This document shows positions 1 to 64,000 of a DNA stretch of 64,000 nucleotides, in pieces; position 1 is the first letter of the stretch; every line of letters starts with the position of its first letter. The stretch lies in the NCBI RefSeq assembly GCF_030684315.1, contig NC_081385.1, forward strand, positions 24,457,247-24,521,246. The letters run 5' to 3'. The position numbers and the translations under genes are program-made. Source of the stretch: Stegostoma tigrinum. Lineage: Eukaryota. The notes below the pieces were generated by a model. The model worked only from the letters and a program-made list of their open reading frames with translations, made no database searches and was not told the origin of the DNA.

Positions 1-1678
1 GCCTTTGTGTTCTCCCTAATCCGATCTGCCAAGCCTTTCTCGTGCCCCCTCCTGGCTCTCCTCAGACCATTTTTGAGCTACTTCCTCACCTGCCTGTAAT
101 CCTCTAGAGCTGAGCTTGACCCTAGCTTCCTCCACCTTATGTAAGCTACCTTCTTCCTTTTGACGAGAAGCTCCACCGCTCTCGTCATCCAAGGTTCCTT
201 TATCTTACCCCTTCTTGCCTGTCTCAGAGGGACATATTTATTCATCACTCGAAACAACTGTTCCTTAAACAGTGTCCACCTGTCGATAGTGCCTTTACCA
301 TGGAACAATTGCTCCCAGTCCATGCTTCCTAACTCATGTCTAATCGCATCATAGTTTCCTCTTCCCCAATTAAATATCCTCCCATTTTGCCTAATCCTCT
401 CCTTCTCCATAGCTATGTAGAATGTGAGGCAGTTATGGTCACTATCACCAAAATGCTCTCCCACCACAAGATCTGATACCTGCCCTGGCTCGTTTACGAG
501 CACCAAGTCTAGAATGGCCTCTCCCCTCGTCGGCCTGTCAACGTACTGAGTTAGGAAGCCCTCCTGAACACACCATATAAAAACAGCTCCATTCAAATCT
601 TCTGCTCGAAGGAGGTTCCAATCAATATTAGGAAAGTTAAAGTCACCCATTACAACAACCCTACTACGTCCACACTTTTCCAAAATCTGTCGACCTATGC
701 TTTCTTCAATCTCCCTGCTGCTATTGGGGGGCCTGTAGTAAACCCCTAATGAGGTGACTACTCCCTTGCTGTTCCTAATTTCCACCCATACTGACTCGGT
801 AGGCAGATCTTCCTCGACAATGGAAGTTTCTGTAGCTGTGATACCCTCTCTGATTAGTAGTGCTACACCCCCTCCTCTTTCTCCCCCCTCCCTATTCTTT
901 TTAAATGTTCTAAACCCTGGAAGATCCAGCAACCATTCCTGCTCCTGAGAAACCCATCTCTCTGTTATGGCCACAACATCATAGCACCAGGTACTGATCC
1001 ATGCTCTAAGTTCATCGCTTTTATTCCTGATACTCCTTGCGTTAAAGCAAACACACTTTAACTGATCCCTTGGTTCCTTCCCAGGAAAATCCTCCCCACT
1101 AGCTGGTCTACCTCTTGCTACTGCCTCACCTGCATCAATTCTCACCCCCGGTATACAGCTCAGGTTCCCACCCCCCTGCCATACTAGTTTAAACCCTCTC
1201 GTACTACTCGAGCAAACCTTCCACCCAGGAAATTAGTCCCCTTCCAGTTCAGATGCAACCCGTGCTTCTTGTACAGGTCCCACCTTCCCCAAAGGCATCC
1301 CAAATATATACATATCTGAAGCCCTCCCTCCTACACCAGCTGCGCAGCCACGTGTTAAGCTGCCCCCGCTCCCTGTTCCTCGCCTCGCTATCTCGTGGCA
1401 CCGGTAGTAAACTAGAGAACACTACTCTGTTCGTCCTGCTTTGCAGCTTCCATCCTAACTCCCTGAAATCACTTTTTATATCCTCAATCCTTTTTCTGGC
1501 TATATCATTAGTGCCAATATGTAACACGATTTCTGGCTGTTCGCCCTCCCCTTTTAGAACCTTATACACCCGATCGGAGACGTCCCGGACCCTGGCACCA
1601 GGGAGGCAACGTACCTTCCGGGAATCCCAATCCTGACCACAAAATCTCCTGTTGATTCCCCTAACTATCGAGTCCCCT
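1..1678 (-). mobile_element. CR1-clade LINE: ORF1 SGNH esterase remnant plus ORF2 APE endonuclease, running off the window start
   Basis: ORF 78-1145 has APE motifs NARSIRNK, YDVVAITE, GVYYRPP, MGDFNFP, LDLVL and SDHN. 1249-1678 encodes GDSIVRG...CLPGARVRDV...HIGTND, the CR1/L2 ORF1 esterase signature. Confidence 0.95.
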
Positions 1679-1680
1679 CA

Positions 1681-1862
1681 CTATCGTGTCCCTTTTCTTC
1701 TCCTCTATCCATTTTCTATCTGCCTCCCCTCTCTCCCTATTTATTTCAGAATGCCCTTCCCCTTCCCCATTTCTGATGAAGGGTCTAGGCCTGAAATGTT
1801 AGCTTTCCTGTTCCTATGATACTGCTTGGCCTGCTGTGTTCATTCAGCTCTACACTTTGTTA
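1681..1862. mobile_element. Penelope-like element terminal (pseudo-LTR) fragment
   Basis: ctgatgaagggtctaggcctgaaa...tgcttggcctgctgtgttcattcagctc matches the terminal repeat of the GIY-YIG-bearing element at 36396-37155. Confidence 0.75.
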
Positions 1863-1889
1863 GCCCAGCAAGGAATGCTTCCTAGGTAA

Positions 1890-2117
1890 AAACTGAAAGA
1901 TCTGTGGATGCTGTAAATCACAAACTAAAATAGAGGTTGCCCAAAAAACTCAGCAGGTCTGGCAGTTTCTGTGGGGAGAAATCAAAGTTAACGTTTCAGG
2001 TTGAGTGATCCTTCCTCAGAACTGATGGTAGCCAGCTAGCTCTGAAATGGTAACTCTGATTTCTCTTCACAGATGCTGCCAGAACTGCCGAGCTTTTCCA
2101 GCAATCTCTATTTTTGT
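1890..2117. mobile_element. Hairpin (inverted-repeat) non-autonomous repeat, MER6/Penelope-derived-like. Related copies near 10095-10290, 11525-11650, 25800-26015, 30555-30720, 31950-32170 and 58330-58560
   Basis: Arm aaactcagcaggtctggcagcatctgtggagagaaa recurs with its reverse complement tttctc...cacagatgctgccagacctgctgagtttt in each copy. Confidence 0.7.
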
Positions 2118-3745
2118 TAAGAGCAGTTGCCTGCTATGTGACTTTGCTAATTGACATGCCAAAGCAAGACAGTGATGCTTTAAGCATGAGTTAGATGCGA
2201 GGTGAGTAACTATTAAGAGAACAAGCACAAAGCCTTAACTTGCAGCATGGCCCAGTCTGTGAAATGGGTACCTGCGCTTGTGTGCAAAGTATTCTCACTG
2301 CCGTCTTTCAATGCTGTTTACCATTGCTACCTGCAATGCTAATCTGTGTCTACAAAGCAACCTCCCAATGTATTGAAAAGGTGCCAGAATGATCAAGAAG
2401 GATTGTTAAATGCTGCGTGCCAATGTCTGTGGAAGAGGGATGTGTGCCAGCTAGTGCCTGGGAATCATTCCTGCGCTGCAGTTTGCTCATAAACAACGTG
2501 GAGATCATTTGGAGCCAGCGATGGGGGATGCTAAGACCTAGTGGTATTATTGTGAAACTATTAATCCAGAAACTCAGCTAATGTTCTGGGGACACAGATT
2601 TGTATCCCACCATCACAGATTGTGGAATTTAATATCAACAAAAAAATATGGATTTGAGAAATGACTAATGACTGTAAAATCATTGCTGATTGTTGTGGAA
2701 AGCCCCTCTGGTTCAAGAATGTCCTTCAGGGAAGGAAATCTGCCATTCTCACCTGGTCAGGCCGACATATAACTCCAGACCCACAGCAATGATTCTCAAC
2801 TGCCTTCAGGGCATTTGGGGATAGACAATGAATGCTGGCCTAGCCCATAGCCTGTGAATGATTTTTTTAAAAAAGCAGATTTCTTTGTTGAGTTTTCCAG
2901 ATGTCAAACTTGTTTAGTGAGTTTGGCAAAATGGCAGATTGAATATTCATTTGGAAAATGGGCTGTTGGCAAGGTACTTAACAAATAATGACAACTTACT
3001 ATTGCCTAGAGAGAAACTTGCCCTGCTGCTTGTAAAAACCGTAGAAGATGTGTGGGATACTCCCAATGTTGAGTTAGGCCTCACCTCACTTATTGCCTGA
3101 TTCTGCTGCACATCTCGCATTATGCTGCTTCACTCACCCACGTGTAAGATTCTGCCCAGAATCTTCCTCAACACAGTTCCACTCTTGCTCCTGTGCTGTC
3201 ATTCTTCTGTGACTTAGAAGAGGCAGGAGACAAAAGTCGCATTTGCATTTGGCTCCCAAACCTGCAACCTGTTGGTAATTAATTAAAGTTATGATGGACG
3301 AACTGTTATTTAACATGGAGGCAGGTCCCCTGGCCAGATCAGCATGATAAGTAGGTTCTGGGGTTTGGGGGTGCAGAGGCTTACCATATTCAAAGAAGCA
3401 TCTGATCGCATATAAGAAGAGTAACTAGAGAATTTTCTCAACAAGAAGCTGCATTTCCAGCCAACTTTTAAAGTTAAAAACAGCACAGAAAGCTGCCAAG
3501 TCACGACAACAGATGCAGAATGAAGTCCCAGCATAATTATTCTTTTGTTTATGCACTCACTCAGGCAGGTAGGTAGGTGCTGTGAGCCTCGCGGGTGTGC
3601 TGGTACTTTGGCCTTCAGCTGGGCCCTCACTCCAAGCTGCATACTCAGTCTTCACTGCATCAGGAAACTGAAGGACAACTAAAAATGTCCAGTCGGCCTC
3701 CTTAACTTCTTCACAGCAATGCTTTCAATTGCCTGCCCATCTTAT

Positions 3746-4042
3746 GGGTGGCACGATGTCTCAGTGCTTAGCTCGGCTGCTTCACAGCACCAGGAACCAA
3801 TGTTTGATTCCATCCTTGGGTGACTGTTTGTGCGGAGTTTGCACATTCTCCCTGTTTCCTCTCGCAGTCCAAAGATGTGCAGGGTAAACAGACTGACCGT
3901 GCAAAATTGCCCTGTAGTGTCCAGAGATATGTAGGCTAGATGAGATAACCATGGTAAATGCAGGGTTACAGGGATCGGGTGGGTGAGTGAAGACTCAACA
4001 GATTGAATGTCTTCTTTCTGTACTGTAGGGATTCCGTGATTC
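3746..4042 (+). mobile_element. tRNA-derived V-SINE (HE1-like)
   Basis: A-box-like ctcagtgcttagc, B-box-like gtttgattcc, core ggagtttgcacattctcc...cagtccaaagatgtgcagg, CR1-like tail ctgtagggattc. Confidence 0.8.
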
Positions 4043-5254
4043 TAATTGGCCTTTACAGGCCACAAATCTTTGCAGAGCAAAATGGCTATTGTATGGATGG
4101 GGTCAGGAATATAGCACGTCAGCTTGCATTGTAATTTTCAGGCCTCACTTGCCTTTCCTCCTCACGTCAGTGGAGCTGAAACATTCAGCCTGTGTGTGTC
4201 TGTTAGATTGAAATGGAGCTTTATAACTGGGCGGGGTTGTCCTCAAAGGTAAGGTAGTACCAGTATTGGTAATCCCAGAGAAACGTAGGGCTTCTCTCTC
4301 ATTACAGAGAAACAGCTAGTGGTGAGCTTAACCTGAGGGTCAGCATGCCCCAGGTGAGGATTGAAGTTGAGAGGGCAAGACCTTCATACTGACCTTAATT
4401 GGTCCAGAAATCGAACCCACACGTTCGGTATCACTCTGTATTGCAAACCAGCAATACTGCCACCTGAACTAACTGGTGGAACACTTGTGAAGAACCCTGT
4501 CACAGGGGGAGAATGATGGCTATTTTAGGAAATGGAGCTGTTTGTGTGTGATGACTTCACTGTTGTGAGATTGCACAGCTCAGCTCGACCATAATAGGCC
4601 ACACTGATCACTCTTTTTTGTGTGCCTCACAGCTGGCCATTTTAGTCTCTGTTCCATCAAAGCCAGGTTTCTGCATCTGTGGATTAAACACAAACATTAG
4701 CAGTTCTGTTGTAAGCTGTACAAAATTCGTTCCATTCCCTTTTTTAACTCCAACTGATTGCAGTTTCAAGAAGAGCAGACAAATAAATTCAGCAGGGGCA
4801 GATAAAGTGGAAACACTTGTTTAGTAAGGCCTGATACTGACTACAAAAAAATCGCAAAGTGGGTTTGAACTCAAAATTGAAACACATTAAAGAGAAATTG
4901 AATTGATCAGCAGCATGAATGACTATTACATCTATTTTTATGGAAAGTAGCTTATCGTCAGGAGCATTAGCTAAAAGCAACGTGGAAAAAATTATCACTG
5001 CTTTCTCTTGTTTTTAAAAATCCAGCAATAGCATTCATGTCTCTCTGACAATATTGTTGCCCATGCTTATCTGCAGGGGGATTTGCATAGCTTGGGCTCA
5101 CAAGTGATTTAACAGCATTCTTACTAATGATCATCTCTAACAGTAGAAAGCACAACCATATCATTCTGAATTCAAATACAATTCATCTCAAAGCCCCTTA
5201 CCAGCAACATCTTGGGGATCACAACTGACTAAAAAAAACTTAATTGATGGATGT

Positions 5255-5595
5255 ATACTATCATAGAAATCTCTACAGTATGGATGCAGGTCCTTTGGCT
5301 CAGCAAGGCCACACCAATCCTCAGAGCATCCCACCCTGAGGGCATCCCACCCTGAGGGCATCCCACCCTGACCCATCCCCCTATAACCCACCTAATCTAC
5401 ACATCCCTGAACACTACGGTAATTTTGCATGGCTAATCCACCTAATCTACACTTCTTTGGACTGTGAGGAAACTGGAGCACCAGAAGAAACCCATGCAGA
5501 CATGGGGAGAATGTGCAAACCCCACACAGTCACCCAAGGGTGGAATCAAATGCAGGTCCCTGTGAGGCAGCAGTGCTAACCACTGAGCCACTGAG
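5255..5595 (-). mobile_element. V-SINE (HE1-like) with an internal 16-bp triplication
   Basis: Reverse complement of the SINE at 3746. gcatcccaccctgagg occurs 3 times at about 5326-5371. Confidence 0.8.
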
Positions 5596-5665
5596 TGAAC
5601 ATCAGCAGAGACCCTATGCCAACTAACATGGTTCAACCTTGGATGAAATTAACAGTAAACTCCAG

Positions 5666-6922
5666 TCATTGCCATTGCTTGTGAACTTGCTGGTGTCTCA
5701 GCAGATTGGATGACTGACTGAATTCCTTCCCACACTTTGAGCAGGTGAATGGTCTCTCTCCAGCGTGAACTCGCTGGTGTAAAGTGAGCTTGCATAATCG
5801 CTTGAGCCCAATCTCACAGTGAGAGCATCTGAATAGTTTCTCATCTGTATGAACGCGTAGATGGGACATCAGTTCCCGGGTACTTTCAGAGCCTTTACCA
5901 CACTTAGGACATTTAAATGGCTTGTCTCCAGTGTGAACTAGCTGGTGTAGCAGCAGGTGAGATGATCGAGTGAATTCCTTCTCACATTCAGAGAGGCTGA
6001 ATGGCCTCTCTCCAGTGTGTATTCACTCATGTACAGTGAGTTCAGAGGAGTGCTTGAACTGACTCTAACAGTAAGAGCATCTGAATAGTCTCTTGTCAAT
6101 GTGAATACATCAATGAGACATCAGCTCCTAAGAACTTTTACAGTGTTTGCACAATCTGGGCATTTGAAAGGTTCCTCCTCGCCAGTGTGAATCGCATTCT
6201 GAGCAGGTGAATAGCCGTTCCCCAGAGTGAACTCGCTGGTGCGCAGTGAGGTTAGATGAATGTCTGACTCCAGTCTCACATAGAAAGCATCTGAATGGCC
6301 TGACATCAGTATGAATATATTGATGGGACATCAGTTCCCAGGTACTTTTATAGCCTTTACCACTGTCTGGGCATTTATTAGGCCTCTCCCCGGCATGAAC
6401 CAGCTGGTGATGCAGCAGGTGGGATGGCCGAATGAGGTTCTTCCCACATTCAGAGCAGGTGAATAGCCTGTCTCCTGTGAAAGCTCTCAGGTGTACAGTG
6501 AGGTTTGAGGAGTGCTTGAGCCCACTTCCACAGTAAGATCACCTGAAAGGTCTCTTGCCAGTGTGAACAAGTTGATGGGACTTGGGTTCCCTGGAACTTG
6601 TCCAGCACTTCTCACAATCTGGACATTTAAAAGGTTTCTCATGAGTGTGAACTTTCCGATGTGTACGTAGCTCGCTTGAGCCAGTGAATCCTCTGCCACA
6701 CTCAGGACAGATGAAAGGTCTGTTTCTAGGGTAAATGTGTTGATGTCTTTTCAGTTGAGATGGATAATTGAATTTCTTTTCACAATCTCCACATTTACAC
6801 AGTTTCTTCCTTTTCTGACTGGATTTATGTTTTGACAGGCTAGATAATCAGCTGAATCCTTGTTCACACACAGAACACATGTATGGTTTCTCTCCAATTT
6901 TAATGGTACTCTTTCCTTCCAT
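5666..6922 (-). pseudogene. Tandem C2H2 (Kruppel-type) zinc-finger pseudogene, about 15 fingers, single exon
   Basis: Reads MEGKSTIKIGEKPYMCSVC... with repeated CxxC...HxxxH and TGERPF-type linkers. In-frame TGA at 6848-6850 and 6539-6541, a deletion/frameshift near 6190, and several lost zinc ligands. Confidence 0.92.
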
Positions 6923-7163
6923 ATTCACAATCCAGTGATATTGCTCTTGAAAGACGCTGGTTCCAATTTCCTTATGTAATCCTTATTTTAAAGACACGGC
7001 CTCAGTCTCCTGATATGCCAATGCAAGATGGTCTTGCCATGTCTGTTGTGAAAATTGTTTCCCACAGACAGAACACAAACTGCTTATGTTCCATGTTCAA
7101 AGGCTGATAAAAGTCAGGTCCCGGTGAACTAAATACCTTTGGGATCTGGGACCTGGCATGTCC

Positions 7164-7358
7164 GGGGGCCCTGAGCCAGGGCCTGCCACCGCCTGGGGGC
7201 TGTGAGCCAGGGCCTGTCATGCCTGGGGCCCCTAAGCTTGGGCCTGTCACTGCCCAAGGGCCCTGAACCAGAGCCTACCACCACCTGGGGGCACTGAGCT
7301 GGGTCTGTCATTGCCCGGTGGCCGTGGGCCAGGGCCTGTCACTGCCTGGGGGCCCGCG
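7164..7358. repeat. GC-rich minisatellite, about 31-bp unit, about 6 copies
   Basis: Unit ggggccctgagccagggcctg(c/t)cac(c/t)gcct repeated with divergence. Confidence 0.85.
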
Positions 7359-9195
7359 GCTGTTTCCCACAAATGCAGGACTGGAAATTCCTAACTGGGG
7401 CCCAAAGGCCTCCAACCGGGTGCTGATAAAATCTCTCATTCCAAAATAGGCTCCATCTGTCGTCTCCAAACACCCTTCATTCAGTACCAATATCATGATA
7501 ACACAAATAAAACAGAGCCTTAAATGATCTTGGATGAGGTGCTCATTGCAACAAGATCAATGGTGTGAATATACTTGAGCCATGCAGAAAGCTGAATGCA
7601 CACCCATGTGGATTAACAGCTATATCCTTTAATAATACAAAGGCTACCCTACAGATTCAGGAATAATAGGAACTGCAGATGCTGGAGAATCCGAGCTAAC
7701 AAGGTGTGAAGCTGGCCAAGCAGCATCTTAGGAGCAAGAAAGCTGAAATTTCGGGCCTAGATCCTTCATTCCTGTTCCCCGTTCAATACAATCATGGCTG
7801 ATCATCATCATCATTGTCTTCATTACAGTTATAAAGTATGAATCGGCAATGGTTATGTAGCTGGAAAAATGGGATCAGTGGTTATCATTTGAAGTCATTG
7901 AACTCAGTGTTGAATCTGGAGATGTAAAGTGGCAAATAAAACAATAAGATGTGTTCCTCAAATCTTTCTTTAATTTAATTAGAATAAAATGGAAAACTGG
8001 AGATGGGGAAGTCAGGATGGGCCTGAAGGGATAAATAACATGATAAATGACCTGAAGATTGGGGTCATGCTTGCAAAGTGAACAGGAATGTTCTACACAG
8101 CAATTACTGAAGTTACATTGGCCTCACCATTGCATGTGATAACACGTTGTGAGCGAAAGTTACAGTACGTTCAACTCAAAGAAGTACAATGCCACATCAG
8201 GTGAATGGAGTTTTTGCAGCCCTGAAAAAGGGTGAAACGGGAAGGAGGTATAAGATAAGGGATAACAGATCCTGTGCTTGCCTGGGAGGTGTTCTTGGGA
8301 AGAGGTGGAGGTGATTGATGTACTAAAGAGTGAACTAGGTGCCAGAGAACGAAAAACCCATTTAAATACTAAAAGGGGAGCGCAGGAGAAAATATGGTTG
8401 GTGCTGCTCATGTTTGAAGGGGATGAAAGGAGAGTGATCCACTGAATACTGTTGGAGTGGAAGATAAAGACGAGGAGAATCTGGAGGGAGGAGAAAAGCT
8501 GAGTGTAGAACTATCAACCATAATGGAAGTAAGTCCTTCCAAGGGAAAAGGATGACTATGTTATTTGCAAAGCTTTCCAACATCTGGGATTCCTCTTGAC
8601 TCATGCCTGGATCTGCTCTAGACCGATTGATTGATGTTGATTTCCATTATCAGTTATTGCTTCATTGTTACTGTATCACATGACAAGCAGGAGAGCAAGC
8701 AAAGTGGACTCTTCTTTTCAGAATTTTCCTTCTGGAAACCTTGAAAAGAGGGCAACTTAATTGGTAGTAATAACAGGCCATTGGCTGAAGAATAACTTGG
8801 CCTGAGTTCTAATTTGTGATAATAAGAAAGTACAAAATAAATAGGGCTTTTTAAAAGCTTTCATGTAAATAAATTATTCACTAATAATTCACTGTTACTT
8901 TTGCTCAGTGGACAATTCAGTTGGTCCACAAATAGTGGTTTCTCTGTGAAAAGTTTTTTTTAAATTTCCACTACACTACACAGTGCAAACCATCAGTAGC
9001 CTAATGAAATATACATTTCCTTCCTCCCTTCACCTGACCTGGTTGATCATAGTCAACAGATCTTGCATTTCTGACACTTCTGAAATGAGGAAGAGGGCAA
9101 TCACTGCTGATGTAGGTTAATGCATACACAAACGGTGCTTAACTAAAATTTTGTGAAGATAGAAATAAATTTGAACATATTTAAGAGAACGTGGA

Positions 9196-9253
9196 ATGGC
9201 GAGAATGTTCCTGCAGCTGATTGTGTTCACTCTGGCATGGACTGGTGTGGAAG
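9196..9253 (+). CDS. IgSF gene A, exon 1: signal peptide MARMFLQLIVFTLAWTGVE
   Basis: ATG, hydrophobic core, typical TGVEG-like end, phase-1 donor G|gttagt. Confidence 0.75.
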
Positions 9254-10329
9254 GTTAGTAAGTCCTGTATTCCAATCTCTGCAGCACAGTTCAAATTTAA
9301 ACTGATCACAAATATTGTTGATGCTAAATAAAAACTAAGATTACTGCTGGATCGTGTGAAAAAATTACAAATATAGTTAATATATCATTGACATTTTTAT
9401 GTAAGTTCCACAAAAATTCACATCTATATAGTATGAATGAGTGACTGGAAATTTTAAACAATAAGTTTCAGATTTGTCTGACATTTACAAGTTGAAGATT
9501 TTGCTGGAAATGTCTTGTGGATTGAAGTTCAGAGGGAGGTTCTGACATTAAAATCCATAATGTCGAAAAGTAATGTGATTTGCTGCCGTGCAGAATCCTT
9601 AGGGTACAAGTGGATATCAGTTTATAATATAACTTTAACATCATTTTATAGTGATAATTTAGTCAGTCAACTTAGGTTATAACAGCAAAATTTACATGCT
9701 ACAAATTAAACAACTTCGTAAGAGTGCATTGGTTGAATAATGAACAAATGAAGGAGACTATAATCATCCAACTTTGACTTGCACATTCAAAATAAATTAC
9801 CTTCTATTCAGTGTGATTCCACAATAAGGCAGGACTTAGTGACTTTGCAGGTCATTACAGAAAAAATAAATTTAAGACTATCATGAGAGATTTTAACATG
9901 CCTTGTCTATACTCGTTAGAATTGACATACATTCATGCACAGTTTGCTCTTCTCTGCAAACAAAGGAGCTCTATAAATCATATACTATGAAATTCACTCC
10001 AAATCTTAGGCCATAATACCAACGTAAAGGCACATTGCAAGTTGGGGTGATGTGTCCTATTAAAAACTGAAACAAAAAAAGATTAATAATAGAAAGCAAA
10101 GTACTGGAGCTGGAGATTTGAAACAAAAACAGAAATTGCTGGAGAAACTCAGCAGATCTGGCAGCATCTGTTGGGAGAAAGAAGAGTTGGTATTTCAGAT
10201 CTGGTGATTCACTGGACTTAAAAATTAACTACACTTTCTTTCCACCAGGTCTGCCACACCTGCTGAGTTTGTCGAGTAATTTCACCTTTTGAATATAGAG
10301 AGATTTATGGGACAAAATTAGGGTGCTCA

Positions 10330-10720
10330 AATGCATGCTGTTGAAGAGCTTCCAGCTTAATCCACATTCAGGTTTTTGTCTATAGTTCTGTTGGCTATAA
10401 TATCTCAAGGTTCGATATCTAACATATTTTTCCTTTACCTGAATTTGTTTTACCTTAACAATATTTTCAGGCAGTCAGTTCCTGACTGCCATCACTGACT
10501 TTGTGAAGAAAAAAATCCTCAGTTTCCCTCTACTGATTCTATCAAACATTATAAAGCTTTGGCACCTGGTTGTTGATACCCCTGCTAATAGAAATAGGCA
10601 ATTTCCAACCATTCTATCCTGCTCCCTCATAATTTTATACAAGTAAATTAAATCTCCAATCAGTGTCCTCATGTCAAAGAAAGAAATCTTGATATCACAT
10701 GGAAAATCCAGATATAGGCT
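10330..10720 (-). mobile_element. Degraded CR1 LINE 3' fragment
   Basis: RTLIGDLIYLYKIM...FFTKSVMAVRN is a decayed version of the CR1 ORF2 C-terminus RGDLIEVYKIM...FFTQRVV. Confidence 0.75.
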
Positions 10721-11789
10721 TTATACATTTGATGATGTCTGCAGATCATCAAATACTTGGCAGCCTGACTTAGATATATTCTTGATTGACAAGTAAAAAA
10801 GAGGGTATATGAGGTATTCAGTAAAGTAGATTTAAAGCTACAATCATCAGGCATGACCTTATGAAATAGTGGAGAGAGCCCAATGGGACACATTTCATTT
10901 TGTTTTACATGGACACATGCCATTCATGACTGCCAGTGAAAGTTGTGTTGGAAAATTGTCTTGTTGAAACATTGCCGTCTTGGGATGTAGGTATGCACAT
11001 AGTTTTCTACTTTTGTTCTACACGCTGAAAGTTGGGTGTTTGCAATGTGCTTTTGAAGGGGTTGTGCACTGGTGGATGATATGCATTGCTACCATTGTGC
11101 ATTAGTGGTGAAGGAAGTGACTGCTGAAGCTGGTGGAAGAGATGTCAATCAGGCAGGCTGCTTTTCTTGGTTAGCAGTTACCTTCTTGATGCACCCATCC
11201 AAGCAAATGGAGCGTATAGCATCAAATTCCTGATTTGTACCTTGTAGTTGATAGACATTGTGTAAACAGAAGTGAGTTATTTGTCACAGAATTTCTAGTC
11301 TCTAACCTGTTTTTGTAGCCACAGTATATATAGAGCTGGCCGAGCTCAGCTTGAAGTCAACAATAATCCTCAGTGGGTAACTTAGGTGATAGTCATGTCA
11401 GATGGAGATGGTCAGATTTTCTTCTTGATGGAGGTGGTCATTTCACTGCACCTATGCAGTGCAAATGGTATTCGCCACTTATAAGTCCAAGCCTTCATGT
11501 TGCCTAGATCTTGTTATGGATATAAAAACCAAAAGAATTGTGCATGCTGTAAATTAGGACCAAAAACAAAGTTTCTGGAAAAGCTCAGCAGGTCTGGCAG
11601 CATCTGTGAAGGAAAAAACAGAGTTAACGTTTTGGGTCCAGTGGCCCTTGTTATGGACCTATGCTGTTTCAGTGTCTGAAGAGTAAGGAATAGTGCTAAA
11701 CATTGTGCAATCATTAGTGACTGTTTCCACATCTGCTCCTATGAAGGAAGGAAGGTCAGCAATAAAGCATGCAAAGATGATTGGGCCTA

Positions 11790-14610
11790 GCCTGGCCCGT
11801 ATCCCTCCAAACCTTTCCTATTCATGTACTTATCCAAATGTCTTTTAAACATTGCAATTCTACCTGCATCCACCACTTCCTCAGGAATGTCATTCCACAC
11901 GTGAACCATCCTCTGTGTAAAAAAAAGTTGCTCCTTATGTCTTTTTGAAATCTTTCTCCTCTCTCCTTAAACAAATGCTTCCTAGTCTCGAAATCCGCCA
12001 TCCTAGGGAAATGACAATTACCAATAGCTCTATCTATATCTCTCATTATTTTATAAACTTCTCTTAGGTCGCCTCTCAACCTCCTCTGCTTCATTGAAAA
12101 ATGTCCCAGCCTATCCAGCCTTTCTTTATAAATTAAACCTTCCATCCTGTTAAGTCTCTCCTGAACTCTCTCTAGATTGATAATATTCTTTCCTATAACT
12201 GGGTGTCCAGAACTGGATATAATATTCCAGGAAAGGCCTCACCAATGTCCCATACAACATCATCATGACTTCTCAACCCCTACACTCAAAGGATTGAGCA
12301 ATGAGCAAATGCTTTTTTAACCATCCTGTCTATGTAAGATGCAAACTTCAAAGAATTATGTACCTGAAAGCATGGGTCCCTCTGTTCTACAACACTACCC
12401 AAGGCCTTATCATTAATTGTACAAGCCCTACCCTTGTTGTACCAAAATGCAAAGCCTCACATTTATCCAGATTGAACTCCATCTACTGTATTTCAGTCTA
12501 TTGACCCATTTTGTCAAGATCCCTTGGTAACCTTAGAAAAGCTTCTTTACTTCTACTATGCCACCAATTTTGGTGTCGTCTGCAAATTTTCTAGCCCTGC
12601 CTACTATATTCTCATTCAGATCATTTACATAAATGACACAAAAGAGGACCCAGAACCGATCCAAGTGGAACACTGCTGCTCACAGGATTGTAATCCAAAA
12701 AGCAACCCTCCACTATTACTCTCTGTCTCCAGTTGTTAATCCAATTATGTGTGCAATTGGCAAGCTCACCCTGAATCCCATGTGACTTAACTTTACTAAT
12801 TCATCTACCATGCAGAACGTTGTCTAAGTCTTCGCTAAAATCAAAATAAACAATATCTACTGCTCTGCCATCATCAATCTAGAACATAGAACATTACAGC
12901 ACAGTACAGGCCCTTCGGCCCTCAATGTTGTGCTGACCTGTCATACCAATCTCAAGCCCATCTAACCTACACTATTCCATGTACGTCCATATGCTTATCC
13001 AATGACGACTTAAACGTACCTAAAGTTGGTGAATCTACTACTGTTGCAGGCAAAGCGTTCCATTCCCTTACTACTCTCTGAGTAAAGAAACTACCTCTGA
13101 TATCTGTCCTATACCTTTCACCCCTCAATTTAAAGCTATGCCCCCTCGTACTCGCCGTCACCATCCTAGGAAAAAGACTCTCCCTATCCACCCTATCTAA
13201 CCCTCTGATTATTTTATATGTTTCAATTAAGTCACCTCTCAACCTTCTTCTCTCTGATGAAAACAGCCTCAAGTCCCACAGCCTTTCCTCGTAAGACCTT
13301 CCCTCCATACCAGGCAACATCCTAGTAAATCTCCTCTGCACCCTTTCCAAAGCTTCCACATCCTTCTTACAATGCGGTGACCAGAACTGTACACGATACT
13401 CCAAGTGCGGCCGCACCAGAGTTTTGTACAGCTTCACCATAACCTCTTGGTTCCGGAACTCGAGCCCTCTAGTAATAAAAGCTAAAACACTGTATGCCTT
13501 TTTAACAGCCCTGTCAACCTGGGTGGCAACTTTCAAGGATCTATGTACACGGACACCGACACATGGACAATCTTTTTGATAACGTCCTCAAAAAATTCAA
13601 TCAAGTTTGTGAGACATGATTTTCCTTGCACAAAACTATGCTGAATATCCCTAATCAACTTTTGCCTCTATAAATATCCATAAATCCTAGTTTTTTTATA
13701 ATCACCTCCAACAATTTACCCACAGCAAAAGTCAGACTCACAAGTCTACAGTTCCTCAATTTCTCCTTACAACCTTTCCTCAACAAAGGTACAACATTAG
13801 CCACCCTCCAGTCATCAGGCACCTCACACATAGTTATAGATGTTGCAAATATTTCTGCAAGAGGTCTTATAATTTCCTCTCTTACTTCCCACAACATTCC
13901 AGGATACATTTGATCAGCTCCCAGAGATTCATCCACCTTTATATTCTCTAAGACCTCCAAAACTTCCTTTTCTATTATGTGAACTGTTGTTCAAACATTA
14001 CAATTTATTTCTCTTCATTCTTGAGGCTCCATTTCTTACCGCATAATAAAAAAAAGATGCAAAATATTCAGTTAATATCTCTCCCATCTTCTGGGGTTCA
14101 ACACAAAGACAACCTCTTTGATCTTTAAGAAGCTCTACATTCTCTCTATTTACCTTGTTGCAGTTAATCTACTTGTGGAATTTCTTTGGATTATCCTTAA
14201 ATTTATATGCCAATGCTATTCATATCCTGTCTTTGCCTTCCTGATTTGTCTCTTAAGAATGCCCCTACACTCTTTATATTGATTAAGAGATTCTCTTGAA
14301 CCAAAATTGTTTGATTCTAAAATTAGATTCTCTTTTATTCTTGACTAGAACCTCAATATCTTTATTCATCCATTGTTCCTTTATCTTACCAGCCTTACCC
14401 TTCATTGTAACAGGAACAAAATTCTTCTGAACTCTCGTTATCACCCTCTTGAACACCTCCCACTTGTCAGATGTCCTTTTACTTGTGAACAATCTACTCC
14501 CATCACCTTTTCAAAGTTCATGTCTCATACCATTAAAATTTGCCTTACTTCAATTAAAAATTTTAACTTTTATGAAAGGCTCATCCTTTTCCACAACCAT
14601 TTCCTTTAAC
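11790..14610 (-). mobile_element. Older fragmented CR1 LINE (ORF2 RT region) interrupted by a younger CR1
   Basis: ORF pieces 11822-12145 (RLRGDLREVYKIM), 13655-13960 (VPDDWRVANVVPL) and 14283-14492, with many stops and frameshifts. Confidence 0.9.
12881..13567 (-). mobile_element. Young 5'-truncated CR1 LINE nested in an older CR1
   Basis: Intact 189-aa ORF2 C-terminus (LYKTLVRPHLEY...RVVREWNALP), (tgttcta)n tail, flanked by caatct at 12875-12880 and 13568-13573. Confidence 0.93.
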
Positions 14611-14697
14611 CTGCACGTAGCTCCAAAAACATCAAAGAATGCCACAGGATGAAAGCATTGTGGAAGTTTCCTGAGAACTGATGCCACTGCTAGCATA

Positions 14698-14813
14698 GAT
14701 AACAAAGTGTGAAGCTGGGTGAACACAGCAGGCCAAGCAGCATCTCAGAAGCACAAAAGCTGACGTTTCGGGCCGAGACCCTTTTCCAGCATCTGCAGTT
14801 CCCATTATCTCTG
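14698..14813. mobile_element. Short Penelope-like insertion with a 15-bp target-site duplication
   Basis: gccactgctagcata at 14683-14697 and 14814-14828; internal sequence matches the pseudo-LTR at 36396. Confidence 0.85.
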
Positions 14814-15829
14814 GCCACTGCTAGCATAATCATTTCTAGCGTCTGGCCATGAATTGGGGAAGTGGAAGGTTTTGAGGGTCACAAACATTCCTTGTTGATC
14901 TGGCAATATCAGGGTTGCTACATATACATATAGTCAATGATACCTATGGAAAGCCTGAGAGTTATGAACCCAAGCACTCACTCCAACTGACCAGCATCAT
15001 TAGAAGTGAAGTTCACAACCTTTGCAAACTAAGTACTTGTGGATTTCTGGCTGGCAGGCCGTAGACAGAGGCATCCAGGACCATTATAACTGTAGCAATG
15101 GCCAGTAAGATGTGACTACTTGGTCCAGCAGAAACGTTTCCCCTTCTGCAGTTATCCAAGGCCACCGTACATGAGAGCCTGAATCCCGACTGTTTTGAGC
15201 TGTCAAGAAAACTCAGCCTCTGCCTTTGTTGTGGCAGATGCTTCTTGCGAACTGTAAATTTCTCTTTGTCTCTCTGCTGTCGATCAGATGCGGTCTCTAA
15301 ACAGCAGGCAGCCTGTTGGCTGAAATCTGAGATTACTAGAGGTGCTATCCTGATGTGATTCAGAAAAATTCCAAGAAGTAGAAAGAAAACTCCCAGCAGG
15401 AATACTATGAATGCCTACTCTTCCAGGTTGTAAAAAAGATCCTATGTATTCATGCTGTCCTTTTTTTCTCCGTTTTTAAAATTTCATTTTGTCAACATGA
15501 TTTTCTTGGAAATATAGGTGTGTGAGATCAGGTCTCAAGTAATGTTTGGCAGATGAGACACTTTAATCCCACTGGGCATCCTGCCTGTGCATATGATGAC
15601 TGTGGGGTTGTGGATATAGCTAAGCAACTTTATAGTGTTCAAGCATTTTCTGACCTAAAATGCAACCTCTTCTTTACAATGCAAAAACCTTTAGCTCTCT
15701 CGGGGCAGTGACTTGAAATGAATTCAGGGATTTATACATACACCAATTAAGATGTTGTTGGAAAAATTTAGCATAATCTGTGAAGGAAAATATCTGAGTT
15801 AATGTTTTGGGTCCAGCGACTGAGGAAGT

Positions 15830-16480
15830 GTGTCGGGTTATACGTTGTCACGTTACCACGTTACCATACATCAAGAACTCATCTGAGCTGACCACAAAAC
15901 TCCTACAGCCACTGGGTATCAGACAACTCAACATCAACCCTACGTCAACTGCTAATAAGAACCAAAGACCCCTTACCCACTATGGACAGAGCCAATGTAA
16001 TATAAAAAGTTTCGTGAAAGGACTGCGGCAAACATCACATTGGACTGACAGGAAGAAAACTGGCTATGGGAACACATGAACGCCAACTAGCAACAAAAAG
16101 ACATGACCAATACTCATTCATCTCCATTCATAGGGATGAGTAGAACTACCAGTTCAAATGGGACAACGTTGGGATCCTAGGACAAGCCAGATACAAGCAT
16201 GGGAATTTCTAGAGGCCTGATTCTCCACCAAGAAGGCAATCAATAAACACATTGAATTAAACCTTATATACATCACTGCAAAGAAAAGCTGGAAATGAGG
16301 TAATCAATTCCAACGGACTCCAGAGTTTAAAAACCAGGCAGGAAAACACAACAGCACTTCACTGGAGACTACACTGCTGATGTTACCCAGCAGGGTAATG
16401 GAACGTCAGCAAACTAACGAACCAGCTCGGCAAGAGATCCAACCACAGCATCCACAACCCAAGCTACAAATCTACTCAAG
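15830..16480 (+). mobile_element. Penelope-like element 3' fragment (RT C-terminus and GIY-YIG endonuclease, decayed)
   Basis: TLPYIKNSSELTTKLLQPLGI...KDPL...NVIYK...C..HIG.TGRKL...HE...WDNV.IL...EFLEA across frameshifts. Confidence 0.85.
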
Positions 16481-16629
16481 AACATTCTGTGGTCAATCCT
16501 TTACATACCACTCACTAAGTTCATTGGTGGTCTTAAGCACGGACATACCAGCTAACATCCTCAAAACATGAACACAAAGATGTTTCCAAACTGCCCATGA
16601 ATATGCAGTAGTACTGGCAGTGTGCAATC

Positions 16630-17262
16630 ACAGCAGGGAATAAGGAAAGCAAATGTAATTTTGACATTTATTGCTTAAACAATACAGTGTGAAAGGAGCA
16701 AACTATTGGTACAACTGCACAAGGCAGTAGTAAGACTGCACTTGAAGTAATGTTACAATTTTAACCCCCTTAATTGAGGAGCGATGCAGTTGATGTGGGG
16801 ATGGCTCAAAGGAGGTACACCAGATTGACTCCAGAGATGAGAAGAGAGATTAGGCAGTTTATACACATTGTCTCCACAATTTAGAAGAATGTGAGGCGAT
16901 CTAACTGATCTAAATAAGATGCTAAGGGTGTATGACAAAGTAGGTGTAGCAAGGGTGTTTCCTTAGGCAGAACTTTAGAATGAAGTCACAGTTTTAGGAT
17001 AATGGGTGGCTGATGTATCACAGAGATGAGGAGATTACTTCTTTCAAAGGGTCATGAATCTGTGGAATTTCCAGTTTGTCGTTGATGTAGGGACATTCAG
17101 TCAATTTAAAGAGCAGATTGACAGATAATTAATCATTCATGGGTTGAAGGGTTATGGAAAGCGGGCAGGAAAGTAGGCCAAGATGAAATCAGCTGCAATC
17201 ATATTAAATGAAGGAAAGGTGCAAGGCGCTGAATTGCCTGTTCCTGCTCCCAAGTTCTTAAA
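16630..17262 (+). mobile_element. Old CR1 LINE 3' fragment
   Basis: Decayed tttagaagaatgtgaggcgatctaactga...cttt caaagggtcatgaatctgtggaatt, with a CR1-type 3' UTR. Confidence 0.7.
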
Positions 17263-17303
17263 TTCTTGAGTTGCAATTAAAGAGCTGAGAATCTTTAAAA
17301 TAG

Positions 17304-17338
17304 TCTTTGCACCTGGCAAGAGTTGTCCTCCAACACAG
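17304..17338 (+). CDS. IgSF gene A, candidate micro-exon 2: (V)FAPGKSCPPTQ
   Basis: aaatag| acceptor, CAG|gtaagc donor, 35 nt, phase 1 to 0, open frame. Needed with the next exon to bridge the phase-1 leader to the phase-2 V exon. Confidence 0.55.
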
Positions 17339-17766
17339 GTAAGCTCCAAAAGGACAATAATTACTGACTGCAGCTGATTCATATCTTCTTTTAATTTGTT
17401 GGGGAATTAGATTCTTAACTTTATGCAACACCCTAATATCTCTTCTCTTTTAACATAAAAGTAGTAATGTAAGTATATATTAACACTGACTAGGAGTAGG
17501 CCATTCAGACTTTTGAAACTCTATGTTATCATATTCAGTCATAGCTGAACCCTCAGTTTTGCTCCACGTTTTTTCCTTTTCTCCTCAATTTGATATTTTT
17601 ATCTCACCAAGGTCTAAAAGTAGGGATCAACAATACCTCAATTTATCATCGGTGTTAACATTTAAACAGACTTTTGCAACACCACAATTTATGATTAACA
17701 TCTGTGGCAATTTACTACTCCAAATACTATATATAAAATATTGCAACGTACAACTTTAACCTTTAG

Positions 17767-17834
17767 AAGGGTTATACGGTTCAGCTTAAAGAAAATATGG
17801 AATTAGATCACTCAGCTAATGCAGAATCAGTAAG
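17767..17834 (+). CDS. IgSF gene A, candidate micro-exon 3: KGYTVQLKENMELDHSANAESV(R)
   Basis: ctttag| acceptor, AG|gtaaca donor, 68 nt, phase 0 to 2, open frame. Confidence 0.55.
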
Positions 17835-19375
17835 GTAACAATATATATACTTTGGCCTTGGAATTTCAAAAGATCTGCAGCTCTAATTGTGCATAAACTT
17901 CAGAGATCAATATAAGTATTTGAGAAAATCTACATGTATTCCTTTCTCTTTGGAATTCTATCAGTGTCCAATCAGAGATAAAGCAGGAAACTTGGGCAAC
18001 CCTTGGAATTGCATGGAAATTGTGGGTCTTTATGTGCCTAAACTCAAATGAAATTACTTAATAAAGTTCATATCTTATGAAATAGTTGTTGGTTTCATTA
18101 AAAAAAATACTATTTTAAAATCACACGGTGACTTTTTTTAGCATTCTAATTCTGTAAAAGCAATTATTTGAAACTCCCTGGTTACTTTATGTATGCATAT
18201 AGCTAAGTTTTTTTAATCTAATTAATTAAATTGTTCATTTCTCACTGTCAAAGTTTACGTGATCATAGTTTCCATTGCATTTGAGATGGTTAGATATAAA
18301 CTCATGTCTATTGTTAATGTTTTATCACTTTTAGTATATCACCTTTGCAGTGGTCAGTTTCTTAGATATTTTATAAATATCATGTAGGGCAATGTGGTTG
18401 AGTTTTAATGGCCACTAAAATGCCAGTGCAAGCACTCACTTGAGTCAAGCTGCCACATAAAAATGGCACTGTGAATGTATTTACCATCCTAGAATAGCAG
18501 AGGTTCAAAAAGGCAGCAATTTTTTTGAGATAGACAGTAATGCTGACCTTTTACATTACGTTCAATTTTTAAAAAAAGTCAGTGTCTTAAATGCCAGTTT
18601 CTCAGGCTTACAGATTTCATTCTTAGGCATTTGATTGGTCAGTAGATTGACTTTAAAGACAGACTACCTGGGACAAATTGCACATGGACCTTGTTTCTAT
18701 TTGGACACTCCAGGAGTGTTCCCTGCATCTGGATAACCTCACGTGTGGGAATTGCTGCCAGTTGTTTGAGCTCAAGCCACAATCAACATGCGATAAGTGA
18801 CTGGAGTCACTGAAATGCAGTTGAGAATCAAAGACTGAGTACTTGACTGGTGTGGTGACCTCCGAAGACAATTTGCTGTAACAAAATGAGGGAATGGAAA
18901 AGGCACAGGCAGTGTAGAAATTCACCATAGTAATAGACTTACAAACTAGATTATTGTTTTGGATGAGTGCAGACAGTCAGGTCTCCTTGAAGAAATGCAG
19001 CAATAATCAAAACCAACCAGATAGAAAATTGCTACAACACCAGAAAGATTTGAAATGCAACAGTCGTGTGTGAGTCAAAAATTAGGAGCGTAGCAACTGC
19101 AAGTGTGGCTCCCAGATATTGCCTGTCTACTGTCAGGCAAATAGTGAATGCTGTAATTTCCTTCATTATGGGGTCACTACTTTCTTTACAGCAAAAAGGT
19201 AAACATGTTCGGCGTGCACTGGTTAGACCGAAGGGTATGTCTCTGTGCTCTACGACTCAATGACTGCATGTCAATTATGACCATAGATAAACAGATATTA
19301 AATATTATCCATTATTTGTCGGTCAGTCTGATTGGGTCTAAGATTACTGATAATTGATATATTTTGTTCCATTAG

Positions 19376-19695
19376 GAACAACATCCTGAGAGGAAAGCCA
19401 GCCATATTAAACTGCACATTTAATTATATTGCAAATGACAGTAATTGGATCTACATATTCTGGTACAAGACCTCACAGGGGATTACTGAGAGAATAACCA
19501 GAGAATATTCAGAGAATAATCTGACCTGCATCCCTGACATTGCTCCACACACTGTTAGCCACTGTGCTGCAACTCTGATGATCAAAAATGTTTCTTTTAG
19601 AATGTCTGATTCAAATTATACATGTGTGGTGAAGGTACCAACTATCTACCCACCAATTGAGGAAGAGGGACCAGGCACACAATTGCATGTTTATG
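19376..19695 (+). CDS. IgSF gene A, V-set exon with germline-encoded J-like motif
   Basis: GKPAILNC...IFWYK...ATLMIKNV...YTC...IYPP...GPGTQLHV. Acceptor ttccattag|, donor G|gtaaag, phase 2 to 1. Confidence 0.93.
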
Positions 19696-20634
19696 GTAAA
19701 GTGCATATTCTATTACAAATGTTTGCAAATATGGCATAACTACTTATTTAAAAAGCATCAGAAATTTAAAATTAAGGGAATATCATGCCCTTTGATTTCA
19801 TTAATGAATTGCTGAAACAATGAACAGGATTTTGCATTTTAGTATCTCAGTGTTGAGGTCAAATTGAGGTTCCGACGCTTCACTCTATTAGTACAATCAC
19901 ATGGTCATGATTTTTGGCCAGACATTGTGCATCCTGCCAAATTAAAGCTGGCCCGTAAAGCGGGAAAGTCAACAAGGCTTTCTCCAACAGTCCACTGTTG
20001 TAGGTGAAGGAGAGAGACAATGCCTCTATCTTTAGATATTTTCTGCACACTTTTGAAACATGAGAAGTAAAAAATAGTTCTGACTGTCAGGCCACCACTG
20101 TGGAAGGGGGAGCCACAATATAAGGTGGCCTGAAGCCATGGCTGTGATTGAGTAGGCAGGGAGAGCCTGTAGCCTATTATACCAGCCAGCATATCTGCCA
20201 CCTGGAAATCACCTTCAGGAAGTTGGCTTACTCTGGAAATTCCAGTTAGCCATTGAAAATTGGCCTCAAGTGACTTTCCATTCACTTGAATTGGCTATGA
20301 GTCACTTGTGGCCTGATGGTAGGATGATATTGGTAAACTGGCATGCACTGGTGTGGAAACATGTAGTCACTCACTGCCTCCAGACTTCTCACCCATTGGG
20401 TGGAAACTGAGTCTCATGTAAGTGCAATTACATGCAAGATAATTAGTTAAAGAAGTAATATTGAATTGATTAATTGAGAATTGTCACTGGGAGATTGCAA
20501 AATTTGCTTTTGGATATTGCATAATCACTTAGCTGCAATAGCTCAAATTAGGCTCATTTTCAAATATGCATCATGCTGGTATACTGTAATTCAATATTTT
20601 CCATTCTAATTCATGCTTTTTTTTGTCTCACTCA

Positions 20635-21137
20635 TGTTTTCATTAGAGAGAAGAAGGTTGAGAGGTGACTTAATAGAAACATATAAAATAATCAGAGGGT
20701 TAGATAGGCTGGATAGGGAGAGCCTTTTTCCTAGGATGGTGACGGCGAGCACGAGGGGGCATAGCTTTAAATTGAGGGGTGAAAGATATAGGACAGATGT
20801 CAGAGGTAGTTTCTTTACTCAGAGAGTAGTAAGGGAATGGAATGCTTTGCCTGCAACAGTAGTAGATTCGCCAACTTTAGGTACATTTAAGTCGTCATTG
20901 GATAAGCATATGGACGTACATGGAATAGTGTAGGTTAGATGGGCTTGAGATCGGTATGACAGGTCGGCACAACATTGAGGGCCGAAGACAATTTCACCTA
21001 GAATGTCTTCATCACAAACATCCGAGATGGATTTTTGCTTCATACAGAAAAGTTAAAAGAACAATGTGTTATCTTGGACATTCCAATTCAGCCTGTCAGA
21101 GGTGTACAGAGGTGTGCTGTAATGTTCTATGTTCTAT
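20635..21137 (+). mobile_element. Young CR1 3' fragment whose tail is interrupted by a 114-bp local inverted duplication
   Basis: Nearly identical to the reverse complement of about 12910-13265. The tail gagggccgaag breaks at about 20987 and resumes as gtgctgtaatgttctatgttcta at about 21115. Confidence 0.92.
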
Positions 21138-22327
21138 AATATTTCAACTTAACTTAAGATCTTGCAAAAAAATCAATTTCTTAGATCACTCATTCCTTGT
21201 AGGTGCAGTCTCTTACAAAAGGTATTTTCCACAAGTCCCACACAATTTCTGGAACCTATTGGCATCTTTAAACCACAGTGTAATCATAAACCATCATAAC
21301 AATATGAAAAAAGGATATATACTGCAGATTTATTATGACAATAGTGATCTATGACATAGGAAGAGGTGAGTTCCACTTTGAAATGCAATTGAACAGTTTG
21401 GGCTTAAAGATGTAACATTCTGAATTTCACATTGAAAACAACATTAGACTTCATGCGGATGAATATATTTTAGACAAAATCTTAAGGTTGAAAGACAATT
21501 TGTCAAAATATAGAAAACAGTTTTTATATGTCTGGCACTCAATGGATTAGGCAATCTTCCAAGACCAAAATAAAAATTATAAGCTTTGTGGACCCCAATG
21601 ATTCATTTATTGAAATGAAGTTGCCAAGTATGTAGAACCTGCTTGACATTAGCTTGTTATTGTCTTCTTTAGAGTTTGCATTCAGCTTGATTTAGTTCAC
21701 ATTTTATGTTACAGTTCCTCCATCTCCTCCAGCAATTTCTGTTACCGAGGAAATATTAGTAGCAGAAAAGGCATCTTCATTGTACTGCCTTGCTAGGGGT
21801 TTTTATCCTCGAAATATCTCCATTAAGTGGCTGCCAGCCATCCTGGATAATTCTCAATCTTCACCAGTGGATGCTGAAATGAGATATGTGATTCAAGAGT
21901 CCACTTTCAGGAATATTGATGGCACATTTAACACTACTAGTCAATTAACATTTGTTCCCACTTCAAAAGACCATGGATTAATCTATACTTGTCACTTCCA
22001 TCATTCAACAAGTGAAAATCAAATGATAAAGCAGATAAGGCTAAATGTGAACTGTAAGTATGTTACCTTAATGTATTTTTCTGATGGGCTGATGTTTTTG
22101 GCCTTTAATTTGTGGCATACTCCTAGCGTAAGCATGAAGGGGCCTAGATGCTGATTGCTTCCCTGAAGCTTTGCAAGATGATTATGCAATATTGGCATTG
22201 AGTGTACATATGATGACAGGCTGAATTGGAATGTCCAAGATAACACATTGTTCTTTTAACTTTTCTGTATGAAGCAAAAATCCATCTCAGATGTTTGTGA
22301 TGAAGACATTCTAGGTGAAATTGTCTT
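20985..22327. repeat. 114-bp inverted repeat pair (20985-21098 and 22214-22327) enclosing the C1 exon
   Basis: aagacaatttcacctagaatg...aattcagcctgtca and its reverse complement, with 1 mismatch (catccgag vs catctgag). Confidence 0.95.
21715..22053 (+). CDS. IgSF gene A, C1-set domain exon
   Basis: LYCLARGFYPRNISIKW...NIDGTFNTTSQL...YTCHFHH are classic C1 signatures (CxAxGFYP, NxDGTF, YxCxxxH). Acceptor ttacag|, donor T|gtaagt, 339 nt, phase 1-1. Confidence 0.95.
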
Positions 22328-23290
22328 ACATTAAATCGGGAATCCTAATGAACCTGGCCCTGTAAATGGAGTTTTGTTTTTGGCTTATCTTTTCACAGTG
22401 CAGAAAGAGTTCAATTTTGAATCTAGACGTTGTAGCTCGATTTGAAAATGTCATTTGGTAACTGAAGTTGCAAAGTCCTTGAAGTGAACAAACTGCTTAA
22501 ACACTGGGGAAAGAGCTGCTTTGTAGGAGTAAATTGAAGTGTTCCATTGAAAAAAATTGCAGAGCTCATACAGGCCAAATATATGCCTCAAAATTCTGTA
22601 AATCTCCAAAATTTGTTCATTGAATTGATAAATCTGATCTATGCTTACTCCTTCCTAAAATTAACGGTTTCAATACCAATGGATTTGCTTTAAACTGAGG
22701 AAAATAGGGACAAAAAGAGAAACAAGGAGACATTTCTTTCACTATCAAACATATTAGATAGGTTTTTGAAAATATGTAAATTGAGGGAAATATTGAAACG
22801 ATGAGATTTATCTCCTTAAAATGGTTTTAGGGCTTTGCCCTATTCACAAAACATCTTGTCAAGTACAGGCCAATTTTCTGGTAGACAATGATGGAACATA
22901 GGTTTACATTGAAAACTTTGCAAGCTTTTTATCACAATACCATTCACCGGAGCGATGACGACGATTCTTTACAAGAAGGAAGAAAGTAGAAATTCAAGAG
23001 TAAGTTAACATTTCGTTCTCTCTTGGACATTTTCAATACTGATTTGAACGTGATCTTGCAAGTGGTTGTCTACTTGTCTTTTGCTTAAGAATAAATATGA
23101 ATAAGATTCCACTTAACAAGCAATTCTTGCACAAATATTTTGCTTTTAAAGAGTTTTTTGGCCTAATATTTTACAATACAGAAAGGACACATTTGAGTGC
23201 TTTTAATTCCAGTCAGTTTTACTTATTCTCTGGCCAGGTTGAATCTACTTCTGTGACTAATTATTTCTCGTTTCCATTGTTCTGATTCAG

Positions 23291-23607
23291 ATAGTCCAAA
23301 ACTTGTCATATATTACAGGACTTCTGGCACAGATAGGTTCCATCGACTGAACCAAGACCACATCCACATTGAGCATCGGACATTTCTTGAACTAAACTGT
23401 ACAGTGAACAGTAACCCAGCAGCCACAGTAATTTTGAAAAAGAAATCCCAGGAAAAAAGTCTGCAATTGACAGCTGGAGTAAATGTTTCAATGCTGAAGA
23501 TTGCAAATATTGAATATTCAGACAGGGGAATGTATCTTTGTGAGCACAGAACGATTATGACTTCACAGAACTGCCTGTAAATATATACCTAAAATCTGAT
23601 TTGAGAA
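23291..23607 (+). CDS. IgSF gene A, third Ig domain exon (C2/I-set) with an apparent 1-nt deletion
   Basis: (Y)SPKLVI...LELNCTVNSNPAATV...LKIANIEYSDRGMYLCE, then TAA at 23578-23580. The shifted frame gives AQNDYDFTELPVNIYLKSDLR ending at A|gtaagt. Exon is 317 nt, one short of symmetric. Confidence 0.85.
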
Positions 23608-24109
23608 GTAAGTCCCTGTATGAATTCTTGATTCAGAACAAACTGAGATATAAGTAATTAATTATAAACAGAAATCATTAATTCATTTTTGCCAAAGCCT
23701 ATTCATTTGCCAGACCAAGAAAATGTGATCCTGAGAATATGGTCCTATAGATAAAATAGGCCAGTGGTTAATTAGGCCATAAGCAATACAAGAAAGGCAG
23801 TAGGTAAATGCATAGATTCTTCAATGTTCAATCTTCAATTCTTCAAAATATCTATGGATTTGCCTTCCATTCTGAAAGGGCACTGGAAATCTCATCTTTA
23901 TTCACTTGCATCATCTAACTCTAACCAGTCTGAGGAATATCAATATATGTGTGACCATGGTCCCATCAAAGAGTCTGTATGCTGTTGAAAAGCTAACCAC
24001 AAAGAGCAACACTACTTAAGGTCCTAATTTTCAAATCTATCTATGGAAGCTGGAGGCCCAGGCAGCTGGTAAAACCGGACACATACCATTCGATTTCATG
24101 GGAGAATAG

Positions 24110-24495
24110 GGTAGTGAAGGAGAGAAGCTGGGAGAGAATGGGGCAAAGGAGGGTTAGAAGGGGGAGAAGAAGAGGAAGGGTATTGAGGAGAATGAAAGTT
24201 TGAGAGAGAAGAGAAGTGGAGGAGGCGCAGAGAGGAGGGGAGAGGAGGAGGAGAGGAGAAGGCAGAGGAAACAGGGAGAGAAGGAGGAGGGAGAGGAGTC
24301 CAAGCAGCAAAGGAGGTTGGAGATTATGGAGGGGGGAGGATAGGGGAGGGAACAGGAACGGGGTGGAGAAGGTCGAGGGAGGATATTAGAGAGGATGAGA
24401 TGAAGGGATATGGAGGGAAGGGTAGGGGAAGGAGAAGGGAAAAGGAGGGCTGAGGGTTGGGATGTAGAGGGGATGAAGGGTGAAGAAGGGGTGAC
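24110..24495. repeat. Polypurine (G/A-rich) low-complexity tract
   Basis: About 390 bp dominated by gga/gag/ggg words; explains the Pro/Leu/Ser-rich spurious minus-strand ORFs. Confidence 0.9.
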
Positions 24496-25637
24496 CCTCT
24501 TTGAGGGTTTCTTGTGCCCATCTGAGGCACATCTCAAAAACCCTTAAACCTTATACACCCTTTTCACCTGCAAACTTGATGAAACCTCACACTTACTGGA
24601 CATACTGGTCCCACTGTCATCCACTCCCTCTCGGAACTGCCTGCAATTCCTGCAGTGGCCACTGCTGAGCCTGACGCTGCAGGTTGGCTCAGCTGCTGCC
24701 ATTGTCCAATCAGCTGACATCTCTAGAAGTGGAACGTCCTCCCGAATTGGAGCAGCATTCTAATCCTGAAGTGAATCCATGTTACTCCCTGTTTTAAACA
24801 GCACAGGGCAGCAAGCATTTTTGTTGGCGGGCTAGCTCACAACTTTCTCGTCAGGGCACGGGTGTGAGACCTGCTAAACTCATCATTTCTGCTGCATTGT
24901 TAGAATCAGGCCCATCCAAGCCAAGCTACGACCAAGCCATAGAGCTGGCTTTTAATGTTCCTGACCAGCTTGGAATGGATTGGTCTTCTAAAGCAACCGA
25001 TTTTCATCCCAAGTCCCCATGCCCTTACCAGATGCCTTTCTCTCTTCTGTGCGTGCCTTCCAAGTGCCCCATAAGATCCATCCCTTTACATTTTATGGTG
25101 TCAATGCTCTGTAAGCCGCTTGCGTCAATCCCTGACATATCAGTATAATTATCCCAGCCAATCGCAGCGCATCTTCTTTCATCATTCTCGAGTGTCCTCA
25201 AAAACAGAACTTAAATACAGGTTAACATACAAATGTTAAAATACTGGTAAAATAAGGGCAACAGCCTATCTCAAAGCCCAGACTATGCACTGGAAACATT
25301 TTAAAACCATTTTTTGCTCAAAGTAAACAGATGTGTTTGAAACTTTTCCGTCGATTTGAGGTTAAAATAGTATCATATTGCTGCTGAGGTTTTTGAGGCT
25401 GCCTGAAGCGTTGTAATAAAAATTGAACTGAGGTATCATATAAACAACTGAGAGAACAAATTTATTTATCATTGTGAGCCATAGAATTTAAAACAAAAAT
25501 ATTTATTTGTTTGAAACATCGCCTTATATATTGTCCATTTTATTCCAGTAAACCTGGAACATAATTTAGCTCATATTGATCACCAGTCGTTTATGCTGTT
25601 TATATGAAACTCAAACTGCTTTTTTTTTCCTTCATAG

Positions 25638-25721
25638 GTAGTTTTCCATTTCGATCGGTAACATTTCTAGTCTTTCTCTTCTCTGTCATTTCATTACTGA
25701 TCTGAGGCAGTGAATGGAAAG
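25638..25721 (+). CDS. IgSF gene A, transmembrane exon (S)SFPFRSVTFLVFLFSVISLLI*GSEWK
   Basis: Strong polypyrimidine acceptor ttttttttccttcatag|, donor G|gtaaat, 84 nt, phase 1-1, hydrophobic stretch with Arg near its N-end, in-frame TGA at 25703-25705. Confidence 0.7.
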
Positions 25722-26499
25722 GTAAATTTACCAAAAGTTGATGTCCAGCACAAATGTGAGCTGATAATTGTAAAAGATACAGACTCACTCATGACACAAA
25801 ATAAACTGTGGGTGCTGAAAACCCAGATCAATAACAGAAACTGCTGGAGAAACTCAGCAGGTCTGGCAGCATCTGTGGAGAGAAATCAGAGTTAACCTTT
25901 CGGGTCCAGTGACCCCGAGTTCTGAAGAAGGGCCTCTAGACACAAAGCAGTAATTCTGTTTTCTCCCCACAGACGCTGCTAGACCTGCTGAGTTTTTCCA
26001 AAAGTTTGTGTTTTGGTGTGGACCCATTCACCAGTTGATACAATGCAATTTGTTTTTACTGGGAGGCTTCTACTACGTCAAAGGTGCTCAGTGGCTGAGA
26101 GGCTGAATATCTGGCACACTGAGGGTCACCTCCTGAGGCTTTGCTGTAGGCACCCTCTGCTTTTCTGTCCCCACGACCCTCACTCTGTGGATCTTGTTCC
26201 CAGTTGTTTACATATGGCCTGAGTCACACTGTGATCCTGCAACTCTGGGGATTAGTTTTTTTTGTCTTGGAACAGCCGTGGCCTCCTGTGCCATGAACAA
26301 AAGAATTGCAAGCCTCTGCATTCAGTTGGGAAGATTTCTACCCTTGGTCTTGAATCCAAGGGATGGCCTGCAGGCGGCCTACCTGCACTGCTTGATTGGC
26401 ATATGGTTCAGTGGGTCTTCTCAAAAACAGAGGCCCATACAGGTCTCTTGCTGGCTCTCTGCCTGACAGGCAGGAGCTATAATGCCTCACCAAGATTCC

Positions 26500-27195
26500 A
26501 TCTGCTGCATAAATACAAGCAAAGGAGCACCACGAACAGGAAACCAGGGCAGCTAATGGAATGTTGGCTCTCATTTCAAGAGAATTGGAGGACAAGAATA
26601 GAGAAGTCTTGCTGCAACTGTACAAGATGGTAGGACCACATCTAGAGTTCTTTGAGCAGTACTACACTGCTTATTTAAGATCCGCTTATTTAAAGAAATA
26701 TATTATTCCACTGGAGACAGTTCAACAAAGGTTCATGAGGATGATGCCTGGTTTTGAGGGATTGTTTTTGAGCAAAGGTTGAACAGGTTGGGACTCTATT
26801 CATTCGGGTTTAGAAAAATGAGAGGTGATCTGATTGAAACATACAGGATTCTTAACTGCCTTAATAGGGCAAATGATGAGAGGATGTTTCCCTCAGTGGA
26901 AGAGGCTAAGACCAAAGGGCAAAAAGAGGTGTCAATTTAAGACTGAAATGGGGAGGATTTTATTTTCTCAGAGGTTTGTGAGTCTTTAGAACTCCTTGCC
27001 CTGGAGAGCTGTGGAGGCAGCATCCATGTGTATATTTAAGGCTGGAATCGATTCTTGAATAGTCAAAGATTCAAAAGTTATGGAGAAAGGATTGGAATAT
27101 GGACATGAGGAATTGCAGATCAGCTATGATCCCATTGAAGGGCAGAGTGGGCCTGAGGGGGCCGAATGACTATTCCTGTCCCTATTTCATATAGT
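26500..27195 (+). mobile_element. CR1 LINE 3' fragment
   Basis: ISRELEDKNREVLLQLYKMVGPHLE...LETVQQRFMRMMPG and RGDLIETY-type sequence. Confidence 0.85.
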
Positions 27196-27391
27196 CTAAT
27201 GGAAGCAAGCAAATGCATCATGAAATAGATAAGAAGAAATGGAAGAAAGAAAGGCTTCAATGCGATAATATTCAAATAAAACTTGAAGAAATAATCTTCC
27301 AACAACAAAGCAGACGTAGAGATTTGCAAGATGAAAATATGTTCTAATTGCAGAATATTCCTAACAGTGTTAAATTCTTCTCATTTTACAG

Positions 27392-27416
27392 ATTGATACT
27401 GTCCTCGCAATTCTAG
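27392..27416 (+). other. Candidate small downstream exon of gene A (would add D-stop, then UTR)
   Basis: ttctcattttacag| acceptor and AG|gtaagt donor, both strong; a phase-1 join gives GAT TGA. Confidence 0.4.
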
Positions 27417-29074
27417 GTAAGTCACAACTTTAGTTCTTTAGTATAAGCTTCTTGAGTATAACTTTTGAATCAGCAACTGTTCAAGATAATTTGCAGCAGG
27501 CAACATGCACATTTAAAAACACAGGAAACAAACCTTAATCATTGCAGAGTACAGGAAGTTCTAAACCTCAGACATTGACTTTTTTGTACAATAGCCGTTA
27601 TCAGAGTTCAAGTGAACTGAAGTTTCCAAGAGTAAATGATTGGGCACCACCCAAGAGGATATTGCAACAATCAGGCTGGCAGGAGGAAACACCAGCTCTC
27701 CTATCTCAGCCACGATCAACATTGCCCAGCATACACCGCTTCCAATTCAACCTCAGGATCAACGTCTCCAATTTCCCCCAGAACATCTGATCACACCCCT
27801 ATCATGAGCCTGCCAGGATCACCATCCCATACCAGGCCGGAATCAGCCCCAGCTCAGAATTAACACCAGCCCTTTCCAGGATAAAGGCCTGATTTCCCAT
27901 AAGAGTTATCAAATGTACCTCCCTCATGATCCTTTTACAAGTGAAAGCCAGGTCAGTAAGATGGGAGAAACCATTTGGCATTTGCATACACACACTCTGT
28001 GATGTTAAAGCTTCAGCGCACATGGGGGAGCCCTGACATCTGGGTTTTCCGTGTTTTACTTAAAGCCTGGTGGAGATGGGGTCTGTTGAAGTTTTCAAAA
28101 GGCAATTTGCTGATTACCTGAAAAAGAAACATTTACCAGCTTTGGGGATTGTCATGGGAATACAGTGAGATAAAAAGGGACAACAGCAACACTCTAGGCC
28201 CAATGGTTAACTTTTGTGCTGTGAGCACTTTACACTCGGATCACCTCATTCCAGATTGATCAGCGACATTAAAATCCAGCCCTACGGCTTGATCCACACC
28301 TGACCTGGATGCCTGATTCTAACAACACAAAGGAATTGTCAAGTTTGAGACTTGTATCGGAGACGTGCATCATCAGTGTCCCTATGCAAGTTAACTACAA
28401 ATCTTCAGATAATATGCAGGGCAGGGAGGTGGAGAGGACTGATTCCTGATTGACTCTGGAAGAGATAACGTGGGTTAGGAGAGAAGCTTTTGCAAGAGGC
28501 ACTCTGTTTTCGGTTGGATGGGTGAGATTGGAATCTAGCAAGCAAGATTCTTCTGAGATGATAACATGCGAGACGCCTGGAGATAAGAATAATGTGATTT
28601 ATCATAACAGGCTCCAGAGAAAGCAAAAGGAATGAAATGCAATACAGTCATAGTCATAAAGGATCTCATTTGAGACTTTGATTGGGGCTGTTTCAATACT
28701 ATAGGAATTGGGGATGAGGGTGGGGTGTGAGTGGTAGTGTCAATGTTATTGAAGCAGATTCAATCAGGAAGCTATAGGAAAGATAGTCTGGGAAATAAGG
28801 GCACACTGAACAAGAAGATAGCAGGAGAAATTGAGGCCAGTGATTTGTAGTTTCTCAGAGACACCAGTCTATTTTCTTTTGAGCACAGCTAAAAGCAATG
28901 TAAAAGCTAAAAGGAAAGCGCTTGACAAGGGGGAACTATATATAATGTCAGTAAGGTTGAAACCAAAAAAAAGGGACAGTTGGCAATTTAGTGGAATTAG
29001 TGTCGAGGGAGAACATGTGGGCTTCATAGATGAGCTCAAAGAAGGTGAGAAATGAAAGAAAAACTGTATTTTTT

Positions 29075-29420
29075 CTTTTATTTTTATTCATGGGATGAGG
29101 GCTTGCTGACCTGGTAACATTTATTGCCCATCCACAGTTGCCTAGAGGGCAGTTCAGAGTCAACCCCATTGCTATAGGTCTCGAGTCACATGTAGGCCAG
29201 ACCAGGTAATAATGGCAGTTTCCCTCTTGAAAGGACATTAGTGAACAAGATGGGTTTTTCCCTGACAATGGGTTCATGGTCATCATTAGATTCTTAATTC
29301 CAAATGTGTTTTTTAATAATTCAAATTCCACCAATTGCTGTGGTGGGATTCGAACCCAGGTCCCCAGGACGTTATCTGGGTCTCTTGATTAACAGTCTAG
29401 AGATAATACCACCAGGCCAT
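29075..29420 (-). mobile_element. SINE-like repeat (same family at about 2530-2860 on +)
   Basis: gggattcgaacccaggtc B-box-like motif and shared core ttcagggaaggaaatctgcc...acctggtc...actccagaccc. Confidence 0.7.
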
Positions 29421-30049
29421 ACCTTTCCAGTGTAGATAAAGGTGAAGGCTGGGAGCAGGCTGGGATAGCTTAACTGGCAAAAAAAAGTGGGGGAAGTCAT
29501 TGGAGCAGCAGAATGAATGGTCTCAATCTTAATGACAAAATCCATGACTTCCTTATATATGGTTGAAGTTTTGGTGGCTGTTCACAGAATACTTAAGGTT
29601 AGAAAATGGCTAACGGTGGAGAACAGAAGTGTGAATTAATTTAATGACAGTAGAGAGAAATGGATTTACCCAAACATGAACACAGGACAGCAGAACTTAC
29701 AAATCTCAGCCAACATAAGTAAAATTGAATTTCTGGCTCATTACTGGAGCTTCACAATTAAAAAAAAACAACCAAAAGTGAAAGGAAAGGAAATTGGTCA
29801 TCGTTTCATGAGTCATAAGGTGAACTCAGGACATTACCTCCTCTCAAATAACATTCATTTTGTTTCCCTCAGAGTCCAGGCCAGGCAGCTTTCTTCTTAG
29901 TACAGAAGTAGTCAGATGGGCATTGTGGTTTTAGAAGCAGAAAGACATCCTCTACCAGATTATTGTGAGAATTTAAGTATTTAGATTACAGGGCAATAAC
30001 ATGCCTAGATTACCCACAGGCCCTTTTATACAGAGAACATTGGCTTTCA

Positions 30050-30380
30050 TAGATCATAGAGTCCCTACAGGTGGAAGCAGGCCATTTGGCCCATCAAATC
30101 ACTGACCCTCCAGGAGCATTCCACCCAGGCTCACCCTATCCCTATAACCCTACATTCCCCATGGTTAACTCACCCTTCTTGTACTTCCCTGTACACCATG
30201 GGTAATTTAGCATGGCCAATCCACCTAACCTGCACATCTTTGGACTGTAGGAGGAAACCAGAGGAAACCCACGTACACACAGTGAGAATGCAAACTCCAC
30301 ACAGACAGCTACCCCCAAGATTGGAGTTGAACCCAGGTTCCTGGCATTGTAACAAAGTGGTAACTGCTGAACCACCATGC
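30050..30380 (-). mobile_element. V-SINE (HE1-like)
   Basis: ccaatccacctaacctgcacatctttggactgt...tgcaaactccacacagacag core. Confidence 0.85.
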
Positions 30381-32254
30381 CAGCTTTGTTTAAGTAAGGG
30401 ACATCTCAAGAAGATTGTGCATTATCATTTGATGGGAAAGACTTCCCTCACAGTGGGCAGTCCCACCACTTTGTGATGGCCTCTGAAATAACTGATTACT
30501 CCTGCAGTCAACAATAATTGGGTTGAGATGAATTAATGACAGAGTAGGTTGTGCAAAGCAAAAGAACTACAGATGCTGAAAATCAGAAACATCTGGAAAA
30601 GCAGGTCTACTCGGAACGAGTTCTAAGGAGGGGTCACTGGACCTGAAATGTTAACTCTGATGTTTCTCCATTGGTGCTACCAGTCCTGCTGAGCTTTTCC
30701 AGCAAGCTTCTGTTTTTGTTAGATTGTATTGTGTGGAAGCAGCTGGTTTGAAAGATTAAATTACCTTACACATTCTATGGTTTATTTACAGGGGGCAACC
30801 TTTAGGAGCTTGTCTTAGAGTGTTTCCATTTCTATTTCTCTCACTAGGAACGCAAAACCAAGTGAAAACCGAGGCAAACCATGTGAAGTTGACCATATGG
30901 GAAATGTTGATGTCCATGAGGAAATAACTTCAACATTATGAACATGTAGGATTCTCATTTCCAATCTGTCAATTTTTTCCTTTCAAAGTACCATCAAGTC
31001 CCAACAACTCACTCAGGCAGAACACCTTTAAGACAATCATGTCCTATCCTTTCTAAAAAAAATTATGCCAGGAACACAAATTTTCTAGGCAAATCTAACA
31101 TGTTCCTGAAGGTCACTCAGCTGCCCCAGCCTTTTGACAAAGCAAATGCTTTTCCTTACCATGCCATCAGTTGAAGGTGCCATTCCCAGTGATAAGCATA
31201 GGCTCATTCTTGTGGTAGTATCCCTACCACAAAGACAGGGGGCCTGGGTTCAAATCCCAAGTATCCCAGATAAGAGTAATGCCATCTCTAACAGGTTTCT
31301 TAGAGAATATCTAGTCTTATCTGGTCGATTTTACTTGTTTCATTTTTCATGTCAATTTATTAATCATGTTTCAGAGAGGCAATAGAGGTAAGGGACCTAA
31401 AACAGTATGACATTCACGCAGAGAACCATTATAAGGCCGAACATTAGTTTCTAATAATTGGCATTTCAAGTCTCTAAGAATGTAAAACAACAAGTTGTCA
31501 GCTTTGTCCGAGAACATTAGCAGCTGTGTTTTTATTTCACTTTCTTTTTACTTGAATCGTGGTCAACAATTGTTCATGACTATACTGAATGTCTCAGTTT
31601 TGTAAAAATGTACAGAGCGAACACGGTGCAATTAATTCTATTCCTGCCATGAGGATAAATCTCTGCATTTCATTTGATCTAAAGTTTATGAATGTTTAAG
31701 AATCAGATATTTAATCAGTCTGAAGGAATCAATCTTGGTTAATTTAATTCAAATGTAGGTAATTGAAGTAATTCATTGTCATTACTACATTGATTACATA
31801 AGAAATAAAGCCAACATGGGATCACCTAGGGAAAATGGAAACTATAACACTATCAAAGTTGTATTTGTTGTAATACGTTTGATGAAGAGGAAATGTGGGG
31901 GCATGGTGATATATCATGTAATGAAAAGCAATACTGATTACACACAACAAAAAACAAAATTCAGATACTGGCTGTCTCGAAACCACAACAGAAATTGCTA
32001 GAGAAACTCAGCTGATCTGGCAGCAGCAGTGGAGAGAAAGCAGTGTCAACATTTCGGGTAGAGTGGCCTTACTTCAAAGCTGTTCTGAAGAAATGTTACT
32101 GAAACAGTGTTGTTTTCACTGCACAGATGCTGCTAGGTCTGCTGAGTTTCTCCAGCAATTTCTGTTATTGTTATTGATTACACCCAATGTTGACAACTCC
32201 AGATATAATTAAATATAATAAAACCTTACAACACAATCATACTGTAAAACTTAG

Positions 32255-32572
32255 TCAATGCATAGAATCCCTACAGTGTGGAAACAGGCCCTTCAGCCCA
32301 AGTCCACACTGACCCTTGGAACATCCCACCCAAACATATCCCCCAGAACCCACCTAATCTACACATCCCTGAACACTACGGGCAATTTAGCACAGCCAAT
32401 CCACCTAACCGGCACATTTTTGGACTGTGGAAGGATACTGGAGCACCCGGAGGAAATCCATGCAGACACAGGGAGAGCATGCAAACTCCATGCAGACAGT
32501 CACCCGAGGCTGGAATTGAACCCCTGTCCCTGGCACTGTGAGGTAGCAGTGCTAACCACTGAGCTACCATGC
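32255..32572 (-). mobile_element. V-SINE (HE1-like)
   Basis: Same core and tRNA-like head (gcagtgctaaccactgagc). Confidence 0.85.
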
Positions 32573-34964
32573 TGCAAGGTGAGGCCTTTCTTTTGACTTG
32601 AGCAAAACTGTTGTCTTAATGGACTTAAATTTTAAAAGAATCTTCCACATTTTTCTAACTTCCTCGACATTATGCTTTACGTCAGTCCCTAACCCATCAG
32701 AAACCACAGAATCCCAGGAGGCCACAGTACAGTTCCTGCTGAAGTTACACTTATTCCTAGAATTACAAAGAATTTTTGTTGCCAGTCATGAGGTTAATCA
32801 AAGTACTCAGGAGGAAGGAAGGGTGAAATCTGCTGTTAGTAATACAGATCAAAATAAAATTAAAAATAAGCCTGAGAAGTTGACTGTAAAACTTAATTGT
32901 GAAGATATGAAAGAAAAAAGACTATCATTTTGTTTAACTTCCTTCTGACAAGAAGACACAAATTTAAGAGAAGCTGTCAATCTGCAGGCTGACTTTAGCA
33001 ACAATTTTCATCTAACTGGCTTCAAAACATCAGCATGCAGGCTTCCATAAGACTTTGCTGGTATCACCTAAAGAACACTCTAAACTTAAATCGTTTGCGT
33101 GCACTGAAGTTTTGAAGGATGATGTGTACACATGCTTGCATGAAAGCTGTCCGCCTTCTCGTCCAACCATGGGTTTATCATAGTCAGTCATCAGGAGATC
33201 AATCCACAAACGTAGCAAAATAAGCGACACTGTCTATGTTAGATGCTGTCACTGGTATGCGCAACCGGCCAACTTTATTCATGACATTATTGTTAAACAT
33301 TCAATATTAAGACAATCTCCAGCAGAAATACCACACTGGGCTATCTGAGAGGACTTCAACTTGTAGGGAAGATGTTTTAGTGAGCGTGATGGGGAGAGGA
33401 ATCTTTGAAACTATAAAGTAATATTTTGGTCAATAACAATATACAGCATGCAAAATTGTTTGATTGTTTAACAATTGACAAAGTAAATCCAAAACGTAGA
33501 GCTAGCCAGGTTTGGAATGAATGGTAGCCCTGTGAATGTGATATAGCAGAGACAAAATGATGGCACTTATCCTTGTGTAGTACAGAAGATCTTTGATCTC
33601 TTTCCCGAATGACCATTCTAACCTAGGAAACAAACACTGGCCAGGACTGCTACCTGGATCAGAGCTGGCTATGTCTGATGTTATGGTCTTCTGTGACAGT
33701 CTGTAGGAAAAAAGCATTGTCCCTTTACTCCAGCACAAAACACCTCAGGTTCCTGTCTGCAAGGTGGGTGTGAGCATTCCTTTCTGTGACCTGATGGTCC
33801 AGTGTTATAGTTTTAGGGGCAGTTTCTGGTTTGCTGTATCTAATGTGGTGGTCAGCTGTCAGCTATTTGGTCCATTCACACAAAATATTGATATCAGCTA
33901 TATTTATTTGAGCTCCAAGCGCTGATTCCTGATTCACTCCACTGCTTACAGCTTGTCAGCATACAAAAGACACACTTAGCCCTATTCTATGCTCCCATTT
34001 AGCTAACCAATCTATTATCTATGTGAATGTTACCCAGCACACCATGTGCTCCTATTTTGTACAGTAACCGTTCTATGAAACCTGAGGGGATTTTTTTTTC
34101 AAATCTAAGACCACCACATCAACAGATTTTCTTCTATCTACATTGTTTGCTACTTCCTTAAAAGGCTCTAATAGACGAGAGAAAAATGATTTCCCTTACA
34201 CAAAATCATGTTAACTCTGATCTTATTATTTTCTAAGTATCCTATTAGAGATTCCTTAATAACAGATTATACAATTTCCCTGCTACTTTCTATCTTCTTC
34301 CTTTCGTACATGAGTGTTATATCTATTTTTCAATTCCAATCCAGAATGTAAGAAATTTTTGGGAAACTTAAAACCAAGCACCTACTGTCTTTGCTGTGAT
34401 TTAATAGGTGCAGGCCATTGGTTCTGAGAATGTCAGCCTCCACGCCTAATGGTTACTCAACACCTTTTCCCTGGTGATGGTGATGCTCTCTTCTATCGCA
34501 GGATCTTCAATTATCTTTGGGATGTTTTCTAAGTCTTCTAGACTGATGACAAATACAAGTTAAACATCTCCACCATTTTCTTGTTTTCCATTATTGATTT
34601 CCAAGACTCACTGTCTAAAGGATCATCATTAGCTTTAGTTATTAATTTTTTTTTGTTTAAAAGGCTAGCAGAAACTCGATGTGCTAAGATTAGAGGTCAC
34701 ATTCACGCATATTCCTTCTTTCTCTTTTTTTAAGTCATTGTTTGCTGGCTCTAAAAATCCAGCCAAATTTCTCACCTACCATGTGGAGGATTGTAGTGTT
34801 TCTTTCAATTTTATGCCAATTTTAACTTCCTTATTTAGCCATTGCTAATATATGCTTCTTAAAGAATCTTTCTTTCTCACTGGAATGAAACTTTGCCCTT
34901 GTTCAAACATGGGAAAAAGAGCTGACGTCCAAAGGTGAGGCGAGGTGAGGTAAGGTGAGAGTGA

Positions 34965-36170
34965 CTGCCCTTAACATCAAGGCTGCATTTGATCGAGTGT
35001 GACATCAATAAACTCTTCCAACCCATACCCACTTTCACCTGGAACAGGGCAGCAGGTACATGGGGATACTGACACCATCAAATACCCCTCCAAGATATTC
35101 AGCATCCTGACTCAGAAACGGATCATTGTTCCTTCAATGTCGCTGGATCAAAATCATGTAAATTCCTCCATCTACCTTCAGCACATGGTATTGGCGCTCA
35201 GCAGTTCAAAGAGGCAGCTCACTACCAGCATTTCAAGGGCAACTAGGAATGAGTAATAATGCTGACCCAGCCAGCGATATCCGCATCCCACATATGAATA
35301 AAACAATTGACGTTTGCAACCCAACACCATTTGTGACTCCTCAGATACTAAAGCAGTTTATTTTCAAATGTAGCAAGACCTTAACAATGCTGACAAGTGG
35401 CAAGTAACATTCATACCACACAAATGTCAGGCAGTGAACATCTTCAACAACAAACAATCTAACTATCGTGCATTGATATTCAATGGTATCAACACTGCTG
35501 AATCCCCATCCAACAACATCCTTGGACCATGTCAAAAGTCCACCCAGTCCAACGCCTCCACATCATAACAACCTTGGGGTTATCATTCACCGAAAACTGA
35601 ATTGGACAAGTCATACAACGGCTCAAGGGGCAGGTCAGAGGCTAGGAGCCTTGCAATGAATAACACACATCCTGACTGTTGTAAGCTTGTCCATTATCTG
35701 CAAGGCACAAGTGATGGGACAATCCTCACTTGGCTGCATGTGTGCAGCTTCAACAAAATTCAAAAAGCTGGAGATCACCAACAGAAAATAATCCACTTGA
35801 TTGGCAACACATCCACAAGCATTCACTCTCTGATATCAACATTCAGTAGCAGCTGTGTGTACCATCTACTGCAGAAATTTAGGAAGGTTCCTTAGACTCA
35901 AATTCACAACCTCTTTTTTTTAGGATGGATACAAGGGAATACCACTATCTGCAAGTTCTTCTCCCATCATCCACTCTCCAGCTCTTGAAATACATCACTG
36001 TTCCTCTGTGATGCTGGATCAAAATCCTGGAATTCCCTCCCTAATGGAATAATCTACATCAAATGGAATGCAGTGGTTCAAGAAGGCAGTTCGTTACCAC
36101 CTTCTCAAGGGCAACCAGGGATGGACAATAAATGCTAGACCAGCCTCGATGCTAACATCTCAGGAATAAA
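34965..36170 (+). mobile_element. Decayed non-LTR retrotransposon 3' fragments (family also at about 47845-48060, 50400-50860 and 62745-63100)
   Basis: Shared blocks gcagttcaagaaggcagctcaccaccaccttctcaagggcaa and tcaaaatcctggaattccctccct; RT-like LNIKAAFDRV at about 34970-35000. Confidence 0.7.
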
Positions 36171-36395
36171 CACAAAAAGAAACGAGTTGCTACTCTGCTC
36201 CCCTTTAAGTCATTATGTTTTCTCTGGTTATACAGTTTATTTTTAATAAATCAAAACATAAATAGTACTAGAGAATACAAATTAATCCTCAAATACTAAA
36301 AGATCATAAACAGCATTGCCCTACATCTTCTCCACAGTAGGCTAACTACTACAAAAATATGTCTGTTTAGATAAAACAGTTAACACATACCTTGA

Positions 36396-37155
36396 TAATA
36401 AAATGTGAGGCTGGATGAACACAGCAGGCCAAGCAGCATCTCAGGAGCACAAAAGCTGACGTTTCGGGCCTAGACCCTTCATCAGAGAGGGGGATGGGGG
36501 GAGGGAACTGGAATAAATAGGGAGAGAGGGGGAGGCGGACCGAAGATGGAGAGTAAAGAAGATAGGTGGAGAGGGTGTAGGTGGGGAGGTAGGGAGGGGA
36601 TAGGTCAGTCCAGGGAAGACGGACAGGTCAAGGAGGTGGGATGAGGTTAGTAGGTAGCTGGGGGTGCGGCTTGGGGTGGGAGGAAGGGATGGGTGAGAGG
36701 AAGAACCGGTTAGGGAGGCAGAGACAGGTTGGACTGGTTTTGGGATGCAGTGGGTAGAGGGGAAGAGCTGGGCTGGTTGTGTGGTGCAGTGGGGGGAGGG
36801 GATGAACTGGGCTGGTTGAGGGATGCAGTGGGGGAAGGGGAGATTTTGAAACTGGTGAAGTCCACATTGATACCATATGGCTGCAGGGTTCCCAGGCGGA
36901 ATATGAGTTGCTGTTCCTGCAACCTTCGGGTGGCATCATTGTGGCAGTGCAGGAGGCCCATGATGGACATGTCATCAAGAGAATGGGAGGGGGAGTGGAA
37001 ATGGTTCATCAAGAGAATGGGAGGGGGAGTGGAAATGGGTCTAGGCCCGAAACGTCAGCTTTTGTGCTCCTGAGATGCTGCTTGGCCTGCTGTGTTCATC
37101 CAGCCTCACATTTTATTATCTTGGAATCTCCAGCATCTGCAGTTCCCATTATCTC
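36396..37155 (-). mobile_element. Young Penelope-like element: GIY-YIG C-terminus, inverted pseudo-LTRs, 15-bp TSD
   Basis: HFHSPSHSLDDMSIMGLLHC...RRLQEQQLIFRLGTLQPYGINVDF; perfect inverted arms at about 36394-36477 and 37037-37120; taacacataccttga at 36381-36395 and 37156-37170. Confidence 0.93.
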
Positions 37156-38559
37156 TAACACATACCTTGAGGTACTTTTATCTTACTGTTGTTATTCTCG
37201 TTTCATGTGATGTTACTATATTAACTTTGGAGCAGTTTTCTGCCTTTTATATTTGATTTTTCATGAACTAGTTTCTCCACTTCCTCATGAGACTAAATGG
37301 GAATTGCTAAGTGTTTACATTGCTTAGTTTCATGTTACGCAGAAAAAAAGAACAATGATCACGCCCCACTAATATTTGATTCAGAAGAACAGTTTCTTAT
37401 CAGCAGAAACACAACTGAGTGAGCAAGGTCTTCAGGCTGGAAAGGATTTGATAACTTTCACAGTAGTTCACTAGAAAAGACCCCAGGGTTGGAACTTGCA
37501 CAGGCCCTGAATCGTGTGGGCTTTGATGAGAAATGTGGAAAAAAGTACAAAGCCAAGTGTGACCTTTCTTGATATTGAGAGCTGCAAGTCATATTATACA
37601 TCCAACTTGCAGATGTTGAGTCAAGATTCTCACTAGCGAGCAGCAAGAGGCTTTTTGACTAGATTTATCAGTCATTATTATTTATTAATACTGTTCTATT
37701 TATTAATACCATTCTAAGACCTGCCAAATAGAGGCAAGTGGCCAAGAAGACACCATATAAAGGTCAGGGCATGTACCTGATGACTCCAGCTCACCGCTTG
37801 CACTTCTGGGCCCATTTTGGGCATCCAGTACCAACATCTCAGGGCATGGTCCATGGGCAAGAGCCGCATACAATCCATGGACAATGCTACCTGTCATATG
37901 CTAACCTCTCTACACCATCTTGGCACATCTTCAATCCACTTAACAGTACACTTCAACACTGCACTTTGCAGCACATCGGTAACTATAATTGGAATGCATG
38001 CTGCAAAGACACTTAGCTCCTGTGATGGTGCTTGGCCTGCTGTATTCAACCAGCTATACACCTTGTTAACTTAGTGGGGACAGGCACCATCTCACAGACT
38101 GGACCAGCCTGCTTCTCACTGCTGTTCACTTCCTTTCCTAGCTCTCACTCACTTAGCATTGACCCAAATGCTCTCAGCATTCCTGCCTTACCCGTTAGTG
38201 CAGTGCCTCCTAAGCTAGGGTTTTCAGGGGTACAATACTTCTGCCATAACTTGCCTTTTTGCACATAATCAGGAAACTTGTCTGTGCAACCAGTAATCAT
38301 CAATCAAAGAGATGGACATATTTGCTGTACAGCACCATGCTGTGTTAATCTCCCAATGGCACAATGTGCCAGCAGCAAACACATCGCATGCACTACAACA
38401 AATAGACATGTATCAAAATCTAAGTGGAGTTATCCTCAGTTAAGACAAGAGAAGACTCCCTCAGTAAGATGGTCCTGGCACAATAAGTCACCGGAAACCT
38501 TCAGCATCCGTGCAGAACTTGGACAGGCTCATTCACCCGGTCAGGGTTGGGACCTATCC

Positions 38560-39110
38560 TCGCAGGAATCATATGTGAGGCACTTACCATACATTTTGCA
38601 TCTTTCTAACCTATTGTGGGTTGTCTTCTGCTAGAATGAGAGAATGGGAGAGATTGAGTGAGGTGAAAGTGGGGTGTAACAGTTGTTAGTGCTGGAGCAG
38701 GTCAGGCAAATTTTCTGAGTTGTCCTGAGTGGGTAGGCAGTGCTGAGGTCACAATGGGGTCACAGCTGTCGGACTTGTGTGGGTCACAGAAGATGTTACA
38801 TGCAATAGTTCAGTGATTTATCATGAGCACTAACAGAGATAGAGTAGGAGGTAGTAGAGAAAAGACAGAAGCACTTACCCTGGAGAAGCAGACAAGGTCA
38901 TTGTCCTTCTTTCTATACTATCGTGTGTTTCTACAGATGGCTGAGACCACAACTCAGCCCAGGTGGCAACCTTGCACCAGCCTGGCAGAATCTGGAATCT
39001 CAGCCTCTTCTGTCAGTTCTGTGGGAAAGGAAGCTCCTCTTTCACACCACTTCATCCACCAGAACCTCCAGGTTCTTGTCCTCAAAGCGGGGGCAGCAAA
39101 TTCACAGCAT
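38560..39110 (-). mobile_element. PIF/Harbinger transposon relic: decayed two-exon Myb/SANT-like (trihelix) ORF
   Basis: Minus strand reads PRFEDKNLEVLVDEVV*KR...RKKDNDL..SR|gtaagt, then after an intron KTTHNRLERCK. This matches the Harbinger Myb-like pattern PRFxxxxLExL...CRKKxNDL...HNxRER. Confidence 0.65.
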
Positions 39111-39982
39111 CTGTCATGTCCAAGAAAAGTGCAGCAAACTATTCAGGGCAGCTCCAGACTGGCAGTGCATGACTGGATGCACAACAGCTCTTTGAACATG
39201 ACACTGGGACCAAAGATTCTGGCATATCTTGCCAGTGGCAAGTACCTCAGGTTAGGTGAATGGGAGAATTGGGGTAGGATCCAACAAAAAGGCACGCTGA
39301 GTAATTTATGATGTAGTTTGGGATGATAGAGTGAGAAAATTCACTAGGCCTTGCGAAGAGAACCCCAGTACGGAACTCAACAAAATTTGCCAAAATATGA
39401 TTTGATTAAAATTCCTTTAAGATTCAGTGGCAAGTGTCAGTGCTTTAGACTGGAGCAAATGCTTTTATGATTATGTTCAGTGACTGACCACCACGGTAAC
39501 CACAATGCAACAAAAAACCCCTCATGACTCATGAAGCCAGATTTCATTCTGGGATCTCTATTCTCCAGTATTGCAAAGTGCTGATTGACTTTAGATGTTT
39601 TAGCAGGTCAGAAACAAAGCCAGAAAATGCAACAGCAACTCTCAAACCCCAAAATAAAGTAGCTTCTGCTGAAGCAAATGGAAGGCCTACCCTTCACAAA
39701 CATAGCCAACACTCGAAAGACAAGGCACATAGAATCTTCAGCATTTTTCGAAACCAGAAACGTCTTTTTGCTTGCAATCTGAATGACTTTTACACATTTT
39801 ATTCTTTCTATCATTATTTCAAGAATTATTTATTTTGTAAAATAAGTAATAAACACATCGACATGTTAGAATTCAACAGAGTTAATCACAAAAAAGCATC
39901 CTGATAAATTAATAACAGAAAATGTGCACAATAATGCACAAAATAAGAAGTCCTATATTACATAGAACAGTTTCAATAAGGT

Positions 39983-40280
39983 CATAGAGTCAGAGTTGTA
40001 CAGCATAGAAATAGCTCCTTCAGTCCAACTCATTCATGCTGAACAGGTATCTAAATTAATCTAGTCCTATTTGCCAGCATTTGGCCCCTATTCCTCTAAA
40101 CCTACCCTATTCATATATCCATCCAAATGTGATTTAAATGTTGTCATTGTACCAGCCTCTACCACTTCCTCTGGCAGCTCAATTCCACATACGCACAAGC
40201 TTCTGCATGAAAATGTTGCCCCTTAGATCCCTTTTAAGACTTTCCCCTCTCACCTTAAACCTATGTCCTCTAGTTTTGGA
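39983..40280 (-). mobile_element. CR1 3' end
   Basis: gtcatagagtc...tacagc tail; ttttaaatgttgt...accacttcctctggcagctc CR1 3' motif. Confidence 0.85.
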
Positions 40281-43200
40281 TTTAGACTAAAATACCACAC
40301 CCTCTGATGTACGGCATTGAAGACTGATTGAATGAGAGTAACCAACAAGATGCCTCTGTTTTTTCCACTCAGATCAGCTCATCTTTGATTAGATGTTGCA
40401 ATCCATTTCTTCACATTTATTTCCAGTTTATAATGTAGTGTGTATAAATAATATTGAAACTACTATTTTAAAACTATATGTCATTGAACAGAAGTGAATG
40501 ACAAAGCAATTGTATTGCAGAACAGTGATCCAGAAGCCATATGTGAAACTCAGATTCCTCAACACTTCAAACATCACAGTTCAACAGTTACTTGTAAAAT
40601 GACATGATCAGCTATTTCCATCAGAGAATGTGTAGCAGACATACTCAGGTGAACAGCAAACAACCGGCAGTTGAATACTTCAATGTAATACTCTTCCAAA
40701 TAAAAGTACGATTCAAGGAAGTAATTTTATTATTTTCTGCACAGATACTGCCAGACCCGCCTGTTTTTTCCAGCCCTTCCTGTTCTCATTTCAGATCTTC
40801 AGCATGCACACGATTTTACTTCTGCATCACTATTAGAATTAGATTTGCTGACAGTAACCACTAATTGTTGGTGAATATGAATGCCAACAACATTTTTGTA
40901 AGCTTGTTTTTTGTGGAATGTGGACATCACTATCTGACCAGCATTTATTGCCCATTCCTCGTTGCTCTTCAGGTGATGGCGAGCTGCCTTCTTAAACTGC
41001 TGCAGTCTACTTACTCACCACCACATTCTCAACTGGGGGTGGGCAATAAATTCTCACCAGCCACCAAGTAACTGGCACTTAATCAGACAAGAAATTTGGT
41101 AAATGAGGTTTTTTCGAGCGCTTATTTGCACCATCCACTGTTACAACAGGCTGCAGAGGGAGTGAGAATTAAGTACAACATCAAATACACACAAACATAT
41201 AGACATAAAGTTTACAAAAGAGAATCTAGTATCATAGGATGATTTAAAATATGCAGTTTATAAAATTCTTAGCATCTTTGAGTTGTTATAATTAAACCGG
41301 AGGGTAGGTTGTTTAATTGATGTCTCGTGTCCTCAACAAGAGTGAAATTTGTAGAATTCTTGAGTTCTCAGTGAATTTCTCCAATTTGCTTTAACTCTAG
41401 TGCTGGCCTTCGAGATGGTGAAAGGAAAACAGGGAAAAGCAGAATCTTCAAAACCTTGCTGTTATCAACTCATTTCCTTTTTCTCTGCTGATCTGCCAAA
41501 CAGCTACTGGATTAAGGTTCATTTGTATATTCCTACTCAGGCTTCATTGACTTTCTAAGCTGGATAGTTTCAGGAAATCCTTTTGTGTTCAATGTGTGCT
41601 ACTTCTCAAACAAATGCCGTTAAAACAGTAGATGTGAGTTTCTTGATGCCTGACTCAGTTAATTGATTTCAATGCCTTTGGACAGAAGAGTAGTTTCAGT
41701 TGAAATTATTTAATTTATTCCATATTGATCTCATGAATCTGCCTCAGTCACAACAACTTCACATCCATGTCTTTTCCTCGTTAAAACCATCACAGTCTCT
41801 GAAAATTTCAGGTATTAAAATCATGTGAAGTTGAAAACTGACGGTCCTTATTCTACTGCTATTGAGACACCATTAAATAAACAATATAAATTAATAGTTT
41901 TATCCATTGTGTTTCCTTGTTGCTTCCTCCAATTGACTTCACTCACTTACACCAGTTTTCTGCTTGTTTTGGGATCTGAGTTGGATTCAGGCCTTTGTGA
42001 CCACGTTCATTTTATTTTTGTACTGATGCTTTCTCCAATTCTGAAATCTGATCACTATTTATAGAAGGTAGTGCCTGTCTGCTCGAAATTGGACTACTGA
42101 TAATCATTTGATAGCACAGAACCTGAAACTGTTGTAAAGTGACATGCTTGATCAAAGTCTTTCAATCTGCACTCGGCAGGACATTGACAAAATACCAATG
42201 TAAAGGGGATATTTCTATACTGTTGGGAGCAACATGCTGATTGTCTGGTAAGTGGATTCTGAGTGAGAAAGGTGTTACTATGAAATATATCCAATTAGAT
42301 AATGAATGACAGCTACCTACCAAGAATTCTTTAAAATTAAAACAGCTAGATTGTGTTGTCCTGCAGACAGAATCAGAGAATGACACTATGTTTCGTGCTG
42401 TGCAAGCATAGACTGGTTGGGTACAGTCGGTAACTTTTCCATTGCAAATAGATGAGCTGGAATGTTCTTTGATATGACCTTCCAGACACAATGATGTACA
42501 GACTAGCATCACACCAGCTCTACAATCCGTGCACCATATCAAGGATATGTGCAACAAGCAGACGTTCCTTTTGGTTTGACAGCAACATCCCATTCATGAT
42601 TCTCATTACATTGTTATTCTTGTAAATGTCATGCTGACTGCAAGACAAAAAGCTTTAAAAAATAATTTCAAACAATGCTAAAACTATTAATGTTACCAAT
42701 CCTGAGACTTGTTAAAAATTTTGATCATGTTCTGTAAATGAAAGGACATTACAAACAATATTTTTCAGCGGCTTTTTCACTGCCTTTACATAAAAAGTTG
42801 CAAATTAGATAACTCTTTAACCTCCTTTTAACCAACTAACTGTCAAAAGGGCAGACGGTGGTGTCAAAGGGGAAACTAAAGGAAAAAAAAATCATCAATT
42901 TCTCATTACACTACAGACTGGCATTCATGTAAAGAAAAATACAATTATATAATGCTTTTCAAAATTATAGGCTGTCCACACTTTATTGCCCGTTATTTTT
43001 GAAATGGAAGGAAAGATATAAGACAGGGCATCATTTCAAATTACTTCAAATAAATAGTCAGACAAAAATCATATTAAAAAAATGAAAAAAAATTTGCTGT
43101 TCACGTTGCTGAAGCAAGTTGAACAAATGCACAGAACCATCACAATTGTCAACTCACAATATTGAGGGTATATACAACAAAACATTACGTTAAATAGCTA

Positions 43201-45509
43201 GGATAATGGATCTTTCCGAATAAAGTCTATTATATCCACTAATGTTTATGCGCATGGCACCGAAACATGGCAGTCGATCGCAGAAATGACATTGTTGTTT
43301 CTTACTTGTCCTTTTTATTTCCTTATGTTGTGCCCCAATCATAAATTGAAACAATGTCTTGGTCAATTGTACTTTGAATGAGGCAACTGTTGCTGTCTTA
43401 AAATGGAAAACTGTAAAATAACACAGCAAATGGAAGTAGCCAAAATATTGAATCTGAAATAAAAAGAATAAAGATTAAAAATGTATGTTGTTGTTATATG
43501 CCAGCAGCAACAGCAGAGAAAGAAACAAAGCTATCATTTCCATTCAATGACTGTTTGGCAGAACGATTCAGATGGAAGGTCGCTGGCCTGAACTACCAAC
43601 TCTCTTTCCCGCTCCACATATACTGTCTGACCAGATACAGCCTTAGTGAGATCATGAGGGTAATATTTGGGAGTCATGAAAAACTTTTGATCTGTCCAAA
43701 ATTTTGGTTTTAATAATCTAAACGTTCCACCTATTCTTCCATCTCTTAAGAACCAGCCTTTGCTTAAGTATTCGTATGCTAGTGTTGTGGCTTCAAACTG
43801 AATAACTACGTGGGCACTCAATTGCACATATTTCTTGTTAAAAAAAGTCTATGTGGTTGGCTTTCTCACCTGCTTTGAAAAGACATCCATTGGAGGTAGA
43901 TCTTGTCTGGGCTGCTATTGTAATAAAGAGAATTTTGAGACAGAATTAAATTTCATAATTTTATTTGAATTGGTAAAGTAACAATTCAGACTTTATAAGG
44001 GAACCCTTAAAATAAAGCACAATATTGACATGGATGTAACAATTTAGAAAACCACATTAAGAACCAATTCTACACAGCCCAAAATAAATTGTTCCAAATT
44101 GTATTCCATTTAATTCACGGAAGAAACAATGTCAATAGTAAACACACTCTGGAAAAAAAATCTTTACAAGCTAGGGGAAATTAAGGAACCCTGGAGACAG
44201 CTCCGAGTGTAAATCCAATTTTACAATCCCCAGCTTGCGGTTGTGGATCTTTCAACCACAGGCAGATTCACCTTGAGATTTTACTCGTGGGTTCAGAATA
44301 TAACATCCGAATAAGCATTTTATCTGAAGCGTGCACTAGCTAATAGCTTAAAACAGTGCTCTGGCTTCTCGTGAGGCAAGGCTTGCTAATTATAGCATAT
44401 GTGCTGTGCAATTATAATTTAAATTAAAGCAAGTGATTGCAGGAACCTCATGTTTGAAACTCTAATCTCTTGCTTGCTTTCACCAATGATTTTGAATAAA
44501 AGGGAGGTCGGCAGAAACACTGGCCCTGCATGCATTTTCCCAAAATGTACATTAACTAATTCTCTTCCCTTCTCAATAAATTGAAATACAGCCACCACAC
44601 ATTGATTTTTCTCTCACTGTTGTCTGACGGGCAGAATGTGTGTAAATAAATACTTGTACATCAGTATTTATAGTCATTTTGCACAGTGCACACACAAAGA
44701 TCCACAGCAAATCTATAGAAATTCATGAGAAGATTCTTGATCGTTACTCTGTGGATGAACCATGTTTGTGTCAGGAATGCAATCTCAAGCACACATTGCA
44801 TGTTCATGACCTTAGGATAGTATGCATCACGTAAGTTCCTTTGGATAGTCCATGCCAGTGATTCCTCTCAGCCAGTCTCTGAGCGTTGATCTGCTTTGGC
44901 AGTCAAATTGCAGCAATAGAAACAAAGCGTGCTAAACTAGACAATGCTGTTTGCATTTGACTTAAGAATAAGGATTTGTTTTTTCTTAATACAGATGTTG
45001 ATTCTGAAACTAAAACTATACACACCTATTGTAAGAATTTAATCAAAAGGATGGAAAAACAGGTTTAGTTTCAATAGAATGCTTCCAGAGTGCAAACCTT
45101 TTCAATTTGATAACATAAAGCCTGCTAAATCACTTTGCTGCAATCTGGAGATGTCTTCGTAAAACTTACTTTCCTGGGGTTTAACTTGTCATTACATGTT
45201 CAACTGCAAATTGACCCTGTAGTTTTTAGGAATTCTTCCTTTCATTTGTTTGGTTTGAAGGTAAAACCAATAGTCATCAGTTGCAACCAAAATACTGGAG
45301 AACTCAGCAGTGCATTTTTTTAAAAGCACAATCTCATTCAAGTTAATCAACACAAAATTTACAGGGTATGTCTTTCAGTTTAGCGTATTGCATTTTCTGT
45401 TAGCAATATGGTCTCCTGATTTTTGGGGAGATCGAATGCAGACTGGGGACTGTTTAGCAGAATATTTACATTCAAAGCCTATTCCTAAAAGAAAGCAACA
45501 ACACCTTTT

Positions 45510-45727
45510 GTGGGATAGTAGGAACTGCGGATGCTGGAGAATCTGAGGTAACATGGCACGCCAAGCAGCATCAGAGGAGCAGGAAAGCTGATGTTTCAGA
45601 TGTGGACTCTTCTTTAGAAAATGGCAGAAAATTTCTGAAGGGTCCAGACCTGAAACATCGGCTTTCCTGCTCCTCTGATGCTGCTTGGCCTGCTGTGTTC
45701 ATCCAGCTCCACAGCTTGTTGTCTCAG
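45510..45727. mobile_element. Penelope-like pseudo-LTR hairpin fragment (similar at 7660-7770 and 47673-47820)
   Basis: ccaagcagcatcagaggagcaggaaagc and its reverse complement gctttcctgctcctctgatgctgcttgg. Confidence 0.8.
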
Positions 45728-46849
45728 CACTTTCTGAGGGCTTTCTTTTTAAGAAAATGCTTGTTTTGAAATTTCTGATCGAACCCAAATTACCCTTGGT
45801 ATGTTTACTTGGGGGCTAACTATTAATTTTATTATTATTTTGATTCAGATTGAGGAAAGAAAGAAATTGCAAAAATCAGACAAACGGTAGTTGAACTTGC
45901 ATCAGCATTGCTAAATTTTTATTCAAACAACCCTAAGCTGTAAGTAGGTAAGAAACTACTTGTCAATGCATACTAAGTTTTCAAATAAATAGTTGAACTG
46001 GTCCTCTACTGTCAATTTTAAAAGAATTGAACTCTAATCATGGAAGCCAAAACTGTGCTGTTTCCTTAATTATTTAATTCCTTCAACTCCCTTCCAGATA
46101 CCATCAAACAACCAGTTCAGTTGCCATTATGACACTTCTGTGAAGCAAATGGGACTTGAAGCCAAGCCTTCTGGATCAGAGGTAAAACACTGCCTATGCA
46201 CCGCAAGAGCCAGCCAAGCCCCTTTCATACTGTTTTGATAAAACTCTATTGATGCTTGCGGAGCAGCACTTCATCTGTCAGTGAGGTACGTCTGGGTAAT
46301 TGCAGAAAGAACCTAGCCGTTTCTCCACTTTTTAAGGCAACAGTTTTTAGCAATGCTTCTGTCATTTCTAATTACACACACTCTAGACCGATCTTTTGTT
46401 TCTATAATTGTACCCATGAGCAAACCTTTGTGTTACAATGACATCCCTTTCATCATTTAATTTCTTCTGCCTTCCACCTTATTGCAGACCTTCATTTTTA
46501 TCCTTTCCTTTCGCTGTACCTCTCCACTAAACCTGTTACACACCTGGCATTTTCTTCTGTTCTGATGAAAAATTATCATCCTAAAAGTCTTTGTTTCTCT
46601 CCTCAGAGCTGCTATCTGAACCACCGAGCACTTACAATTTTCCTGCTTTCATGTTAGCAAGTTACTTGCAATTATTGAAGTTCCTGAGAGAAACAAATCT
46701 TGTCACAAAAACAAGTTTAACCTCTGAAAGCTGAAAGAAAGGAAAAGTCATGAAACCTTGCTTATTTGATGGTTTCTCCTTTCAAAAGTGAAGAGAGGCA
46801 AACATCGCCTCAAACTATTTGTAAATTGGGATTGTGAGGTAAGAATAAA

Positions 46850-47395
46850 CCATATTTGGAGTGCTGTGTGTAATTCTGGTTGCCCTACTATTGGAAGGAT
46901 GTTATTGAACTGGAAAGGGTTCAAAAAAATTACAAGGAATTTTACCAGGGCTGGAAGGTTTCAGTTATAACGAGAGGCTGAATAGGCCAGGACTTTTTTC
47001 TATGGAGGGTAGGAGGCTGAGGCTTGATCTTGTAGAGGATTATAAAATCATGAGGGGCACAGATAAGGTGAATAGCTTTTTTGTTCCCCCAGGATAGAGG
47101 GAGTCCAAAACTAGAGGGCAAATGTTTAAGGTAAGGGGCAAGATTTGAAAGGACTTGAGGGGCAAATTTTTGACACAGAGGGCAGTGCGTACACGGGATA
47201 AGCTACCAGAGGAAGTGTTAGGGGCAGGTACAATTACAAGATTTAAAAGAGTTTTCGGCAGGTACATGGATAGGAAAGGTTTAGAGGGAAACGGGCCAAA
47301 CACAAGCAAGGGGACCAGTTCAGTTTATGAAACCTGGTCAACATGGAAAAGTTGGGCCAAAGGGCCTGTTTCTGTGCTGTATGACTCTATGACAA
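46850..47395 (+). mobile_element. CR1 LINE 3' fragment
   Basis: LRGKFLTQRAVRTRDKLPEEV...FKRVFGRYMDRKGLEG, with tail gctgtatgactctatgac. Confidence 0.88.
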
Positions 47396-48720
47396 AATAA
47401 GAACTGACCACTCCAGTGCTTAAGCAACTTGTGCTTTGTATCAAAAACATCACAGAAAACGTGGTAAAATAGAACAATTAGTTACACATTTTTTCATGAA
47501 CAGATGCTTACGAAAGAAATTGCTGACAGTTTCATGTGAAACAAAGCTCTTTAGTCACATCAATTTTTTGTGAGGGTGAGAGAACTTCCATTTTCTGCAA
47601 AACAAATTGAGCTGATACATGGGAGAAGGAGACACCTACCAGGCAGTTTAAAGAAATCACAAAGTGTTTTCTGAAATAACAAAGTGTGGAGCTGGAGGAA
47701 TGCAACAAGCCAAGCAGCATCAGGGGAGCAGGAACGTTGATGTTTCGGGTCATGACCCTTCTTCCTCCAGCTCCCCACTTTGTTATCTCTGACTCCAGCA
47801 TCTGCAGTTCTCGCTATCTTTTAAGTGTTTTCTCAAAATGTTTTTATGGAATGTGAACACTGTGGTGAGGCCAACATTTATTGCCTGTCCCAACAGGCTT
47901 AGAGAAGGTGGTGGTGAGCTGTCTTCTTGAATCATTGCAGATGTTGGAGCGTACAGTTGCTCGCAATACTGTTAGAAAGGGAATTTCAGGATTTTGACCT
48001 GGTGACAGCAAAGGAATGGTGACATAGTTTGAAATCAGGATGGTGAGTTGAGTGGAGGGCAACTTGCAGAGGTATAACAAAAAGTGCTTGAAAGTGATAG
48101 AAAATTCAGCACAAACAACTCTGATGCTAGTTATATTTATTCTCATTTTACGTTTTGGTTGTTAGCCTTCATTCAAACTTTTGTATGTTTTTCTAGGGTT
48201 TACCTGATTTCCCCCTTAAATGTAACATTTAATTACACCTTAGTATGTATTTATAATAATACATTCCATTTCCTAAATACCTCTCTGTGTCATAAACTGT
48301 CATGGTCATCATTTTGTTCATGTTAAAATGTGAACGTATTATCCACAAACTCTAGAAAATGCTCCTTCACCAAAGACAGTCTAATCTTGTCTTGCTCAAA
48401 ATTTAGTTAAAGTCTCTACTGTGATGTAATTTACTGCAAAAGACTGTTTAAGAACCGTTTTGTACAGGGTACATTGTAGTTACATTGCAGTAGTCAAATT
48501 CTTAGCAAAATTAAACCAAAGTTACATTCAAAAGCTTTTTGAAGTACATTTATTAATACCTGTGCATCCAAAACAATTGGCTTAATTTACAGTCCCCTCG
48601 AAGGAATGCAAACAAGCATATAAACTTCCAATTATGATTGATTCAGCCAGGGATATGGTCAAACATTTGTCAGGAGAGTGTTGACTTCTACTGCAATGTT
48701 TTTAAAACTAGCGCAGAAGA

Positions 48721-48931
48721 TCACATAAACTTAATAATCGAAAAGCATTCCCTAGTAGTTCCATTTGCTATGCTGAATTTCAGGTGAATTGTGCTGAATA
48801 CAGGAACACATCTAAGTAAAAATTTTGGGCACCAGTGTAAGAATGAAATCAGAAAGTAAAGGCTCAGTATGAAGCTGACAATGACCAAAGAACCTGCCTT
48901 TGTACAAATCATGTACAATTGGATAAATGAA
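48721..48931 (-). CDS. IgSF gene B, candidate TM/terminal exon SFIQLYMICTKAGSLVIVSFILSLYFLISFLHWCPKF...
   Basis: ccctttttgcaacag| acceptor, about 25-residue hydrophobic stretch containing a Lys, open to TGA at 48721. The phase-2 start does not match the best V-exon donor. Confidence 0.5.
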
Positions 48932-48957
48932 CTGTTGCAAAAAGGGATAGCAAAGGA

Positions 48958-49147
48958 AGATGTGGAGACTGGTACAACCACAACATTTAAAAGGCATCTG
49001 GATGGGTTGATGAATAGGAAGGGTTTAGAGGGAAATGGGTCAAATGCTGGCAAATGGGACTAGATTAATTTAGGATATCTGATCAGCATTGATGAGTTGG
49101 ACTGAAGGGTCTGCTTCTGTGCTGTACAGCTCTATGACTCCATGACT
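48958..49147 (+). mobile_element. CR1 3' end
   Basis: TTTTFKRHLDGLMNRKGLEG and tail gctgtacagctctatgactccatgac. Confidence 0.85.
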
Positions 49148-51659
49148 TGAATTGAGAATTATCTTCACCAGAAATCTGCAAATCTGGGTGTTGAAATTTT
49201 CAAGACTATAATGTATGAGACATGGTGCAATAGCAGCAAATGTATTGACATTTCAATCAGTTATTTGAGATTCTGACCCACTCACTGTCAAGCACAGAAT
49301 ACAATCCCTCATATACTTTGTGATTAGGAATTATCATCACTGTGTGATTATAAATCGCTACATGAAATGCCATACAGGATGCAACAATACAGGATGTAGC
49401 CCTTCCTTTCATGCAGAAATTAGATGAAATCAGAGCACCCTGTGACAATTTTAAAGCACAGACCATCATTCTAAAAGGTTGATCAAATTCACAGTAATAT
49501 TAGCCATTATAGTGCCACTAACTCCCCAAGAAATGTACAATAAGGAAATGTACAAAACATTTTAATTCTTTCAATCATATCGTGCGACACAGGTACAGCA
49601 ACACAAGAAATCAAATGAACAGTGCACAATAGGATATTGCACCCTATTTGAAAATGATTCAGGAGCTGTCAATTTTATTGTATCTCAAATCAAGTTTTTA
49701 AAGTCTACAGTTGCTGGAACAATGATTCCTAAGTTATCTAATTTCCATATTGTCTCCCATAATTCTCAGTCACTTCTGACGAGTAGAAGAAAAGAAGCAC
49801 TGCTATAATTTGGAGAAAAACATCAAATATACAATCGTAGCATATTAATGGTACATGAAAAGCTTTAGAAAATTGAAATGATTTGCACTGCAGCACAGAA
49901 GTTTGACAGCAAACATCATTCAAGATTAAATAATGAATAAACAAAAGCAAACAAGACAGGAGTGTATAATAATGTTATTCAACTTGGACTGTCAGCAAAG
50001 AAGTAAATTGTACCAATACAGGTTCTCAGATGTTGTGGGCATTTCCAACTTCAATTTCTCAGGGTAATCTGTTGAGCATTTACTTGGAAAATGGGACGGA
50101 GAGTCATAACTATAAATATCAGTGGTCAAATGTTTTAATGGCTGGTTTTTAAAAGCTGATGGTGCAGACATTAAATATCATGTTTGGTAAACCACAAGTG
50201 CATACTGTGGGATCTAAATCAGCTTTTCTCACTCTTTTCAGGACATAGGTATCACTATAAAGGCCAGCATTTATTATCCTTCACTGCTTGCTGTAAGACA
50301 AAACTGAATTGTTGAATCACATTTAGGCCAGAATAAAGTCTGAATTGGGGATGTTTGCACAATATTCAGCACCACTCGTGACCCCTCAGGTATGTCACGG
50401 CCCAAGTCAGGAGTGTGATGGAATACTCCCTGCTTGTCCGGGTGGATGCAGCTCCAACAACACTCAACAAACACAATCAAGGACAAAGCAGCCTGCTTGA
50501 TTGGCAACACACTCATAAACATCTATTCCTACCACCACTGACACTCAATAGCAACAACAAGAACTATCCACAAGATGCACTGCAGAAGTTCAGCAAAGAT
50601 CCTTAGACAGCACCTTCTAAACCCATGACCACTCCCAACTAGAAGGACAAGGGCAGCAGATATATGAGAACAGCACGATGTATAAGTTCCCTTCCAAGCC
50701 ACTCACCATCCTAACTTCGAAATATATCGCTGTTCCTTCACTGTCATTGGGTCAAAATCTTGGAACTCCCTCCCTGAGGGGCATTGTGTGTCAATCTACA
50801 GCACGTGGACTGCAGCAGTTCAAGAAGGCAGCTCACCATCACCTTCTCAAGGGCAAATTACAGCTTTTTCCCCTTTGAGATTCTCCTGAAATCTCAATGA
50901 ATAAATGATGGTGAAACTAAACCCTGCAAAAATTAAAGTGATCGTACTTTAAATAAAGTAGGAAATATTTGGAATTGATCTCGGTCTATACAGAATTAGT
51001 TATAAACACAGTCATTCAACCTTTTGAACCGCCTGACCGTTCAATTAAATCACAACTGATCTTCTACCTCAAAGCAATTTTCCCACTCCATCTCCGCATT
51101 CCTTAATATCTTTAGTCCACAGAATCCTATTGATACTGTCTTCAATATACTCAATGATTAAGCTTCCAAAGTTCCTCAGGTTAGAGAACTCCAAAGTTTT
51201 ACGATGCACTAAACCAAAAAAAAATCCTCCTCATTTCCATCTTAAGTGGCCTACGGTTTATTCTGAGGGTCCATTCCCTGATACTAGTTACCAGCCGAGG
51301 GAAAAATCTCTTCAATGCCCAACCTGTCATGCCATGTAAGGATGTTACACGTTCAAATGAGCTCTTCTATCTTTCTTTAAAGCTCCTGAGGACATAGACC
51401 CATTTTTCATAGTTTCACCTCCTAGATAATCCTGAATCACATGGATTAATCCTGGTTTTTATGCAACACTTAGTGACAGTATTTGATGTCATAAATGAAA
51501 AGGTGGATCTGGTCCACTGAGAGTGCCGCTACTTGGAATTTGTCAAATCTGTAGCCATTTAATTGAATCTTAGCTTGAATCAAGCCCCCTTATGAGCCAA
51601 TGTCTCCTGAAATATAAACCTTCAAACTATAATGCAAATATATTTTAAATGAAACCTAC

Positions 51660-51956
51660 CAGGTTGAACTAAAAGATCAATGTTGTTTTCAAATGACTTG
51701 TCTTTAGTGAATGCGCAGCACGTGTATCTTCCACTGTGTGAAAAATTTAACTTTGGGATTGTTAAAATCATTTCTCTATTTTCTATACGATGAGTAAAGC
51801 CCTTGCATTCCACGCTATTAAGCTTTATATAGCAAATAAAATCTTCCTCAAGTTTCCAGTACACAATAACATCCTTTTCTTCACTGCTGAATGGGTAGAC
51901 ACACTTCAGCACTCCTGGACTGCCAAATGTAGCATTCTGTTGTATAGGGTGAATAC
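51660..51956 (-). CDS. IgSF gene B, V-set domain exon (B7/CD28-superfamily-like, no J motif)
   Basis: NATFGSPGVLKC...VIVYWK...MILTIPKLNFSHSGRYTC...NIDLLV. Acceptor ttttgtttcaaacag|, donor G|gtaggt, 297 nt, phase 1-1. Confidence 0.9.
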
Positions 51957-53497
51957 CTGTTTGAAACAAAAAGGAGCATAAACAATGTGCAATCTCATTT
52001 CATTCAGATTTTCTTATTAAGACATGTCAATAGTCAGCACATCAGAATTTCTTTTGAGTTTATTCCTTGTAGGCTATGTACATTAGGGAATGCATCAGAT
52101 ACATTTTTAAAAAAAATGATGCAGAGGTGCCGGTGATGCACTGGGGTGGACGCTCGTACTTTTGAATGTGATCCCATACAGTGGCGTAGCCAACATATGA
52201 ATATATCCTGTACTTACAAACAACTACTTTATATTGTCCTACATTGTATTTTGACTTGCACACAAATCAACCTGAGAATGGGCTCAGGGATGGAACTCGC
52301 TCGCAAGCCAGGGTTGCTTGTAAAGGGTTACCTATATCTTTAGTCTAAGAATAATAAATGAGCAGATGTATAAGATGCCATACCACAGTGGCTGATCACA
52401 TGGCACTGGGACTCGACCCTACAGGGTACCAAAGATCTCCTCTCTTACCATCCATATAATTATGCGCAAAAAAGCCTGTTAATGATCACTCAGCTGAATA
52501 CAAACCAGATCTTACTATACCAGAGATGCTGTTTAACTTGCCATGTACTTCACCACTCTCTACTGTTATTGGTAAAAAAAAAGCTAATTCTACACAAATG
52601 AAATTGATCTACATGATTATTTTAGTAATATTGGCCTAACTGGTTAGCGCTGATATAAGTGCTATGTTCTTTTAAAGTGATGTCACAAATGTGATAGCTC
52701 AGTACAAACCATGAAGCTTTATTCAGTCCAACTTCTCTGCTGTTGTTCCACTGTATCTACAACCGGTTCAGAAATGATTTGACAAGCTAAACGTTACTCA
52801 GAAAGAGCTTGCTATTTTACAATAGGAATTGCATTCTTTGGGTAACTCAGGTTAAATCATTGCTCCATTCGAAGGCAATTACTGTAGCTGATTAAGCAAA
52901 ATCAGCAGCGAGTATGCAAATAAAATATCACAAATAGGAAATTATGTAAAAGGCTAAGTGATCCTATTTGGTTGTGCTAGTTAAGGGATGACTAGTTAAA
53001 GGCTAGTCCTTTTGACAAAACAACACCCTTTCAGGTCTGAATTGACATGTCACCCTAGATAGTGTACTCAAGTACATGAGTGGTAACACTCCAGCTGGGA
53101 AAGGGGCTGGCACAAAGGAATTCACAGCCACTGGCAATGCCATCCTTGCCCTGCTTTGCTGTTAACTTACAAAGTGCTAGTGTGACCACCCGTGCCAATT
53201 TGACTCCAAACTGTGTTTGTGACAAGTTCGATTTTTCCATTGGTTCCTTATGTCCATCAAACGTTAAGCTGAAATTGTTGCACAGGTGAAGATTTAGCAA
53301 GAATTCAGACCTTGAACATTTTTTTTTCAAAACATGGTAATAAACATTAAGTATGCATGCTAGAAGGCAGGAAAATAGCTCCCATCTGGAAGCTCAAGTA
53401 ACTCTGCACTGAGTTCTGCAAAAAGAATTTTTTTAGCATGACAAATTAAAGCACTACTTATGGACTCATCATGTTACGTCATCAACCCAATACTTAC

Positions 53498-53567
53498 TCT
53501 CAGTATTTCCTTTCAGCCCGATTGTTGAAAAAATCACAATGCGGATGACAGCAGCAATTGTAAACAT
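53498..53567 (-). CDS. IgSF gene B, signal-peptide exon MFTIAAVIRIVIFSTIGLKGNTE
   Basis: gacATG start, hydrophobic core, phase-1 donor A|gtaagt in frame with the V exon. An upstream acceptor cttgctttacag| at 53591 implies spliced 5' UTR. Confidence 0.8.
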
Positions 53568-54542
53568 GTCTGCAGATTCAGTGGTAAAAACTGTAAAGCA
53601 AGAGCACATTTCAATGGTAAACAAAGGCATTAAAACATTCATATCCTATTTCATTGTAACTGTGATGAAGGAGCAGTACTCACTGTCCATCTCAAGTTAT
53701 TTTCTAAGAGTAAGTTAGCTCCAATCTCTGTTTCATTGAACACTGTGACTGTTAATAGGAGATCTGTGCAGCCTGGGAGTTGGAATTGCAAGGCTCTTCA
53801 GTTAATCAGGTTGAAGAGTGCTCACCGTGACAGGTAAGGCGAGATTGTAGTCCCTTCTTAAACTGGGAATAGAGACAGGCCAGAGCCACAAACAGTTACA
53901 ACAAATGGCGTGCCGTGTCTGGCTCCATCCCACCTCAGCACACAGGCTCATTGTCCCTGCTCCAATTTTCCACAAATAGTGCAAAAGACTAAGTGATCTA
54001 CTGTGGTACCACTGGTTGAAAGATGGGGCATTGATGCCAGACTCTCTGACAAGGAAGCACTCTTTCATTGATGCATCACCCTAGATTGTGCCCTCAAATA
54101 ACACTCCAGGGGGTGACATAAAGATGTTTACAGCAATTGGCAATGCTGTCTTCACCTTGCTTTGCTGTAACTTTCTCACAGGATATTTTCCAGTGCCTAT
54201 CTTTATCAAGCCAATAAATTTCATTTAGTCCTTTATGTACCATTTCTAACTTTCTCTGGCTCTGGAAATTACCCAACTTCATATCTTTCCAAGTCTTTCA
54301 ATGGAAAGTCAATTGGAGTCATTTTATAACAGAACTGCCTATGCAACATCAGAGTAATTCAACTTTTTGCACTTAAGGATTTATGCACGTACTCAAGCTG
54401 TAGACTAATTCAGTCAAGAATTCCACTGAATGTCGACAACTTCATCATTATTATCAATACAGATGCAAGGCCAGCTTCTTACTATTTGTCAAAAGGAATT
54501 CTCTCCATAAAATGTTTTGTAATTTGAGCAACATTTGTTCAC

Positions 54543-54600
54543 CTTTGCAGCAGGTATGTGAATTGAATCACATTTTCACTGGTCTGAACAACAAAAAGAT
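54543..54600 (-). other. Candidate 5' UTR exon of gene B
   Basis: tttcctccttttgtttag| acceptor, AAG|gtgaac donor; contains an ATG-TGA minimal uORF. Confidence 0.4.
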
Positions 54601-55944
54601 CTAAACAAAAGGAGGAAATAATATCAAATTGTTGTGGAATTATATTAAATACCTAAAGCATTTCAAGGATGTCCTAAATACAATACTGCTCCAATTAAAA
54701 GAGGCACAATCTTGGTATTAGCATGAGTGGTATGTATGTGCAAAATATTCCTCATCTCTACACTAACTCAGAATTACTGACAGCCGGAAAAACAAAAGCT
54801 CACATACTCATTTTATGTTACATTTGAAGGCTGTAAAATATGCAGCATGTTTGTTGCAACTCTGTCCAGAATTTGAGAAGTGCATTATTTCTTTTGATCA
54901 TGAAACGCAAATTACACACAGCCAATTCCGAATAAAAGGCAAGGCACAGGGCAGTGCCCATTAAGCTAATGATCCAGAAGCATAAAACTATAAATCATTT
55001 CAGGCAGTTATATTTTTACACACATATTTCCTATAATGCTGCTATCCTCACACAACTATTCTTTGAGAACCTTGTTGTGATTGTGATAAAATTGAACAAT
55101 CAATTTTTGTTTTCTCGCTTTAATAATTGAGACCTTGCATGGAACAAAATTCTTACAAAAAACATCACTGCCATAAGCTGGCTAATTTTCACACAGTGGG
55201 GAGAAGACACCTGTACATTATCCAGCTGGGAAGTAAAAAAGCAATATAGACATGAATTATGATTTGAGGGGACTACTTTGGACAGATTAGATGGAAAGAA
55301 AAAATGGACCTGGAAGATTTGCTCTCTCCCCACTTTTCCTCTCAGCTCTGAAGAGACAACAGTGAAAGCAAATTGGAGAAACATTCATTCACTGAGCATT
55401 CAAAGATACCTACAAATTCTGCTGCTACAGAAAATAATAGTCCACAAATTATGCACTCATGATCTGAATAAAATGTAACACTTCAAGGATACTAAGGATT
55501 TTAAAATTGTATGTTCTTTTATCTTTCTACTGAACCAGGAAGTGAACCCCCTTTAAACATCATACCTATGTTTGTCTGTGCATCCAATATCCTATATTAT
55601 TACATTTCTTAGCTTTAGTATGCAAGAAATACTTGTAACGGATCCATTAATTTTGAATTAAAGAACCACATTTTAATTGAAGTTCTGTATAGTCTTGTGT
55701 TAAAAAAGAAATGCTTATTGTAATATGTCAAAAGCTAAAAATTCACCCTTTTTATCTGGTTACAACACTTAACTGAAAATTGATCACCAAATAACTGGAA
55801 AACAAAATGTACCTGACTCAATTTTTAAGATCAGAATAATCGCTTAAATTGTATAATTAGACGTTACATTTGAGAATTGTGCATTGTTTTAAAATTAATC
55901 CTGACCAACTGGGTCTCATAGTTTACAGAAAACTCATCAGATAA

Positions 55945-57200
55945 AAGAGGCGGCATGGTGGCTCAGTGATTAGCACTGCTGCCTCATAGCACCAGGGGCC
56001 CAGGTTTGATACCACCCTTCGGGGGAATTTCTGTGCGGAGTTTGAACATTCTCCCTGTGTCCATGTGAGCTTCCTGTAAGTGCTCTGGATTCCTCCCACA
56101 GTCTATAGATGATGTGGACGTGTTGGTGTTGGACTAGGATGGACCAGTTCAGAAGTCATGTGATACCAGGTTATAGCCTATTAGGTATATTTGAGATCAC
56201 AAGTTTTCAGTGCCATGCTCTAAAGGGCAGGGGCACACGCAGACACAGAACTTACAGGCAGAGAGATTTAAAAATAATACAAATGGTGCGAGTGGAGTGT
56301 CAGCCGGCTGAATACCACGTCTCTGCAGGTGATCAAAAGTGTCAGATGGTGTGAGTGAAGTGTCACCAGCTGAACAGCAAGTGAAGGGATGACCTATGAT
56401 CCAATTAATTGAGGCAGAGAGATCTTCACAAAAAATTAAAAGAAAGAATGTTCCCTTCCAGTCAGAGAGCATTTCAGCAGTCATGGACATTCTGCCTTCG
56501 ATCTTCCTCCAGGGCAGCCTTTGAGACACAAAACAACACAGAATGGTTGAGTGGAAACAGATAGCCAAGTTCTGTACCCATGAAAATGGTCTCAACTGTG
56601 ATCTTGGGTTTATGTTGTGCTACATATAACACCATTGCACTGTTAACTATCTGTAAAATCTTCCTTACTGTATTGCTTTGACACCATCACCTTGACAACT
56701 TGTTATGATCTCTCAACCTTAATTAGATTGTACAGTTTTGGATTTCTTGTTACTTTGGTTCAACCTTTGGCATATGGCTCTTATAACTATCGTGATATTC
56801 CAGCCATTTGGTTTGTTTCCAACACCATGTTATTTTTAATTTTTTTCATAATTATCTCTTTCCTCAATTAATTGGACCATAGGTCATCCTTTCACTTGCT
56901 GTTCAGTTGTTGACATTCCACTCATACCATCTGTACTATCTTTTGATCTCTCTGCCCACAAATTCTGTGCCTGTGCACTTTCGTTCTCTTCACCTGACGA
57001 AGGAACTGCGCTCCAAAAGCTTGTGATTTCAAATGAACCTGTTGGACTCTAACCTGGTGTTATGTGACTTCTAACACAGTCTAAAGATATGCAGGTTAGC
57101 TGGATTCGCCAAGGGGAATGCAGAGATAGGGGGTAGGTTTGGGTCAGTGTGAAGATTCGATGGATGAAATAGTCTGCTTTCACACTGTAGGAATTCTATA
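55945..57200 (+). mobile_element. V-SINE split by a Penelope-like insertion (about 56108-57073)
   Basis: SINE head 55945-56106 resumes at about 57075 with cacagtcta duplicated. The insert has inverted arms and a GIY-YIG C-terminal remnant (IAKFCTHENGLNCDLGFM). Confidence 0.8.
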
Positions 57201-59639
57201 ATTTCTCTGAAAAGTGAGGATTACTAGATTCAGTTTATTGATTTTATCCTTCCCATCTAGTTCTTATTAACTATAACCTTCTTCCACCCTCTCCACCTCC
57301 TTTCTGACCAATTCAATCTCCCTCCAATTGCCAATATTCCCTCCTGTGTTCAATGGTGCTCCTTCACCACCACTGCAGCCTTTCCTTCTTTCTCCAAGCC
57401 ACTGGCAGTGCAAGGTTGACAGTGCAATTCGAGTTGGCAGGCTGAGCACCTCATCCCAATGATATGGCTACCCACAAGCATGTAACACAAAAGCAACATC
57501 CCTGAACCATTCTGTGAGCCCACTTCACACTTTGCCTGGAGACAAGACTGATCTGAATTTGCTGCCATCTTCACATTATTAAGTTGTTTGGGAAGTGAGG
57601 GATCCAAACATCCATTTAAAAACAATATCAAACTGTTCGGAGGTCTTACAACATACCTCTGTAGCAGATGAGACAAGAACTTGGCCACCTGGGTTAGAGG
57701 TAATTTTTCAATCATTGAGTCACCAAGAGCCATGACTCTAGCACATTTAAAATCTATTTTTAAATTGCTTTGTCTGGTTCAACAGCCACCTGTGGCAAGA
57801 TTTTCATGAATATCAAATAGCAAAAAGCAAAACCATACAAAGCTGGAATGTACACTGGCCAGCTGCTACTTTAATAATAAAAAAGTAAACAAAAGGTATG
57901 TTGATAATGGATAACAATTAATATGTGAGTCAAACCAAGCAGAGCAACTTTACAGACAAATAATTATGACCTGAGGCAGTAATTTTAGACAAATTACAAG
58001 AATCTCTTTCAGTTAGTACAGGAAGACAAAGAGTTGGCATTAGTGGGGATAATTAAAACAGCTCAGGAAAAGACTGGGTTGTTCAGAAAATCATGGTCAT
58101 AAAGTCATGCTCTGTGAAGGAAATAACGTTAAAGTTGAACCCATGAGGCAAAACAAAGTTAGAGAGTCTGGAACTGGATCCTTATTCTGTTTAGCAGGAA
58201 AGAATGGAACAATTTTTGGTCCACAAGAATGAAACAAACTTAATAGTTGATCATTTAAAAGTTACACAACTTGTAGTGCAGCATTCACATCAAACTAAGA
58301 ATCACTTTGTAACTTAAAAAAAATTCATTAAAAAAAACAAAAACATAAATTGCTGGAAAAGCCTGGCAGGTCTGGCAGCAGAGAAATCAGTTAGCATTTC
58401 AAGTCCAGTCAATATTTTTCTATCTACCATCAGTTCTGAGGAAGGGTGGCCAGGCCCGACATGCTGACTCCGATTTCTCCTCACAGATGCTTCCAGGCCT
58501 GCTCTTCCTGCAATTTCTGTTTTTGTTTCTAACTTATAGCACCTGCAGTTTTTTCTGTTTCTATTCATTAAAAAAAAGGCAAAAAGCAACACTCCTCATA
58601 TCTTGAAGGCTGTAAATAGAGTTTTAAAAAATACTTAAAACAAACAGAGCTTATGCAATGGCAGTTACGTGAGAGATAGGTAATCTAAACTGTGTCATCC
58701 AATTTATACACAAGCCATATTGGTCTGATTGTTCTTTTAATCTTTTGTCAACAAAGCAAATGACTTGCCACCATTTAGGTTACAAATCAGCAGACGTTCA
58801 GGAAACTGTTTACTCACAGGAATATCTTAGGCTGGATTTTACGTCAGGAATAAATTGGTAGGCAACAAGAAAATAGTCAGAATGTTGTCAGTCCTTTGTA
58901 ATGGATGAAATTGATCAATAATGCGATGCAGCTCATGATCGATATTCTGTTTCGTATCCAACGTCTCCTGAATGGACTCTGGTTGAGGTCAATAAAATCT
59001 ACAGAAAAAAAATTGGACAAGTTGTTAATTCATACTACTCTTTAATCTAATGTAATTCTTCTTTGGTACAAGAATCTTTTGGAGTCTCCAAAGTTGGACC
59101 CTCCTGATGCCTCAAATGCTTGTAAATATAGTCTAGTTCAATTAAGAGATGTCTTTTCTTTCCAGCTATCATCATACAGTTACATTGACTCCGGCCTCAA
59201 ATTACATAACCTGCAATGTAACCTGTATGCTTCAATGTTTTTTTGATCTATACATACTTTGTTGCTGTGATTTGCCTGTACTGCTCGTAAACAAAGCTTT
59301 TCACTGCATTTTGGTACATGTGACAATCAAACAATCAATTTAGTTTGCTTGGAGACAGTCAAACTCCAATGTTTATTTGTTTCCTTGATATACCACTGTA
59401 CAGGGCCAAGCCGTTTTTGTGGCTGTAAGATTCTTTTAAGGAATAAAGCATATCTTTTGAAAGTCAAAAAAAAATCCAAATAAAATAGCCTGGACTTTTA
59501 CCAATTTATCTGATTTGCAAGGTCAACCTAAAACCTGTATAATGTTCTGCCTATTTGCTAATGCACCCAAGTATTCCCTCCACAAGTTATTTAATTACTC
59601 TTGCACTGAATGCACATAACTGGATTTCTTTTTCAACTA

Positions 59640-62190
59640 TTTTGCTTTGGACCTGATATAGAGAGACATTCTGTCACTTGATGGATTCAAGGTTGATATG
59701 GTGGAAGCAGTAGATAGATTGTCAGTACTTAAAATTGATAAGGTGCCAGAACTGGGTAAGATGCACCCGAAGAGGTAGATGTTCAAAGGAATTTGTGGTT
59801 GTACAAAGGGCCCTGAGTGTCCTACACCAGTCAACAAAAGTAGACGGGCAGATGAAGTAATAATTAAGAAAGTAAATGGTATATATGCAAGAGGATTTGA
59901 GTATAGAAGTAGAGATATCTCACTGCAGTTACACAGGATTTGTTGATATTACAACTGGAGCATTGCAAGCCATTCTGGCCCTTCTACCCTAAAAAAAGGG
60001 TATACTTTCCATAGAAGGTGTGCAGCAGAGGTTCGCTAGACTAATTCCAAGGATGGACGTAAGGAGAGATTGACTGGGCCAAATTCACCAGAGTTTAGAA
60101 GGATGAGGGGAGATCTGATTGGAATGTATAAGATTCTAACAGGGCTAGATAGACTTAATGCAGGGAGGTTGTTTTCCTTCATTGGTGAATCTACAACCAG
60201 GAGGTACTGTTTGAGGATTCAGGGCAGACCATTTATGACTGAACTCAGGAAAAATTTCTTCACTCAAAGGATAGTGAACAATGTGGAGAAGACTATCGCA
60301 GAAGGCTGTGGAGATCAAGTCACCAAATTTGCTCAAGGGAGGGAGAGATAATTGTTTAGGTTTTAAAAGCATCAAGGGGCACGGGGTAAAAATAGGAATA
60401 CAAAATTAAGGTTAAGGATCAACCATAAACAGAGTGAATGGTGAAGCAGGCTCAAGGAGCCAAATGGTCTCCTGTGGGTTTTTATGATTACAACATAGAA
60501 GGAAGCAAAAGTAAAAATTGCAGGGGTACTTGTCATAACTTTTCATTCTTCCTACAGACTCAGGGGAGGTGTCTGGAGAATTAAAAATCTTATACCATTG
60601 CTCAAAAGTTTGTATGAATGAGAATAGCAACTTTAGATCTGTCAGTTTAACTTCAGTGCAGCATCTAGTAACAATTATTTTGTATAGAATTAATAGTCAT
60701 GTAGGAAATGTCAGATGTAGAAAGGTTAATGTGGTGCACATGGAGTTTCAAAGGGGGTTGACAGAGTGGCACATTAAGACTTGTGAGAAAAGGTCATGGA
60801 TAAAAAACAAGACGGTAGCAACTTGGATACAAAATTAGCTAAGTAATAGGAAACAGATTTGTTTTGGGCTCGGAGTAGGACTTGTATTGGAGGTCGGCAG
60901 GAGTCGGTTTTGTGACCCTTGCATTCTTTGCCATTTATCAATTATTTAGATCTTGGTGTGCAGGGGGCATTCCTTAATGGGTTATAGGAGCAGGAAAACC
61001 TGCGGGTATACGTGCATAGATCACGCAAAGTGACAGGACAGTTGGAGAGAGCAATTAATAAAACACACAGTACTCTCAGCATTACTGCAAAGGTTATCCT
61101 GAACTGATCGAGATTTTTTTGGGGCTCAGCAAAAGTATCATTGGCAGTTTTGATGATACCACGTAGGAAAGAGATGAACACGTTGGAAAAAGTGGGGAAG
61201 GGATTTACAAGAATGGCTCCAGGATGAAGATAGTTCAGACAGGCTTGGCTGATTCTTCACAGAGAAATGACGACTAAGGGGAGATCAGTTCAAAGTCTTC
61301 AATAAGAGATCAGCATGCAGTCGTTAGTAAGAAACTACACCCACCCATAAAAGAATTGCAAGTGCACACACAAACAAACAAATTAGGAACAGGAGTAGGC
61401 TATTCAGAATGGCACTGCGATTCAATAAGATCATAGTTGATCTGATTGTAGCCTTAAATCTGCATTCCCACCCACCTCTGAAAAATTTGCACCTCCTTGT
61501 TTAACAAGAATCCAACAAGAAACAAGTTGCTAAACCCTCTATGAGAGTAAACTTTACGGTATCTGTTTAATATGGGTGACCCCTGATGTTTAAAGAGTGG
61601 TCCTGAGTTCTAGCTTCCACTGTTAGAGGAAACATCCTCTTCACATCTATCCTCTTCAAGGTCTTATATGTTTCAAACAAATCACGCTTGTTTCAAGTCC
61701 AGCAGATACAAGCCTACCCTGTCTAATCTAACTTTGCAAAATGACCATGTCATTCCAGTTATCAGTCTGATAACAATTATCTGAACTACTTCCAATGCAT
61801 TCACATCCTTCCTTTGTTAATGTGGTCAACTCTCTGTACAATAGTCCAGACGTGATATCACCGGTGTACAGTAAAACTGAAGCATAACACTCCCTCTGCC
61901 ATTGTACTCAATTTCCTTCGTGATAAGTAGTCCAAGATTTAGAGTGAAGATAACAACATGATTTCAGAAAAAGTCTTTTTCACTTAAGTTGTTGGATCTG
62001 GAGCCCGTTGGTGTGAAGTGTAGTGGAGGCAAGTTTAATTGAGGCATTCAAGATGGCATTGTTTAATAATTTAAATTGAAATGATGTGCAAGGGCAAGGG
62101 GAGAATGGCAGGAAAATGGCACTAAGATACAAAGCTCATTTGGACAGCTGGTGTAGACATGATGGGCTGACTAGCCTCCTTCTTCAGCAT
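59640..62190. mobile_element. Cluster of decayed CR1 fragments (59640-61320 +, 61380-61925 -, about 61930-62190 +)
   Basis: EFRRMRGDLIGMYKILTGLDR...KNFFTQRIV; NFRSVSLTS; VATWIQN; CR1 3' UTR motifs. Confidence 0.8.
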
Positions 62191-64000
62191 TTTCAAGTTT
62201 GAATAAAACTTATACTTAGCACATTAAATTACAGGAGAATAATTAAACAAAAACAATCAAAAACTGCAATCAAGGCGAAGATATGCAACACACCGTTAAT
62301 TCACAACTCAATTTTCTTTTAGGGCTCACAACTGGTTTGGCACTAGACGTGAGAATGTGAAAACTACTCCAATTTAACGTGCTTAAAATTGTGCATAACC
62401 CAAGCAGAGCAACAAACAGGATTATATTCTGTAGGCCATCATACACTAGCAAGCAGCTAGTTACTTGTTTCGTCTGTACAAAACCAGAATCGGAGAAAAT
62501 AAATGATGCGCAACTTATTTTGTTTGTTCAGAAAATGTACACAACTTAAGGAGTTCGGTGCTAAAATAGCATCAGATCAAATATCTGATGTTTCAAACAC
62601 AGAGTATCAATGTTTGACAGAGGTCAGGTCTGCGTTGTCACATGATTTCCCTTTGTCTCTGAATCATGATTACAGGCAGTTACATTTACTGCAGTGTCCG
62701 ACAGGACTATTGCCAAACTTGATATTCTTTGTGTGTGAGCTGAAAAGACGCTTGCCTGGATGCGCACAGCTCCAATAACACTCATGCTTGAATGGCACCA
62801 CACACACAAGCATACACCACCATCACTCAGTAGCAGCAGTTGTACTATCTACAAGATGCACTTCAGAAATTCAAAGATCCTCAGGTAGCACCTTCCAAAC
62901 CCATGACGAATTCCAGCGAGAAAGACATGGCCAGTAGATACATGGGAACATGATCTTCAGGTTCTCCTCTAAGCCACTCACTGACCTAACATGGAAATAC
63001 ATCACTGCTCCTTCAATGCTGCTGGATCATAATCCTGTAATTCCCTCCCTGAAGGTATTGTGTGTCAAGCTACAGCTTGATGGTAGCAGTTCAAGAACTC
63101 AGCAGGCTCTTCAGCCATCAGACAAACTGAATCCTGCCTACATCCTCAGCCAAACACGTACCAGATAACATTGATCAGCTTACTCAAGCTCTCATCCTAC
63201 AACAACTGAGCTTCATTGGAACATTTCTGGTCGAAACGAGTTAATTCTGCTCACACTGCAGATTAAGCTTGTAAACTTGCTGCCCTTATGACTCAGTTCC
63301 ATGCTTCATTTATCAATTGAAACATTTGAAGGTGCTTTTCCTCAGCATGTACAATGCTCACGTCAATACCAACATATTAGAGACATTATCAGTTTTCTAG
63401 AGACCTACTGGCTTTACAGGAGAACTACAATTTTCTGGTTGTTTAAAAATTCATGTGTAGAAGCTAATCTCAGGGTTTATTAAATCAACCACAATATCTG
63501 CAATTTCAGATTTGATCAGAGACTACAGATTACTCGAAAGAATCAAGGAGTTACAAGTGATACAGCTTTCAAAGTGTTAACATAGCTTATTGAAATACAA
63601 CAATAAAAAAGACATACATTCTGATGACACATGAAGTTAGAAAGACAGAATGGCCCGGTGTACTGTAACTATCTCTTCCAGGTATTTAGACTCATGAGAA
63701 TGTTAAACTAGCAAGGAAATTCTTCCCTTCATCCAAGCAATCTTTTTTAGAGCTGCTTTTTATGCATCTTATTTTTAGGGCTGGCAGGTATTTCATGCTA
63801 AGCATGTGTTCTCTTACAAGGTGTCCAAAACTGAAAGGGACACTCAGATTCCTTTTCCTGCTTTATTAGAGATGCGGTACTGTAAACTCAACTGCTGCAG
63901 TCACTTGACATCCAAGTTCACAATCTATACAACAAGATGTAAAGTAGATTATGTACAGTCTAATCTTTTGAGATTTAGGATAGTCTAGACTGTTGAAGAA

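What the first reader, a model, noticed from the sequence alone, without database searches (positions are those of the whole stretch)
20985..22327. 114-bp near-perfect inverted duplication bracketing exactly the C1 exon
Seen: unique intronic sequence at 22214-22327 is copied in inverted orientation at 20985-21098 (1 mismatch), so the arms enclose the symmetric 339-nt C1 exon. Established: flanking intronic inverted repeats promote exon skipping, back-splicing to circRNA and ADAR editing. Inference: a recent event may have created a stem-loop that drops C1 in frame (V-C2-TM isoform) or yields a C1 circRNA. It could also mediate inversion of the exon.
Basis: partly seen in the sequence, partly recalled or inferred. 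Interest (0 to 1): 0.7.

Follow-up and report, generated by a model that had tools for sequence, protein, structure and literature searches.

The report
Retrotransposon-insertion scar in dead shark gene
The 114-base inverted copy is in the assembled sequence, but it sits inside the tail of a young retrotransposon in a shark immune-receptor gene that carries four reading-frame breaks, so it is likely a neutral copying scar rather than a splicing switch.

Summary
The inverted pair is there (113/114 identical, only two copies in the genome) and encloses only the 339-nt C1 exon. The left arm is the copy. It replaces 9 nt in the 3' UTR of a 5'-truncated CR1-type LINE, 25 nt from its end, with a 3-nt microhomology and a 14-nt filler. 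A related species lacks the whole element but has the right arm. The host V-C1-C2-TM Ig-receptor gene is a pseudogene: frameshifts in V and C2, stops in the TM and first cytoplasmic exons. No splice path I tested gives the proposed V-C2-TM protein. Two of 128 sister LINE copies carry a 31- or ~42-nt inverted copy of their own 3' flank at the 5' junction, the same polarity as here. A 160-bp inverted insertion not clearly tied to a LINE also turned up. Best reading: a microhomology-primed snap-back templated insertion made during or after integration, a known kind of event. The arms are predicted to pair in pre-mRNA, so skipping, circRNA or editing could occur if the gene is transcribed; I had no RNA data. 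Public contigs did not show the junctions (inconclusive). Interest is low.

The parts
9196..9253 (+). Probable leader (signal-peptide) exon of the Ig-receptor pseudogene
   Evidence: ATG, hydrophobic 19 aa, phase-1 GT donor. Assignment to this gene is inferred; no signal-peptide predictor was run.
19376..19695 (+). V-type Ig exon, 320 nt; 37 nt shorter than in organism B, lacks the first strand, out of frame with the leader (stop 19387-19389)
   Evidence: table 8 record 25: 39 letters in B where the window has 2. The match to P0003 starts only at residue 17. Translation. Same-species contigs match the window here with 0 differences (records 1, 17).
20635..20987 (+). 5'-truncated young CR1-type LINE, body up to the loop of its 3' UTR hairpin
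   Evidence: 96.6% to the copy at 12913-13265; 5 private changes in 353 nt against 27 sister copies; absent in organism B. The name CR1 is recalled and was not tested against a library.
20985..21098 (+). Left arm: derived inverted copy of 22214-22327; its first 3 nt (AAG) are shared with the LINE
21099..21112 (+). 14-nt filler between the copy and the LINE tail; holds a 9-nt direct repeat; a 10-mer across the junction also occurs at 20798-20807 inside the same LINE
   Evidence: The filler-tail junction 25-mer occurs once in the genome.
21113..21137 (+). LINE 3' tail; last 3 nt shared with the target; no clear target-site duplication
   Evidence: tables 5c and 8 (sister copies have 9 nt between 20987 and 21113)
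21715..22053 (+). C1-set exon, 339 nt, open frame, enclosed by the arms
   Evidence: 79% identity to P0001
22214..22327 (+). Right arm: ancestral donor segment in the C1-C2 intron
   Evidence: Lies inside the continuous organism B contig piece 21135-23700
23291..23607 (+). C2/I-set exon, 317 nt, 1-nt frameshift near 23542, stop 23578-23580
   Evidence: Frame change against P0001 and P0002. Contigs of both same-species samples show 0 gaps over 21114/21115-23700.
25638..25721 (+). Transmembrane exon with TGA at 25703-25705 where P0002 has Trp
   Evidence: not checked in reads
27392..27416 (+). First cytoplasmic exon with TGA at 27394-27396 where P0002 has Arg
   Evidence: not checked in reads
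30848..30941 (+). Last coding exon (59% to the end of P0002)

Best explanation
The left arm is an inverted copy of nearby intron DNA lodged inside the 3' end of a young LINE in a broken Ig-receptor gene, likely left by a microhomology-primed template switch and likely without function. Shown: the anatomy, the donor direction, the absence of the whole element in a relative, and the four ORF breaks. Inferred mechanism: a 3' end on the bottom strand, just past the LINE's last ~25 nt, left its template at the 3' UTR hairpin. It made a short jump (the filler), folded back onto its own strand 1.1 kb downstream, copied 111 nt, and rejoined the LINE through AAG/CTT, losing 9 nt. I put this at integration (target-primed reverse transcription plus host end joining) at about 55%, and at repair of a later break in the same spot at about 35% (listed as a rival). 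Bracketing of C1 follows from the ~1 kb reach of such events and from where the LINE landed.
For: The insert replaces 9 nt of an otherwise standard 3' UTR. Only 4 of about 11,856 exact-matching copies break at this position, so it is not a subfamily trait or a hot spot. Microhomology and filler lie at the junctions. The break falls at the predicted 3' UTR hairpin (z -2.1). Organism B has the empty site. 2 of 128 sister copies (L105 31 nt, 100%; L112 ~42 nt, 93%, followed by a short piece that resembles LINE-internal sequence) carry inverted copies of their own 3' flank at the 5' junction, against 0 unique hits in 256 control windows. Ages are compatible: LINE 1.4% private changes, arms 0.9% apart, P about 0.17 for one difference or none if contemporaneous. 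The gene is broken in V, C2, TM and cytoplasmic exons, and an apparently intact paralog (P0153) lies 42-103 kb upstream. Precedents: flank-templated extra nucleotides at L2/CR1-clade junctions (PMC4245944 passages; PMC4760211 parts 1-2) and inverted duplications at L1 sites (PMC10191854 passage; bioRxiv 10.1101/2024.12.14.628481 passages).
Against: The junctions were not seen in the contigs of 4 of 4 runs. The 2 sister cases are at 5' junctions, shorter and with closer donors (about 120 and 440 nt from the anchor); none is inside the 3' UTR. A third candidate (L132) was dropped as an old 71% repeat pair; Fisher P was 0.036 for 3/128 against 0/256 before that and is weaker after. The copies were picked by an intact 3' UTR motif, so internal captures could not be sampled. 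The 10-nt filler match is only suggestive. The order of pseudogenisation and insertion is not known. There is no RNA evidence either way.
Confidence: 0.82

Rival explanations
1. Same scar, made after integration: a double-strand break or stalled fork at the LINE's 3' UTR hairpin was repaired by polymerase-theta end joining or microhomology-mediated break-induced replication with a snap-back template. (This is a sub-case of the best explanation; its share is counted within 0.82.)
For: A small deletion, microhomology and an iterative filler fit that signature (PMC8421209 passages: inverted insertions near their template, mostly 2-12 bp microhomology, found as germline variants). L153 holds a 160-bp, 97.5% inverted pair 772 nt apart that looks like a complex templated insertion with no clear LINE integration. 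Other copies show small scars in the same 3' UTR stretch (L064, L066, L068). The arms are slightly less diverged than the LINE.
Against: A random later break has little reason to fall within about 35 nt of the end where reverse transcription starts. The polarity matches the 5'-junction captures in sister copies.
Confidence: 0.3
2. Functional or consequential splice switch: the stem drives C1 skipping, a C1 circRNA or ADAR editing that matters, or it helped to inactivate the gene.
For: The 114-bp stem forms in the fold. 30-40-nt repeats can suffice for circularisation (PMC4201285 passages). C1 is symmetric with good splice sites, and its frame is still open.
Against: Four ORF breaks; no tested splice path gives V-C2-TM. 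The event is confined to one lineage. A catshark model (P0033) joins V to C2 without C1, so that join may arise independently of this repeat (an automatic model; its introns were not examined). A 353-bp 97% LINE pair brackets the V exon of the same gene, so such pairs are commonplace here.
Confidence: 0.08
3. Assembly or library artefact: the left arm is a chimeric or fold-back read that entered the assembly.
For: No junction contig in X1-X4; depth is 0 at 21101-21108 in all four.
Against: Contigs of this kind drop short links to very high-copy repeats and collapse repeats longer than the word size (inferred; the tool says contigs show presence, not absence). Contigs of sample S2 (3 of 3 runs) carry the left-arm letter at the mismatch while S1 carries the right-arm letter, as expected if two arms are collapsed, though a SNP in the donor would look the same. 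The CpG transition, 9-nt loss and 14-nt filler are not what a simple fold-back read gives.
Confidence: 0.1

Closest known systems
Flank-templated 5' extra nucleotides at zebrafish L2/CR1-clade LINE (ZfL2-1, ZfL2-2) insertions (PMC4245944, PMC4760211, PMC2666801)
   Same: A LINE insertion with extra DNA copied from the genomic flank and/or the LINE itself, short microhomologies, and a 3' junction microhomology.
   Different: Described at the 5' junction. Here the copy is 111 nt, comes from 1.1 kb away and lies inside the 3' UTR, with the LINE resuming beyond it. I saw passages and review text only, not the junction tables.
Foldback inversions / inverted duplications at human L1 integration sites (PMC10191854; bioRxiv 10.1101/2024.12.14.628481 = PMC11702581)
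   Same: An inverted duplication of local genomic DNA (about 52-220 bp in PMC10191854) made by self-annealing of a resected end at a retrotransposition site.
   Different: Those inverted duplications are on the 5' (reciprocal) side. Here the donor is on the 3', primer side and the copy is internal to the element.
MMBIR-type templated insertions (PMC8421209) and foldback insertions at double-strand breaks (PMC11724301, abstract only)
   Same: An inverted insert near its template, with microhomology, more than one template, and germline occurrence.
   Different: That screen covered templates within 100 bp, and the yeast foldbacks are mostly 5-34 bp. Here the gap is 1115 nt.
Intronic reverse-complementary matches that promote back-splicing (PMC4201285)
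   Same: An inverted pair in the introns flanking one exon, predicted to pair.
   Different: The host is a pseudogene, the exon is short (339 nt), the arms are 616 and 160 nt from the splice sites, and no RNA was seen.
Elasmobranch V-C1-C2-TM Ig receptors auto-named Siglec-, sialoadhesin- or MAG-like (P0001, P0002, P0003, P0054, P0153)
   Same: Exon order and sequence (79% in C1 to P0001; about 58% in V and C1 to P0003).
   Different: This copy is disrupted four times. The names are automatic; a C1-set domain is not a Siglec feature (recalled).

Membership tests
Local inverted templated insertion (snap-back / MMB-TI type) | Insert is an inverted copy of a nearby template | tested here: met
   113/114, gap 1115 nt; donor ancestral
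Local inverted templated insertion (snap-back / MMB-TI type) | Microhomology and/or filler at the junctions, small deletion at the site | tested here: met
   AAG shared, 14-nt filler, 9 nt lost
Local inverted templated insertion (snap-back / MMB-TI type) | Dependence on polymerase theta, delta or the LINE reverse transcriptase | not testable with these tools
   Needs a cell assay
Capture coupled to LINE integration | Insert and element arrive together (no state with the element alone) | tested here: inconclusive
   Organism B lacks both; ages overlap; contigs cannot phase alleles
Capture coupled to LINE integration | Same-polarity captures recur at junctions of the same LINE family | tested here: met
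   2 of 128 copies against 0 of 256 control windows; small numbers, 5' junctions only
circRNA / skipping-promoting intronic inverted repeat | Arms flank the exon and can pair | tested here: met
   (prediction)
circRNA / skipping-promoting intronic inverted repeat | Back-splice, skip or editing reads exist | not testable with these tools
   No RNA holder listed
Domain-dropping protein isoform switch | Skipped mRNA encodes an intact V-C2-TM protein | tested here: not met
   Stops at residue 24, or in C2 with the alternative acceptor
CR1 clade LINE | ORF2 C-terminus, 3' UTR hairpin, short tandem tail, 5' truncation, little or no TSD | tested here: inconclusive
   All seen in the sequence, but the clade name is recalled; no repeat library was available

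The most novel reading that the evidence does not exclude
Shark CR1 reverse transcription can stall at the 3' UTR hairpin after about 25 nt, snap back onto its own primer strand more than 1 kb away, copy over 100 nt of host DNA and resume on the LINE. This would be the internal version of a capture seen at about 2% of this family's 5' junctions. It would make CR1 integration a steady source of unique-sequence inverted repeats that can bracket exons and create skipping or circRNA substrates in one step.
Probability: 0.3. Interest if true: 0.42.

Novelty: new member of a known kind. Interest (0 to 1): 0.17.

Why it matters
As it stands, little: one lineage-specific repair or integration scar in a pseudogene. 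Its value is as a clean example of how exon-bracketing inverted repeats of unique sequence arise, and as a hint that primer-side snap-back happens at CR1 insertions in sharks (2 of 128 sister copies). If the internal capture were shown to happen during reverse transcription, it would add a step to models of LINE integration, which in the papers I read place flank-templated DNA at the 5' junction.

Tried and rejected
RNA evidence: no RNA holder listed. X17 covered only the repeat (4 of 30 bins). Junction check in contigs of X1-X4: no cover at 21101-21108, inconclusive. Inversion test: contigs cannot distinguish orientations between arms longer than the word size, so not assessed. Variant LINE subfamily carrying the filler: rejected, the junction 25-mer is single-copy. 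Hot spot at this 3' UTR position: rejected, 4 breaks against 11,852 intact; the other three are a small deletion (L048) and two 3'-truncated or interrupted copies (L049, L050) with no local inverted copy within 1.5 kb. The 16 other loci with an odd base run before the tail showed none either. L132 was dropped as an old repeat pair. L123 and L187 (26 and 35 nt inverted pairs) are not at LINE junctions. Ordering pseudogenisation against the insertion: not possible, because the indel table for organism B was cut before the C2 site. Earlier scan notes: none near this place. Literature: searches. One search (CR1, shark, retrotransposon, inverted duplication, template switch; at least 4 of 5 terms) listed 4 papers, none on this by title or abstract start. 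Closed journals and supplements were not seen, so internal captures may be in print.

Full report
Observation. The two arms are at the stated coordinates, 113 of 114 bases complementary and 1115 nt apart. The segment is found at only these two places in the 3.2-Gb genome. Between them lies one exon, a 339-nt C1-set exon, 616 nt from the left arm and 160 nt from the right. A fold of 20960-22350 pairs the arms in both the minimum-energy and centroid structures. In 464 kb around the window this is the only unique-sequence inverted pair at 97% or better, so it is not a chance match.

Anatomy of the left arm. It lies inside a LINE, not beside it. A sister copy in the window (12913-13265, minus strand) continues past the same point with 9 further bases and then the tail, and so do contigs of other copies (table 5c). 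Here those 9 bases are replaced by 111 nt of inverted intron copy plus a 14-nt filler, and the last 25 nt of the element follow. The left junction shares AAG. The filler holds a 9-nt direct repeat, and a 10-mer across the right junction also occurs 290 nt upstream in the same element (suggestive only). The 9 lost bases are the 3' arm of a predicted 3' UTR hairpin and the bases after it (7 of 200 shuffles fold as well). The junction is unique in the genome. Only 4 copies break at this position against 11,852 intact ones. The label CR1 is recalled from the ORF2 end and the tail, not tested against a library.

Direction and age. One contig of organism B, about 94% identical, joins 20636 directly to 21135 and continues through the right arm (record 26). 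So the element and the left arm are both younger than the split, and the right arm is the donor. This copy has 5 private changes in 353 nt against 27 close sister copies (1.4%; mean of the others 2.3%). The arms differ at one CpG; that fits a capture at integration (P about 0.17) or later.

Host gene. The exons form leader-V-C1-C2-TM-cytoplasmic, matching auto-named elasmobranch Ig receptors P0001, P0002 and P0003. It is a pseudogene. The V exon is 37 nt shorter than in organism B and lacks its first strand. C2 has a 1-nt frameshift. The TM and first cytoplasmic exons have TGA where P0002 has Trp and Arg. The V and C2 lesions are matched without gaps by contigs from both same-species samples; the two stops were not checked in reads. 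Spliced in silico, the full and C1-skipped forms stop after 23 residues. Of ten AG sites tried around the V start, one (19393) restores frame, and those products stop in C2, or at the end of the TM if C2 is also skipped. The proposed V-C2-TM isoform therefore cannot be made by these routes. An apparently intact paralog lies 42-103 kb upstream on the other strand; it matches P0153, named from Stegostoma tigrinum, at 100% over its C2 exon, so the genome is probably that species.

How common is this. I fetched 130 loci (768 kb) around copies of the same LINE taken from the first places listed; they held 141 copies, of which 128 had enough flank to test. Three had a unique inverted match to their own 3' flank at the 5' junction. 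L132 fell on inspection, leaving L105 (31 nt, perfect) and L112 (~42 nt, 93%). None of 256 control windows had a unique match (two had matches in repeated sequence). The polarity, inverted with the donor on the 3' side, is the same as in the finding, and is what a first-strand 3' end folding onto its own strand would give (inference). The same loci held five unique inverted pairs of 22 nt or more, including a 160-bp, 97.5% pair with a 772-nt gap in L153 that looks like a complex templated insertion not clearly tied to integration. One such long young pair in about 1.2 Mb, leaving out the finding, suggests of the order of a thousand genome-wide (n = 1, uniqueness judged within the sample only). 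Some would enclose an exon by chance, most easily in a dead gene (inference).

Reads. No contig from X1-X4 shows the left-arm junctions. Such contigs collapse the arms and likely drop short links to a repeat with depth in the millions. The three runs of sample S2 carry the left-arm letter at the mismatch and S1 the right-arm letter, which fits collapsed arms or a donor SNP. An artefact is unlikely but not excluded. No RNA holder was listed.

What is known. Extra nucleotides copied from the flank or from the element at 5' junctions are described for zebrafish L2/CR1-clade LINEs (PMC4245944, passages; PMC4760211, parts 1-2 of 4; PMC2666801, passages). Short inverted duplications at L1 sites are described in human cells (PMC10191854, one passage; PMC11702581, passages and section 7; its later version, passages). 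Inverted templated insertions occur as germline variants (PMC8421209, passages; PMC11724301, abstract). Short intronic repeats can drive back-splicing, less so for short exons in one reporter (PMC4201285, passages). What differs here is the position inside the 3' UTR and the 1.1-kb primer-side donor; I did not find that described, which do not cover closed journals or supplements.

Verdict. A real-looking, lineage-specific inverted templated insertion, probably made as the LINE integrated, in a pseudogene. RNA-level effects are possible but untested and could not yield the proposed protein. New member of a known kind; interest 0.17.

Noticed in passing
L105:3362-3392 vs 2641-2671; L112:3863-3904 vs 4462-4505: Sister LINE copies with an inverted copy of their own 3' flank at or within 10 nt of the 5' junction (2 of 128 tested).
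   Followed up: yes
L153:4528-4687 vs 5460-5619: 160-bp, 97.5% unique inverted pair; the right copy sits between ~80-bp inverted arms, suggesting a two-template insertion.
   Followed up: partly
window 12913-13265 and 20635-20987: Two LINE copies, 97% complementary over 353 nt, bracket the V exon of the same gene and could also pair in pre-mRNA.
   Followed up: no
L028-L047 (about 12-103 kb upstream of the window, mostly minus strand): Apparently intact paralog matching P0153, with tyrosine motifs in its tail, plus further broken V and C1/C2 fragments: a small birth-and-death cluster of V-C1-C2-TM receptors.
   Followed up: partly
P0001, P0002, P0014, P0016, P0033: Five of the six closest ortholog models lack the leader, most of V or the TM; P0033 joins V to C2 without C1. 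The gene may be decaying in several shark and ray lineages, or be poorly annotated.
   Followed up: no
window 51625-51999 minus strand: A separate V-set Ig exon (Pfam V-set E 6e-5), unrelated to this gene.
   Followed up: no
window 5669-6847 minus strand: C2H2 zinc-finger array broken by stops and frameshifts.
   Followed up: no
window 36394-36477 and 37037-37120: 84-bp perfect inverted pair made of a high-copy short repeat, 559 nt apart.
   Followed up: no
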